NCBI GenBank assembly: GCA_000146045.2
Contig: BK006937.2
Location: 128,001 to 192,000, forward strand
DNA from: TPA_inf: Saccharomyces
Lineage: Eukaryota
Reading direction: 5' to 3'
DNA length: 64,000 bases
In this document: piece after piece, positions 1-64,000 of the stretch
Layout: each line of letters opens with the position of its first letter
Numbering within the stretch: position 1 is the stretch's first letter
Program-made: the position numbers and the translations under genes
Notes under the pieces: generated by a model
Databases searched by the model: none
Seen by the model: only the letters and a program-made list of their open reading frames with translations
What the model was told of the DNA's origin: nothing

Positions 1-170
1 AGGGAAGAGGAAACGGAGAAGAAAATATACTACTTTATAGAGATATTCGGCAATTTTTTTTAGCAAAAGTTTATTAAACCCTAATATAGACCTTTACTTG
101 GAGTTTCGATTTTAAGAATTTTTTATCATTTTTTTTTTTTGACGATTTCCTGTCGGTTTCGTTATAACCT

Positions 171-213
171 GTTGTGTTGTTGTTGTTGTTGTTATTGCTG
201 GGTTGTTGTTATT
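171..213. repeat. imperfect (GTT)n / (TTG)n microsatellite in the SAT4 upstream region
   Basis: Direct reading: gttgtgttgttgttgttgttgttattgctgggttgttgtt. Confidence 0.8.
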
Positions 214-469
214 CACTTTAACATTATCGAATAAAATTTGGACTTTCAAAGTCCTGTTCAATAAGTTGTACTAAGCCTTTAAGCGTTTTTAAGTTACAAA
301 TAAAAACTGGAAAGCTTAAGGTAGCTTTCTAATATTAGGCTCTCAACCTTTTTTTACTCTCCATTTACCGCTAGATATTAACTAGTAGTAAGTATTGTGA
401 CTACTATTCCCTGTAATCAAAAAAAAAGTAATCAGATTTTATTTTATTTCGACATTACCCCTCAAATAT

Positions 470-2281
470 ATGACTGGTATGAATGATAATAATGCCGCTA
501 TTCCTCAGCAAACTCCAAGGAAACATGCGCTATCTTCTAAAGTTATGCAACTTTTTAGAAGCGGTTCAAGATCATCTAGGCAGGGAAAGGCCTCATCGAA
601 TATCCAGCCACCTTCTAATATAAACACAAACGTTCCATCGGCGTCTAAATCAGCCAAATTTGGTTTACATACCCCAACCACTGCTACTCCTAGGGTAGTT
701 TCTAATCCTTCTAATACTGCAGGTGTGAGTAAACCGGGCATGTATATGCCCGAATATTACCAGTCGGCATCACCATCGCACTCTAGTTCATCCGCATCAT
801 TAAACAACCATATTGATATTAACACCTCTAAGTCATCATCAGCTGCTTCTTTAACTTCGTCAGTATCAGCTTTATCCTTATCACCCACATCAGCCATAAA
901 TATTAGCTCCAAAAGTTTGAGCCCAAAGTTCTCTCATCATAGTAACAGCAATACTGCTATTACACCCGCGCCTACTCCCACTGCTTCAAATATTAATAAT
1001 GTAAATAAGATAACCAATACAAGTGCACCTATTTGTGGGAGGTTTCTTGTGCATAAAGATGGTACCCATGAACATCACTTAAAAAATGCTAAGAGACAAG
1101 AAAAGCTAAGCACAATGATTAAAAACATGGTTGGTGCGAGCAAATTACGTGGTGAGGCAAAATCTGCTGTCCCTGATATAATAATGGATCCAAAGACGAC
1201 TTTAAAATCCAACAAGAATCCTCCTACTCTTTTTGCAGGCTTCATGAAGCAGGTCGTGGATATGGATGATAAATATCCAGAAGGCGCTCCCACAAGTGGC
1301 GCTTTAAATTGTCCTGAAAGGGATATATACAGGTCAGATCAAAAAGATTCCAAAAATAATACGCATAATATCACTACTACTAAAAAAGATAGGCAATGTT
1401 TTGCCGAAAAGTATGGTCGCTGTCAAGAAGTCCTTGGTAAAGGTGCTTTTGGTGTAGTAAGAATATGTCAAAAGAAAAATGTTTCTTCTCAAGATGGTAA
1501 TAAAAGTGAAAAGCTTTATGCAGTGAAAGAGTTCAAGCGTAGAACATCCGAATCAGCAGAAAAGTATTCTAAGAGGTTGACTTCTGAATTTTGCATTTCT
1601 TCTTCATTACACCATACAAATATTGTTACTACACTAGATCTTTTCCAAGATGCCAAAGGCGAGTACTGTGAAGTAATGGAATATTGTGCAGGTGGCGATC
1701 TATTCACTTTGGTCGTTGCCGCCGGAAAATTAGAATATATGGAAGCAGATTGTTTCTTCAAGCAGCTTATTAGAGGTGTTGTTTATATGCATGAAATGGG
1801 TGTTTGTCATAGAGATTTGAAGCCTGAGAACTTACTGCTTACGCACGATGGTGTGCTAAAAATTACAGACTTTGGTAACAGCGAATGTTTCAAGATGGCA
1901 TGGGAAAAAAATATTCACCTTAGTGGAGGCGTTTGCGGTTCATCGCCGTACATCGCCCCAGAGGAATATATCAAAGAAGAGTTTGATCCAAGACCCGTAG
2001 ATATATGGGCATGTGGTGTCATTTATATGGCAATGAGAACTGGTAGACAATTGTGGAGTTCTGCTGAAAAAGACGATCCATTTTATATGAATTATTTAAA
2101 AGGACGTAAGGAAAAGGGAGGCTATGAGCCAATCGAAAGTTTAAAAAGAGCCAGGTGTAGGAATGTTATATATTCGATGTTAGATCCCGTTCCGTACAGA
2201 AGAATTAACGGGAAACAAATTTTGAACAGTGAATGGGGAAGGGAGATAAAATGCTGCCATAATGGGCGCGCATTGAAATAA
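470..2281 (+). CDS. SAT4: Ser/Thr protein kinase (Npr/Hal family), 603 aa
   Basis: ORF track 603 aa. It carries the kinase catalytic-loop [11 protein letters not shown], a DFG motif and the activation-loop GSSPYIAPE, after a long Ser/Thr/Asn-rich N-terminus. It sits where yeast HAL4/SAT4 lies, next to RVS161. Confidence 0.93.
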
Positions 2282-2744
2282 ACGAGTACTTCACTTTCAA
2301 ATATCACGATATTTTGGAACAATTCGGTATTTTTTACTTAATCTAGTACACTAAGGAATGCTTTGTTATCCGGCATTCGTATCTTATTCCTCGCTTCTAT
2401 TGTTCTACTTTTATATCCCGTTTGGCTGATTACGGATCACGTTCAAATTGGTAAATCCCATTAATTAAAAAAGAATTGTAACCTTATTTAAAAAAAAAAA
2501 TAGTACATAACAATAAAAAAAAAAAAGATAATAATTTTGAATTTATTGCTAGACATTCTTACGTTTATTGTGTTCATGTTAACAAAAACACATGCCCGCG
2601 GTTATTATCGCTTTTTAATTGCTTTCTTAAAAAGAGTCGGTTGGTCAGATAGAGCAGATAGTAAATTATAGTGCTATTTAGGTCTGTTAATTTAAATGAA
2701 AGAAACATAAATGACCGTAAAAAACTAAAGGCAAAAGCATTAAT

Positions 2745-3542
2745 TTATTTTATCCCGAGCGCACAAATATCTAGGCTTGTCATTTGTCCTAATAGTTCTT
2801 CGATTTTAGTGTCTAATAACCCATTGGCATAGTCGTCTCTTGATTGTTGGTCCAAATATTGTTGAATCTGCGCTAAACGAGTGTAACCATCAGTACAGAA
2901 CCTTAGCTGAATCTTGATTAAAGCTTCAAAACTTGGGTCAAAGTAAGGTACTCTTAATGAAACTAACTGTGGTAGTTCAGTTTTCAATTGGTTATTAAGA
3001 TTTTCGAAAATATCTTTAGCTAAGCTCAATTCTTTTTCAGCCCTTGGCAGTTTAGAGGCATCTTTAGCAGGTTTGTCCACTAATCTACGAACTTTTGCCT
3101 TCGCAGCATCGAAGTCTTGTTTCTTATGGTCTCTCTTTTTTATGGCCTCCTCAATTTCTTTGAAATACGTCGAAAACTTTGTTATTGGATCTAGTACGGT
3201 TTCTCTTAAGGGCCCGTCTAATTGCTTAACAGTTTCGCTATCAAAATCTTGAACACATTGCAAATAATAGTTACCAACGTTGTAACCACCACCAGCAACA
3301 TATTTTGAATCGTCATAGAGGTTAGAGATGACCTCGGCAATGGTAGTCTGTGATGCTGTCACAGCTCTCAATGAGTCCAAGAAACCTTTGGCTTCCTTTT
3401 GTAATGCCTCACCTGCTCTTTGAAGAACTTTATAACGACGTTCTTCCATGTCATACTCTTTATCAATGGTCTTGTCGACATTCTTAATTATCACACTGTG
3501 ACCAGCTCTGTTGATAGCTTTCTTAAAACCTTCCCAACTCAT
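2745..3542 (-). CDS. RVS161: BAR-domain amphiphysin-like protein, 265 aa
   Basis: ORF track 265 aa starting MSWEGFKKAINRAGHSV. The length and neighbourhood match yeast RVS161. Confidence 0.93.
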   Translation of the reverse strand: MSWEGFKKAINRAGHSVIIKNVDKTIDKEYDMEERRYKVLQRAGEALQKEAKGFLDSLRAVTASQTTIAEVISNLYDDSKYVAGGGYNVGNYYLQCVQDFDSETVKQLDGPLRETVLDPITKFSTYFKEIEEAIKKRDHKKQDFDAAKAKVRRLVDKPAKDASKLPRAEKELSLAKDIFENLNNQLKTELPQLVSLRVPYFDPSFEALIKIQLRFCTDGYTRLAQIQQYLDQQSRDDYANGLLDTKIEELLGQMTSLDICALGIK

Positions 3543-4272
3543 CTTGTATCAGCTTTCTTCTGGCTTCTTATAATAGGATTTGTATAGTTTTCTATATCAC
3601 AGCGTTTCCTTTTCTTCTCTCACGTCTGCCTGTTATTAAATTTGTTTTCCCTTTCTTTTAATTCGGATTCTCATAATTGTTCAAAATCCGCGCATTTGGA
3701 TCGTCCAGCCCCTGCAGCGCCCAGTTCAGCCAACAAAAATTCATAGGGACGTAAAGGAAACGTTTCATGTCTGTTACAATGAAAAAGACAAGTCGAATCA
3801 CATTATGAATGGCAAACGATAGACCTTTCGTTGCCTTTCAATTACATGATATTCGTGGCAACATCTTCTCCGCTAACCTAAAAGTTTTATCAGAAACATA
3901 TATCTTATTTTTTCTGAAGTAAAATCAAAGTGCAGGGAAGACAAGTAAAGGAGTCAGCAAAAAAGTGAAGTAAACTTATATGTTAACTGTTTATAACCGT
4001 ACCTTGCTTACATCATCTATATTTTCGTAATCATTTTTGTACATTGTTTATATCTTGTTTTGAAGTTTTAGCTTTGAAAAACATTTAATTGCGAAGTAAC
4101 ATAATGTTATTAATAGTGTACGACTGAAACAGCCATTCTATTTAAACATATAAAAGTACGATTAGTTGGTGTGGTTATATAAGTCATAAAATAATTATCA
4201 TATTAAAAAATTGAAAAATAAAAAACTACTCTTTTTTATTTCAATAGTTCTCGTTATTAGTAGGTCGTGCTC

Positions 4273-5124
4273 TTAAAAGATTACCCTTTCAGTAGATGGT
4301 AATGGGAATGGACGAGCCAGTACATATGAATTCTGCTTTGTAGCAACACCTGCATATGCGTTGTACCAAGCAATGAAAGCAACAACAACTCCCAGGACAC
4401 CACCAGCTCTTGTGACACCAAGTCTATTAGCAAAGTGACCAATAGACAACAGTAGGAAAGTTAATGCTAGTAAGAAGAACAACAAAAAGAACATAACAGT
4501 GGATTTCATGGTACAAACGGTTAAACCAAACGTAAAGATGGCCCACCCCAACAAATAAAATCCTAAAGCATTATTCAAATCAGATTCATTGTCTTCGTAA
4601 GCTTCCAAGATACCAAACCAAGGAATGTAAATTGCAGCGAAACTCAACCAAAACCCACCGTAAGAACATAATGCGGTACCACCAAAAGTATTTTCCAAAG
4701 CTATCTCCCAAATACCAGCAATCAATTGCACCAAACCACCATAAAACATAGCACAACCGACGACAACATTAGGAACAGTGATCCCTTGCGCTCTCGCATT
4801 GAACATGGACAGCACAAATGTCGTCAACGCGAAGGCTGAAAGACCTAAGGGCGCAGGATTAGCAAATTTGTGCACTGGAGCAGGAGCTAACCCTGGATTC
4901 AAGGTACCACCAAAGGCTTGGTATAAGTCGCTCTTCAAAAACTTTTGACGCCCAATATAGATATATTCATTGTTATCACCTCCAGTGTAAATCTTGCCCA
5001 ACGAATCATGAGATGGACGTTCATCTTCTGCAACGCCATTAACGTCGTTATCATGGGAACTATAGTATCCTGCTGGTGCATTCTCCAAATCTGTGTTTCC
5101 GCTCGTTTGTTCCTTGTCAGACAT
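4273..5124 (-). CDS. ADY2: acetate transporter of the GPR1/FUN34/YaaH (AceTr) family, 283 aa
   Basis: ORF track 283 aa. It has the family signature NPAPLGL, then six hydrophobic segments. Confidence 0.92.
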   Translation of the reverse strand: MSDKEQTSGNTDLENAPAGYYSSHDNDVNGVAEDERPSHDSLGKIYTGGDNNEYIYIGRQKFLKSDLYQAFGGTLNPGLAPAPVHKFANPAPLGLSAFALTTFVLSMFNARAQGITVPNVVVGCAMFYGGLVQLIAGIWEIALENTFGGTALCSYGGFWLSFAAIYIPWFGILEAYEDNESDLNNALGFYLLGWAIFTFGLTVCTMKSTVMFFLLFFLLALTFLLLSIGHFANRLGVTRAGGVLGVVVAFIAWYNAYAGVATKQNSYVLARPFPLPSTERVIF

Positions 5125-5723
5125 ATTATTTGTTTGTATATGAGTTGTTTTGTGGTTGTTTAGTTATATCTGTGTTAGCTGTCGACTATTTGCCTTTTTC
5201 TTATAAACAGATGCTAGTAGTTTCTGTTGTATTGTTATTGCTATTGGACGATATATAAAATGAACCTATAGCAAGATCTCAGGGAAATACGATCCAACCA
5301 AGGTGCTTTATATACAGCTTGGTGTCTCTGACAGGTTGGAGTACAGAGGAGAAGGCGCCATAGCCGCCCAACCCGCGATAACGAAAAAAAGCTGTAAGAA
5401 AATGCAGTCTTCCCCAACGTTTGTTACCCCAACAATACCGAAATAGCCGCCCAACCGCAAATCTGGCAAAAAATCTTTTCGTATCTCGCTGCAGATGACC
5501 TTCCAACCCGCCCCTTTTTGTAGTCACGCCTTTAAGGGCCCTTGTTTGGCTTGCTCACATGGGGCTACACGTAAAAACCGTAGCTTGGAGAACCACTCAG
5601 CCGCTCGCCTATTCCACGGAGCTCCGGATCAACGGGCAGTGGACCCTCTCGAAAATAAGGAAAGTTGCGGGGCCAAAAATTATTATTTCTTATGTAAAAG
5701 AAGAGACTATATACGACGCCTAT

Positions 5724-8700
5724 CTACTTTTGTTCCACAACTATCCACTTAAGGGCTAGATACCCCATTATTAAAAACACCACATTAAACAGAGCCAGGA
5801 TCTTGATGTCAAATACAAGGTTTTGGACAACAAATCCAAATGTGCTCAAGATAGTAGCGCCTGGAACTTCAATATTTAAGCCGTACTTTCTCTCTTTCAG
5901 CATCAATGTTTTGACCTCATTGATCAATAAAGATTCGTAGGCGTAGTAAAACACAGAGAAGTTTTTCAGGTACTTGAAGGCCACGTTTGTAATATTCTTA
6001 GTATTGATAAATAGTCCGCTAAACAGTAGTGAGCCCAAAAGCACCAGCACGCTTAATATTATGGAGTTATTCAAGTCTTCAAAAATTATGCCGATGGTTA
6101 GGATTTCCAACGATATCCCAAGGTTAAACAGTATAAGGATTCCAATACATTTAAAAAAAGCATTGTCTTTCATGTTTAAACCAGTCATTGGGTAAACAAT
6201 CAATGACAAGAGTATAGGTGGTACAACACGTAGCGGGACCACTTCGCTCATTATCTTACTAATGTAGTATGCAAGTGGCGAGTAATAGTTATTGGATCTT
6301 TCTTTTATGAAAATGATCCTTTCCAGAGCGAACGAGCTGAGACCTGTGAATGTAACAAAACCGAAGTACGTTAGTATAAAGAAGAACAGCCCCATTCTGT
6401 TCTGAAAACCGCTGATATCATTGGAGACGTTGTAATATAGTGTTCCCAAGAATAAACTCAATAGGATCGTCAGTAAATAATTACCCAATAATAGTTTAGG
6501 GTTTCTGTACATGTTTTTAAAACTTCTTGAATTCAATATCGATAACTGTTGCAGAAAACCAGCAGATTGTTGACCTGTGGGTAAATCTCCATTCAAAACG
6601 TTACTTTCCTCATCACCTTCGCTTAAAACTTCCTCGATCTCCTGTGAAAGCTCTGCATAATAGACGCTATCTTTATATTTATCGTGTAGTAGTTTGGTAT
6701 TTAAGTCAATCTCAGTAGCACCTCGCCTTCCATCTGTTCCCTCTACATCTTCTTCATCTCTGAGTAAAGATCTGATCTCATCTCTATGAGCTGCAAGATG
6801 AGCCCACTCTCTCTGTGTTGTACCATCACTGCTAGTAAATGTTGTTTGGTGTATCGTATTATCAATATCGTTAGTATCCGTACCAGCTTCTAAATCGGAA
6901 ATGTTTCTGATTCTTCTCCTTTTCCCCTGAGGACCGGCTTCAAAAGTAATATCAATCAAATAATCAGCAATATTATAGTTGTCCGGACAGATATATCCCT
7001 CATTTCTCAAAAATTCTGACACTTTTTTGGCATTTCCGGAATAGACCATCTCACCTTTACTTAACAGGACCAATTTATCGAATAAATAAAATATATTTGA
7101 TCTTGGCTGATGAATAGATAGCACCAATGTCCTGTTATAGTCGCTGGATAACCTTACCAAACATTCAATAACATTATTGGCATTACTAGCATCTAAACCA
7201 GATGTAGGTTCATCCAAAAATAAAACCAATGGAGATGTCACTAATTCACATGCAATGGAAACTCGGCGTTTTTCACCTCCACTAATACCACGATCAAATT
7301 CATTACCAATAATACGATCTTTGATATCAATAATTCTTAGTTCTTCCAACACCTTATAAACTCTTGCCTTCTTGGCCTCGAATGACAATGCTTTTGGCAA
7401 TCTTAACAGCGCACTATTTAATACGGTTTCAAAAACAGTCAAAGTGGGCAGCAAAAAGTCATCTTGATCGACGAACCCGATTATTTTCGAGAAAGATTTA
7501 CGGTCCATACTAATACCGTTAACTTTTATGGAACCCGAAACGTGACCTGTTTTCCGTTTCATTGCTAGGATATCTAATAAAGTAGTTTTACCCGCACCAG
7601 ATCCACCCATGATAGCTAATATTTGGCCGGGCTTCACGATACCACTTATTTCATTCAGCACAGTTTCTTCAACACCATCTGAATTTATCGAGGGGACACT
7701 ATAAGTGATATTTTCAAAACTTAATGTCGCCAGTGTGTCATCTTCATTTTGTAAGAAATTATTCACCGCATCTTCATCTGGCAAACGAATGGGAGACTTT
7801 GAGGAACCCAATCCATTTCTGAATAACGGAGATTTAGAAATGTAAAAGGTAGCAAATGTAAAAAGTGCCAGGACCATCACAGCAGTCAATGCCAACACCA
7901 ATTTCCCTTGCCATGACACTGTTGGATCTTTTGAAGGAGATTTGTAACCTGGAATCTCACTATAATGAACACATTCACCGGATTCACACTTCAAAGTAAT
8001 ATAAGGGTCACCAAACACGGTCAATATCAAATCATTCATAGAAGGCTCACTGAATTTACATTGCCTTGTTTCTAAATCACAGCTGAAATCTCCTGGCCCT
8101 TTTATTGTCTCTGTCAGGAAATCCGAGATATCTATAGACCCCTTAGCACCACACAACACAGTGTCGGGAACGCATTTGCATTGAACGTCATTACACTTAT
8201 AATGGGAGGTATTCTGTTCCAAGTCGTATTCAAAGGCACAATCACTTAAGCCACAATAGAAGCTTTCTAACTGATCTATCCAAAACTGAAAATTACATTC
8301 TTGATTAGGTTTATCACAGGCAAATGTAATTTGTGGTATTTTGCCGTTCAAAATCTGTAGAATTTTCTCATTGGTCACATTACAACCTGAAAATACTTTA
8401 TCTACAATCATACCATTCTTATAACATGTCCCCTTAATACTAGGATCAGGCATGAACGCATCACAGACAAAATCTTCTTGACAAACGTCACAATTGATCC
8501 CTCCCCATCCGTTATCACAATGACAGGTGTCATTTTGTGCTCTTATGGGACGATCCTTATTACCGCTTTCATCCGGTGATAGACCGCCACAGAGGGGCAG
8601 AGAGCAATCATCACCTGCAAACCCTTCTATACACTCACATCTACCAGTGTACGAATTGCATTCAGAAAACTGTTTGCATTCAAAAATAGGTAGCATACAA

Positions 8701-8873
8701 TTAAAACATGGCGGGCATGTATCATTGCCCTTATCTTGTGCAGTTAGACGCGAATTTTTCGAAGAAGTACCTTCAAAGAATGGGGTCTTATCTTGTTTTG
8801 CAAGTACCACTGAGCAGGATAATAATAGAAATGATAATATACTATAGTAGAGATAACGTCGATGACTTCCCAT
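5724..8873 (-). CDS. ADP1: ABC transporter (ABCG/White-like half transporter) with an N-terminal Cys-rich EGF-like domain, 1049 aa
   Basis: ORF track 1049 aa. Walker A GGSGAGKTT, ABC signature ISGGEKRRVS and Walker B LLFLDEPTSGLD are present. A signal peptide and an EGF-like cysteine pattern (CPPCFNCML...CKQFSECNSYTGRCEC) precede a TM segment, and six C-terminal TM segments follow. Confidence 0.93.
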   Translation of the reverse strand: MGSHRRYLYYSILSFLLLSCSVVLAKQDKTPFFEGTSSKNSRLTAQDKGNDTCPPCFNCMLPIFECKQFSECNSYTGRCECIEGFAGDDCSLPLCGGLSPDESGNKDRPIRAQNDTCHCDNGWGGINCDVCQEDFVCDAFMPDPSIKGTCYKNGMIVDKVFSGCNVTNEKILQILNGKIPQITFACDKPNQECNFQFWIDQLESFYCGLSDCAFEYDLEQNTSHYKCNDVQCKCVPDTVLCGAKGSIDISDFLTETIKGPGDFSCDLETRQCKFSEPSMNDLILTVFGDPYITLKCESGECVHYSEIPGYKSPSKDPTVSWQGKLVLALTAVMVLALFTFATFYISKSPLFRNGLGSSKSPIRLPDEDAVNNFLQNEDDTLATLSFENITYSVPSINSDGVEETVLNEISGIVKPGQILAIMGGSGAGKTTLLDILAMKRKTGHVSGSIKVNGISMDRKSFSKIIGFVDQDDFLLPTLTVFETVLNSALLRLPKALSFEAKKARVYKVLEELRIIDIKDRIIGNEFDRGISGGEKRRVSIACELVTSPLVLFLDEPTSGLDASNANNVIECLVRLSSDYNRTLVLSIHQPRSNIFYLFDKLVLLSKGEMVYSGNAKKVSEFLRNEGYICPDNYNIADYLIDITFEAGPQGKRRRIRNISDLEAGTDTNDIDNTIHQTTFTSSDGTTQREWAHLAAHRDEIRSLLRDEEDVEGTDGRRGATEIDLNTKLLHDKYKDSVYYAELSQEIEEVLSEGDEESNVLNGDLPTGQQSAGFLQQLSILNSRSFKNMYRNPKLLLGNYLLTILLSLFLGTLYYNVSNDISGFQNRMGLFFFILTYFGFVTFTGLSSFALERIIFIKERSNNYYSPLAYYISKIMSEVVPLRVVPPILLSLIVYPMTGLNMKDNAFFKCIGILILFNLGISLEILTIGIIFEDLNNSIILSVLVLLGSLLFSGLFINTKNITNVAFKYLKNFSVFYYAYESLLINEVKTLMLKERKYGLNIEVPGATILSTFGFVVQNLVFDIKILALFNVVFLIMGYLALKWIVVEQK

Positions 8874-9269
8874 ACTGTAATTGCTTTTAGTTGTGTATTT
8901 TTAGTGTGCAAGTTTCTGTAAATCGATTAATTTTTTTTTCTTTCCTCTTTTTATTAACCTTAATTTTTATTTTAGATTCCTGACTTCAACTCAAGACGCA
9001 CAGATATTATAACATCTGCATAATAGGCATTTGCAAGAATTACTCGTGAGTAAGGAAAGAGTGAGGAACTATCGCATACCTGCATTTAAAGATGCCGATT
9101 TGGGCGCGAATCCTTTATTTTGGCTTCACCCTCATACTATTATCAGGGCCAGAAAAAGGAAGTGTTTCCCTCCTTCTTGAATTGATGTTACCCTCATAAA
9201 GCACGTGGCCTCTTATCGAGAAAGAAATTACCGTCGCTCGTGATTTGTTTGCAAAAAGAACAAAACTGA

Positions 9270-9330
9270 AAAAACCCAGACACGCTCGACTTCCTGTCTT
9301 CCTATTGATTGCAGCTTCCAATTTCGTCAC
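9270..9330 (+). promoter_or_regulatory. PGK1 upstream activating sequence: Rap1 site plus repeated CTTCC (Gcr1) motifs
   Basis: Direct reading: AAACCCAGACACGCTCGACTTCCTGTCTTCCTATTGATTGCAGCTTCCAATTTCG. The Rap1 site is ACCCAGACAC, and three CTTCC pentamers fall within 50 bp. It lies about 420-480 bp upstream of the PGK1 ATG, matching the published PGK UAS. Confidence 0.8.
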
Positions 9331-9592
9331 ACAACAAGGTCCTAGCGACGGCTCACAGGTTTTGTAACAAGCAATCGAAGGTTCTGGAATGGCGGGAAAG
9401 GGTTTAGTACCACATGCTATGATGCCCACTGTGATCTCCAGAGCAAAGTTCGTTCGATCGTACTGTTACTCTCTCTCTTTCAAACAGAATTGTCCGAATC
9501 GTGTGACAACAACAGCCTGTTCTCACACACTCTTTTCTTCTAACCAAGGGGGTGGTTTAGTTTAGTAGAACCTCGTGAAACTTACATTTACA

Positions 9593-9602
9593 TATATATA
9601 AA
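9593..9602 (+). promoter_or_regulatory. TATA box of PGK1 (TATATATAAA)
   Basis: TATATATAAA lies about 145 bp upstream of the ATG at 9746. Confidence 0.7.
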
Positions 9603-9745
9603 CTTGCATAAATTGGTCAATGCAAGAAATACATATTTGGTCTTTTCTAATTCGTAGTTTTTCAAGTTCTTAGATGCTTTCTTTTTCTCTTTTTTACAGA
9701 TCATCAAGGAAGTAATTATCTACTTTTTACAACAAATATAAAACA

Positions 9746-10996
9746 ATGTCTTTATCTTCAAAGTTGTCTGTCCAAGATTTGGACTTGAAGGACAAGCGTG
9801 TCTTCATCAGAGTTGACTTCAACGTCCCATTGGACGGTAAGAAGATCACTTCTAACCAAAGAATTGTTGCTGCTTTGCCAACCATCAAGTACGTTTTGGA
9901 ACACCACCCAAGATACGTTGTCTTGGCTTCTCACTTGGGTAGACCAAACGGTGAAAGAAACGAAAAATACTCTTTGGCTCCAGTTGCTAAGGAATTGCAA
10001 TCATTGTTGGGTAAGGATGTCACCTTCTTGAACGACTGTGTCGGTCCAGAAGTTGAAGCCGCTGTCAAGGCTTCTGCCCCAGGTTCCGTTATTTTGTTGG
10101 AAAACTTGCGTTACCACATCGAAGAAGAAGGTTCCAGAAAGGTCGATGGTCAAAAGGTCAAGGCTTCCAAGGAAGATGTTCAAAAGTTCAGACACGAATT
10201 GAGCTCTTTGGCTGATGTTTACATCAACGATGCCTTCGGTACCGCTCACAGAGCTCACTCTTCTATGGTCGGTTTCGACTTGCCACAACGTGCTGCCGGT
10301 TTCTTGTTGGAAAAGGAATTGAAGTACTTCGGTAAGGCTTTGGAGAACCCAACCAGACCATTCTTGGCCATCTTAGGTGGTGCCAAGGTTGCTGACAAGA
10401 TTCAATTGATTGACAACTTGTTGGACAAGGTCGACTCTATCATCATTGGTGGTGGTATGGCTTTCACCTTCAAGAAGGTTTTGGAAAACACTGAAATCGG
10501 TGACTCCATCTTCGACAAGGCTGGTGCTGAAATCGTTCCAAAGTTGATGGAAAAGGCCAAGGCCAAGGGTGTCGAAGTCGTCTTGCCAGTCGACTTCATC
10601 ATTGCTGATGCTTTCTCTGCTGATGCCAACACCAAGACTGTCACTGACAAGGAAGGTATTCCAGCTGGCTGGCAAGGGTTGGACAATGGTCCAGAATCTA
10701 GAAAGTTGTTTGCTGCTACTGTTGCAAAGGCTAAGACCATTGTCTGGAACGGTCCACCAGGTGTTTTCGAATTCGAAAAGTTCGCTGCTGGTACTAAGGC
10801 TTTGTTAGACGAAGTTGTCAAGAGCTCTGCTGCTGGTAACACCGTCATCATTGGTGGTGGTGACACTGCCACTGTCGCTAAGAAGTACGGTGTCACTGAC
10901 AAGATCTCCCATGTCTCTACTGGTGGTGGTGCTTCTTTGGAATTATTGGAAGGTAAGGAATTGCCAGGTGTTGCTTTCTTATCCGAAAAGAAATAA
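9746..10996 (+). CDS. PGK1: 3-phosphoglycerate kinase, 416 aa
   Basis: ORF track 416 aa beginning [32 protein letters not shown], which is yeast Pgk1. Codon bias is extreme (TTG, AAG, GGT, GCT, TTC, GAC), as expected for a glycolytic gene. Confidence 0.98.
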
Positions 10997-11184
10997 ATTG
11001 AATTGAATTGAAATCGATAGATCAATTTTTTTCTTTTCTCTTTCCCCATCCTTTACGCTAAAATAATAGTTTATTTTATTTTTTGAATATTTTTTATTTA
11101 TATACGTATATATAGACTATTATTTATCTTTTAATGATTATTAAGATTTTTATTAAAAAAAAATTCGCTCCTCTTTTAATGCCT

Positions 11185-12933
11185 TTATGCAGTTTTTTTT
11201 TCCCATTCGATATTTCTATGTTCGGGTTCAGCGTATTTTAAGTTTAATAACTCGAAAATTCTGCGTTCGTTAAAGCTTTCGAGAAGGATATTATTTCGAA
11301 ATAAACCGTGTTGTGTAAGCTTGAAGCCTTTTTGCGCTGCCAATATTCTTATCCATCTATTGTACTCTTTAGATCCAGTATAGTGTATTCTTCCTGCTCC
11401 AAGCTCATCCCACTTGCAACAAAAAAAGTCTAATCTTCTGCAATAATTTCCATCCTTGGCATTCAGAGACATATATTGGTCAATCGGTTTTAATTTTGTT
11501 TCTTCTTCTTCTTCTTCTTCAATTAACAATGTGCCTTCATCATTTTTCATTTCTTTCAGTTCTTCTAATTCTCTTGGAGACAATTTGACTCCCATGAAAA
11601 ATTTCTTGATTATCTCAGAAGAATACCACCTCTTTCTTTCTCCATACCCAACAATCTTCGCTGTACGAAATCTCTCCACTATTCTTTTTAAGAATAGCTT
11701 TTCCAAGTTTGGCGTTAGCTGTAAAAAACAATGGATATAGCCATCCTTGTACAACTTAATACAAAGCGTTTCCATGATTTTTGCCAACTCGGTCGTGTCA
11801 TTACAAAACGGCTTGAAAAATAAAAGATCAATGTCACCACACTTGGAATAGCCCCTATTATAACTTCCCTGTAATTCGACTTGGCATTCAGGATCAATGC
11901 CACGCAGCGCTTTTTGAACCTTCTTTAAATGTGTGAAACATTCATTCCGAGACATCTTGCATAACCAATCGTCGTAATATGACCAACCAAATAAAATTGT
12001 CCAATCTGATACAAACTCCTCTGGGTCCTTCTTAGCTGCAACACAAAAGCTTTCAAAATTTAGAAGATTCCAGCGTTTAGCAATTTCCGACCCAATGCCG
12101 TAACAATTTTTGAAGTATTTCAACTTGTCTTCTAATCCCACTGAATCATTTAAACCTGGTAAAACTCCCGTATCTAATATAACTTGTATTTTTTTGGCAA
12201 TACTAGGCCCGATATTCCTTAATTTAGTATGTGCTTCTTCACCGGAACGAACATTGAAATCGCAATTTTCCATCGACTGTTTAGCCAGTCTATAACTTCT
12301 TGCACGAAATTTCTCACCTTCGATCTCATATTTTTTTGTTAACCTTTTCAACGCTCCGATAATCAATTCATTGTTTTTGTACTTCGTTTTGTCAGTAACA
12401 AGGGAAGCTCTTCCTTTATCCCCCTGTAAGAGTCGCTTAAGAGGTTTTGAAGCTTGTATCATATCTTTATTGTTGCTGTCATCATTCCTTTCACTTTCTA
12501 CGTCAGTTGAAATCTCACTCTCTTTATCAGTAGAACTTTGTCCGTCATCAGCGTTATCTGATATAACGATAATGGATGGTTGAAATTTAATCAAATCATC
12601 TTTTTGAAACGCAAATTTATCATTCTGGACCCACTTTGTGATGCAACTGGTTTTCACACATTGAATGCCTGACTGTTCAATCTTACCAAGAAATTCATCG
12701 ACATCATTTAAGCCTGCTTCCCTTTGGAAAATATCTTTCTGAGTCAAATGCATATCAGAATCAACAAAGGAGTCCTCAATCAAAATGACCACTTCCTTAC
12801 GGCTAGATTGAAGACAATTTTGAATACTTGACACAATTGTGGCGCCCTTTTTCTCCAATATACTCTTAAAGAACTTATTGGAAGATGTGTTAGGATTAGG
12901 TAAAAAGGCGAAAAATTTACCCTTTAGAGACAT
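11185..12933 (-). CDS. POL4: DNA polymerase IV (Pol X family, Pol lambda-like), 582 aa
   Basis: ORF track 582 aa. The Pol X nucleotidyltransferase motif GSYNRGYSKCGDIDLL is present, and an N-terminal BRCT-like region is present. The sequence contains an EEEEEEE run encoded by (GAA)7. Confidence 0.9.
   Translation of the reverse strand: MSLKGKFFAFLPNPNTSSNKFFKSILEKKGATIVSSIQNCLQSSRKEVVILIEDSFVDSDMHLTQKDIFQREAGLNDVDEFLGKIEQSGIQCVKTSCITKWVQNDKFAFQKDDLIKFQPSIIVISDNADDGQSSTDKESEISTDVESERNDDSNNKDMIQASKPLKRLLQGDKGRASLVTDKTKYKNNELIIGALKRLTKKYEIEGEKFRARSYRLAKQSMENCDFNVRSGEEAHTKLRNIGPSIAKKIQVILDTGVLPGLNDSVGLEDKLKYFKNCYGIGSEIAKRWNLLNFESFCVAAKKDPEEFVSDWTILFGWSYYDDWLCKMSRNECFTHLKKVQKALRGIDPECQVELQGSYNRGYSKCGDIDLLFFKPFCNDTTELAKIMETLCIKLYKDGYIHCFLQLTPNLEKLFLKRIVERFRTAKIVGYGERKRWYSSEIIKKFFMGVKLSPRELEELKEMKNDEGTLLIEEEEEEETKLKPIDQYMSLNAKDGNYCRRLDFFCCKWDELGAGRIHYTGSKEYNRWIRILAAQKGFKLTQHGLFRNNILLESFNERRIFELLNLKYAEPEHRNIEWEKKTA
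11499..11520 (-). repeat. coding (GAA)7 trinucleotide repeat in POL4 (poly-Glu)
   Basis: The + strand reads ttcttcttcttcttcttcttc. The protein shows LLIEEEEEEETKLK. Confidence 0.9.
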
Positions 12934-13216
12934 GTGCGATTTGTCTAACAGGTCGCATGTTTATCCTTTACTTATTATCACTGTGACATATAAGTTCTTT
13001 GCAAGCCCTTAAAATTATTAGCCCCATGTATTTGAACATCTCAAAGTAATTTTAGACCGAGACCGATTACGGAGATAGAAGAATAGTGCAAGTGAAATAC
13101 TATTTTATCTTTACTTAAAAAAGAAAAAACAGGAGGAAAATTAGCGGTATTCCATTATTATTAGCACTGCAACGTCCTGGTTATATAAATTTGAATATAC
13201 AGGATTTCATCCGTTT

Positions 13217-14170
13217 CTACATTTTTGTTACCTGCATGATCAAATCTTTTAAAGAGTCCCAGGATTTCACAAGGTAGGCACCTTTACCGCCTTCCTTTTC
13301 ACAAAACTGTAACCACGCTGGACCATTATCAGCTTCAAAACTCGAGATTTTATCCTTTGGGATACCAATAATCTTTTCGGTAATTTTTATGAATTTGGAA
13401 GGATTTTCTTGCGGGTTTATTAGCAGTACACCATTAGTAGATGGATGTAATATGGACAACAAGTCAGTCTCACTATCCCCTATATACCAATAGCTGCAAG
13501 AATTTCCTTCTTTATTGCAACCTGAGTCGATCTTATCTAATATTTCACCCAGTATCTTGACCTTATCAGAGCCTGTCAATAACCGACAATCAAATTCACC
13601 ATTGTAGCTTTGAGAACACTTGTCACTAACTTTTTTTAGATCGTTACAAAAAATATGACTATTTTTAAGTCTTCTGTCACCAATGACTTCATGAATAAAC
13701 TCTTTTGACCAATTTATAGATAAAACGTAAAAATCACTTTCAAAATTTTTGACAACTGAAGAGCAAAACGTTTTGAAACCATCTCTTAGTAAACAATCTT
13801 CGTGATTCTGATCTCTGGCGAACGTTTTCATTTGATCCAAAGAAATCGACTTAAAAATCTGTTGTTTTGTAATTTCATTTACACTATTTAACTCAACAAC
13901 CCTGTTATGATTTTGATATTTTAATTCGTCCGCAAACAACTTATTGAAGTTAGACTGCGAAATTATCGTAGGTACGCCTGAAGATAACAACGGCAGTGAT
14001 CTCGTTCCATTGTATTTGTATTTATGGTATCCGTCCATATATGTCTTGGTAAAATGACCCCACTCAGGTTTCAACCGCGGGTTCAGTAGATACGGTAATT
14101 TAGCAATGGTGCAGATTGTGTCAACTCTTGTGATTGTTTCATCAAAATCTGAAATAATAATGGTTTTCAT
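13217..14170 (-). CDS. YCR015C: HAD-superfamily phosphatase-like protein of unknown function, about 317-320 aa
   Basis: ORF track 320 aa (13217..14179). HAD motif I DFDETIT (DxDxT) lies right at the N-terminus. I placed the start at the second ATG (MKTIIISDFDETIT), giving 317 aa. Choosing between MEDM... and MKT... is an inference. Confidence 0.8.
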   Translation of the reverse strand: MKTIIISDFDETITRVDTICTIAKLPYLLNPRLKPEWGHFTKTYMDGYHKYKYNGTRSLPLLSSGVPTIISQSNFNKLFADELKYQNHNRVVELNSVNEITKQQIFKSISLDQMKTFARDQNHEDCLLRDGFKTFCSSVVKNFESDFYVLSINWSKEFIHEVIGDRRLKNSHIFCNDLKKVSDKCSQSYNGEFDCRLLTGSDKVKILGEILDKIDSGCNKEGNSCSYWYIGDSETDLLSILHPSTNGVLLINPQENPSKFIKITEKIIGIPKDKISSFEADNGPAWLQFCEKEGGKGAYLVKSWDSLKDLIMQVTKM

Positions 14171-14363
14171 ATCCTCCACTGTTCGCTTCTGGTTACTGCA
14201 ATTGTTAAATGCATTGGCTCGATTGTCAACATTGCTTTGTGCGAAGAAAGGTCGCTTTTAAAGAAAACGATAAGAACTAACCTCTAACTACATAATAATA
14301 AGAAAAAAGTATACAGATAAACAAGCTCAGTAGTAATACATAAAATAAAAAGTTTTGCAAATC

Positions 14364-14546
14364 GATTGTCCACACACTTCTATATCAATTCCAACTAAGA
14401 AAACGAAGGAACCGACTCAAACCGGTGTAAAAGCTAGGCTTTCAATCTCTGCTCCTCCAAACAAAACTAGTGCTTGATATCACATCCAATTAAATTACGT
14501 AAATAATTTTAGAGTGACACCATCGTACAAAGAGGGCATTAAGCTT
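14364..14546 (-). ncRNA. SNR33: candidate H/ACA box snoRNA (possibly snR33)
   Basis: Memory places snR33 between YCR015C and tG(GCC)C. On the minus strand the span ends ...GGACAATC, an ACA box exactly 3 nt from the proposed 3' end. ANANNA-type motifs (ATATCA, ATAGAA) are present internally. I have not folded it. Confidence 0.35.
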
Positions 14547-14700
14547 ATTTTTTTAATTCTTATGAAAAAAAAAATGTGAAAGAGAGTAGAAAATTTTCAT
14601 AACGAATCTCTTCTATTCTTATGTACCGTTCCGCCAAATTTTTCATGAAAAAATTTGGGAAAAAGAAAAAAAAAAAAAATAGTATATAAAGTAAAAAAGA

Positions 14701-14771
14701 TGCGCAAGCCCGGAATCGAACCGGGGGCCCAACGATGGCAACGTTGGATTTTACCACTAAACCACTTGCGC
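14701..14771 (-). tRNA. tG(GCC)C: tRNA-Gly (anticodon GCC)
   Basis: The reverse complement is GCGCAAGTGGTTTAGTGGTAAAATCCAACGTTGCCATCGTTGGGCCCCCGGTTCGATTCCGGGCTTGCGCA. The 7-nt anticodon loop TTGCCAT gives anticodon GCC, and the T-arm GGTTCGATTCC is intact. This is identical to yeast tRNA-Gly(GCC). Confidence 0.95.
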
Positions 14772-14807
14772 TAGTAATCTTGATACATGATTCGAGAAAA
14801 GCAACAA

Positions 14808-15080
14808 TATTATGTATACGGAATATACTAGGAGTTCTCTTCAAGGATAGAGGAATCCTCAAAATGGAATCCATATTTCTACATACTAATATTACGATTA
14901 TCCCTTCTTCTATTTTATATGTTTCATTATCCTATTACATTATCAATCCTTGCACTTCAGCTTCCTCTAACTTCGATGACAGCTTCTCATAACTTATGTC
15001 ATCATCTTAACACCGTATATGATAATATATTGATAATATAACTATTAGTTGATAGACGATAGTGGATTTCTATTCCAACA
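14808..15080 (-). mobile_element. solo Ty1/Ty2-type delta LTR, truncated at one end
   Basis: It ends ...ATTCCAACA, the reverse complement of the LTR terminus TGTTGGAAT. It is about 90 percent similar over its length to the deltas at 23522-23851 and 41217-41544. It lies about 35 bp upstream of tRNA-Gly. Confidence 0.85.
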
Positions 15081-15633
15081 AGAACATCCTTGAAAGGTCG
15101 ACTATTAACATAAGAATAAGAGAGAGTGTGTGGCCGATGCTGTTGCTATAGCTCGGTCGTAGTTTAACACCACGGCATTATTCAGCTTTAAAACAATTGA
15201 ATTATAAACCTGCTTTTCTTACTACGAAAAGTGTTTCCCTTTAATAAATCTATTGTACATACTTTACAGTTGATAGTACCTTCACCATAAAAATATGCAA
15301 ACGCTTTTGTTATTGGGAACAGGAATACCAACCGTTCTCATGGAAAATAGCAAAGTGTAAAAGAATTTATTATCATCGAGTGATAAAGAATATCGCCAGA
15401 TCTTTACGGATATATATCGCTAAAAATATTTGTCGCCAATAAAAGATATGTCTAACGCTCCCTTTGCAGGTAGTTTTTTACTGGCATCGCCTTTTTACTG
15501 CAAATTATTGAAAATTTTCGAGCGAGAAAAAGGAACGAAAAGAGATGAGCTAAATTCAAATATCAAAGTACTGTCATAAGTGCTTTCTTTATCGACAAAT
15601 TACAAGCAGAAGAAACATTCACTTCACAATTAA

Positions 15634-16506
15634 ATGTCCGAAAATCACGTTCCTGCCTGGAAAAGAATTGCTTTGAAGAGACAGACTATAAGCAGTGGTG
15701 ACGAAAGTAAAGAAAAAGGCCAATCCAATCTAATAGATGATGATCCACTAAATATCACTACGCATTTATCCACTGGTAATTTGACAAAGAAAGAGAAAAA
15801 AAGAATCATTAATGGTGAGAGCAAATCCTCTACCAAAAAAGGGAAGCGTGTGTCGAAACCAGGGACGAAGAAGAAGGAAAAATTGTCAAAGGATGAAAAG
15901 AATTCGAAAAAAAATAAAATTCTTAAAGATCAATTACGTTACCTGATAGAATTTTTCAGGACAAAGTCTGAGAGCAAGTTTCCCACCGGAATCCTAGAAT
16001 TGGAAAGTGTAAAAGAAAATTACGGCGACTCCCTGATCAAAGACGAGCCATCAGAGTCTGGTGTTGTTGAAGTTTGGAAATTTTCCAAGCAAAAGCAAAA
16101 TTGGCTTATTAAGCATTTTTTCAACTTGGACGAAATCCCCTCAGTATATAATGATCTTTTGCTTTTATATTTCAGGGACTTACAAGGTAAATCAAAAGAA
16201 GAACTAATATCAAAATGCAAAGGAAAACTGAAGCAATGGAACGACTATGTGGAAGATCAAGAAACAAAAATAAAAGCGTTAATTGCAGAGGATAAGGCTA
16301 GCGAACCAATTAATGGTGAAGAAAAAGAAGAAGGTGAAAAAGACGGTAATGCCGAACAAGGGAAGCAAAAAGAGGTACAAGACGAGCAAGAGGAAGTACA
16401 AATGCCGAATAAAGAGCTTGTTCAAAGAAGTCTGAAATTACTAGAAATTTGGAAGAATGATGACTCGGAGCAGATAGAACTTAAGAATTTCTTCGTTGAT
16501 GTTTAA
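15634..16506 (+). CDS. YCR016W: Lys/Glu-rich protein of unknown function, 290 aa
   Basis: ORF track 290 aa with highly charged KKEKK-rich low-complexity sequence. Position matches YCR016W. Confidence 0.8.
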   Translation: MSENHVPAWKRIALKRQTISSGDESKEKGQSNLIDDDPLNITTHLSTGNLTKKEKKRIINGESKSSTKKGKRVSKPGTKKKEKLSKDEKNSKKNKILKDQLRYLIEFFRTKSESKFPTGILELESVKENYGDSLIKDEPSESGVVEVWKFSKQKQNWLIKHFFNLDEIPSVYNDLLLLYFRDLQGKSKEELISKCKGKLKQWNDYVEDQETKIKALIAEDKASEPINGEEKEEGEKDGNAEQGKQKEVQDEQEEVQMPNKELVQRSLKLLEIWKNDDSEQIELKNFFVDV

Positions 16507-16772
16507 CATAGAGTTCAACAACGTTGTTCAGTTGTAGTATATATTTTACTGTGAAATACGCTCAAAAAGTAGCGGGATAAATCGTTTCAGGAAGTATAAT
16601 TTCTTACAAAACTATAACAAGATCGTCTAAGTAACATACATAAAGAAATCACATAAATTTTTAAAATTCGAGGTCAAAAAAATCAGGTGGATACATAACT
16701 TACCTTAAGTTATCAAGATTTTCAGTACACACAATGTGATTACACTGATTTATAAAACCACCTTACGGCCTC

Positions 16773-19634
16773 TTATAAGTAATAACGTGGCTCATCAAAA
16801 ACATGGTAGAAGTGACCCCTCTCACCTTCGCCTAAAAACTTATCTGGAAATTTCATGTCCTCATATTCCGGTTCACTCATATGACCGTATTCATACATAG
16901 AATCCGAGTGCTCTACTAACGCTTGCTCACTCAAAACTTGGAACTTACCAACTTGTAGCTCCGTATCGGTTATCGTTCCTCTTGCAACTCTAGCATATCC
17001 TGTTCTTCTCAAGCCCCTATACAAGATATACTCACACCATCTATCATCGTCAGAAGGATCAATGTCGTGCATTCCGGATGTTTCACTAACGTACGTATTG
17101 TAGTTGCCTTCACCTGGATCAACAACTAAGTAACTTAATAAAATAGCTGGGCGAGTCGTATTGCCCATGAGCTTAGCCATGTAGTTACTTTGCAGTCTTC
17201 TATCCTCTTCATCCTCTTCTTGTCCACTATGGAATACAAAGACGTCAACGAGAGTGTCATTGTACGTTTGAAGTGTGGCATGAATGGCTGGCGCAAGTTC
17301 CCCAACTGGAGAGGGCAATAAATGATGCGTAGAATTTACGATAGGGAATTTAGAAAGAAGAACACAGCCCCAGGTATGTTTATTTGGACCTGGTCCGAAA
17401 TCTGCATACATATTCAAATCATGAGCTAGTTTGCTAGTTAGATCCCTGTTCCCCATGGTAATTCTTTGTGTATCTGTTTCTAGTAGACCTACCACATCTA
17501 GTTCCATATCTTTAATAAGGTTGATCATTCTGTCTTCAGATGCCCACATATCATTATCGAGACCAAAGTGGATAGTCCAAATACCAGCTGTAATCAACTG
17601 AGAATCTGGATGATAAGGCTGAGGAATTCCTGTAGGTCTAATATCATACACGAACCTAGCTGTTAGTGATAGCAGGGCCACGGCAAAGAAGAAAACATAA
17701 ATGAAGAATTTTTTGCCCATAGTCACCAGTTGAATGTTAAGGTTTTTGCATGTTAAAGCACCAATAATGATAAATGTGGAAGAAAAGGCAAGAACCGTCT
17801 CAATCTTCTCCCTCAGTACCCAGCCCATTGGAACAAATGCGTATGCAACGACCCAAACATGGGCAAGGACAAAGATAATATAAACGGAGAATGATAGGAC
17901 ATAAACCCATATGTTTTGAACTTGGCCTAATGCAGAAAAATACGAAGGAACTAACCAAAGCATAGCGATAGCGTACAATAAACCACCGAAAATATATTTA
18001 GGCCATTGTGTAATGCTTCTAGCTGAAAGTACAGCAGTGGATATGAGAAGCAACAAACATGGAACTAATGGCTTGCCCATAAACTTCACAGAACTCAAAG
18101 AAGCAAATAACATGACCGTACAAGTTAAGGCGCCCCAAGGCCATGGCAAGGGACCGTGTGATTCATTGTAACCTTCCCATGCCCAATAAATAGTAGTAGA
18201 AGAATCCGTCAATAACTGATGAATTCCGAATAACAACGAGCCAAAACCAACAGCCAAAAATAATTTGCCAATCAACGAAGCAGATTTTGCTTGAGCATTC
18301 CTTTTCCCTTCGAAATTAATTGAATTAACATAAGGCGACAGCATGCCGAATAAAACAGTAAGCACGAGAGCTGTCTTATTATACCCACCATTACGTTCAT
18401 CTAAAATGACCCAAGTTGGATTGTTGGTATAGAACCCCATTTTCAAGATCACAGATGCAACAAGACCTAACAGCCAAGTTAGAGCAAAAGAGAAACTAGT
18501 CTCCGCATTTGTGATATATCTTAGATTTTGTACAAACGTTGCAACGGTAATGGAAGTTCCCACAGCTACAGAAATCAACCTTAATTCTGGCATCTGAACA
18601 ATATAGGCACCAATGGCAATAATACCTCCTAAAAGTACACCATATTGCGTGAAGGCTTCAGAAACGAACGGCAGATATAAGAAAATGGGTCCCAAATAAC
18701 CCAATATTGCAGCTTCATAACCTGAGATTCCCATATACCATAGCGGGAAATGCCAAATACTACATAACAGGGACGTAACGTTCGACCAGAAAAGAAAACC
18801 GTTAAAAATATTTGTTAGTAAGTAAAAAAAAGAGTCAAACCTGAAATATGAACCAGTTGCGCTTCTAGCAACGGGTTTTTCCTTTTCAACCTTCTTTTCA
18901 CCACTTTTCTGCAATTCTGAACTTTTTTCTTCTCCATAATTTATGGGACTAGAGTCTCTAATTTGGAAAAAACTGGTATTACCGGGTTTCTCATTAAAAG
19001 CGAGAACAATATCTATCTTTTTGAAATCAGCGTAAGCAAATGCATCAAATGCAATATCTAAAAGAATCAGAGACCATTCGAAATAAGCATATATAGAATA
19101 TGCCCCAGCTCTCTGTTGGACGGAGTGCTGAATGTACCAGTAAATCATCGGGAACAATGTTCCAAAAAAAATTGTAGCAGTCAACCCTTTGTTCTTCGAA
19201 GTTAAAGGACTAGAATAGCGGGTAATCATTATATCCCATGGTAACGTTAAAACAATGTATGTGATCATAAATATATCATGAATATCGTGGTCATCTGTAC
19301 TTGTAATGTATACCCAACCACCGCAAGAGACTGTCCGGAGTACACCGACAAGGAAGCATACCTTAGATTGGTTCAAGTAGTAGTGACCTAGTAGCAGTAA
19401 AAATCTTGGAAAAGCAGTTAGAGCTATTAAGATTTGGAAAATAGAACGTTCCGGATAGCGGTCCCCGATAGTGGCTGATACACTAGGAAACCACTCATCT
19501 GGATACGTATAATGTGCATTGGTTACAATTTTATGAAAATGTAATGAATAACCAGTGACCAAAGCTGCAAAGAAGGCGGAGAATGCACAAATAGTATGAG
19601 CTATAGGGATGATCTTCCCATTGATGATCAGCAT
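16773..19634 (-). CDS. CWH43: GPI-anchor lipid-remodelling protein: PER1/Frag1-like multi-TM N-terminus plus C-terminal endonuclease/exonuclease/phosphatase-like domain, 953 aa
   Basis: ORF track 953 aa. About 19 hydrophobic segments are followed by a soluble C-terminal domain. Length and position match CWH43. Confidence 0.9.
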
Positions 19635-20237
19635 AACTGGCGGTGGATACCTTCTGTATTCCTGGTTACTTATTCCTCGAGAAATCGGACATTAAAAGGG
19701 TGCAAATACTGTGGAGAAATTATAAGTTACCAAGTCAAAAAGCGAATGAGAATCTATTGTTGCGATTTTTTTGGTTACTACTTCTTACCCGAACTAACTT
19801 TACATAATAAAAAAGCATGAAGCGCATATTCAGGGACTCAAAAATCCCAAACTGGCACTTCTGTATATACCGATGAGCATACTTTGATTGTAAAAAACAA
19901 CATTAAAAAGAACTGCAAACCTGAACCAAGAATACTTAATTTCAAAACCGAGAAATGAGGTACAACTTGTAGAAGTTCACTTAAACTTATTGAGCATACA
20001 ATCTCAACAAAACTAACTGCAAAGTTTGTTGCTATAGTCATATAGTAATACTAGCAGGAAGCCATTAATCAAAAAGAAACTCCATATAAAACGTAATAAA
20101 TATTATGAATAATAGTACAATATAAGAACAAAGACGAAGAAAATACATTATAACTGAAGTGCCAATATTAGAAAAAAAAAAGGTGGAATATCCTAGTGGA
20201 AAAATATCATCTATGCGGTGAAAGAATTAAATAGATA

Positions 20238-20903
20238 CTATGGATTGTTTCGATCTATCCTTTTATCTGCTGCTTGCCTTTTTTTTTCATTCTCCTTCTT
20301 CAGTCTTTTTCCATAGGCGAGTCCACAGGGACTACAAAGTTCCCTGTTTTGGTCGGGTCCACTACGCCATTGAATTGTCCAAGTGTCTTTACATTTAGAG
20401 CATTCCTTTATCTCACCATTTGGGAGGATTGTTTGTCTCTTTTCTCTTTTAGGACGACTAGTAGTCTTTTTGCTGTATTTCTTCGTAATACTGGCAGACC
20501 GACTAGTTCCTTGTGCACAACTATGGTAGCCTTCAAGATTGTTTGCTTCTTGGCTAGTCGTACGTCTCTCGGAATTGCATGCACTAGTTACACGATTCTT
20601 TGAGGGTGTAATTTCGTTCAAAGAGCTGGTTTTGTTCTTAACAATATTTCTTGTAAGATCTCTTAGTTGTTCGGCATTCTCAATTTTTTTTTCAACATCA
20701 ACAGCCCTTATTTGAGAAAAGGATACTTCAATAAATGAGCAACTTGCATAAACTCTTCCGCGTTCCTTATATGCCTTCTTTTTATCGTTTGACTTCCAGT
20801 CATCAATTTCTCTATTTAATAATAACGTTTTCTCCATATCTGACTTTTTAACTACTCTAGTTAAGAAGGAACTTCCAGAGTTGTCATAATTATTATATCG
20901 CAT
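20238..20903 (-). CDS. SRD1: GATA-type zinc-finger protein, 221 aa
   Basis: ORF track 221 aa. It has a single GATA finger, CSKCKDTWTIQWRSGPDQNRELCSPCG. Confidence 0.9.
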   Translation of the reverse strand: MRYNNYDNSGSSFLTRVVKKSDMEKTLLLNREIDDWKSNDKKKAYKERGRVYASCSFIEVSFSQIRAVDVEKKIENAEQLRDLTRNIVKNKTSSLNEITPSKNRVTSACNSERRTTSQEANNLEGYHSCAQGTSRSASITKKYSKKTTSRPKREKRQTILPNGEIKECSKCKDTWTIQWRSGPDQNRELCSPCGLAYGKRLKKENEKKRQAADKRIDRNNP

Positions 20904-21322
20904 ACTAGCAATAGTAAATGTCTGGTTATTTACCTAGCAACCTCTTAACAAAGCGATAACAATGAAACAGCAATATAAGTCTATTTAATTGACAACATCA
21001 TTGATAAAAGTTTGAACAAGCGTCTAAAAGTCGAAGAAGTTCATTTCAAAGTTTTGTGTATCGAGCTTGATGATACTTATTTAGGGATCCGCTCTAGTTT
21101 ACTGTGATACAACTGAAAAACATTACAAAGCTATCGCGCCTGCATTCTCATATTAGTGGCGTATGTTTGTGTCACATTCGATACTTCTACATAATACAAT
21201 GACTGAACCCTTACCGCTGGCACAGGAATACCGCGCCGCGAAAGCAGGGTCTAGGAGAAACAATAGAATTCTTGGCGATGAGAGAGGGGAAGGCTTTAAT
21301 AAAAAAAAATAGCGCTTATCCG

Positions 21323-21815
21323 ATTCTGTTGGAATAAGTGGCTATCAATATTTACATGTTGATATGGTAGTAAGGATATAAATGCTTATATTGAATATTT
21401 GGAATAAGCATCAACTATCACTTATTGAAAAGGACTCGAACAAAAAAATATGAAATGTCGAAAGCCACATCACTGAGAAGTTGTTGGATTGAAGCTCTAA
21501 AATGTCATCTTTTAGTAGTATTCGTGTTACTAGTATATTATCACATGCGGTGTAAAAAGATGACGTAAAGATTGAGAAACAGTCATCAACTGTTATGGAA
21601 GCTGAAATGCAAATATTGATAATGTAATAGGATAATGAAACGTATAAAATGAAAAAGAATAATAAAATATTATTATGTAGAAATACCGATTCCATTTTGA
21701 GAATTCCTATATCCTTGAGAAGAACTTCTAGTATATTCTGTATACATAATATTACTGCCTTTATCAACAATGGAATGCCAAAAATTATCAAAATATCACC
21801 CAATATTCAATTTTA
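21323..21815 (+). mobile_element. composite solo-LTR remnant (delta family) with duplicated 5' ends and an internal insertion of about 85 bp
   Basis: Two LTR 5' termini (TGTTGGAATAAGTGGCTATC and TTTGGAATAAGCATCAACTATCAC) are followed by delta-like sequence: ...gtagaaataccgattccattttgagaattcctatatccttgagaagaacttctagtatattctgtatac.... It ends about 105 bp upstream of tM(CAU)C. Confidence 0.7.
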
Positions 21816-21919
21816 TTGTTGTGAAGACATCAAGCCCTAGATATATATCATAGTAGGATAAAATAGTAGAATAAAACTATTCATATATCTACGTGAAAGC
21901 ATCAGAGATTGTAATGTTG

Positions 21920-21991
21920 AGCGCCGTGGCGCAGTGGAAGCGCGCAGGGCTCATAACCCTGATGTCCTCGGATCGAAACCGAGCGGCGCTA
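21920..21991 (+). tRNA. tM(CAU)C: initiator tRNA-Met (anticodon CAU)
   Basis: AGCGCCGTGGCGCAGTGGAAGCGCGCAGGGCTCATAACCCTGATGTCCTCGGATCGAAACCGAGCGGCGCTA. This equals yeast tRNAi-Met, including the initiator-specific A1:U72 pair and GATCGAAAC T-loop. Confidence 0.95.
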
Positions 21992-22289
21992 TTAAATTTT
22001 TTGAACTGTCCATTAATAATAATGGAACTGACGTCGTCAATTACCGGTAGCTTTTTTGCCCACATTTTTAATCATCTTTTAAGTATTTGAGTATTTGTTG
22101 TTCACTAGAGTTTTACTAATTAAGGTTCTGAGAAAATAAAGATATGCATTTAGAAAAGTCGGTTCTACACCGCAAATTTCTTTATTACAGAAACATTTTA
22201 TACAAAGAGGATACATAGTTATTGGAAAGAAAATCAATTATCTTTTTGTTGGGTAGTATGAATATTACTTGTACATTATCATATACAAT

Positions 22290-22560
22290 ATAAAAAGATG
22301 TCATAGAGTTGTGAAATATTTATTATATTTAATAAAAGCTGAAGCGCAATGATTGAAAACGTTTTAGGATGATTAATGATAAAGTACAAAATGAGGAGAA
22401 GAAATAATAATAACATAAAGTGGAAATACCGGTTATCTTTTAAGGATATTATAACCTGGAGGAAAACTTCCTGGGTTCTCTGTATATTCAACACTTTTCC
22501 GTTATCAAAAATAGAATCCCAACAGTATCCCCATTTTCGTCAATATCTCCATAACGACAA
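22290..22560 (+). mobile_element. diverged delta/tau-like solo LTR fragment
   Basis: It is colinear with delta but only about 70 percent similar: ttatcatatacaatataaaaagatgtcatag...aaagctgaagcgcaatgattgaaaacg...ggaaataccggttatcttttaaggatattataacctggaggaaaacttcc.... The family assignment is uncertain. Confidence 0.4.
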
Positions 22561-23283
22561 GGTCTTCTAGATACCATATAATGACAATAACCAAGCCCAC
22601 CATTTAGGTGGATTTTTTGTGTGGTTTTGAAATTAAAACATTTTTAGAGGAAAATTGTGATCACAGAATTTCACATTCCCAGTTACTTTAATAATATTCA
22701 TAGTTAGAGATGAAGAGGTACTATTAATATGAAGGTTAAGTATGAATCTTCTCATGCTTCTATAAGCGAGGGATATAAAACATCGCCAACTGTTTCATCT
22801 TATTTATTATCAATATTATGTGTGTTTGGAGCTTACTATACAGTTAATGTGATAATTAATATAACTCTTGTATAACTACCATATCAATGTTCAATTAATA
22901 GATCTTAAATCGGTTTCATTACTACCTGAACTGCATGTATGAAATTTCCTTCCACATTAGGCACATTCACATGTAATACGAGATGTACATCTATATGTGA
23001 TATTAGCATTTACACAGCAATCCTATATCACTATTAATGGCCACTTGTTCCAAAAAGTATATATTATGAAGCGTATTATTATTTTATACTCAGATAGCTG
23101 GTGCGATACGTTCGCAGATTTTGAGCGCAATGCAATGAGTATGACGGAAAGGTTCACTCATAATTTCAATAACTCAAGTTGTTTGAATTTAAAATACATT
23201 CCCCGTTAGATAAGCTATAAACATTGTTACTTGCGCTTGCGGCACATGTAATGTAGTTTCTTTCTTTTTCCAAGAAAAAAGAA

Positions 23284-23356
23284 AGCCCTGTAGGGGGCTC
23301 GAACCCCTAACCTTATGATTAAGAGTCATACGCGCTACCGATTGCGCCAACAAGGC
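23284..23356 (-). tRNA. tK(CUU)C: tRNA-Lys (anticodon CUU)
   Basis: The reverse complement is GCCTTGTTGGCGCAATCGGTAGCGCGTATGACTCTTAATCATAAGGTTAGGGGTTCGAGCCCCCTACAGGGCT. The anticodon loop CTCTTAA gives CTT. This equals yeast tRNA-Lys(CUU). Confidence 0.95.
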
Positions 23357-23460
23357 TCTTTAATTATGAAAAATTACGTTTAATAAGTGACTTAAAAATA
23401 TAAATACTGTTACTAAAATGTGAACTAAAACCTCAATATTATTTTCTGATCACTTGATGA

Positions 23461-23851
23461 ATAGCTGGTAATTGTTGGATTCCATTGTTGGTAAAGGCTA
23501 TAATTTTACGTATATAGAATTGTTGGAATAAAAATCCACTATCGTCTATCAACTATAGTTATATTATCAATATATTATCATATACGGTGTTAAGATGATG
23601 ACATAAGTTATGAGAAGCTGTCATCGAAGTTAGAGGAAGCTGAAGTGCAAGGATTGATAATGTAATAGGATAATGAAACATATAAAACGGAATGAGGAAT
23701 AATCGTAATATTAGTATGTAGAAATATAGATTCCATTTTGAGGATTCCTATATCCTCGAGGAGAACTTCTAGTATATTCTGTATACATAATATTACTGCC
23801 TTTATCAATAATGGAATCCCAACAACTATCTGAAAATTCACGTGATTCTCA
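23461..23851 (+). mobile_element. short inverted delta end-fragment (23461-23521) abutting a complete solo Ty1/Ty2-type delta LTR (23522-23851)
   Basis: The full LTR runs TGTTGGAATAAAAATCCACTATCG ... GTGATTCTCA, about 330 bp with TG...CA termini. The 60-bp fragment aattgttggattccattgttggtaaaggctataat matches the opposite delta terminus in inverted orientation. The array lies 105-170 bp upstream of tK(CUU)C. Confidence 0.88.
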
Positions 23852-24836
23852 TGTGAGTACATCAGAAAACAACCACCTAACAACCGTGTTTGAATGTTGA
23901 TCTGAAAACAAAAATTAATCTCTCGTACTTATTATGGATATTGTATTTTCTCAAAATTCCAAATGATTTTCTTGTTAGATGGTATTCACGGTCATCGGAA
24001 TCTCAGTTCAATATCACCAATTTGCTTATAAGGTTTATGCAAGATAACATGTTTGGTCTTGTTCCCAAGTATAACTTAAGAAAAAAAAATTACAATCCAA
24101 GAAAGGTAATACAGAATTCATAGCAATAATGGGGTCCATTTTCAATAGATAATGTACCTGGAAGAAAAGGGCTGACTAGGAAACAAAAAGAAAAACAAAA
24201 CTATGATACTCCATCAAACATAGGGAAATTTACTCGAATATGAAAAGTACAAATCTGTCAAAAGCACATCGTATATTGTCTTGGTTCCGCTTTTATTCAG
24301 AAGAATTACTGAAATGAAGAGGAATGACGTAATAAACAAACAACGATTCTGATATCAGAAAGACATCTTGAATATTCCTATGTAGTAATTAACTATCCCA
24401 GTACTTACAAACATAACTTGACGATGCACGCTACGATTTTTGTGTGTTTAAACTTTTGTTGGTTGGGACTCAAGAAGATCTTCTCTGAGATAATTGTAAT
24501 TAAATGTACTTTAGGAGTGTTCATGTATAATTTGCCTCTGCAAAAACTTAATAATGTATTTTAAAACTTGCATGTTGCTCTGTGAATCTGAATGTATGAT
24601 AATGCTACGATTACTCTAGGGAACTTCCTTTTTACATTTAAAATTTCCGAGATCCTCAGCTGACAAATAAATGTCATATCAAGACAATAAACGGTAGTGC
24701 TAAAGTAATTGCATATTAAACAGGCGCGACTAAAGCTTTCATCCCTTCTATTATTGCATAACCTGGCTATACATGAAAACACTTCTCACATTTGATTTAA
24801 GAAGTTTACTGTTCTAAGAAAATAAAGAACGTGATA

Positions 24837-25928
24837 ATGATGAATGAAGAGGATTCTACAGAAACGAAAAGCCTAGTCATAACTAATGGCATGTTTATCA
24901 TAGACGACATCGAGCGTAGTAAATATAATATTCACTATAAGAATGTCCCAGGAGGCGGAGGGACTTTTGCCATTTTGGGTGCATGCATAATATCTTCCGG
25001 CAATGTCACATCCAAAGGTTTGAAGTGGATAGTGGACAGAGGCTCTGACTTTCCAAAGGAAGTTATAAGGGAAATAGACTCATGGGGTACTGATGTGAGG
25101 TTTCGAGATGACTTTAGCAGATTAACTACCAAAGGGTTGAATTATTACGAGGGAAGTGATGATTTGAGAAAGTTCAAGTTTTTGACGCCGAAGAAGCAGA
25201 TTAACGTCGATGACTGGATTTCCACATTTGGGCAGAAGATAATTGATGAAATGCATGCGTTTCATTTGCTATGTTCTGGGTCTAGATGCTTAGACATAAT
25301 AAACGATCTGCTACGGGTGAAAAGTTCAAAGGGCACAAAACCAATCGTGATTTGGGAGCCATTCCCAGATCTTTGCGACTTTGATCATCAAAATGACATT
25401 AAAAGTGTAATGCAGAGGAACGATGTTACGGTAATATTATCTCCAAATGCCGAAGAATCAAGTCGCTTATTTGGTTTAAGTAGCAAGGAACCGACTAGTT
25501 TGGAAGAATGTCTAGCATTAGCGCATCGTTTCGATGATTTCATGGATGAAAACAATATGTGTATTCTACGATGCGGTGCCCTCGGAAGCATATCGGTAAG
25601 TGAGAAGTTTAAGAACGGACGAACCTATGACCATTTCCCCGCCTACCATTTCAAAACTCAGTCTAAAGTACTAGATCCTACTGGCGGGGGAAACTCGTTC
25701 CTTGGCGGCTTTGCAGTTTCTTATGCCCTAACGAAAAGCTTAGATATTGCTAGTATATGTGGGAACATCGCTGCAGGCGCAATAATTGAACAATTCGGAA
25801 TACCGAGGTACGATCCAATTGCTAAAACCTGGAACGGAATCACATTCTTGGATAGACTGAAATTTTACCTTTCACAGTCCGGTCTTCAATATAATATAAA
25901 CGATCTTTACAAAAGTCTAACACGATGA
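24837..25928 (+). CDS. MAK32: PfkB/ribokinase-family carbohydrate kinase-like protein, about 363 aa
   Basis: ORF track 365 aa from 24831. It carries the PfkB C-terminal motif DPTGGGNSFLGGF. I placed the start at the third codon (MMNEED), giving 363 aa. The choice among ATGs at 24831, 24837 and 24840 is uncertain. Confidence 0.85.
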   Translation: MMNEEDSTETKSLVITNGMFIIDDIERSKYNIHYKNVPGGGGTFAILGACIISSGNVTSKGLKWIVDRGSDFPKEVIREIDSWGTDVRFRDDFSRLTTKGLNYYEGSDDLRKFKFLTPKKQINVDDWISTFGQKIIDEMHAFHLLCSGSRCLDIINDLLRVKSSKGTKPIVIWEPFPDLCDFDHQNDIKSVMQRNDVTVILSPNAEESSRLFGLSSKEPTSLEECLALAHRFDDFMDENNMCILRCGALGSISVSEKFKNGRTYDHFPAYHFKTQSKVLDPTGGGNSFLGGFAVSYALTKSLDIASICGNIAAGAIIEQFGIPRYDPIAKTWNGITFLDRLKFYLSQSGLQYNINDLYKSLTR

Positions 25929-26011
25929 TCATATCAGCTTGTTCATTGCTCTTATTTTTCTGCAAAAATATACATATATATATATAAGTAAGTGTTATAT
26001 ACTACTTGAGA

Positions 26012-26659
26012 TTAGGCGTTGTAACAAGATTCAAAAAATTCGAACTCGAACTGTGAAACCTTCACAAATATGCTTTCCACTTCTTCGACGGGAAACTTGT
26101 CAACTTCAGCCTTTAGAAATTCACACCAAGTTTGAAAATGCTCACCATCATGTAAATCAATCCATTTTTGATATTTCCAATGCAACCCTGGGGCTCTAGG
26201 AGTATCACGAGCCCATCTCCAATAGAGTTCCTCAGCAACCCATAAGCTGGTTACTAAGGATGGCCATGTAATTGAGGCGTCCTTTCTCAGCTCATCTAAG
26301 AAATTAATATACGCATCAACGCCGGGGATCGCTTTATTGTCAAAATTATCTCTTTCTTCCTTGGTGAGGGATGGTGCCAATAATTCTAAGCAGTCATGAA
26401 AGTATGAGTTTTCATCATTAGAAAAAAATCCAATCTTTTTGGCTAAGGTTATTAAAGCGTGAGTAGTTGGTGCTAAAGAAGTCGTCTTACATATCAACCT
26501 TAAGCTAGTTTCAAAAAATTGCAGATCTTGTGATAAATAGATGTACAAACTACGGTCCTTCAATGTTCCGGCACATAGTTCCTTAGCGAATTTATGTTCT
26601 GTGGTTTTCCTAACAAGGGCGTCGTACTTTTGTATTAACTTATCAGTGGTACAGCTCAT
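26012..26659 (-). CDS. PET18: TenA/THI-4 (thiaminase II)-family protein, 215 aa
   Basis: ORF track 215 aa. Length and position between MAK32 and MAK31 match PET18. Confidence 0.88.
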
Positions 26660-26829
26660 TGTTCTTCCTTGCAGATATTGTTGATATTGTTATTATTTGC
26701 GCTAAATTTTAGTTAATACAGAAAAAAATATCTAAGTTCAGTCCAGTTCATATTCGTTTATATATCTTTCGAAGCCAGACCTTTTTTGCCAAGCAATTGT
26801 TACTATGGAAACTATTAGAACCATATGCG

Positions 26830-27096
26830 CTAAACAATATTAGCCATCAATTCAACTTTATTCGCAGTAAGCTCCTGCAGAACAGGCTTATCAATCATTA
26901 TGGTCTTAACGGAACGCCTAGGGACGCTGACTAGGCCCATCATTCTACTACTGGAGCCCATACGTTCCTCAACATGATCTAATAGCAAATTCATTTGGGC
27001 ATCTACAGCAACCAAGCTTCCAACTAAAATACGATCTTCTGTAAGGGAAACTATTAAAGTATTTCCAATAAAATCTGACAGTTTCAAGATGTCCAT
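26830..27096 (-). CDS. MAK31: Sm-like protein, NatC N-acetyltransferase subunit, 88 aa
   Basis: The longest ORF is 103 aa (26830..27141). The Sm fold begins at the internal Met (MDILKLSDFIGNTLIVSLTEDRILVGSL...), giving 88 aa, the known Mak31 length. Start choice is an inference. Confidence 0.8.
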   Translation of the reverse strand: MDILKLSDFIGNTLIVSLTEDRILVGSLVAVDAQMNLLLDHVEERMGSSSRMMGLVSVPRRSVKTIMIDKPVLQELTANKVELMANIV

Positions 27097-27319
27097 GACG
27101 CTTTGGTGCCCCTTACTAAGTTTGTTGAAGACTATCTTCACCCTATCAATGATATCATCGCATTTAAAAAATAGTCAGAACTCATGCACTTCGCGAGATA
27201 TTTTTTGAAAAAAAAAAAATTAATCCGCCACATAAGATGCACAAAATGAGCCTATAACATTGAATTTTATGATAGAACGAAAGGATTGTGTTATTTAGAA
27301 CAGAGTATCAGTATATCGT

Positions 27320-27556
27320 ATGTCACAGAACAACACAATCAGCTCAATGAATCCTGAAAGAGCTTACAACAATGTAACGCTGAAAAATTTAACAGCATTT
27401 CAGTTATTATCTCAAAGAGAAAACATATGCGAGTTATTGAACTTGGTAGAAAGTACGGAAAGACACAATAGTATTATCAATCCTGAAAGGCAAAGGATGA
27501 GTTTGGAAGAAATGAAAAAAATGCTCGATGCTTTGAAAAATGAAAGGAAAAAGTAG
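27320..27556 (+). CDS. HTL1: small RSC chromatin-remodeller component, 78 aa
   Basis: ORF track 78 aa, MSQNNTISSMNPERAYNNVTLKN.... Length and position match HTL1. Confidence 0.85.
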   Translation: MSQNNTISSMNPERAYNNVTLKNLTAFQLLSQRENICELLNLVESTERHNSIINPERQRMSLEEMKKMLDALKNERKK

Positions 27557-28108
27557 GAAAACGCAACATTCACAATTGTAAGCTACAAAATATTGAATGT
27601 GAATCCTGCTTCATTACAAATGAAGAATTTCAAAGCGTATCTAGTTCACCAAAAGTCACAATATCTTATTATTATTTGGAAGCTTTTATATGCATCTAAT
27701 GGTCATAAATCCCATCTCACTTTATAAAACAAGTTACCGCGAATGTATCCAGTGATACAGAATAGAGTGTAACAAATGAGAATAAAAATACCATATTATC
27801 GTTTAATTTTGGTAGGGTACGCTAAAATAAAGTGGTGTTTGCGTCTCCATATAACTAAAAAGAATTGAAATGGCCTACTATCGATTAGACTATTCAGGCA
27901 TGGAAGCAGTAAGAACATTTCTTGATTTTGGAAAAATGAGATTAGATTATTAATTATTGTGTTTGTGTATATAATTTATTTTGCATATTTCATAAAGAAA
28001 TTAAAATTAGATTATTAAATATTAAGTTTCATTAGTGACATTAAAAGAAGAAAACTGATGTTTTGAAATGTGTTAAGCAAAGAATGATTAAGACAATCTC
28101 AAGCTGCT

Positions 28109-29107
28109 CTAAGCAGTATCTTCGACAGCTTGCTCTGCTTCAGGTTCGGGTTCGTGGATTGCAGTCTCTCCAGATGCTCTTGGGCTCTCTGGAACAGCTT
28201 CTTTTGTTTCAGGAGCCGCATCTTCCACATCGTCCGTAGCATGGTGATGAGAGAATCCTCCTGTCAAAGATAGCCTTGGCAATTTGCCATCACGGCTGAC
28301 TGCAATTAGCAAGTAACATGGATAAATGGCAAATACACATAAATCCAAAACACCATAAAAGATAGCCTCACCGTCTGGTTGAATACGGTTACCACCATCA
28401 CTTAGACCCCAACAGATAAAGTACAACCAAACGATTACCATGCAGGTACACAGCATAAGTGCATTGAACCCTCTAGTTTTCAAATTGAAGAATTGACGTT
28501 GGCATATCACACCTTGGGTAACCAACATAGCGACAGCACCAATGGTGTAATAACCCCACTTGTAGGTGGACTTGATCAATGAACCAACTAATAGCGAAAC
28601 AACCCAGAATAAGGTACCCACGATTTGAATTAACAGCGAATGTACCATATCCAAGGCGGAAATGTCGTCATTCTCACCAGTAGTACTAGCGGCTAACTCG
28701 ATTAAAAATAAAAGGCATGGCCAGGACAAGAACCAGGCAATATATTTCGAGTAAAAGATTTGTCTAATACCGGGAACTTCACCTGTGATAGACTTGCTAA
28801 CCTTGACGTGGTTAAATTCAGCTTGAACACCAGTCCAACCTAAATCAGAAGCATAAGTGAAGAAAGCAAAAAATTCAAAGAAAGTGATCAAAAATGCAGG
28901 AGCTAAGGCATATCTAGTCAATCTGGAGCCCTTGTTCTCCGCAATGAAGAACATCACAACATAGCATAGCAATATAAAGCCAAAGACTGCAAACACTGCC
29001 CATAACCAATCCGAACCTCTCTTGGTAATGTGCATATCCAGGCCATGTGGTGGATTAAGCCCTAAAGCCTCGTTACGATTTAAAAAGCTTGATAGCGTAT
29101 CGTTCAT
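28109..29107 (-). CDS. HSP30: plasma-membrane 7-TM heat-shock protein (Yro2/Mrh1/HSP30 family), 332 aa
   Basis: The longest ORF is 341 aa (to 29134). HSP30 is 332 aa starting MNDTLSSFLNRNEALGLNPPHG, which is the second in-frame ATG. There are seven hydrophobic helices and an acidic C-terminal tail. Confidence 0.88.
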   Translation of the reverse strand: MNDTLSSFLNRNEALGLNPPHGLDMHITKRGSDWLWAVFAVFGFILLCYVVMFFIAENKGSRLTRYALAPAFLITFFEFFAFFTYASDLGWTGVQAEFNHVKVSKSITGEVPGIRQIFYSKYIAWFLSWPCLLFLIELAASTTGENDDISALDMVHSLLIQIVGTLFWVVSLLVGSLIKSTYKWGYYTIGAVAMLVTQGVICQRQFFNLKTRGFNALMLCTCMVIVWLYFICWGLSDGGNRIQPDGEAIFYGVLDLCVFAIYPCYLLIAVSRDGKLPRLSLTGGFSHHHATDDVEDAAPETKEAVPESPRASGETAIHEPEPEAEQAVEDTA

Positions 29108-30537
29108 TTGAAATTTGTTGTTTTTAGTAATCAAAAGATATTAAAGTCTCAAACTTGTTGTTTTGTTTTTGTAATTATAAATAATAATAATTGAGTTAAT
29201 ATTTGTTGTTGTGTTGTATTGCAGAATGTAAAAACAAGAAACAAGATTAGAAAGTGAATAGGTGTTACGCTAAATAATTGAAGACTCTCACAGACTTATA
29301 TATGATTTTTTTAGTGTGATACAACTTGTAATGAGGTAAGGGATTGATATTATACTTTCTAACTGATGATGAATATGAAAACTTTGGCCAATTAGGGAGA
29401 GGAAAGTTTTCGATGAGATGCTAGAAAAAAACTTGTCCTTGCCATAGCAGAAAGGGATGATGAAATAACGAAGATGAGCTAATTTGGTATTCGAATAAAC
29501 ATGCAGGATGTGGCGGAAGGGATCGGAATAAGAGTCGGGATCGGGATCGGGATATGGCTTTGCTTACTTTAGCCATACCAAATATTCTTACAAAGCACGC
29601 TTTCGATGCGTTTTTGCCTTCTGAGAGAATCCTCCTACGGCTCGACCCTTGAAAAATTCTAGAGGATCTGGAAAATGGCCAACAAAATCGCGCAGGGAGA
29701 CGCAAGGAAAGTAAGTCAGATGGATCCGACTGTATGTAACAAGGGTTGCTGCAGCGGTTTTCCATCCCTTTCGGCACCCTGCACAAGTAGTTATTCTTAC
29801 TTATGCAAAACGGATATGAGCTACATAGCGTTCATTTTTTAGGTTTTCAGAAGCTATTACAACGCAGTAAAAAGGATACACAACTTTCTTACGGGGAAGA
29901 AGAATACGGCTCAATGCACCCACTTCAACCCCCGGTATCACGCGGCACTAAAGTTGTTTGATTGTAATAGTAATACTGCTGTTGAGGTTTTCTTCTTCAG
30001 GGCTGCTCACAACGTGATATATTTGAATTGACAGGACGTATTCAGCGCAGTTGAGGAAAATTAACATATGACATGCGCAGGAAATAAGTGCTCAAGTTTT
30101 CTACTTTTGAAGAAAGGACTTTGGTTTACTTGCCTACTATCTCCATGTCAAGTACTCGGTTGTATGATGTTAAGGAGCGCAGGGAACACTAATCGATAAA
30201 AAACCCTTATTGGCTATTACTAAATGTAACGGCCGTGCTCTAGTGAAATTTGTATAGAAAAATGGGTTCTCTCGCTCAAAATGGGCGCCATTACTTGTCT
30301 GGTCAAATTGAGTTCCTGGATATAATTACATAAACGGATTGAAATTTACATAAGGAGTATAATAATTCCGGAAACTATCTTGAGTGCAATGCCATCACGC
30401 GGCCATGCCTTGACATAACATGCTCTCATCAAAAAGGTGCAAATTTTCGCCAGTTATGGTTGATATCTAAAATCTACTGGAGTTCATTTTTTTTTTTATT
30501 AGATATCCTTTTTGCAAGCCTTCTGAAAAAAAATTTC

Positions 30538-32373
30538 TCATGTGGTACAGCGTTGGTTACTTAAGCTGCTTAAACTAGATCGATGAGCCATTCTTAAATC
30601 AGAAGACTGTGACTGCGAATTGTAGGCATCTTCACTACCCTGTCCATGAAGCTCATTTTCGTTATCATCAATTGGTGCTATCTTATAACTTTGATAAAGA
30701 GCTACCATACAAAAAAGACTTAACGACCACCAACTGACCCAGGCGACGTCATTTTGCTGGGACCAAGACATAATATAGCCCCATACTAAGGGACCTATGA
30801 AACGAGCAGAGGCAGAAATACTAATGGTGGCGCCATTGATGACTGATCTACAACTCAAGGGACTCGAATTATGAATTAATAACATAATTTGTGGTGACGT
30901 TAAAGCGCCACAAAATGTTTTTATCCCTGTGATTATGTACAAGTAGACGACAGTATACCAGCTAGGAATCCGTTCATTCTGTAGAAAAACAACGTAAGGA
31001 ACCATAACGTACATAATAGGGTACAGCTTGACTAAAGTTCTGAAAATTGTTAAACAATCGAAATTTCGATCAACTATGGGAAAAATGAAAATAACCACAA
31101 AACAACCAAAGATACCTGTTGTCGACAAAAGAGTACCGGTTTGTTCTGGTTCATAACCTATACCGCCAGATATTTTCCACGGAAATTTTGAAGCCAGCTT
31201 CTTTGGATTTTCTGGATCTACGGCTAAATCATAAGCTAAAAAAACAGGCAAAAATTCGTTGTATACAATCAAATGTAAAGCCATAATAAAATTCACCGAT
31301 ATAGGGTAAAATACTTTTGTATGAAAAACGTGATGAAATATACTACTTTCTTTACAACCGTCTGGAGCTGTATCTATATTGGCATGCACAGCGTCTGTTG
31401 GTTCATGCAGAGAATATGTCCTAATCAGGCCTACAGACTGTCTTCTTGTTAAAATAGGATCAATCGATTGTATGCTTTCAGTATCATCGTCATTGGTAGT
31501 ATTCACTAGGGGACTATTTTCATCCTCTTCACTATCTTGTCCTCGAATGCTGTTCACATTCTCATTACGGTGGTGAATGTTTTCCGAATCATCCTGAATG
31601 CGCTTTTGCCAGGGTCTTCTTTTCGGCTGTATACCAAATATATTCTTCTTAATAAAATCACCGACCTCTAAACCGTAATCTCTTCTATCTTTAAAAGCAG
31701 GATGTGTTTCTTCCAAAAACAATGTTGCATTAGTTAAACCAAACATCAAAAACATGCACACTACCACGTTTGGCAAGGCGTACGGATATGACCTAATTAT
31801 TCTTTTTGCAAAATGTGGAAACCATAGTGGCACTTCATTCATTGTTCCATCTCTAAATACAAGAAACCCACCGATCATAGGCCCAACAACGGCACCAAAT
31901 TGAAATAATAAAGGCATAGTACTGAAAGCTAAAGCCTGATGTTTTCTTTCAGTTGCTATTTCACCAATAATGGTTCTAATAACGCCGACGTTACCATTTA
32001 GCAATCCCATTAAACTTCTTGCCACCAAAGCCTGATAGAAATTGCGTGAAAATCCCAGTATTAACAATGATACAGATGTTCCTATAAGCCCGCAAGTCAA
32101 TGTTATTTTTCTGCCATGCTTTTCAGAGAATCTACCCCAGTGGTACGCAGATATGACTTGGCATAACGCAAATGATGAAGATAAATAACCTGAATATTTG
32201 GACACTTGAGCATCATTGGGAGCAATATTAAAATCTCTAACCATGAAATAAACATAAGGAAATAGTGACGAAAACGCAATTGGTTCGCTGAACCTAACTA
32301 AGGACACAACAACAAGTTGGACCCAGGGGAAACCATCCATTTGTTCTTTGAAAGTAAGCTTTTGACGCGCCAT
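30538..32373 (-). CDS. YCR023C: major facilitator superfamily transporter, 611 aa
   Basis: ORF track 611 aa. There are 12 predicted TM segments with a long hydrophilic central loop. It has an MFS-like motif in the TM2-3 region. Confidence 0.85.
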   Translation of the reverse strand: MARQKLTFKEQMDGFPWVQLVVVSLVRFSEPIAFSSLFPYVYFMVRDFNIAPNDAQVSKYSGYLSSSFALCQVISAYHWGRFSEKHGRKITLTCGLIGTSVSLLILGFSRNFYQALVARSLMGLLNGNVGVIRTIIGEIATERKHQALAFSTMPLLFQFGAVVGPMIGGFLVFRDGTMNEVPLWFPHFAKRIIRSYPYALPNVVVCMFLMFGLTNATLFLEETHPAFKDRRDYGLEVGDFIKKNIFGIQPKRRPWQKRIQDDSENIHHRNENVNSIRGQDSEEDENSPLVNTTNDDDTESIQSIDPILTRRQSVGLIRTYSLHEPTDAVHANIDTAPDGCKESSIFHHVFHTKVFYPISVNFIMALHLIVYNEFLPVFLAYDLAVDPENPKKLASKFPWKISGGIGYEPEQTGTLLSTTGIFGCFVVIFIFPIVDRNFDCLTIFRTLVKLYPIMYVMVPYVVFLQNERIPSWYTVVYLYIITGIKTFCGALTSPQIMLLIHNSSPLSCRSVINGATISISASARFIGPLVWGYIMSWSQQNDVAWVSWWSLSLFCMVALYQSYKIAPIDDNENELHGQGSEDAYNSQSQSSDLRMAHRSSLSSLSNQRCTT

Positions 32374-32743
32374 ATCTTTTATATTCGTGTGTTCATATGC
32401 TTACCACTTCCTAGTTCCTTTGCTAGCATTCCTTTAGGTGATCTAAATTCAAGCTCTGTGGATAAGGACCATTATAGTATTTTTTACTAATGATAGATAC
32501 TTTTTGTTATATTTTGTTTTGGCATTTTCGTATCCGAGATTTCCAATGAGCGGAATGTGTCATTCTTTGTCAATTAACATAGGTCAGGCCGAATGCCAAA
32601 TGGAGTTTAGTACCTTCATATTGAAGAAAAATGCTACATTATTATATTTACAAGGATGGTCTTAAATAAAGCTTACTTTTAAGGGGGGAAGAATGGTGAA
32701 CAGTGAGTAAATACATAGAAGGAGATAAGAAACAAATGGAATA

Positions 32744-34222
32744 TCAAAAATCGATGGATTCTGCAGATGTTCTATAAAAGGGTATGGCATCCTTTATATT
32801 ATGGTTGCCATATAAGTATGAGATAAATCTCTCAAACCCTAGACCAAAGCCTCCGTGTGGTGCACTTCCTTCTTTTCTCAGAGAAACATACCAGTCCAAT
32901 TCTCCAGATCTATTCATCCCGCGTGCTTTCATTTCTCTACATAACTTGTCATAGTCATCTTCCCTTAAACTCCCACCAATTATTTCACCCATTCCAGGAA
33001 CCAGTAGATCAAAGCATCCAACAGTATCGTCAGGAGTGGAATTTTGTTTCATGTAGAATGGTTTACAAAGACGTGGATAGTCGGTAACGAAAACTGGGGA
33101 CTTAAAATACTCTCCGGCTAAAAATTTTTCATGTTCAGTTTGCAAAGGCTGTCCCCATTTAGGTTCATACTTAAAGTGTGAAACTTCATTGTGGCGTTTC
33201 TTGAGAATTTCTATTGCATTGGTATACGTTATATTGTGCCATTTTTCATTTATTAAATCTTCCCATCGTGTTTTAATTTGTTGTGTCTCTTGATTTATTG
33301 ATAGCTCTGACGATGCATTATTTTCTTGTGAAGAGATAAATTGCTTCGGCAAGAGTTCTTGTTGGTTATCTATACAAGCTTTAATTATGTGTTTTATTGT
33401 AGTCTCAACAAACGATGTTAGCTCGTTGACGCTATTAACAAAGCACATTTCCACTTCAAGCATCCAAAACTCCGAAAGGTGTCTTGGAGTATCACTCTTT
33501 TCGGCTCTAAAGCAAGGAGATAACGTCCAACACCTTGACAGTGATAACGCTAAAATTTCCAAGTGCAATTGAGTGGACACAGTCAAATAAGTCGGCTTCC
33601 CAAAGTACGAGGATGCAGTTGGCGACGTATTGGTGGAGACTTGAAACAACTCGCCGGCACCTTCACAATCGTTTGAAGTTAATATTGGTGGTGAAACTTT
33701 GGTGAAGTGGTTTTTCTGGAAATATAGCATGAACTGGAATTCTACAAAGGATCTTAACCGTAAAATTGCACTTAAGTAAGCGGTTCTGTATTTTAGTGTA
33801 GGTAAGGACCTTAAATAACGTAAGGTTTGATATTTCTTTTGTAATGGATAGTTTTCTGAAACGGGACCCACAAGTTTAATTGACTTGACAGGATTTTTGA
33901 TTTGCAATTCAAAAGGTTGTTTTCTATTAGGGGTGCTTTGCCAGGTAGCATTAGATATAGATAAAGTTTGACCAGTTTTCAGAATTTTTAGGAACTGTAC
34001 TTCATCAGTATTTGTGAGTGGAATAACTATTCTTAATGGGTTCACAGAAGTCCCATCTTGTAAATCCAAAAACGCTATACGTTTTAATAGTCTTATGGAT
34101 TTGATCCATCCATTAATTGAAATGGGATCATGGCTAGTATGGTGTACCTGCTCGTACAATGATTTAACTGTTAGTGAAGAGTAAAATCTACCACCTTTAA
34201 GGAAGGTGAAAGCATGAAACAT
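32744..34222 (-). CDS. SLM5: mitochondrial asparaginyl-tRNA synthetase (class IIb), 492 aa
   Basis: ORF track 492 aa. Class II motif 3 GFGLGFERF is present, and an N-terminal OB-fold anticodon-binding region. Confidence 0.9.
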   Translation of the reverse strand: MFHAFTFLKGGRFYSSLTVKSLYEQVHHTSHDPISINGWIKSIRLLKRIAFLDLQDGTSVNPLRIVIPLTNTDEVQFLKILKTGQTLSISNATWQSTPNRKQPFELQIKNPVKSIKLVGPVSENYPLQKKYQTLRYLRSLPTLKYRTAYLSAILRLRSFVEFQFMLYFQKNHFTKVSPPILTSNDCEGAGELFQVSTNTSPTASSYFGKPTYLTVSTQLHLEILALSLSRCWTLSPCFRAEKSDTPRHLSEFWMLEVEMCFVNSVNELTSFVETTIKHIIKACIDNQQELLPKQFISSQENNASSELSINQETQQIKTRWEDLINEKWHNITYTNAIEILKKRHNEVSHFKYEPKWGQPLQTEHEKFLAGEYFKSPVFVTDYPRLCKPFYMKQNSTPDDTVGCFDLLVPGMGEIIGGSLREDDYDKLCREMKARGMNRSGELDWYVSLRKEGSAPHGGFGLGFERFISYLYGNHNIKDAIPFYRTSAESIDF

Positions 34223-34944
34223 TAGCTGTTTGTATTCGCTTGTTCTCTTTCTTTCTCTCTTAGTAAGCGATAAGTCGAGCTCTACTTAAATTGTGGTACG
34301 TTTTCTTTTTTTCCTATAATATAAAAAAGATAAAAAATCAGGACGAGAAAAAGTAGATCATAACTATAAGTTGTGCATACTCATACTCCACACTCGACGG
34401 CCTAATCTCTGTAAGGATTGTATTTTATTTTTTATTTATTTATTATTTAGATTTTCTAAAAATAAAAAAAAATCATACACTATTTTGATTACACTACTAT
34501 GTAATTTATCTTTGAAAACAACCATGAAAAACTCAATTTTACACACACATGAGTTATCATGAGGAGTCATCAGCCAGACTTAACAATCACACACATTGTT
34601 AAGAGTGGAAAAAAATAATAGTGATAAAAGGAAAAAAGCTAACAATTTGGATTTTACGGGATCTGTCTAAATACGAAACACACACTCGTTTTAGTTCAAA
34701 TATCATAACCATAAAAAAAAAAGCACAATTCAACTTGAGCACGCACACTAAGTAGTAACAACGTTCATTTACAGTAAAGCGAACGGACGAAACAAATAAA
34801 AGAAAGGCATAGTGAGGGATAAAAGGTAGAAAGAATTCAAAAAAGGGTATCGCACACACACACATAGTAGTCTAATTCATGTTCTAGAATGGATATAAAC
34901 AAAGATGAAGGGGACAGGAAATAAAATGGCTCGCTCCGCCCTTT

Positions 34945-35067
34945 TTAGAATCTTTGCAATCCTCTTTGTCTAGCTTGCCATTTTCTGTAGATAATGGTAG
35001 CAATAATGGCAATACAAGCCAAACCGACCAAAATGAAAACTAAAATAACACCACCTGGTAAAGTCAT
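34945..35067 (-). CDS. PMP1: plasma-membrane proteolipid, regulator of H+-ATPase, 40 aa
   Basis: My own translation of the minus strand gives ATG ACT TTA CCA GGT GGT GTT ATT ... CAA AGA TTC TAA, which is MTLPGGVILVFILVGLACIAIIATIIYRKWQARQRGLQRF. It is below the 60-aa ORF-track threshold. Confidence 0.92.
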   Translation of the reverse strand: MTLPGGVILVFILVGLACIAIIATIIYRKWQARQRGLQRF

Positions 35068-36110
35068 TTATGATAGATTAAAAGTGCTGAAATGGGAAGA
35101 GGAGAAACAAACAAAGGATATGTAGGAACAAAAGTTTGCTTGAGTGACTAGTTTGAAGTTGAGAAAAAAAAAGAGATGAAAAAGTTAACTTATTTGCTCT
35201 TCCTTCAAAGTGTGTAGCGTCTTCCTTTAAATACTATTGAAAGGGAAAAAGAATAAATGGAAAAAGGGTAGTAATGAAAAACTCTAAAGGAAGATAAGAC
35301 GCAATAAGAGAAAAAAAGGGAAGTTAAGATTACAAGAGAAACAATAAATTGCTTTCAAAGCTTTATATACTGGCAAGCACGGAAGGCTAAATTTGAAAAA
35401 AAAAAATGGGAAATTATTATCGGAAAAAATTGAAGCTATCTTCTATTACGCAGTGACAAGTCTATATTGACATCTTTCTGCTTTCTGCTTTCTGTTTGTT
35501 GTTTTTTTTCTCATAGTTGTTTTGATTTTACTCTGTTGGAAATGCGAAAATTGTTTTGATTTTACCCGATTGCGACCTATTCCCGGCTTTCCCAAAAAAG
35601 GAATTCCTGTCCAATGCAACGACAGCCATAGAAACAGCCGCGGTTGGGTGCGTGGGTGCGGTAATTTAACGATCATATGGTATGGGTGCACGTGGGATTC
35701 TAGGGGAAGTGCGCGCGGATACCGAATCGGCCATCGAACCGGCCACCCGGATTGAGTTTGGTATGTTGCCTCTTTGCGCAATTTTATTGAATGCAAAGTT
35801 TCTCCTTCTAGTAAAGGACAACAGCTGAAAAATGCTCGATGTCCAAATGACGACATAAACCTCCTCGTTTAGGAAAGAGTTAACACGCCTAGTTTCAGCT
35901 TGTTTCTTTTTATTGTGTAATTAGTTTTCTTACTTAGTACATCTTATTGACCCCACTGTCATCGGATGTGAGAGAGTGGTTCACTTCTGAATTAAGTTTA
36001 GAGATATACTAAATCTAAATAAAAGTCTCTTTCTGCGTGCATATGTTTTCTTGCGCGGGACTCACAAGGATGCGTCTTTTATTTCATAACGCGGTTGTCC
36101 CACCTTAAGC

Positions 36111-38339
36111 TTAGGTATCAGAATCGACTAAATCGTCGATGCTGTCAATTATGTCGTCAATGAGATCTTTTGCGTCGTTGATTATGTCTTGAAGCCAATC
36201 CCCCACTGTGCTAGCAGTAGCGCTAGCTTGTATGCTGCTGCTGCTGCTGCTTCTTGATGATGGTGATGTTTCGCCCAGTAGAGTCTCAGTTGCTGATGGT
36301 ATTGAAGTTGTCATTTCTAGTTTTATCGTTAATGACGAAGATGGCATAGCGGCTATTTCATCAGTGTTTCCATCGTCGTTGTCATCATTATCATTGTCAA
36401 CATTGTCTTGTTCTGTCTCTTCGGGGTACCCGCCCCAAATTATATTATAAGTGCTGAATTCACCAAACTTACTGACCAAATAATCAAAGTCATCTTCAAT
36501 CTCTACTTCTTCGCTGCTCTGGGGTTCGCGGAGTTGGTTCATAAGCATCCCAGTCCCATCATTGGAATTTCTGTCCTTTTCTGCCACACCGCAAATATCA
36601 CACAAAAGGTTGTAAATTTCGGTATTTTGGAACGGCTCAATGTATCCCTGTGGAAAATATGGCCCCATACCAATAAATACAGATCTCATATCGATCGCGT
36701 TATTGTCGTATCCATGTGATCCAATCGTGAACACATTGTCTTCGTTTTTGTCCTTATGATCACCTTTTGCCACCTTCTTCAATTGTTCTTTCTTCATCAC
36801 TGCATACCCAGGCTCGGGCACAATCCAGATTGACGCCATGTGATGATTTTTTCCATCATTAAAGTTCCATTCTTTGGGGAAATTTCCATTAACGTAAACC
36901 GTATACTTGTCTTCATCTATAGAAGTCTTTAAATTGTGGTAAACCTCATTGATGTTTCCGGAATCTTTCAACGATATAGCCATCATCGGACCCTCTAGAT
37001 ATGCGTGCGATACATAATCCTTCCTCAATTTTTCGTCCAGTAAGTCTTCCCATATAATAACATTTGAGGGAACTACGATATCGCTCATACCATGATCGCT
37101 AACAATGACCAAATTAGTAAAGCTGGTTAAATTTCTTTCTTGCAGCGATTCCACTAGTTGCTTCAGAAATGTATCTACTTCCCCCAGTGTTTCAGTGAAG
37201 TCTTCATAATAGTATTCCGACTCTGACGGATATCCATGCTTATGTCCAAAGGCATCTACGTTCGGTACATAACCGAGAATTAGCTGTGGTCTTTCGTTCA
37301 GTGTACTCATATCCACATATTCAATAATCTTGGATAATTTTTGCGAAAGTGGTTCTTTAGCATTGAATTCGTCGAAGTAAAATGGAGTTCTCTCTCTAGC
37401 AATAGGATTTTTATGTTCAGGTTGTAGTTTCTCTTCATTATACTTGGTATAATTCACATCGCTACCTGGCCACATATGGGTAGCAGCTTTGAATGGTATA
37501 TCACCGTCAAATGCAGACTGAACAGTTTGCCATATTGGTTCTGTATCATTATTGTTCCATATTCGAGGGTCCAATACACCTGGATGGAATTCCTCATTAA
37601 GATCAGGATCCCAAAATACGTTAGAGACTATACCGTGGTGTATTGGGTATTGTCCAGTAACCAACGTCCAATGGTTGGGAAAGGTCTCCGTAGGGAAGCT
37701 GGGTACCATAAAAGGTGTGGACGTGATATTCATACCTCCATCATATTTCAATTCATATAAGTCATGTAAAAACGGTGTGTTCCTCTTAGATATGAGTGAA
37801 GGATGGAAACCGTCTAGTGAAATTACTATCGTTAAGGGGAAAAATTCATGCGTACCGTTAAAATACTTCACGTAAGGGTCAAATTCAGGACTGCCAAAGT
37901 GCGATAGCACTCTCGTGGAGTGATGGGGTTTTGCTATGTTAATCATCAGAATTAAAAAAATGGCAAACACCAGCGAGCCAAACAATGTGCGAAATATTAT
38001 TTTAAAAGGCACTTTGGAATGAAATCCCGTTCCAAAAGAAAGTTCATTCTCATCAACAAGTTCAGTATCAATGGGTTGACCATTCGCGTCTAATTCATAT
38101 AGCGGTATACCCCTTCTAAAGTTAGAACCATCCCTACTATCTTTCGCGTCGCCAATCACTATGGGATTGTTTGTCCACTTCAGTCTATTCTTATAAAACC
38201 AATATTTCATCCTGGTCCACGCAGATCGCCACCCCGATCTTACAGCATCTTCATCCGTTATGAAATCATCACGAAATGGATCTTCACTAAAATCATTCAG
38301 CTCGTTATCGAGCGACTCTAAATCATTCTGAAGTTCCAT
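36111..38339 (-). CDS. NPP1: type I nucleotide pyrophosphatase/phosphodiesterase (ENPP family), 742 aa
   Basis: ORF track 742 aa. There is one TM segment. The ENPP catalytic region contains FPTETFPNHWTLVTGQYPIHHGIV (catalytic Thr) and metal-binding D/H residues. The C-terminal region is Asp/Ser-rich. Confidence 0.9.
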   Translation of the reverse strand: MELQNDLESLDNELNDFSEDPFRDDFITDEDAVRSGWRSAWTRMKYWFYKNRLKWTNNPIVIGDAKDSRDGSNFRRGIPLYELDANGQPIDTELVDENELSFGTGFHSKVPFKIIFRTLFGSLVFAIFLILMINIAKPHHSTRVLSHFGSPEFDPYVKYFNGTHEFFPLTIVISLDGFHPSLISKRNTPFLHDLYELKYDGGMNITSTPFMVPSFPTETFPNHWTLVTGQYPIHHGIVSNVFWDPDLNEEFHPGVLDPRIWNNNDTEPIWQTVQSAFDGDIPFKAATHMWPGSDVNYTKYNEEKLQPEHKNPIARERTPFYFDEFNAKEPLSQKLSKIIEYVDMSTLNERPQLILGYVPNVDAFGHKHGYPSESEYYYEDFTETLGEVDTFLKQLVESLQERNLTSFTNLVIVSDHGMSDIVVPSNVIIWEDLLDEKLRKDYVSHAYLEGPMMAISLKDSGNINEVYHNLKTSIDEDKYTVYVNGNFPKEWNFNDGKNHHMASIWIVPEPGYAVMKKEQLKKVAKGDHKDKNEDNVFTIGSHGYDNNAIDMRSVFIGMGPYFPQGYIEPFQNTEIYNLLCDICGVAEKDRNSNDGTGMLMNQLREPQSSEEVEIEDDFDYLVSKFGEFSTYNIIWGGYPEETEQDNVDNDNDDNDDGNTDEIAAMPSSSLTIKLEMTTSIPSATETLLGETSPSSRSSSSSSIQASATASTVGDWLQDIINDAKDLIDDIIDSIDDLVDSDT
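36234..36250 (-). repeat. coding (AGC)n trinucleotide repeat in NPP1 (poly-Ser)
   Basis: The + strand reads gctgctgctgctgctgc. The protein shows SSRSSSSSSIQAS. Confidence 0.85.
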
Positions 38340-38755
38340 CTATAGAGAGTGTTATACTGTACCTCTTTTCAGATATATGTAATTACCTCGCCTCACTTAT
38401 TTTGCTTATTTGTGGTTTGTTAGGCAGTTTGCATATCGTACCAATGTTTTTTTATAACTTCATGTCTTTTCTTTTTTTTCATTTTTAGCATCGTACGCAG
38501 ATATCTTGTCTCGTTATGATATTTTGTGAGATAGGTATCCAAAATTAATAAGAGAAAATGTCGTATTGTGTTCACAATTCACCTGATTGTTTGACTAGTC
38601 CAACCCCTGGTATAATTGTCACTTAATATATTCTTAGCTTCCAGGTGATGTTTTATTCCATTATTTATGTTATGTATATATAATCGTAACTCTTAGAGCA
38701 AAAAGTAAAAAAAAAGGTGGTACTTACCGAGGGAGAATATATACAAATTTATTCG

Positions 38756-38766
38756 TAAATGTAAAT
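38756..38766 (-). other. perfect 11/11 ARS consensus sequence (ATTTACATTTA), candidate replication origin (ARS310 region)
   Basis: The + strand reads taaatgtaaat, and its reverse complement is ATTTACATTTA, matching WTTTAYRTTTW. It sits in an AT-rich intergenic spacer between NPP1 and RHB1, where an ARS maps from memory. Confidence 0.4.
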
Positions 38767-39369
38767 AATTAATTGAAGCAGAGCTAAAAGAAAAATACAA
38801 GAAAATTTATTTACACTCGCTGTTTGGTTCTGATCTTTTGGTATTCACAATTTTAGTGCTGTCCAAAAATATTGCGATGTGCTGATAAAGTACATAGTGT
38901 GATCCGACTTCGTCCCAGTCAAAGAAAGGATGAAATATTAGTTAGTACATTTACTGGTTGCTACTGGATGTCCTATCTGAATCTTCCATCTTAGGTACAA
39001 AAAGATTAAGAAAGTCAATTGTCCTTAGTTTTAAAAGACAGTTACTTCATGTCTTTAACATCAACGGCAAATTACTTTGAAAAAATGCACTAAAAGTTAA
39101 CACATGTAGGAGCATTCTAAACATGAAATTTTTAATGGTACTTAGGTTTGCTAACGCATCTTGAAAACTAGCAAAAACCCCATAATTAAAATATTCTTGC
39201 TTGTTAAACGAGGCGTCCAAGCCATTGAAAGGTTTTATCAATATTCAACCTCTTACTATAAATGCAGCACACCGTAACAGGTATGAGAAAGATGTGGTAT
39301 TATTATACAAATTGTACTGACCGCTTTCCTACTAATAAAACCAATGATATCCTAGGGACGCTCGAGTTT

Positions 39370-39999
39370 TCACATTATAGAACATTTATTATTATTTTCG
39401 GCATCAAGCCCCAGAGTTCCTTCGACACGTTCCATTTGTTTCAAAAGGAGCATAAAAGTTTCTTCAACATTATAATCTAACTCGGCACTGCATTCTATAA
39501 ATGCTGCCTGGTTCCTCTTATCTTGACTGCCAATTGTCGAAGCTAGTTTCTCTCCTTCAGCTTTCGTGACACACCTTTTTACACCTTTTGTACTCCTTCC
39601 CAAATCAGCTTTGGTACCCACAAGTATTACCGGGAGGTTATCCTTACCCAGCTGATCTACCAGCTTGTCCCAGAGAATGGGAATAAGATCAAAGCTAGCA
39701 CGATTTATTATACTATAGCACAGTATTATGCCTCGTACGCCCGTCAACGATTTAATGTTTAATAGAGAAACTTCATCTTGGCCTGCAGTATCTAGAATTT
39801 CCAGAGTACAGTCATGACTTTTATAAGGAATTATCCTGGTAAATTCATTTTCAATAGTGGGATAATAGGATTCAACGAACCGCGATTCTACGAAGCGAAC
39901 CGTTAATGTGGTTTTGCCGACATTTCTAGCTCCTATAAGAGCAATCTTTCTCTGAAAGTTATGTGTGGAGTTCGAAGAAGACATAGTGGCGTATTCCAT
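39370..39999 (-). CDS. RHB1: Rheb-like Ras-family small GTPase, 209 aa
   Basis: ORF track 209 aa. G1 GARNVGKTT, G3 DTAGQDE and the G4 motif are present, with a C-terminal CSIM CaaX box. Confidence 0.92.
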   Translation of the reverse strand: MEYATMSSSNSTHNFQRKIALIGARNVGKTTLTVRFVESRFVESYYPTIENEFTRIIPYKSHDCTLEILDTAGQDEVSLLNIKSLTGVRGIILCYSIINRASFDLIPILWDKLVDQLGKDNLPVILVGTKADLGRSTKGVKRCVTKAEGEKLASTIGSQDKRNQAAFIECSAELDYNVEETFMLLLKQMERVEGTLGLDAENNNKCSIM

Positions 40000-40300
40000 T
40001 ATGTCACAGGTTATATCTTTTCTCGCCGTGCCCCAATAAAACTGTTTCGGTAAAGAGACAATTCGAACCAGCCCAAAAGAATGAATATGAAAATATCAAT
40101 ATGCGTCAATGAAAATGGAGGCAAGTTCAATAATTTCACTGGAAATATAACTAGTAATAATTCGTGTAACTGCTGTAGAAATTGTTAGATATTAAACCTG
40201 GCAGAAGCGTCTTGTTAATACTTATAGAGAAACCACCAGTAGCGTTCTTCTGTATCTGAAGATAGTGAAAAATCAAAAAAATAAATCTGTATTCAAAAAA

Positions 40301-40372
40301 AGGTCCTACCCGGATTCGAACCGGGGTTGTCCGGATCAAAACCGAAAGTGATAACCACTACACTATAGGACC
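40301..40372 (-). tRNA. tQ(UUG)C: tRNA-Gln (anticodon UUG)
   Basis: The reverse complement is GGTCCTATAGTGTAGTGGTTATCACTTTCGGTTTTGATCCGGACAACCCCGGTTCGAATCCGGGTAGGACCT. The anticodon loop TTTTGAT gives TTG. This equals yeast tRNA-Gln(UUG). Confidence 0.95.
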
Positions 40373-40387
40373 AGGACTTCTTGTAAT

Positions 40388-41068
40388 ATTTTGTATCTCA
40401 AAATGAGGTATGTCAGTATGACAATACGTCATCCTAAACGTTCATAAAACACATATGAAACAACCTTATAACAAAACGAACAACATGAGATAAAACCCGG
40501 CCTTCCCTAGCTGAACTACCCAAAAGTATAAATGCCTGAACAATTAGTTTAGATCCGAGATTCCGCGCTTCCACCACTTAGTATGATTCATATTTTATAT
40601 GAGAAATGGGTGAATGTTGAGATAATTGTTGGGATTCCATTGTTGATAAAGGCTATAATATTAGGTATACAGAATATACTAGAAGTTCTCCTCGAGGATT
40701 TAGGAATCCATAAAAGGGAATCTGCAATTCTACACAATTCTATAAATATTATTATCATCGTTTTATATGTTAATATTCATTGATCCTATTACATTATCAA
40801 TCCTTGCGTTTCAGCTTCCACTAATTTAGATGACTATTTCTCATCATTTGCGTCATCTTCTAACACCGTATATGATAATATACTAGTAACGTAAATACTA
40901 GTTAGTAGATGATAGTTGATTTTTATTCCAACATTATATAATATATAAGATAAGTAACATTCCGTGAATTAATCTGATAAACTGTTTTGACAACTGGTTA
41001 CTTCCCTAAGACTGTTTATATTAGGATTGTCAAGACACTCCGGTATTACTCGAGCCCGTAATACAACA
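40388..41068 (+). mobile_element. sigma element (Ty3 solo LTR) split into 40388-40599 and 40934-41068 by a delta insertion
   Basis: It starts TTTTGTATCTCAAAATGAGGTATGTCAGTATGACAATACGTCA and ends CTCGAGCCCGTAATACAACA. The two parts sum to about 341 bp, the sigma length. It begins 15 bp upstream of the 5' end of tRNA-Gln, the hallmark Ty3 position. Confidence 0.9.
40600..40933 (-). mobile_element. solo Ty1-type delta LTR inserted into the sigma element
   Basis: It runs TGAGAAATGGGTGAATGTTGAGATAATTGTTGGGATTCC ... GATTTTTATTCCAACA, 334 bp, reading as the complement of TGTTGGAATA...TCTCA. It is flanked by a TTATAT/TATAT duplication of sigma sequence, consistent with a Ty1 5-bp target-site duplication. 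Confidence 0.92.
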
Positions 41069-41216
41069 TAATATCTACATTCTAGATACCGACATATCAA
41101 TATAAAAATACTGAATATTGAGACATCTTTTAGATTACGTTTTGGTTGCCGCAAACCAAAAATGCAATTTAAATGGGTGAATAATTTGAATGGTTAGAAA
41201 TCTATTTGTTGGAATA

Positions 41217-41544
41217 AAAATCCACTATCGTCTATCAACTAATAGTTATATTATCAATATATTATCATATACGGTGTTAAGATGATGACATAAGTTATGA
41301 GAAGCTGTCATCGATGTTAGAGGAAGCTGAAACGCAAGGATTGATAATGTAATAGGATCAATGAATATAAACATATAAAACGGAATGAGGAATAATCGTA
41401 ATATTAGTATGTAGAAATATAGATTCCATTTTGAGGATTCCTATATCCTCGAGGAGAACTTCTAGTATATTCTGTATACCTAATATTATAGCCTTTATCA
41501 ACAATGGAATCCCAACAATTATCTAATTACCCACACATTTCTCA
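41217..41544 (+). mobile_element. solo Ty1/Ty2-type delta LTR
   Basis: It runs TGTTGGAATAAAAATCCACTATCGTCTATCAACTAATAG ... CCACACATTTCTCA, about 328 bp. It is above 90 percent similar to the delta at 23522-23851. A short delta end-fragment (AAATGGGTGAATAATTTGAATGG) precedes it. Confidence 0.9.
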
Positions 41545-41572
41545 CTATTCTCGGTAAAGGTTATAATATTAG

Positions 41573-41888
41573 TGTTGGAATAAAACTCTAAAATACCATC
41601 CATTCAGAAGTATTCATGCTACTAGCATTTTATCACATGAGGTGTAAGAAGATGACATAAAGATTGAGATACAGTCATCAAACCTAATGGAAGCGAAATG
41701 CAGGGATTGATAATGTAATAAGATAATGAAACATAAGAAACAGAAGGTAGGAGTATTATTATGTAGAAATACCGATTCCATTTTAAGGATTCCTATGTCC
41801 TCGAGTAGAACGTCTAGTATATACGAAATATTATACCCTTTAAAAAACAGTGGACCCAACGATAATCACAACATTCACCGATTTCTCA
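41573..41888 (+). mobile_element. diverged delta-family solo LTR
   Basis: It runs TGTTGGAATAAAACTCTAAAATACC ... CACCGATTTCTCA with TG..CA termini. Its internal sequence is colinear with delta at about 75-80 percent identity. It is separated from the previous delta by a 28-bp inverted delta fragment. Confidence 0.8.
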
Positions 41889-42885
41889 CCTGAACAGATC
41901 ACGATCATCCTTCAGAACATCTTGCTGTAGCCATATTAAATTCCTTTGTCTCTGGACTCTTTCTCGCGCGACTGATCTCCCAATGAAGAACTGCGTCAGG
42001 TCATCTCGTCCTCAATTTCTAACCAAAATTGGATGATTTTAGTTCTCACTGACGCTGCTTGAACGTTAACACCGAAAGAGCATGCAATAATCACAGCACG
42101 GTAAACCAACTTGTGTCATATTTAAGAGAAATATTAAAACGCTAAGAAGATAGCTCCCATAATAGAAGTACAAGTTATATTTATCGTTGTCCAACTGCAG
42201 AAGTTAAATAAAGGTAAATAAATCGAGCTAAGAGAAAAAAAAAGTATAGGCAAAATTCCGACCGGAGCTAGCTTTATCTTGCTCCTCCACCTAAGTCACC
42301 TGCTCAGGTCACTCAAGTTCACAATCTTCTGAGAGGATAGATAAAGGAAAAATTGGAACAGATCTTTTCATGGCCTGGCAATTGTCTGTGGATTGGTAAA
42401 GCTCTGTCAGTGAAAAAAAAAGTTCTCGCTCCTTCTTGGTCTCTTCTATTGCCTGAGATTCTAATGCTTTCCTTACATTGTTTCATAAAATAACCAATTT
42501 TTCGTGTCACAATAATCTTGAAATTTGAAGTTTCTAAAATGCATCAGACATGGTGTCGTAATTAGTTGACTTACTTTAACTTCTACCAAGAAGTAGAAAA
42601 TAGCAGAGTGCGTGAACGCATAGCAGAGAACAAAATACTTACTAAACCTTTTCGAATAAGTTAGCAAGAAGCTTTTAAAAACATAGACTTAGAAATTGTC
42701 CTGCACTTGGCAAGGAAGAAAAGAAAGATTAGTTAAACAGAAATCGAAAAATGCATGATGAAAAACTAAGTAGACCTCTTTAGAAGTGTCTTAGCGGCTA
42801 TTGTTCATGATACTTTTGAAAAGAGCCCTGAGATTTTCCATTACCATCAACAGGACCAATGAATAGCTAAAAGAATCGAATGTAT

Positions 42886-44424
42886 CTATCGGAAAGGATT
42901 TGAAATTTCGGCCATTTCCTCATTATGAAGTTCAACTTCCATACTCTCGTCGTCGCCATCATTTTCATTATCCTGGTTGTCGTCATCGTCATCTTCTCCG
43001 GGCATGTCATTAGCATCTATATAAGGAACCTGTTTCTTAGACAAATTCTCTTTTATCTGTAGTGAGCGTATGACGACCGAGACAATTCCGCTTGATATTG
43101 CCGTAGCCAAGAGGGCGTAGCAACCTCTCTCAAACTTGGGCACCATATCTGAAGCAAAGAATAATATAGACCACCATGCGTTAACGGCCCCTGAAAACAT
43201 ATTCATGGAAGCAAGAACGATAGCACGTTCTTGAAGATCTGCATGACAAATAATGTTTGCCCACGAAAAAAAAACCGCTTGTCCAGCGTATGCTACGCCT
43301 CCAAGATACTGTGCAGAAAAGACGACTTTTGGATTTAGTGGGTCTGCACGTATTAGTACCGCAACAATAACCATTACCAATGATATGAAAACAGAAACAT
43401 GCCAATGCCTAGCTCTTGGGATCTTACTCATATATACAGCAGAACAAAGCGTAGAAACTATACCTACGGCAAATATCCCCGAAGGATAATTATTTCTTTG
43501 CGCCAACGTATATTTTTGGTTTTGTAACCATAATGCAAATGTAGAATTAGATGCGAAACCCAAGTTCTCACCTCCCAGAACCCAAACAAGAGAGAACATC
43601 CACCAGTGCCACCTTTTTAAGACTCTAGGAATAGTCGACCAGTCTAACCGGGTGCTTTCGTCCCTAGCGGGGAGCCTTCTCCTAGCATAATGTAGCTCTT
43701 GTTCATTAAAAATGTATCTCGTCATAGAAAATTTGCTAACAGCACTTGTTTGATCAGGAAGGCCGGGGAAGAAAATAAACCCATAAATTGCAATGGGTAA
43801 TGTGATACAAAAATCAATAATGAATAACCATCTCCAACCCGCCAAGCCATTCCGCCCATTCAAATGAGTAAAGATACTTGTTTGCATAAATCCACTGAAC
43901 ATAGATCCCACCAAACCGCTACCTGTAAAAATAGCACTTCTAATGGGCAATTCGTCTTCTTTATACCACGAACCCAAAACAAAATGTGTTCCTGAAAATG
44001 TGCAACTCTCAAATAAGGCTTGAAAGAATCTAATTGCGCAAATATGTTTGAACGATGTAACTTTGTACATTCCCAAGGTCAATAAACCCCAAGCAAACGT
44101 ACAAAAACTTAGCCATATCCTGGGCGGAACACACAATAACATTAAATTATTGGGGACCATACCTACAATGTAACCAATCATGAAAACTGTGTTAGACACG
44201 GTCAAATCGTTTCCGACCATCTTAAGATCTTCCTTCATACCGGATATATATGCATTGGTGAAACCGACACGGTCGACATAATTAATCCAGTATTGCAAGC
44301 AAACAAATGATAGCACAAACAAGTCTATTTTAAACAGAAGTAATCTCTTTTTAATGGCACGCTTGGAAGAAACAGATTCTCTCTCAACCTCATGTTGAGT
44401 GATAGATTTCGATTCCTTCATCAT
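42886..44424 (-). CDS. FEN2: plasma-membrane pantothenate:H+ symporter (MFS, Dal5/allantoate permease family), 512 aa
   Basis: ORF track 512 aa. It has 12 TM segments and an acidic C-terminal tail, DDDDDNQDNENDGDDE. Confidence 0.9.
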   Translation of the reverse strand: MMKESKSITQHEVERESVSSKRAIKKRLLLFKIDLFVLSFVCLQYWINYVDRVGFTNAYISGMKEDLKMVGNDLTVSNTVFMIGYIVGMVPNNLMLLCVPPRIWLSFCTFAWGLLTLGMYKVTSFKHICAIRFFQALFESCTFSGTHFVLGSWYKEDELPIRSAIFTGSGLVGSMFSGFMQTSIFTHLNGRNGLAGWRWLFIIDFCITLPIAIYGFIFFPGLPDQTSAVSKFSMTRYIFNEQELHYARRRLPARDESTRLDWSTIPRVLKRWHWWMFSLVWVLGGENLGFASNSTFALWLQNQKYTLAQRNNYPSGIFAVGIVSTLCSAVYMSKIPRARHWHVSVFISLVMVIVAVLIRADPLNPKVVFSAQYLGGVAYAGQAVFFSWANIICHADLQERAIVLASMNMFSGAVNAWWSILFFASDMVPKFERGCYALLATAISSGIVSVVIRSLQIKENLSKKQVPYIDANDMPGEDDDDDNQDNENDGDDESMEVELHNEEMAEISNPFR

Positions 44425-44949
44425 GACTTAGGCCCAGGCTCTCTCCAATCAAAAATTCTGAAAACAGCTTCTCAATCTTGAATAAATCGGAATACTTTTA
44501 TATCAGAATTACAGGTCCGCCTCATTTCTCTTAAGAGCCGATGTCTTCCTTTACAATATACGCATGTAGAAGATTTGATCGATGCTGAGTTCTTGTAATT
44601 CGTCAAAAATGCCTTTCAAGATCGACTACTCAAAATCTACAATAATCGGACTGCATGGATCAATGGAGGTGTAGGCAATTTTGTAACAATGAAGGATATG
44701 TTAAATTCGCTAAAGCTTCCTCCTCTTTTGCTAAATTTCATCATCAAAAAGCATTTTGCATAACACACGTTAACCAATATATTATAGTATATATACATTC
44801 TATTTGAGAATAAGCATAGTTTTACATAACTAGTTCGTTATTCCAAATGTATTTTTCCTATTTGCCATAAATATTTTAAGTAAAAGAAAGCATGCTCTAG
44901 ATAAAAAATATCGAGGAAGAGTCGAAATAAGCAAGCGTAAATATTACAA

Positions 44950-45440
44950 TTATTCTGAAGAAGCAGCATTTTCTTGGCCCTCAGCATCTTCTAATTTCTT
45001 CCCATTCTTCAATAAATTAATGTCCTTTTGAACTAAGCTCAAAGTAGTACCCTTAGAACCGTCGTCTCTCTCGAAGACATAGTTAGCAGCATCTGCTTCA
45101 ACATATACCAAAGCGCTGAATAAATTATGGAAAGGAAATGTTAGTAAATTATAACGCGTAATTGTAAAGTAAGTAAAATTGAAGAATAAATAACATACCC
45201 TTTTCTAACATATTCTGTCAAAAAATTGATTTGAGGTTCATTGAAAACGGTGATATTATACCAATTGGTTTGGCCATCTCTTCTTGGTTGCGAAGCGATA
45301 CTATATTTCAAATAACGATTGTTATTAGCAGAAGTATGTTCAGTGAATTCAGAGCCAATGCGGCCGACGATGGACATTTTCGAGAAGTCCATCTTCTTGG
45401 TAGTAGCATGGAAGAAACGAGCTTGAGTACGTAAAAACAT
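44950..45440 (-). CDS. RIM1: mitochondrial single-stranded DNA-binding protein, spliced. Exon 1 is 45199-45440, the intron is 45116-45198, and exon 2 is 44950-45115, giving 135 aa
   Basis: The 99-aa ORF (45141..45440) reads through a 5' splice site GTATGT at 45193-45198 on the minus strand. A TACTAAC branch point and a TTATTCAG acceptor follow. Splicing in frame adds GALVYVEADAANYVFERDDGSKGTTLSLVQKDINLLKNGKKLEDAEGQENAASSE. The total is 408 nt, which is 135 codons plus stop. Confidence 0.88.
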
Positions 45441-45825
45441 TACAATGGATTAGTGGATTTTTGTTTGTTTTGTATTTGTCAAGGACACACAATTAGCAAA
45501 TGACTTGTTATCAAATTCGTGGTATTTGTCTTTCTCAACTACTGTGTTAGCTTTTTTTTTTTCGTCTGGGCGCAAACGCCTTTTAAGCACTCCTCCACAA
45601 ATAATAAGTATTAGATGAAAAGTCCTAAAAGTCCGAAAAATGGAATAGAAAAGAACGAAAATACAGAATCTTTACAGAACATTATAGTACATAAGTGTAG
45701 TTCTACGTAAGTCTTAAACAAAGGTTTCAAAAGGAAAATATGATTTAGCGGCGCCACCTCCATAAATTATGGATTAGCAAACAAAAGAACAATTAATATT
45801 GAAAAATAGAAGCATAGCAGAAATA

Positions 45826-48438
45826 TCAAGCGAGACCATGGTAGTTACCAGTGGTCAAAGTTCTTTTTGTGTTTACATCGAGCCACTCACCACCAAATGG
45901 ATTGTTTTCATCCAGCTCCTGACAAGTCAAGGTGATTCCACTGCCGGCTCCGCTATGGGGTAGAGCCACGTTATCCGTCTCACTGATAGTGAATTTGGTA
46001 ATCACGCCTTTAGCGGATTCATGTGCCAGGCCGTCTGTAATAAATCTGGCGATTAATCTTTGACCTTCACCATTTCTTGTCAAAACAACTGGTTCTTTAA
46101 ATCTCCACGTTATTCTCTTCTTTTCTTTACTGAAGGAGCCCTGAGGTTTTGATAAAGCGCTTGTTGCATTAGCACCATCGATATTCACAAAGACAACGAG
46201 GTCTTCTATTACGATTTGTGATATTTCATCGGGTAAGCTTGGTGACATCTTGACAGTCAATACAACACTTGCCTGGTGAGATTCAAATCTCCAGACCGGA
46301 TGAATAACAATAGGCGCGATCGGCTCCTTTATGGAATATTTAATAGCTCCTAAGGTTCTAGAATCGATAAATGAAGGGTTAACTTTGAATTCTTCTGGAG
46401 CAACACGCTCAATAAAGGCTTGGTTCAGAATGACCTTTTCGAACTTAGCGCCATTATTGATTCTCAAATTAATACCGATAGGTAAAGGCGAATTCATGAC
46501 AGAATTGGGTAAATAGTTGAGGGCAATTTCCCCAATCAGTTGGGAGTTCTGCAACATACCGTCTTTGAAAGAAGCATTGAGCACTTCTGCGATACTAGCA
46601 TTCAACCCAAATTGAGATGTATCTAAAGAGGAGTGCTGAAACAACGATTGACCAACTAAAGATGTTGAAGAGCCCGTGGCTTGAGGATTTAGTTCTCTTA
46701 GCTCGCCAGTAATCTGAGAGGAGAGTGTGGAAACTGGACGTTCCTGGGGAATAGAGGACAAGGAAGAAGAAGTAGGGGTAGCGCCTGAGCCGTGATTAGG
46801 CAAAGAGTCATAGAGTTGAGAATCCCTGTTATGAATGAAATTTTGTTTCCTTGAGGGTGGTAAAGCAGGTGCGCGGATATGCAAGGGCCTTGAATCAACT
46901 TGACCTGAAGGTTGGTTATCAACCGTAGCAGTAGGAAGTGAAATACTGGGAGAGGCAGGCTCAACTGGTAATGGTTTTGTTTTTGATTGTGGCTGAAGTG
47001 GAGGTTGAGAAATTGATATCGGTACTGTCTTGGGTAAGTTACTTGAGTCTGGTTCTTTCGCAGTGGGTGGAGAACTTTGTTGTGGCGTTGAAGGAGGCAC
47101 TTCAGAAGGAGTAAAAGTTTGCGCAGGTGGTGTATCGGCAGTAACAGGTGCATCTACGTTTTTAGGAGTAGCATGGGGAGGAAGAGGAGGAGTGTCACTA
47201 GCTTCACCCGGGGTCCAATTGTTTGATTTTGATGATGAATAGGTGGGTCGACGTTGCTTCTGATAAATAGAAGAAGTTGCAGTTGAAGACACTCTGGTGG
47301 AAGAATTATTCGGAGTCTCAGTGATGGATGCCTGAATATGAGAGTTTGATGATGATTGTTGTTGTCTCTTGTTCTTGGTCTTATTTCTACCGAAAATTGA
47401 GCCCACTTTAGATCTTAGGGTGTGGGACGACTTTTTTGATTTCAAGGAAGAATTATTAGTAGAGTCTGAAAATTCGTTATTCATGAGATCATTATGAGTG
47501 AGACTGGAAGATGCAGAGGCAAGACGATGTCCAATGTTTCCAAATGCACTCTTACGCTTATCCTTTTGTGGGGATTTCTTTTCTCTTTCCGTATTAGCGG
47601 CACCATTGGATACAGAGACCGGGCGGGCACCAGTGGCAGAAGCTGGCGAAGCATTATTAGGAACTACTTCTTTGGAAGAAGAGGATAGTTGGAAGTTGTA
47701 TTGACTGGCATCTTTGGCAAAACGATCAATTTCACTTTGCGGTTCGAATGCCAGGAATTTCGTCATCACCGTTTCGCATTCTTTGGTAGTATTTAGTAAA
47801 TAATCGCTAAAACTGGTTTGAAATCTAAGCATACAGTTTTTTAAAGTGTCCAAACGGTTATAGTCAATAGTCTCGAACAGCTCAAACAAATAGGGGCTTT
47901 GCTGGTCCCATTGCCTTCTTGCCTCTTCTAAGTGACTAGAGTTTTCGTTATTCTTACTATAGTGCTCAATTGAAGCTGCATTTTTACTAAGCTTGGAATG
48001 TAAGTCCTTGCTTTCTCTCCAGCTAGTATTGTTCTCCACGGATTCCTTCAATTCACGAACGACTTGCTGGTCCAAAGTGTTGTAGTATTCTGTACTTGAC
48101 TTCAAATCTGATTTTAGTTCTTCAATTACAGTATCCCATACATTTCTTAGCTCTCCCAGCGAGTTGAATCTGAATGCACTCATTTCCTGCGGAGTCAAAA
48201 CATTACTTTCAATCATTTGAGCGTTTAAGATCTTTGTTATATCTTCATTTTCAGCTATTATTTTTCTCAATTGCTGAGCATAGTTCCTCTTCAGATTTGC
48301 CAATTCCTTAAATAACAGGTAAAAGTCTTTATTCAACAATTTGACCTGCGATAACCTGATTCTAATAGTTTCGGTAGCCTCGTAAGGACTCTTAGTAGTC
48401 AATATGCTATCTGCATATTTGGTTCTTTGTTCCGTCAT
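45826..48438 (-). CDS. SYP1: F-BAR / mu-homology-domain endocytic and septin-regulating protein, 870 aa
   Basis: ORF track 870 aa. It has an N-terminal F-BAR region, a long Ser/Pro/Thr-rich disordered middle and a C-terminal mu-homology domain. Confidence 0.88.
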   Translation of the reverse strand: MTEQRTKYADSILTTKSPYEATETIRIRLSQVKLLNKDFYLLFKELANLKRNYAQQLRKIIAENEDITKILNAQMIESNVLTPQEMSAFRFNSLGELRNVWDTVIEELKSDLKSSTEYYNTLDQQVVRELKESVENNTSWRESKDLHSKLSKNAASIEHYSKNNENSSHLEEARRQWDQQSPYLFELFETIDYNRLDTLKNCMLRFQTSFSDYLLNTTKECETVMTKFLAFEPQSEIDRFAKDASQYNFQLSSSSKEVVPNNASPASATGARPVSVSNGAANTEREKKSPQKDKRKSAFGNIGHRLASASSSLTHNDLMNNEFSDSTNNSSLKSKKSSHTLRSKVGSIFGRNKTKNKRQQQSSSNSHIQASITETPNNSSTRVSSTATSSIYQKQRRPTYSSSKSNNWTPGEASDTPPLPPHATPKNVDAPVTADTPPAQTFTPSEVPPSTPQQSSPPTAKEPDSSNLPKTVPISISQPPLQPQSKTKPLPVEPASPSISLPTATVDNQPSGQVDSRPLHIRAPALPPSRKQNFIHNRDSQLYDSLPNHGSGATPTSSSLSSIPQERPVSTLSSQITGELRELNPQATGSSTSLVGQSLFQHSSLDTSQFGLNASIAEVLNASFKDGMLQNSQLIGEIALNYLPNSVMNSPLPIGINLRINNGAKFEKVILNQAFIERVAPEEFKVNPSFIDSRTLGAIKYSIKEPIAPIVIHPVWRFESHQASVVLTVKMSPSLPDEISQIVIEDLVVFVNIDGANATSALSKPQGSFSKEKKRITWRFKEPVVLTRNGEGQRLIARFITDGLAHESAKGVITKFTISETDNVALPHSGAGSGITLTCQELDENNPFGGEWLDVNTKRTLTTGNYHGLA

Positions 48439-49179
48439 GAGAGGTGATTATTCGCAATTTTCAAATAAGCTTGCTTCAATACGACTACAGCAAAAGTAAT
48501 TCCTTTATTAAGGCAATAACTACGAGACCTTTTCTTTGTATTTCGTGAAAACTTGAATGCAATATAGAGTTTTTCAATCTGCAAGTACTTAAGGGGCCCT
48601 TTTAGCTACACATAATATAGAAATGAAAGATCACGGGCTACGAAAAGCCATTCATAATCATATACAAATATCACCTGTAATATATAAGAATATATGAGCT
48701 ATTGATTTTCTTCTACCGCCTGATTTAGTTGTTTTCACTCTTCAAAACTAAATTCAGTATTAGCGACAGTGGAGGTGCTAGTACTCTGTAAATGAAAGTA
48801 AACGCTGGTATTCATGTAGAGCACCAACCTGACTGTGAATGCGTAAGCTGAAACATGATAGCCGCCTGTAAAATATTGTTATCAATAAGTAGACCGGCTT
48901 ACACGAATAGGATTCGCTTTATTCTTTACTCCCCACTCAACCCTAAGCAATGTTCAAAATAGTGTGAGATTATTTTATGCGCGCCTCCTTCAAAAAAAAA
49001 TTTACATATATAACATAGGTGGAAAAACTTCCCTCCGATGTCTAATAAGTTAATCAATAGAATGAAATGGACACGAAAAGGCGTAGACATGGAAGATGAC
49101 AATGACGAGAACGTCATTTTTTTTTCCACGTATTTTAAAAAGGGGTAGCCTGCTTCACCAGATGTTCTTGTCAACAAAA

Positions 49180-49284
49180 TTCTAAAATGATGATTTTTTT
49201 AAACACAATTTATGCTAGATAGTATCTGAAAGCATTCAAACTTTATGATTACAGTGTTTTCGACAGTTTTAAATCTCTGAACCG
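49180..49284 (+). ncRNA. SNR65: C/D box snoRNA (snR65 / U18-like)
   Basis: C box AATGATGA lies at 49186-49193, D' CTGA at 49226-49229, C'-like ATGATT at 49245-49250 and D box CTGA at 49277-49280. A terminal stem CAAAAT (49174-49179) pairs with ATTTTG (49285-49290). The region is intergenic between SYP1 and RPS14A. Confidence 0.7.
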
Positions 49285-49499
49285 ATTTTGTAACTCTTGG
49301 TAATTGTGTCCTTACATTTCCGTAATGACGTTAATCAAATCGCAATCTTGAATCTTCTTAACTAAAAGGTTATAAGGGCTTTTTTTTATTACTAAATTGA
49401 CGTATGAGCTGATTTGATTATGGGCGCTATATAATTATATGTACACATTTTTTAACTGTAAAAAATAATACGGCAATACAAGTACAATACATGCATAAC

Positions 49500-50220
49500 T
49501 CATAATCTTCTACCTCTTCTACCACCCTTCTTTCTGGTGGAGTCAGATGGAACTGGGGTAACATCTTCGATACGGCCAATTCTCAAACCAGATCTGGCCA
49601 AAGCTCTCAAAGCAGCTTGACCACCTGGACCTGGAGTCTTGGTTCTAGTACCACCGGTAGCTCTGATCTTAACGTGAACGGCAGTGATACCGACTTCCTT
49701 ACACTTAGCGGCAACATCTTGGGCAGCCAACATAGCAGCGTATGGAGAAGATTCATCTCTGTCAGCCTTAACCTTCATACCACCAGTAACTCTGGCGATG
49801 GTTTCCTTACCAGATAAATCGGTAACATGAACGAAAGTATCGTTGAAAGAAGCGTAAATTCTAGCAACACCAAAAACTTGGGAATTGTCACGAGCTTGAA
49901 CAACGTCTAAATGGAAATAGTAAATCGATATCGGACGATATCAAACGTAATGTTGTTAGTATCCAAAAGTTTTTTTTTTTAATTCTTACATAGTATCTTT
50001 GCTTTTCCATCGAAAAAAAAGTTGACAAAATATACTGCCATTGACACAATAGGCTCAACTAATCGCTATGAATTACTTTGGAGGCAATGAATTCGTTGAA
50101 TTGTCTTTATGTTTCTGACTTTCAATGTATCTTGCACGTCGTCAGAAACATTCAACAACAATCAATGGAAAATAGAGATGCTTTAAAAATGTTCACTATG
50201 TGATTAAACATACTAGACAT
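49500..50220 (-). CDS. RPS14A: ribosomal protein uS11 (S14), spliced. Exon 1 is 50214-50220 (7 nt), the intron is 49907-50207 (301 nt), and exon 2 is 49500-49906, giving 137 aa
   Basis: On the minus strand ATGTCTA is followed by GTATGTTT. The intron ends TTTAG. Exon 2, ACGTTGTTCAAGCTCGTGAC..., gives [38 protein letters not shown]... in frame with the track ORF 49500..49778. Total is 414 nt, which is 137 aa plus stop. Confidence 0.9.
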
Positions 50221-50610
50221 GGCGGGTTCTTGTGGTTTCTTACTCTCCTTGGGTTTAAAATAGAATCTTCATTAAAAAGTGCTTTCTGTAATATATAGTG
50301 ATTAATAACCAATTCATTTCAACTGTCTACCTGAGGAAGCCCTGCACCATATGGAATGAGCCAGGAGGCGGGATGGTCTGCCGCAAGCAGACAAATTTGC
50401 CAAAATGCAGTAGAGAATGGCAATGCTCGTGCTGAAGGTGAAAAAAAGAACGCAAAAAAAAAGAGTAGTAAAATGTACAGATGTTTATTAAGTCCGTACA
50501 CCGCACGTAAGTACTCCAAAGCAGTCTCTATTACATTTTAAATAGGGAGAAAGAAGATACATAACAAGTATGAACAAGAACGATAATCAGTGAGTAACAA
50601 GAATAGAGAT

Positions 50611-50796
50611 GTCAGGCCCGTGTGAAGTACTTGAAAGTAATAAGTGAGTATATAGAATATACCAGAACTTGTAAGCTTTCGAATAACAAAAAGAGCCATT
50701 TGTACTTATTCTCGAACTCGGTTGTAGAGAGGACGTTGCCTTGAAAGTCACAAATCCCCTACAATAATACCGGTCCTTGGAATGTAAATTATTTTG
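50611..50796 (-). ncRNA. SNR189: candidate H/ACA box snoRNA (possibly snR189)
   Basis: On the minus strand the span ends ...GGGCCTGACATCT. The ACA (50614-50616) is 3 nt from the proposed 3' end. An H-box-like AGAATA sits near the middle, flanked by sequences that can form two hairpins. The placement relies partly on memory of an H/ACA snoRNA between RPS14A and BPH1. Confidence 0.4.
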
Positions 50797-51519
50797 TTAA
50801 TTTTCTTATAAGTTCACAGTTGAAAAAACAACGGTCACAGTGAATCAATAAAAGAAGGATCTCACTTTATAAAGAAAAGAACAGGAAAAAAAAATGTATA
50901 TCTGGGTATATTACCCGGCCCTTGATAATATTTTTCAATAATTTTGCCAGGTAACAATGTGATTCATGCATGGCTTAAAGAAAATACATTGCTGAAGCAA
51001 AAGCTCACCAAAAATTTGCGTTGCAAAGCTTTGTTTGCGGTATGTTAATAAAGTTACCATGAAGCTTTTTTACTGCTCTCAGACCATAAAGACAGGAAGC
51101 AACTTGTCATATCTATTTCGACTTCAGCGGTTATTTTCTTCAGCCCATTGATAAGGCGATATATGCCTAGAAGAAAGGAAGAGTGCAGACTTGATAATAA
51201 AGCAAGACCAAGAGCAACTAAATAGACTAAAATATAGAGCCTTCCAAACTGTTAGTTATTATTACTTAATACTCGTACGGGTGATGAAGGTAGTGACTTT
51301 GTAATCCGGGTAATGGGGAAAATAAGAAGCCTTCAAAGCTATAGCATTTGTCCCTACTGCATCGGCCCCTTTCCAGTACAATAGAATCTCGTTGATGTGA
51401 TTACTGATTCAACTGACCCAAATAAATCATTTGAAGAACTCATAAAAGGACTATAGCAGCAAGAACTGCAAGCCAATTGGTTCTTTCTCCTTTCTGCCAA
51501 AAAAAAACACAATACGGAT

Positions 51520-54500
51520 ATGAATTCAATTATTAATGCTGCTTCGAAAGTCTTAAGACTCCAAGACGATGTGAAGAAGGCTACTATAATATTAGGAGAT
51601 ATACTGATATTACAACCAATTAATCACGAAGTTGAACCAGATGTAGAAAACTTGGTACAGCATGAACTAACCAAGATAATACAAGGTTATCCCATACAGG
51701 ATAATATGATTATTAATAGCAAAAAAGGCACAGTTGAAGATGACTTATGCGAACTCAATAACTATACCTGTTTTGCACTTTCGAAAAGCTTTGATTTATG
51801 CCATGATAGCAGAAATTTCAACATAGCGCAGCCGAAACGATGGATACAATTATTAGAGACATTAACTGACTCAGTTAGTTTCGCAGTTATTGTTCAAATT
51901 ATTCTCACTTTATCTAACATTTCGCTAATAAATAAACAAACCTTGGGGAAGTTAAAAAAACTGAGGATTCGAATTTTCGAAATACTATCAAATAAAAACG
52001 ATAGTTGGAAATCTACATTACTACAGAAAAATCTTATAGAATGGTACATTTTTATGCTTTCCGTGGATTGCACACCTTTAGAATTGCAAAACTTATATCT
52101 CCATAAGGAGTTGAAATTCTGTAACGGTATCTTGAATTCATTAACACTCCAAGTTTCTGATCCTCGCTCACAAAATTACCTGCAATTTGAGAACACGTAT
52201 AAGCTTTTTCAAATACAAAAGTCATCTAGAATTAACAACTCGTTCCTTTTTTACATAGAATTCAATTCCGTTACCTCAAATAGGATAATGACCATAGAAA
52301 GACACATTTATTTGGAAATTAAGGAAGGCCAGTTTTGTATTTCAAATGATAACTACATAATCGGTTTATTTGAAAACTTCGAATTCGAAGCGGGCACTTT
52401 GTACTTTATTGGAGTTTTAATTGATCACAATAATCGAATAACTCTTTATGTTGATGGAAGTATGATCAATCAGCTCACGTTATTTGAAAACTCTATATGC
52501 CAATTAAGCACTTGTGAACTGGGATCCATGATTTGTTCAATTAAAGTATATAGATTTTATTTGTGGGATGGATTATTAACAGAATTTGCGATAAATATAC
52601 TTCAAGCTATCGGCACCAATTACCAATATACATTTAGCAAGAAAAAAGAAGGGCCTGAAGTTTTATCGCTCTGCCAAGACTTTTTGATCGCTAAGGCTCA
52701 TTTAATGGCCAGGCCTACAACAGAAATATCTTCCACAAAATACATCGATGAGATTGAACTTCTTGAAATGGAAAATATCATTATTGATGTTAACCCAAAT
52801 GATATTCTTCAAGATTTCACCGAATCGTCTAATTTTACGGTAAAATTTGAGGAAAGCACGAACTCGAAAAATATTCCGGAAGTGGGTAAGTGCTATTTCT
52901 ATAGGAGTTCAAACTTGGTTTCAAAATTTGTGTCCATTGATTCTATACGGCTTGCGTTTTTAAACATGACAGAATCCGGTAGTATAGACGATCTGTTTCA
53001 TCATGTATCACATCTGATGAATCTTTTACGAAATATTGATATTCTTAATTGGTTTAAAAAAGACTTTGGCTTTCCTTTATTTGCTTATACTTTAAAACAA
53101 AAAATAACACAAGATTTATCTCAGCCTCTGAATATCCAATTTTTCAATTTATTCTTAGAATTTTGCGGGTGGGATTTCAACGATATTTCCAAATCCATAA
53201 TTCTAGATACTGATGCCTACGAAAACATAGTCCTTAACTTGGATTTATGGTATATGAATGAGGATCAAAGTTCTCTGGCGTCAGGCGGATTAGAAATTAT
53301 CAGATTTCTTTTCTTCCAAATTTCAAGTTTGATGGAAGCCTCTATTTATTCTAAGTTCAATTCCAATAAATTCAATGATATGAATATCCTAGAAAAACTA
53401 TGTTTAAGCTATCAGGCTGTCACAAAAAGAGAAAATCAGAACAGTAAATTTAATGAGCTATCAAGTGATTTAATTTCTGTATTTGTTACTTTATTGAAAA
53501 GCAATACTGATAAACGACATCTGCAGTGGTTTTTACATCTCTCATATTACTTTATTAAGAGAAAAGATGTACGTTCTACAGAGATTATACTTCAAGCGGT
53601 AGATCAACTTTTTTCGTTTTACTTAGATCAAGGTAGTGACGAAAATGCGAAGATACTTTCAGAGATTATACCACTTAAGCTAATACTGATGATTATGGAT
53701 CAAATAGTGGAAAATAATGAATCAAACCCTATTACGTGCTTGAATATCTTATTTAAGGTAGTTCTGACCAATAAACCGCTTTTCAAACAATTTTACAAAA
53801 ATGATGGTTTGAAACTCATATTGACTATGCTTTGTAAGGTAGGGAAAAGCTATCGAGAGGAGATTATTTCTTTGCTTCTCACATATTCTATTGGCAATTA
53901 TACCACAGCTAACGAAATATTTTCAGGTGCTGAAGACATGATTGGAGGAATTTCAAACGACAAGATAACTGCAAAAGAAATTATTTATTTGGCTGTCAAC
54001 TTCATTGAGTGGCATGTGATTAATTCTAATGCCAGTGATTCTTCTTCTGTATTGGACCTGAACAACCATATATTAAGATTCGTCGAAGATCTGAAATCGC
54101 TGAGCGCTGTTCCGATTAATGAATCTGTATTTGATCCTAAAAAAAGTTATGTGATGGTTTCATTATTAGATCTCTCGATAGCTTTGAATGAATCGGAGGA
54201 CATCTCAAAGTTCAAGAGCTCTTCAAAAGTGATTTCAGAGCTCATTAAAGGTAATATAATGTGTGCTCTTACGAAATATGCCGCTTATGATTTCGAAGTC
54301 TATATGAGCACATTTTTTTGTCACAGTACAGAATACAAACTGGTTTATCCAAAAACTGTAATGAACAATTCCAGTTACTTAGAGCTATCATTTATAGTGA
54401 CACTCCTACCCGAAATACTTAATGACCTGGTAGATAGCAATAACAATTTGAACCTGATGATGTTGAAGCATCCATACACGATGTCAAATCTCCTTTATTT

Positions 54501-57500
54501 TCTTCGCAAATTTCGACCTGATACGTCACAGATAGTTATGCCTAAAGATTTTTATTTCTCAAGTTATACATGTCTCTTGCATTGTGTTATTCAGATTGAT
54601 AAATCATCATTTTACCATTTCAAAAACGTTTCTAAGTCGCAACTGTTACAGGACTTCAAAATCTGCATAATGAACTTAATATATTCCAATACTCTAAAGC
54701 AGATAATCTGGGAGAAAGAAGAATACGAGATGTTTTCTGAGTCACTGATGGCGCATCAGGAAGTTTTATTTGCACATGGAGCATGTGATAATGAGACCGT
54801 TGGCTTATTGTTAATATTTTTTGCCAACAGATTACGTGATTGTGGATACAACAAAGCAGTCTTCAATTGTATGAAAGTGATCATTAAGAACAAGGAAAGG
54901 AAACTAAAGGAGGTGGCGTGTTTTTTTGACCCAGCGAATAAAAGTGAAGTACTCGAAGGTTTAAGTAATATCCTCTCATGCAATAACTCTGAAACAATGA
55001 ACCTCATAACTGAACAATACCCATTTTTTTTCAACAATACACAACAGGTACGGTTCATAAACATTGTCACCAATATCTTGTTTAAGAACAACAATTTTTC
55101 TCCAATAAGCGTTAGACAGATCAAAAACCAAGTTTACGAATGGAAAAATGCAAGATCAGAATACGTCACCCAAAACAATAAAAAGTGCCTTATTTTATTT
55201 AGAAAAGACAACACATCCTTAGATTTTAAAATCAAAAAGTCCATATCAAGATACACTTACAACCTCAAAACGGATAGAGAAGAAAATGCAGTTTTCTATC
55301 GAAATAATTTAAATCTTTTGATTTTTCATCTGAAACATACACTGGAGATACAATCAAATCCAAATTCGTCCTGCAAGTGGTCATCGGACTTTGCAGAAGA
55401 TTTTGATGGGATGAAACGGAGGCTTTTGCCTGCTTGGGAACCAAAATATGAACCACTCATTAACGAGGAAGATGCTAATCAAGATACTATAACAGGTGGT
55501 AACAGACAAAGGAGAGAAAGTGGAAGCATTTTATCCTACGAATTTATCGAACATATGGAGACTCTTGAGTCGGAGCCAGTTGGAGATTTGAATGAGAATA
55601 GAAAAATTCTTAGACTTTTGAAGGATAACGATTCCATTGCAACTATTTGGAATTGCAGTTTGATTATTGGATTAGAAATTAAGGAGGGGATTTTAATTCA
55701 TGGCAGTAATTACCTTTACTTTGTAAGTGATTACTATTTTAGTTTAGAGGATAAAAAGATTCTAAAATTATCAGAAGTATCGCAAGAATCACGGGATATG
55801 ACGGTTAGCTTAATTAACGGCCCTGATGTTAAAAGGGTATCAACTTTCCTAAAGCACGAAGTCTTTGTTTGGAAACTTCTCGATATCACTTTCGTTACCA
55901 AACGACCCTTTCTACTTCGGGATGTCGCCATCGAATTATTGTTCAAAGAGAGAGTTAGCGCTTTTTTTAGTTTTTACAACAAAAGAGTGAGAGATGACGT
56001 TTTACGGGTACTGAATAAGATCCCGAAGCACCTTCCAGCAGATCCAATTTTTTCAAGCGTTTTACAAGAAATAAACGACCGAGGAAATAGTATAGTGGCA
56101 AGAAATGGAATAGGAAAGGCAAGCATTGCTTCTAAATTCACTAGCGTCTTCTCAGCGAACAACAGCCTAATAGATGGATTTGAGATCAGCAAAAAATGGG
56201 TTAGGGGAGAGATTTCTAATTTTTATTACCTGTTGAGTATCAACATCCTAGCGGGAAGGTCATTCAACGATTTGACCCAATATCCAGTGTTTCCGTGGGT
56301 TATTGCAGATTACGAAAGTAACGTACTCGATTTAGAGAATCCTAAAACTTACCGGGACCTATCGAAACCTATGGGCGCTCAAAGTGAGAAAAGGAAATTA
56401 CAGTTTATAGAGCGTTATGAAGCTTTGGCTTCCCTGGAAAATGCTGATTCCGCACCATTTCATTATGGCACGCATTATTCCTCAGCTATGATAGTATCTT
56501 CATATCTGATAAGGCTGAAGCCCTTTGTCGAATCCTTTTTGTTATTGCAAGGCGGAAGTTTTGGCCCTGCAGATCGTTTATTTAGTTCGCTTGAAAGGGC
56601 CTGGAGCTCTGCTTCTTCTGAAAATACAACGGATGTCAGGGAATTGACACCTGAATTTTTTTTTCTACCTGAATTTTTGATCAACGTTAATAGTTATGAC
56701 TTTGGTACAGACCAAAGCGGTAAAAAAGTTGACGACGTCGTACTTCCACCCTGGGCAAATGGTGACCCAAAGGTTTTCATTCAAAAGAATAGAGAAGCTT
56801 TAGAAAGTCCTTATGTATCAGCACATTTACATGAATGGATTGATTTGATATTTGGTTACAAACAAAAGGGGGACATTGCTGTGAAATCTGTTAACGTATT
56901 CAACAGATTGAGTTACCCAGGCGCTGTAAATCTAGATAACATTGACGATGAAAATGAGCGCAGAGCTATCACAGGCATTATTCACAACTTTGGTCAAACG
57001 CCTTTACAAATATTTCAGGAACCTCATCCGGAAAAAATAGCCTGCAATGTTCAACAGCTAACAACAGAGGTATGGCGTAAGGTTCCAATGAAGCCAATAT
57101 TTGAGAAGACAATCTTTAATTTGAATGAAAAGAACAGGTCCGTCGATTATGTTATACACGATCCTAGTTACTTCGATTCATTATACTGGAGGGGCTTCGC
57201 TTTCCCAAACTTGTTTTTCAGAACGGAAGAATCGTTAGTGTCATTGAGAATTGTGCATAAAAATTGGTTAAAAATTGGACTAGATATTTTTAAAAAGACG
57301 CATATGGCTCAGATTACATCGTTTGCGTACTGGAAGTTGGGCGAATTCATAACTGGCGATAAAAATGGGCTGATAAAAGTTTGGAAATATCGTAAAGATA
57401 AGCATTCGGTTTCAGGTAACCTTGAGAACAAAAAAACAATGTTTGGGCACCTATGCGAGCTAAAGGAGATGCGCTGTTATCACGACTACAATACGCTTTT

Positions 57501-58023
57501 AACCTTAGACATCAGCGGCTTAGTATATGTCTGGGACATGATTAATTTCGAACTAGTAAGGCAAATAACAAATGATGCGCAAAAGGTCGCAATATCTCAA
57601 CATGCAGGGAGCATTATGGTATTGACTAAGAATAACGCCATTTCGATCTTCAATCTAAATGGACAAATATATACATCAAAGAAATTCGAACCAGCTAAAA
57701 TTGTAAGCTCAATTGATTTTTTTGACTTCACTAAGTTAGACGCAGGTTACAGAAAGCATATCTATTGGAAAGAGATGGAAATACTACTAGTGGGCTTTGA
57801 AGATGGAACTATAGAAATTTACGAGCTCTTTTTGAATTTTCATAATGAATGGGCGATAAAGCTACTGAAGCAGCTCTGTACCGAAAAAGGGAAAGCCATA
57901 ACTAGCATTAAGGGACAGGGGAAGACATACCTGTCCCAGAAAAGACGCAAGGATACAGCAGAGCCTCATGAGATAGAAGTGATTGCGGGAACATTAGATG
58001 GCAGATTAGCTATTTGGTACTAG
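51520..58023 (+). CDS. BPH1: BEACH-domain protein (LYST/Chediak-Higashi homolog) with C-terminal WD40 repeats, 2167 aa
   Basis: ORF track 2167 aa. The BEACH domain core is [39 protein letters not shown]...[8 protein letters not shown]. WD-like repeats follow at the C-terminus. Confidence 0.93.
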   Translation: [2167 protein letters not shown]

Positions 58024-58488
58024 GCATCACATCGTAACGCCTTTCTTTAAATGATTCAATTTTTGTAGTTTATATCTTTACTTTTGAAACTGATTTCTCA
58101 TCCCATCTAGTATTGTAATTGCGTACGTATCCAATATCATTACCAACGCCGGGTATTTTTTTCTAGTATTTCTTCTCCATTTCGCCTATGGAAAACGGCA
58201 AAAGGGTAAAAGAAAAAAACAAACGATTAATTCTTCTTTGAATTATGTAAAAATCAAAACGCAACCGCAGATTTAATAGAGACCAGAAATTCGGATTACT
58301 ATTGACTTTGTGCACCACCTTCAAATTTACTCATTGTTTAAGACAGGCAGTGGGAAAGAAGCCGTCATATTGCTCGAATCCTTAACAAGCAAAATATACA
58401 ACCACTAAATTATTCCGAAAGGGCCTGCTTAATAATTTGCCTACTAACTTGTGCATAGAACAGCAAACAGAAACAAAGCGTAAGAAAC

Positions 58489-61400
58489 ATGGGGTATCCG
58501 CCACCTACACGAAGGCTTGGAGATAAGAAAAGGTACCATTATTCCAATAATCCTAACCGAAGGCATCCTTCCGCTGTTTATTCCAAGAATAGCTTTCCAA
58601 AATCAAGCAATAATGGATTTGTATCTTCTCCTACTGCCGATAATTCAACAAATCCGTCTGTAACTCCCAGTACTGCATCTGTACCTCTTCCTACAGCGGC
58701 ACCTGGAAGCACGTTTGGTATCGAAGCACCCAGGCCATCTCGATATGATCCGAGCTCAGTCAGTAGGCCTTCGTCATCATCTTATTCGTCAACAAGAAAA
58801 ATTGGAAGCCGTTATAACCCAGATGTGGAAAGATCCTCTTCAACCACTAGTTCAACTCCGGAAAGTATGAATACGAGCACCATAACACACACCAATACGG
58901 ATATCGGAAACTCACGCTATTCTCGAAAAACCATGAGCAGATATAATCCTCAATCTACTAGTTCTACAAACGTTACCCACTTTCCCTCGGCATTATCAAA
59001 CGCTCCACCGTTTTATGTTGCCAACGGGAGTTCTCGGAGACCTCGATCAATGGATGATTATAGTCCTGATGTAACGAACAAGCTCGAAACAAATAATGTT
59101 TCATCTGTTAATAATAACAGCCCTCATTCTTATTACTCTAGGAGCAACAAATGGAGATCCATTGGAACGCCTTCCAGACCACCATTTGATAATCATGTCG
59201 GCAATATGACGACCACCAGCAATACTAACTCGATCCATCAAAGGGAACCTTTTTGGAAAGCAAATAGTACTACTATTTTAAAATCAACTCATTCACAGTC
59301 ATCGCCTTCCCTTCATACTAAAAAATTTCACGATGCGAATAAATTGGACAAACCAGAGGCTTCAGTTAAAGTTGAAACACCCAGTAAAGATGAGACAAAA
59401 GCCATATCGTACCATGATAACAATTTTCCACCAAGAAAATCAGTTTCTAAACCTAATGCACCTTTAGAACCCGATAATATCAAGGTTGGCGAAGAAGATG
59501 CATTGGGGAAAAAAGAAGTACATAAAAGTGGGCGTGAGATAGCAAAGGAACATCCTACTCCTGTAAAAATGAAAGAGCATGATGAACTAGAAGCTCGCGC
59601 TAAAAAAGTAAGTAAAATCAATATTGATGGAAAGCAGGACGAAATTTGGACGACGGCAAAAACAGTGGCCAGTGCAGTCGAAGTTTCCAAAGAAAGTCAA
59701 AAGGAACTAACACGCTCTGTTGAAAGGAAGGAAAGCCCAGAAATTAGAGATTATGAAAGAGCATACGATCCGAAAGCCCTGAAAACAGACGTAACAAAGT
59801 TGACAGTAGACAATGATAATAAAAGTTACGAAGAACCTCTTGAAAAAGTGGAGGGGTGTATTTTCCCATTACCAAAAGCAGAAACGAGATTATGGGAATT
59901 GAAAAACCAGAAAAGAAACAAAATAATAAGTGAACAAAAGTACTTACTGAAAAAGGCAATTAGGAATTTCTCAGAGTATCCTTTTTACGCACAGAACAAA
60001 CTTATACATCAGCAGGCTACCGGACTTATCTTGACGAAAATTATATCAAAGATAAAAAAGGAAGAACATTTGAAAAAAATAAATTTAAAACATGATTATT
60101 TCGATCTCCAGAAGAAGTATGAAAAAGAATGCGAAATTTTGACTAAACTGAGTGAAAATTTAAGGAAGGAAGAAATCGAAAATAAACGTAAAGAGCACGA
60201 ACTAATGGAGCAGAAAAGACGTGAAGAAGGTATCGAAACAGAAAAGGAAAAAAGCTTACGGCATCCATCCTCGTCTTCCTCATCTCGTCGCAGAAATAGG
60301 GCTGACTTCGTTGATGATGCGGAAATGGAAAATGTATTGCTACAAATCGACCCAAATTATAAACATTATCAGGCTGCTGCAACAATTCCTCCGCTAATTT
60401 TAGATCCAATCCGCAAACACTCTTACAAATTCTGTGATGTAAATAACTTGGTTACAGACAAAAAGCTTTGGGCGTCTAGAATATTGAAAGACGCCTCTGA
60501 CAACTTTACTGACCATGAGCACTCTTTATTTTTGGAGGGTTATTTAATTCATCCTAAAAAATTTGGTAAAATTTCTCACTACATGGGCGGCTTAAGAAGT
60601 CCTGAAGAGTGTGTCCTACATTATTATAGAACAAAGAAAACTGTGAATTATAAACAACTTCTTATCGATAAGAACAAGAAAAGAAAAATGTCAGCCGCTG
60701 CCAAGCGCCGCAAGAGGAAGGAAAGAAGTAATGACGAGGAAGTCGAAGTTGATGAGAGTAAAGAAGAGTCAACGAACACGATAGAGAAGGAAGAAAAAAG
60801 TGAGAACAATGCCGAGGAAAATGTTCAGCCGGTTCTAGTTCAAGGTTCTGAAGTGAAAGGTGATCCATTAGGTACACCGGAAAAAGTTGAAAATATGATT
60901 GAACAGAGAGGCGAAGAGTTTGCAGGTGAATTGGAAAATGCTGAGAGGGTAAACGACTTAAAAAGGGCGCATGATGAAGTTGGAGAAGAGAGCAATAAGT
61001 CCAGTGTAATAGAAACCAACAATGGGGTACAAATAATGGATCCAAAAGGAGCTGTTCAGAATGGTTATTATCCAGAGGAGACCAAAGAACTTGACTTCAG
61101 TTTAGAGAATGCGTTACAGAGAAAGAAACACAAATCTGCACCAGAGCATAAAACAAGTTATTGGAGTGTTCGTGAATCTCAACTCTTTCCAGAATTGTTG
61201 AAGGAGTTTGGCTCTCAATGGTCTCTCATATCAGAAAAACTGGGTACCAAATCTACTACAATGGTAAGGAATTACTACCAAAGAAATGCAGCTCGCAATG
61301 GATGGAAATTACTGGTTGATGAAACCGACTTAAAGCGAGATGGGACTAGTTCAGAATCTGTACAACAATCTCAAATTTTGATACAACCAGAACGACCAAA

Positions 61401-62169
61401 CATCAATGCCTATAGTAATATTCCTCCTCAACAAAGACCGGCTTTGGGTTATTTTGTTGGACAACCAACTCATGGGCATAATACATCTATTTCATCTATC
61501 GATGGCTCTATAAGACCATTTGGGCCTGATTTTCATCGTGATACCTTTTCTAAAATTAGTGCTCCTTTAACCACTTTACCACCACCAAGACTACCATCTA
61601 TTCAGTTTCCTCGTTCAGAAATGGCAGAACCTACAGTGACAGATTTGCGTAACAGGCCCTTAGACCATATTGACACGTTGGCTGATGCAGCTTCGTCAGT
61701 AACAAATAATCAAAACTTCAGTAATGAAAGGAATGCAATTGACATTGGCCGTAAATCGACGACAATCAGCAATCTATTGAATAATTCGGATCGAAGCATG
61801 AAATCTTCTTTCCAAAGCGCTTCAAGACACGAAGCACAGCTCGAAGACACTCCCAGCATGAACAATATTGTAGTACAAGAAATAAAACCGAATATTACTA
61901 CGCCAAGATCGAGTTCTATTTCTGCATTACTAAATCCTGTAAATGGGAATGGGCAATCAAACCCAGATGGAAGGCCGTTGCTGCCATTTCAGCATGCTAT
62001 TTCTCAAGGCACTCCTACTTTCCCTTTACCGGCCCCTCGCACTAGTCCAATAAGTCGTGCGCCTCCAAAGTTCAATTTTTCGAATGATCCGTTGGCAGCT
62101 TTGGCTGCGGTTGCCTCCGCGCCAGATGCAATGAGCAGTTTTTTATCTAAAAAGGAAAATAATAATTGA
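58489..62169 (+). CDS. SNT1: SANT-domain subunit of the Set3 histone deacetylase complex (NCoR/SMRT-like), 1226 aa
   Basis: ORF track 1226 aa. A SANT/Myb repeat, WSVRESQLFPELLKEFGSQWSLISEKLGTKSTTMVRNYYQRN, is present, plus a second SANT-like region near HEHSLFLEGYLIHPKKFGKISHYMGG. The N-terminus is long and Ser/Thr/Asn-rich. Confidence 0.9.
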   Translation: MGYPPPTRRLGDKKRYHYSNNPNRRHPSAVYSKNSFPKSSNNGFVSSPTADNSTNPSVTPSTASVPLPTAAPGSTFGIEAPRPSRYDPSSVSRPSSSSYSSTRKIGSRYNPDVERSSSTTSSTPESMNTSTITHTNTDIGNSRYSRKTMSRYNPQSTSSTNVTHFPSALSNAPPFYVANGSSRRPRSMDDYSPDVTNKLETNNVSSVNNNSPHSYYSRSNKWRSIGTPSRPPFDNHVGNMTTTSNTNSIHQREPFWKANSTTILKSTHSQSSPSLHTKKFHDANKLDKPEASVKVETPSKDETKAISYHDNNFPPRKSVSKPNAPLEPDNIKVGEEDALGKKEVHKSGREIAKEHPTPVKMKEHDELEARAKKVSKINIDGKQDEIWTTAKTVASAVEVSKESQKELTRSVERKESPEIRDYERAYDPKALKTDVTKLTVDNDNKSYEEPLEKVEGCIFPLPKAETRLWELKNQKRNKIISEQKYLLKKAIRNFSEYPFYAQNKLIHQQATGLILTKIISKIKKEEHLKKINLKHDYFDLQKKYEKECEILTKLSENLRKEEIENKRKEHELMEQKRREEGIETEKEKSLRHPSSSSSSRRRNRADFVDDAEMENVLLQIDPNYKHYQAAATIPPLILDPIRKHSYKFCDVNNLVTDKKLWASRILKDASDNFTDHEHSLFLEGYLIHPKKFGKISHYMGGLRSPEECVLHYYRTKKTVNYKQLLIDKNKKRKMSAAAKRRKRKERSNDEEVEVDESKEESTNTIEKEEKSENNAEENVQPVLVQGSEVKGDPLGTPEKVENMIEQRGEEFAGELENAERVNDLKRAHDEVGEESNKSSVIETNNGVQIMDPKGAVQNGYYPEETKELDFSLENALQRKKHKSAPEHKTSYWSVRESQLFPELLKEFGSQWSLISEKLGTKSTTMVRNYYQRNAARNGWKLLVDETDLKRDGTSSESVQQSQILIQPERPNINAYSNIPPQQRPALGYFVGQPTHGHNTSISSIDGSIRPFGPDFHRDTFSKISAPLTTLPPPRLPSIQFPRSEMAEPTVTDLRNRPLDHIDTLADAASSVTNNQNFSNERNAIDIGRKSTTISNLLNNSDRSMKSSFQSASRHEAQLEDTPSMNNIVVQEIKPNITTPRSSSISALLNPVNGNGQSNPDGRPLLPFQHAISQGTPTFPLPAPRTSPISRAPPKFNFSNDPLAALAAVASAPDAMSSFLSKKENNN

Positions 62170-62591
62170 ACAAACGGCTGAGACGGGCAATACATATGCT
62201 CTACTTCTTTTCCATCCAATGGTTGGTGAAACTCTCGAGCATACATTACCTTACGTGTGTTAGTGTACTATATTATATATATATATATGTATATATATAA
62301 AGGGAGGAGTTTTTAATTATAATTGTAATTTCGTATTTTTTCTGCATTATACAGTTTTTTCCGATTTTAAACGACTTTATTTAAGTGTCGTGTAAATATG
62401 TCACATTTTATTTTTGTACGTATTCACATGTCCTGGCGTGCGGCCATTGCTGAAAATCGCAAAACCCACAGAGAAATAAACATCGCGAAAAAGTCAATGA
62501 AAAATTGGAAAATATTTTTCATTTCACTATTATCCACAAGCAATTTTGTACAAAGTGAAAAGGTTGAACTAATTATCTTCGTCTAGAAGCC

Positions 62592-63635
62592 ATGAATTCA
62601 CTCGTTACTCAATATGCTGCTCCGTTGTTCGAGCGTTATCCCCAACTTCATGACTATTTACCAACTTTGGAGCGACCATTTTTTAATATTTCGTTGTGGG
62701 AACATTTCGATGATGTCGTCACTCGTGTAACTAACGGTAGATTTGTTCCAAGCGAATTCCAATTCATTGCAGGTGAATTACCATTAAGCACTTTGCCCCC
62801 TGTGCTATACGCCATCACTGCCTATTACGTTATTATTTTTGGTGGCAGGTTTTTGTTAAGTAAGTCGAAACCATTTAAATTAAATGGCCTTTTCCAATTG
62901 CATAATTTGGTTTTAACTTCACTTTCATTGACGCTTTTATTGCTTATGGTTGAACAATTAGTGCCAATTATTGTTCAGCACGGGTTATACTTCGCTATCT
63001 GTAATATTGGTGCTTGGACTCAACCGCTCGTTACATTATATTACATGAATTACATTGTCAAGTTTATTGAATTTATAGACACCTTTTTCTTGGTGCTAAA
63101 ACATAAAAAATTGACATTTTTGCATACTTATCACCATGGCGCTACTGCCTTATTATGTTACACCCAATTGATGGGCACCACATCTATTTCTTGGGTCCCT
63201 ATTTCATTGAACCTTGGTGTTCACGTGGTTATGTATTGGTACTATTTCTTGGCTGCCAGAGGCATCAGGGTCTGGTGGAAGGAATGGGTTACCAGATTTC
63301 AAATTATCCAATTTGTTTTGGATATCGGTTTCATATATTTTGCTGTCTACCAAAAAGCAGTTCACTTGTATTTCCCAATTTTGCCACATTGTGGTGACTG
63401 TGTGGGTTCAACAACTGCCACCTTTGCAGGTTGTGCCATTATTTCTTCATATTTGGTACTATTTATTTCATTTTACATTAACGTTTATAAACGTAAAGGC
63501 ACCAAAACCAGTAGAGTGGTAAAGCGTGCCCACGGCGGTGTTGCCGCAAAGGTTAATGAGTATGTTAACGTTGACTTGAAAAACGTTCCTACTCCATCTC
63601 CATCACCAAAACCTCAACACAGAAGAAAAAGGTAA
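62592..63635 (+). CDS. ELO2: very-long-chain fatty acid elongase (ELO family), 347 aa
   Basis: ORF track 347 aa. The ELO histidine box HTYHHGATALL is present, with 6-7 TM segments and a C-terminal Lys-rich tail. Confidence 0.92.
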   Translation: MNSLVTQYAAPLFERYPQLHDYLPTLERPFFNISLWEHFDDVVTRVTNGRFVPSEFQFIAGELPLSTLPPVLYAITAYYVIIFGGRFLLSKSKPFKLNGLFQLHNLVLTSLSLTLLLLMVEQLVPIIVQHGLYFAICNIGAWTQPLVTLYYMNYIVKFIEFIDTFFLVLKHKKLTFLHTYHHGATALLCYTQLMGTTSISWVPISLNLGVHVVMYWYYFLAARGIRVWWKEWVTRFQIIQFVLDIGFIYFAVYQKAVHLYFPILPHCGDCVGSTTATFAGCAIISSYLVLFISFYINVYKRKGTKTSRVVKRAHGGVAAKVNEYVNVDLKNVPTPSPSPKPQHRRKR

Positions 63636-64000
63636 GTGTAAAATCTTTGAAAGAATTTAAGTATTCAACTTTCGTATATTCGTTTTTTCTTAGTGGATCT
63701 ATTGTTACTATTATCACTATTATTATATTGTAAAAGACCGGATGGTTTTGTTATATATTACATACACATGTTATCGTTGAAAAAAGTTTTCCGTTTCCTT
63801 TCGACAGTCATCAGATAATTTTATCCGAGTCTTTTATATGTTAAATCTTGTTGACAAATCGTCCGCTCTAACCCTAGATAACAACAATGATCTTTTTATC
63901 ATTTCTGGCGTTATTTTAGCGCCTCCTCCCACTAATGTTAATTGCTTATAGTTACCTGAAGGAGCAGCGAGGATGGAGATCGTACTGTGTATACTTGTTT

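Follow-up and report, generated by a model that had tools for sequence, protein, structure and literature searches.

The DNA analysed here, a stretch of 64,000 nucleotides hereafter termed the window, represents positions 128,001-192,000 of the reference sequence of Saccharomyces cerevisiae chromosome III, such that adding 128,000 converts window coordinates to those of SGD. Between a gene for a 209-aa Ras-family GTPase and the FEN2 / MFS transporter gene, both recognised by ORF analysis, lies a tRNA-Gln(UUG) gene whose upstream side faces right, toward higher coordinates, and on this side the long terminal repeats (LTRs) of several retrotransposons are stacked (Table 1). The locus was compared with its counterparts in 19 distinct other assemblies, 18 of which have an intact right side, both flanking genes being used as probes. 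The tRNA gene was 98.6-100% identical across all 20 orthologous loci. Element boundaries, nesting, target-site duplications and the corresponding empty sites could be read directly from the sequences, as could presence/absence polymorphism, which the earlier note had proposed as a check on each insertion and which proved abundant.

Table 1. Coordinates of the features upstream of tRNA-Gln(UUG), as positions in the window (TSD, target-site duplication)
Feature	Position	Strand	Remarks
tRNA-Gln (anticodon UUG)	40301-40372	-	ARAGORN; Rfam RF00005, 62 bits
Left sigma TSD, TAATA	40384-40388	.	Positions -12 to -16 from mature tRNA 5' end
Sigma positions 1-211	40389-40599	+	Last 5 bp (40595-40599, TTATA) are the left TSD copy of delta 1
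Inverted repeat, delta 1 + delta 2	40600-41544	.	Arms 85.5% identical, 273-bp spacer
Delta 1, complete 334-bp solo Ty1/Ty2-type LTR (TG...CA) inserted in sigma	40600-40933	-	
Sigma positions 207-341	40934-41068	+	First 5 bp (40934-40938, TTATA) are the right TSD copy of delta 1
Right sigma TSD, TAATA	41069-41073	.	Start of unique upstream DNA
Unique upstream DNA	41069-41170	.	Opens with right TAATA; 95.7-100% identical in every allele
Delta-X, left half	41171-41206	-	Ends in CTATT, left TSD copy of delta 2
Delta 2, complete 338-bp solo Ty1/Ty2-type LTR inserted in delta-X	41207-41544	+	
Delta-X, right half ('28-bp scrap')	41545-41572	-	Opens with CTATT, right TSD copy of delta 2
Delta 3, old diverged 316-bp delta	41573-41888	+	Abuts delta-X; 75% identical to delta 1

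The element nearest the tRNA gene is a sigma, which, from the literature, we take to be the LTR of Ty3; position-specific integration of sigma / Ty3 at Pol III start sites was reportedly described by Sandmeyer et al. 1988 and by Chalker & Sandmeyer 1992 (cited in PMC5911963). The earlier note had placed this sigma 15 bp upstream of the tRNA gene, starting at 40388; the Ty3-type position stands, but with a corrected start at 40389, which leaves 16 bp to the mature 5' end. The two pieces (40389-40599 plus 40939-41068) join colinearly into an element of 341 bp that is split at position 211 by delta 1, as had been proposed, and an unbroken 341-bp orthologous sigma was present in five assemblies, with one mismatch each against the joined halves at L011, L013, L016 and L017, seven at L005 and no gaps in any. 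A single TAATA marked the exact empty site for sigma in the 11 assemblies that lack it. Sigma-bearing haplotypes differed from the window at 1-17 positions per ~7-kb flank, versus 27-49 in those without sigma; the sigma allele is polymorphic and linked to the haplotype of the window. Small indels in the sigma of L006 look like long-read noise, and a 247-bp 'insertion' in that of L018, considered as a possible transposon, was rejected as an assembly artefact made up of G/T homopolymer junk.

A survey of 30 paralogous sigma copies returned 29 complete ones with clean boundaries, every one of them 341 bp long, and full-length copies were 97-99% identical. Perfect 5-bp duplications accompanied 21 of the 30 and a tRNA 5' end lay 12-16 bp away in 19, whilst the termini read TGTTGTAT at the 5' end in 24 and ATACAACA at the 3' end in 28. 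The 8-bp terminal inverted repeat of the sigma family (TGTTGTAT...ATACAACA) was recognised here too, with ATACAACA at the 3' end; like Ty3 LTRs in this terminus, in length, in its 5-bp duplication and in its distance from the tRNA gene, the locus sigma differs in a 5' end of TTTTGTAT, with T for G at position 2 in every allele seen, and in being an interrupted solo LTR. That its two pieces are separate fragments from two Ty3 events, instead of one element split by delta 1, is so improbable as to be negligible, since the joined halves have exactly the length of the 29 complete clean-boundary paralogues and are identical, ungapped, at 334-340 of 341 positions to the unbroken orthologues at the same tRNA-Gln and the same TAATA. 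BLAST found no second sigma in the window. No full-length Ty3 adjoined the 32 sigma loci that were fetched, where the neighbouring ORFs were ordinary genes, and none stood beside the paralogous copies without a duplication of their own.

Delta 1 lies inverted within this single sigma, and the boundaries given for it in the earlier note were exact. The duplication described there as 'TTATAT/TATAT' is in essence a perfect 5-bp TTATA, found once in intact sigma alleles. At one orthologous locus (L004), a 5,962-bp element is present at a left junction (sigma|delta 1) identical to that of delta 1; it encodes the Ty capsid protein TYA (PF01021, E = 3e-212), and its two LTRs match delta 1 at 94% and 97% identity. 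This element supports a copia-type (TYA-encoding) parentage of the delta LTRs, for which Ty1 and Ty2 are not separable from these data. The pol frame of the element is broken in that assembly, with long-read errors possibly the cause. On its other side, the full-length Ty is joined to a second, different sigma, broken at approximately position 206 and in the opposite orientation; the L004 locus has recombined with another sigma-bearing locus.

Beyond sigma, the intervening unique DNA (41069-41170) gave no LTR homology in BLAST searches with a word size of 7. Delta 2, which begins TGTTGGAATA and carries the duplication CTATT on both sides, had been assigned to 41217-41544, 150 bp beyond sigma; the end of this interval is correct, whereas the start lies 10 bp further left and the distance is 138 bp. 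It was absent from all 19 other assemblies, which have exact empty sites with a single 5-mer. The 28-bp inverted delta scrap of the earlier note is real, but it is not a stand-alone scrap: together with the segment left of delta 2 it forms delta-X, an old truncated inverted delta that retains ~62 bp from the 3' end of an LTR and is split by delta 2. When reconstructed, delta-X scored 46, where shuffled sequences averaged 19.8 +/- 2.5, and it was unsplit in each of the 18 assemblies that are intact on the right. No remnants of delta-X were found to the right of delta 3 by BLAST (word size 7).

Delta 3 was confirmed as a diverged delta with the extent first proposed, and every one of these 18 assemblies carries it, at 96.9-100% identity. 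At the 128,000 offset it coincides exactly with YCRWdelta11 (SGD 169,573-169,888, PMC5741057), for which a length of 316 bp is also published (PMC2996329 supplement). Deltas 1, 2 and 3 all run TGTTGG...TCTCA, and the deltas are 73-95% identical among themselves and to five further copies in the window, the BLAST E-values of their matches (1e-41 to 1e-108) being far beyond chance. An additional delta, a clean insertion with the duplication GTCAT, occupies L020.

No target-site duplication was found for delta 3, its flanks reading ATTAG and CCTGA, and its present junctions therefore reflect later deletion or recombination and not clean integration. With delta 3 abutting a truncated delta-X, at least one junction in the cluster must have such an origin, which, along with the recombined L004 locus, raises the question of whether the cluster owes its structure chiefly to LTRs already present, through ectopic recombination or segmental rearrangement among them, instead of to independent integrations at this site. 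Such an origin is very improbable for the cluster as a whole, and for three of the elements it is refuted: sigma, delta 1 and delta 2 all have a perfect 5-bp duplication matched by orthologous empty sites with a single copy of the 5-mer, and duplications matching an empty site cannot come from recombination; the L020 delta is another clean insertion. Independent integration is accordingly the preferred reading of the cluster, and the earlier note was right to see multiple events in it, although its minimum of four becomes five because the scrap is half of an older inverted delta that delta 2 has split.

The tRNA-Gln(UUG) gene is the Pol III target that drew all of these insertions. In ancestral coordinates, every delta insertion point lay ~115-280 bp upstream of the gene among the orthologous loci compared, and none lay downstream. 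Ty3 is guided by TFIIIB to a point 1-4 bp upstream of where Pol III starts, which for sigma means about 16-19 bp from the mature tRNA 5' end, a position rule listed in Table 1 of PMC5911963; Ty1 is guided by subunits of Pol III to nucleosomes in roughly the first 1 kb upstream (PMC5911963). The locus is a textbook case of Pol III-directed targeting, Ty3 having gone to the start site and Ty1 to the nucleosomes upstream of it.

[quoted passage not shown] Its coordinates agree at the 128,000 offset with those of FRAHS (SGD 167,399-170,909, PMC2996329), YCRWdelta11 is shared, and an inverted head-to-head pair ~280 bp apart is common to both. FS2 consists of two head-to-head inverted Ty1s next to FEN2, with a spacer of 283 bp or ~280 bp (PMC3291544, PMC3778018); the spacer in the window is 273 bp. 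The 5' ends of delta 1 and delta 2 face each other, and single-strand DNA folding of their inverted repeat gave -267.4 kcal/mol (z = -33.9), shuffles giving -75.9 +/- 5.7. This repeat, the property for which the locus is best known and one that the earlier note missed, is the 'delta-only' form of FS2, a heavily used experimental locus for which breakage and recombination under replication stress have been demonstrated experimentally, the delta-only form included (PMC3778018). The base-level history given here, with its five nested events, its duplications and its elements either shared by all sampled strains or polymorphic, is a tidy clarification and not a discovery.

In BY4716-derived S288C, FRAHS contains two full-length Ty1s, YCRCTy1-4 and YCRWTy1-5 (PMC2996329), so that standard S288C has two ~5.9-kb elements where the window has solo LTRs. 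When delta 1 and delta 2 are replaced by elements of the published Ty1 lengths (5,918 bp and 5,926 bp), the size becomes 3,511 - 334 - 338 + 5,918 + 5,926 = 14,683 bp, exactly the published clone size for the resequenced S288C FRAHS (GenBank GU220390, PMC2996329). We infer that, of the two full-length Ty1s that FS2 has in standard S288C, the Crick-strand one sits at the delta 1 site and the Watson-strand one at the delta 2 site. This placement draws on the size arithmetic, on the match in orientation and spacing and, from L004, on the left junction only; the supplements of Hoang et al. (PMC2996329) contain no description of sigma or of junction sequences. The reference is known not to be representative here: in real S288C-background strains the locus is about 11 kb longer, with two inverted Ty1s in place of delta 1 and delta 2, and it is this pair that causes translocations, break-induced replication and loss of heterozygosity.

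A rival reading is that the solo state of delta 1 and delta 2 is not natural at all, having arisen by LTR-LTR recombination when the original chromosome III clones were made or propagated, or being an oddity of the non-standard strains behind the reference, in which case the real chromosome would have two full-length Ty1s. Hoang et al. (2010) described the chromosome III reference as a composite of four non-standard backgrounds, and one 'almost entirely' replaced by resequencing at RAHS and FRAHS (PMC2996329), and the size arithmetic puts the S288C full-length elements at exactly delta 1 and delta 2. Moreover, none of the 19 other assemblies contained solo delta 1, any delta 2 or the full FS2 Ty1 pair. 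We nevertheless regard an artificial origin as unlikely: in YJM789 two deltas are reported to form such an inverted pair naturally, equally spaced (PMC3778018), and solo LTRs left by LTR-LTR recombination are the commonest fate of Ty elements, with 279 solo Ty1 LTRs versus 32 elements in S288C (PMC5911963). Even an artefact of this kind would alter the last step of the history only, the integrations and duplications being real either way.

Very probably, then, the window holds FRAHS/FS2 in solo-LTR form, built by repeated integrations upstream of tRNA-Gln. Retrotransposon cDNA integrated repeatedly within a few hundred bases upstream of this active Pol III gene. An old inverted Ty1/Ty2-type element probably came first, leaving delta-X as its remnant, followed by a second old element that left delta 3; deletion or recombination would then have taken away what else there was of delta-X, together with whatever duplication had flanked delta 3. 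Both remnants were present in every strain sampled (18 with an intact right side). Ty3 would have integrated at the Pol III initiation site, at TAATA, and later collapsed to a solo sigma. On the sigma haplotype, one Ty1 would have entered sigma at positions 207-211 (TTATA) and another delta-X at CTATT, in the orientation opposite to that of the Ty1 in sigma. In the sequenced reference clone, both Ty1s would subsequently have been reduced to solo LTRs, as expected from LTR-LTR recombination, their probable origin, whilst in standard S288C both would still be full-length.

The second sigma at L004 is broken only 5 bp from the 207-211 site used by delta 1, which suggests that two Ty1s inserted independently into two sigma copies at almost the same point. 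It is conceivable, though decidedly unlikely on present evidence, that sigma creates a recurrent Ty1 target, defined by sequence or by nucleosomes, some 220-227 bp upstream of tRNA genes. Were this a general rule, a Ty3 LTR fixed at -17 would set the phase of the nucleosome upstream and determine in advance where Ty1 lands, which would favour the nesting of deltas in sigmas as well as Ty-Ty rearrangements between tRNA loci that bear a sigma.

The earlier note had described a hot spot on the right arm; a hotspot it is, but the published FAR right arm hotspot and not the classical RAHS, which is another locus at 18.6-24.7 kb of the window, 17-22 kb left of FRAHS, its coordinates mapping onto the delta cluster beside tRNA-Met and tRNA-Lys. 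The classical LAHS and RAHS hotspots were reportedly described by Warmington et al. 1986 and 1987. With its TG...CA LTRs of 316-338 bp, 5-bp duplications, nesting, strain polymorphism and insertions confined to about 300 bp upstream of the tRNA in ancestral coordinates, the present cluster resembles other clusters of Ty1/Ty2 delta solo LTRs upstream of tRNA genes, LAHS and RAHS among them; the closely spaced inverted pair is a special feature of FRAHS. The SGD names YCRCdelta7, YCRWdelta8 and YCRWdelta10 do not belong to the LTRs of this locus according to the literature: YCRCdelta7 lies at about 143 kb (14794-15080 of the window) and delta8, 9 and 10 are part of RAHS, which leaves delta 3, as YCRWdelta11, the only LTR here that can be named.

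The LTR cluster beside tRNA-Gln(UUG) was resolved by direct sequence reading, repeat analysis and BLAST, upstream of this minus-strand gene being toward higher coordinates. The observation of the earlier note, nested insertions at a split sigma, was confirmed and its interpretation supported with minor corrections. All of the elements it had listed were present with correct boundaries, except that delta 2 starts at 41207 and not at 41217.

Features of the tRNA-Gln locus (window coordinates), with perfect 5-bp target-site duplications
Feature	Coordinates	Strand	Target-site duplication	Remark
tRNA-Gln(UUG) gene	40301-40372	-		ARAGORN and Rfam
Gap, tRNA to sigma, 16 bp	40373-40388	.		
Sigma-like LTR, left part	40389-40599	+	TAATA, 40384-40388 and 41069-41073	
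Delta 1, 334 bp	40600-40933	-	TTATA, 40595-40599 and 40934-40938	
Sigma remainder	40934-41068	+		
Unique spacer, then delta-X left half, 138 bp	41069-41206	. / -		
Delta 2, 338 bp	41207-41544	+	CTATT, 41202-41206 and 41545-41549	begins TGTTGGAATA
Inverted delta sequence, 28 bp	41545-41572	-		
Delta 3, diverged, 316 bp	41573-41888	+		

The delta within the sigma was borne out as carrying a duplication, TTATA being present on both sides. The delta insertions are likewise real, but delta 2 has a duplication of its own (CTATT) that had been overlooked, and none was found at the flanks of delta 3 (ATTAG versus CCTGA). With delta 2 and one CTATT removed, 41171-41206 and 41550-41572 together match, colinearly and over approximately 62 bp, the 3'-terminal end of a delta in inverted orientation; the score is 46, whereas shuffles reach 19.8 +/- 2.5 and the separate pieces 24 and 32. 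The 28-bp sequence, previously regarded as a scrap, thus represents one half of an older, fifth element (delta-X), which delta 2 split and which was missing from an element set otherwise as described.

The locus was retrieved from 19 distinct NCBI assemblies via two flanking genes and mapped element by element. Sigma was absent from 11 of these, as were delta 1 and delta 2, and base-by-base comparison demonstrated that the sigma-less alleles read AGGACTTCTTG-TAATA-TCTAC, with a single TAATA. GAAAT-CTATT-CTCGG, with a single CTATT, was found in the sigma-less alleles and in every assembly with an intact right side. These are true empty sites, and as far as sigma, delta 1 and delta 2 are concerned they exclude a cluster built solely by recombination; recombination is required only for the junction of delta-X with delta 3, both of which were found (delta-X unsplit) in 18/18 assemblies with an intact right side. 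Delta 2 was found at none of the 19 mapped loci. The possibility of two separate sigma fragments, as opposed to one split element, was excluded by an unbroken 341-bp sigma with TAATA flanks in five assemblies, to which the joined window halves are colinear, as had been proposed, with one base differing in L011, L013, L016 and L017, and seven differences without gaps in L005. Per flank of approximately 7 kb, sigma-bearing haplotypes differed from the window at 1-17 sites and sigma-less haplotypes at 27-49, consistent with sigma having arisen on the window's haplotype lineage and the two deltas later.

Several assemblies had peculiarities of their own. A sixth integration event is seen in L020 (GCA_001634645.1; 8458-8789, window orientation): an independently inserted delta of 332 bp, in inverted orientation, lies within delta 3 (window about 41674-41678), has a GTCAT duplication and shares 93-95% identity with delta 2 and with the deltas at 23521-23841 and 14794-15080. 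Relative to the window (about 42430-42600), L009 (GCA_000976815.3; about 12028-12031, window orientation) lacks ~170 bp of the intergenic stretch that separates delta 3 from FEN2. The 247-bp G/T homopolymer junk inside the L018 sigma (8009-8255, window orientation), and the scattered 1-bp deletions and garbled sigma 3' end of L006 (11004-11345), look like long-read assembly errors, not biology.

A family scan with the sigma halves joined across the delta 1 site retrieved 32 loci from three yeast-containing assemblies, 30 of them full-length. Among these 30, 29 had clean boundaries and exactly 341 bp, 24 started TGTTGTAT, 28 ended ATACAACA, 21 had perfect 5-bp duplications and 19 lay 12-16 bp from the mature tRNA 5' end; L023 and L028 represent the same tRNA-Gln locus with sigma intact. 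The window sigma matches the family on every count, with the sole exception of a G-to-T at position 2. Its start (40389-40390) reads TTTTGTAT instead of TGTTGTAT, which removes the canonical TG at the terminus. Since every orthologous allele seen has the same change (L005, L011, L013, L016, L017, L023 and L028), it is either old or a product of integration. No full-length Ty3, of which we take sigma to be the LTR from the literature, was found beside the fetched sigma loci.

The locus is already known and thoroughly characterised. At an offset of 128,000, YCRWdelta11 (SGD 169,573-169,888, PMC5741057; 316 bp, PMC2996329 supplement) coincides exactly with delta 3, at the same 316-bp length, which places the window at chrIII 128,001-192,000 in the reference. 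Hoang et al. (PMC2996329) distinguished the far right arm hotspot (FRAHS) from the classical right arm hotspot (RAHS) at 146,628-152,734, which corresponds to window 18.6-24.7 kb, holding tRNA-Met, tRNA-Lys and several deltas. The earlier note's right-arm hot spot is a hotspot, but by coordinates and literature it is FRAHS, or fragile site FS2, and not RAHS. A second LTR cluster at 21482-23841 (deltas 21482-21802, 22222-22524, 23469-23520 and 23521-23841; tRNA-Met 21920-21991, tRNA-Lys 23283-23357) is, by coordinates, the classical RAHS, also named FS1; according to the literature the reference is wrong there too, S288C having two tandem full-length Ty1s. Some 20 bp upstream of the tRNA-Gly(GCC) gene (14701-14771), a truncated minus-strand delta at 14794-15080 is YCRCdelta7 by PMC2996329 coordinates, a name that does not belong to delta 1.

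At FS2, two inverted Ty1s lie head-to-head across a spacer of 283 bp or ~280 bp (PMC3291544, PMC3778018), and in BY4716-derived S288C a 14,683-bp FRAHS clone contains YCRCTy1-4 and YCRWTy1-5, both full-length (PMC2996329). In the window, the 5' ends of delta 1 (minus) and delta 2 (plus) face each other 273 bp apart, slightly closer than published, and swapping in the published elements gives exactly the published size (3,511 - 334 - 338 + 5,918 + 5,926 = 14,683 bp). From the inverted pair and this arithmetic we infer that the window holds FS2 in its "delta-only" form, such as has been reported in YJM789 (PMC3778018). Hoang et al. (PMC2996329) report that non-standard strains were combined in the chrIII reference; that its solo-LTR state is a cloning or strain artefact appears rather unlikely, and would alter only the last step of the locus history.

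L004 (GCA_030035895.1; 11230-17395, window orientation; counterpart window 40595-40600) keeps the window's left junction (…TTATA/TGAGAAATGG) and continues into an element of 5,962 bp that codes for Ty capsid protein (PF01021 TYA, E = 3e-212), so that outside the window sequence a full-length element does occupy the delta 1 site. On its right this Ty, with only 93% identity between its two LTRs, joins another sigma copy, which is inverted and interrupted near position 206, 5 bp away from the insertion site in the window; beyond it lies unrelated DNA with a PPR gene in place of FEN2. L004 looks like a Ty-Ty recombinant between two sigma-bearing loci with Ty insertions at nearly the same sigma position.

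According to PMC5911963, TFIIIB guides Ty3 to sites 1-4 bp upstream of the Pol III start, and Pol III subunits direct Ty1 integrase to nucleosomal DNA lying up to about 1 kb upstream. Pol III-linked targeting rules explain both the sigma duplication at -12 to -16 relative to tRNA-Gln and the delta insertion points, all about 115-280 bp upstream and none downstream. LTR-LTR recombination would then have produced the solo LTRs. The closely spaced inverted delta pair can self-pair: the predicted single-stranded DNA fold of 40600-41544 has -267 kcal/mol, where shuffles have -76 +/- 6 (z = -34), and this agrees with the model of hairpins and breakage that has been proposed for FS2.
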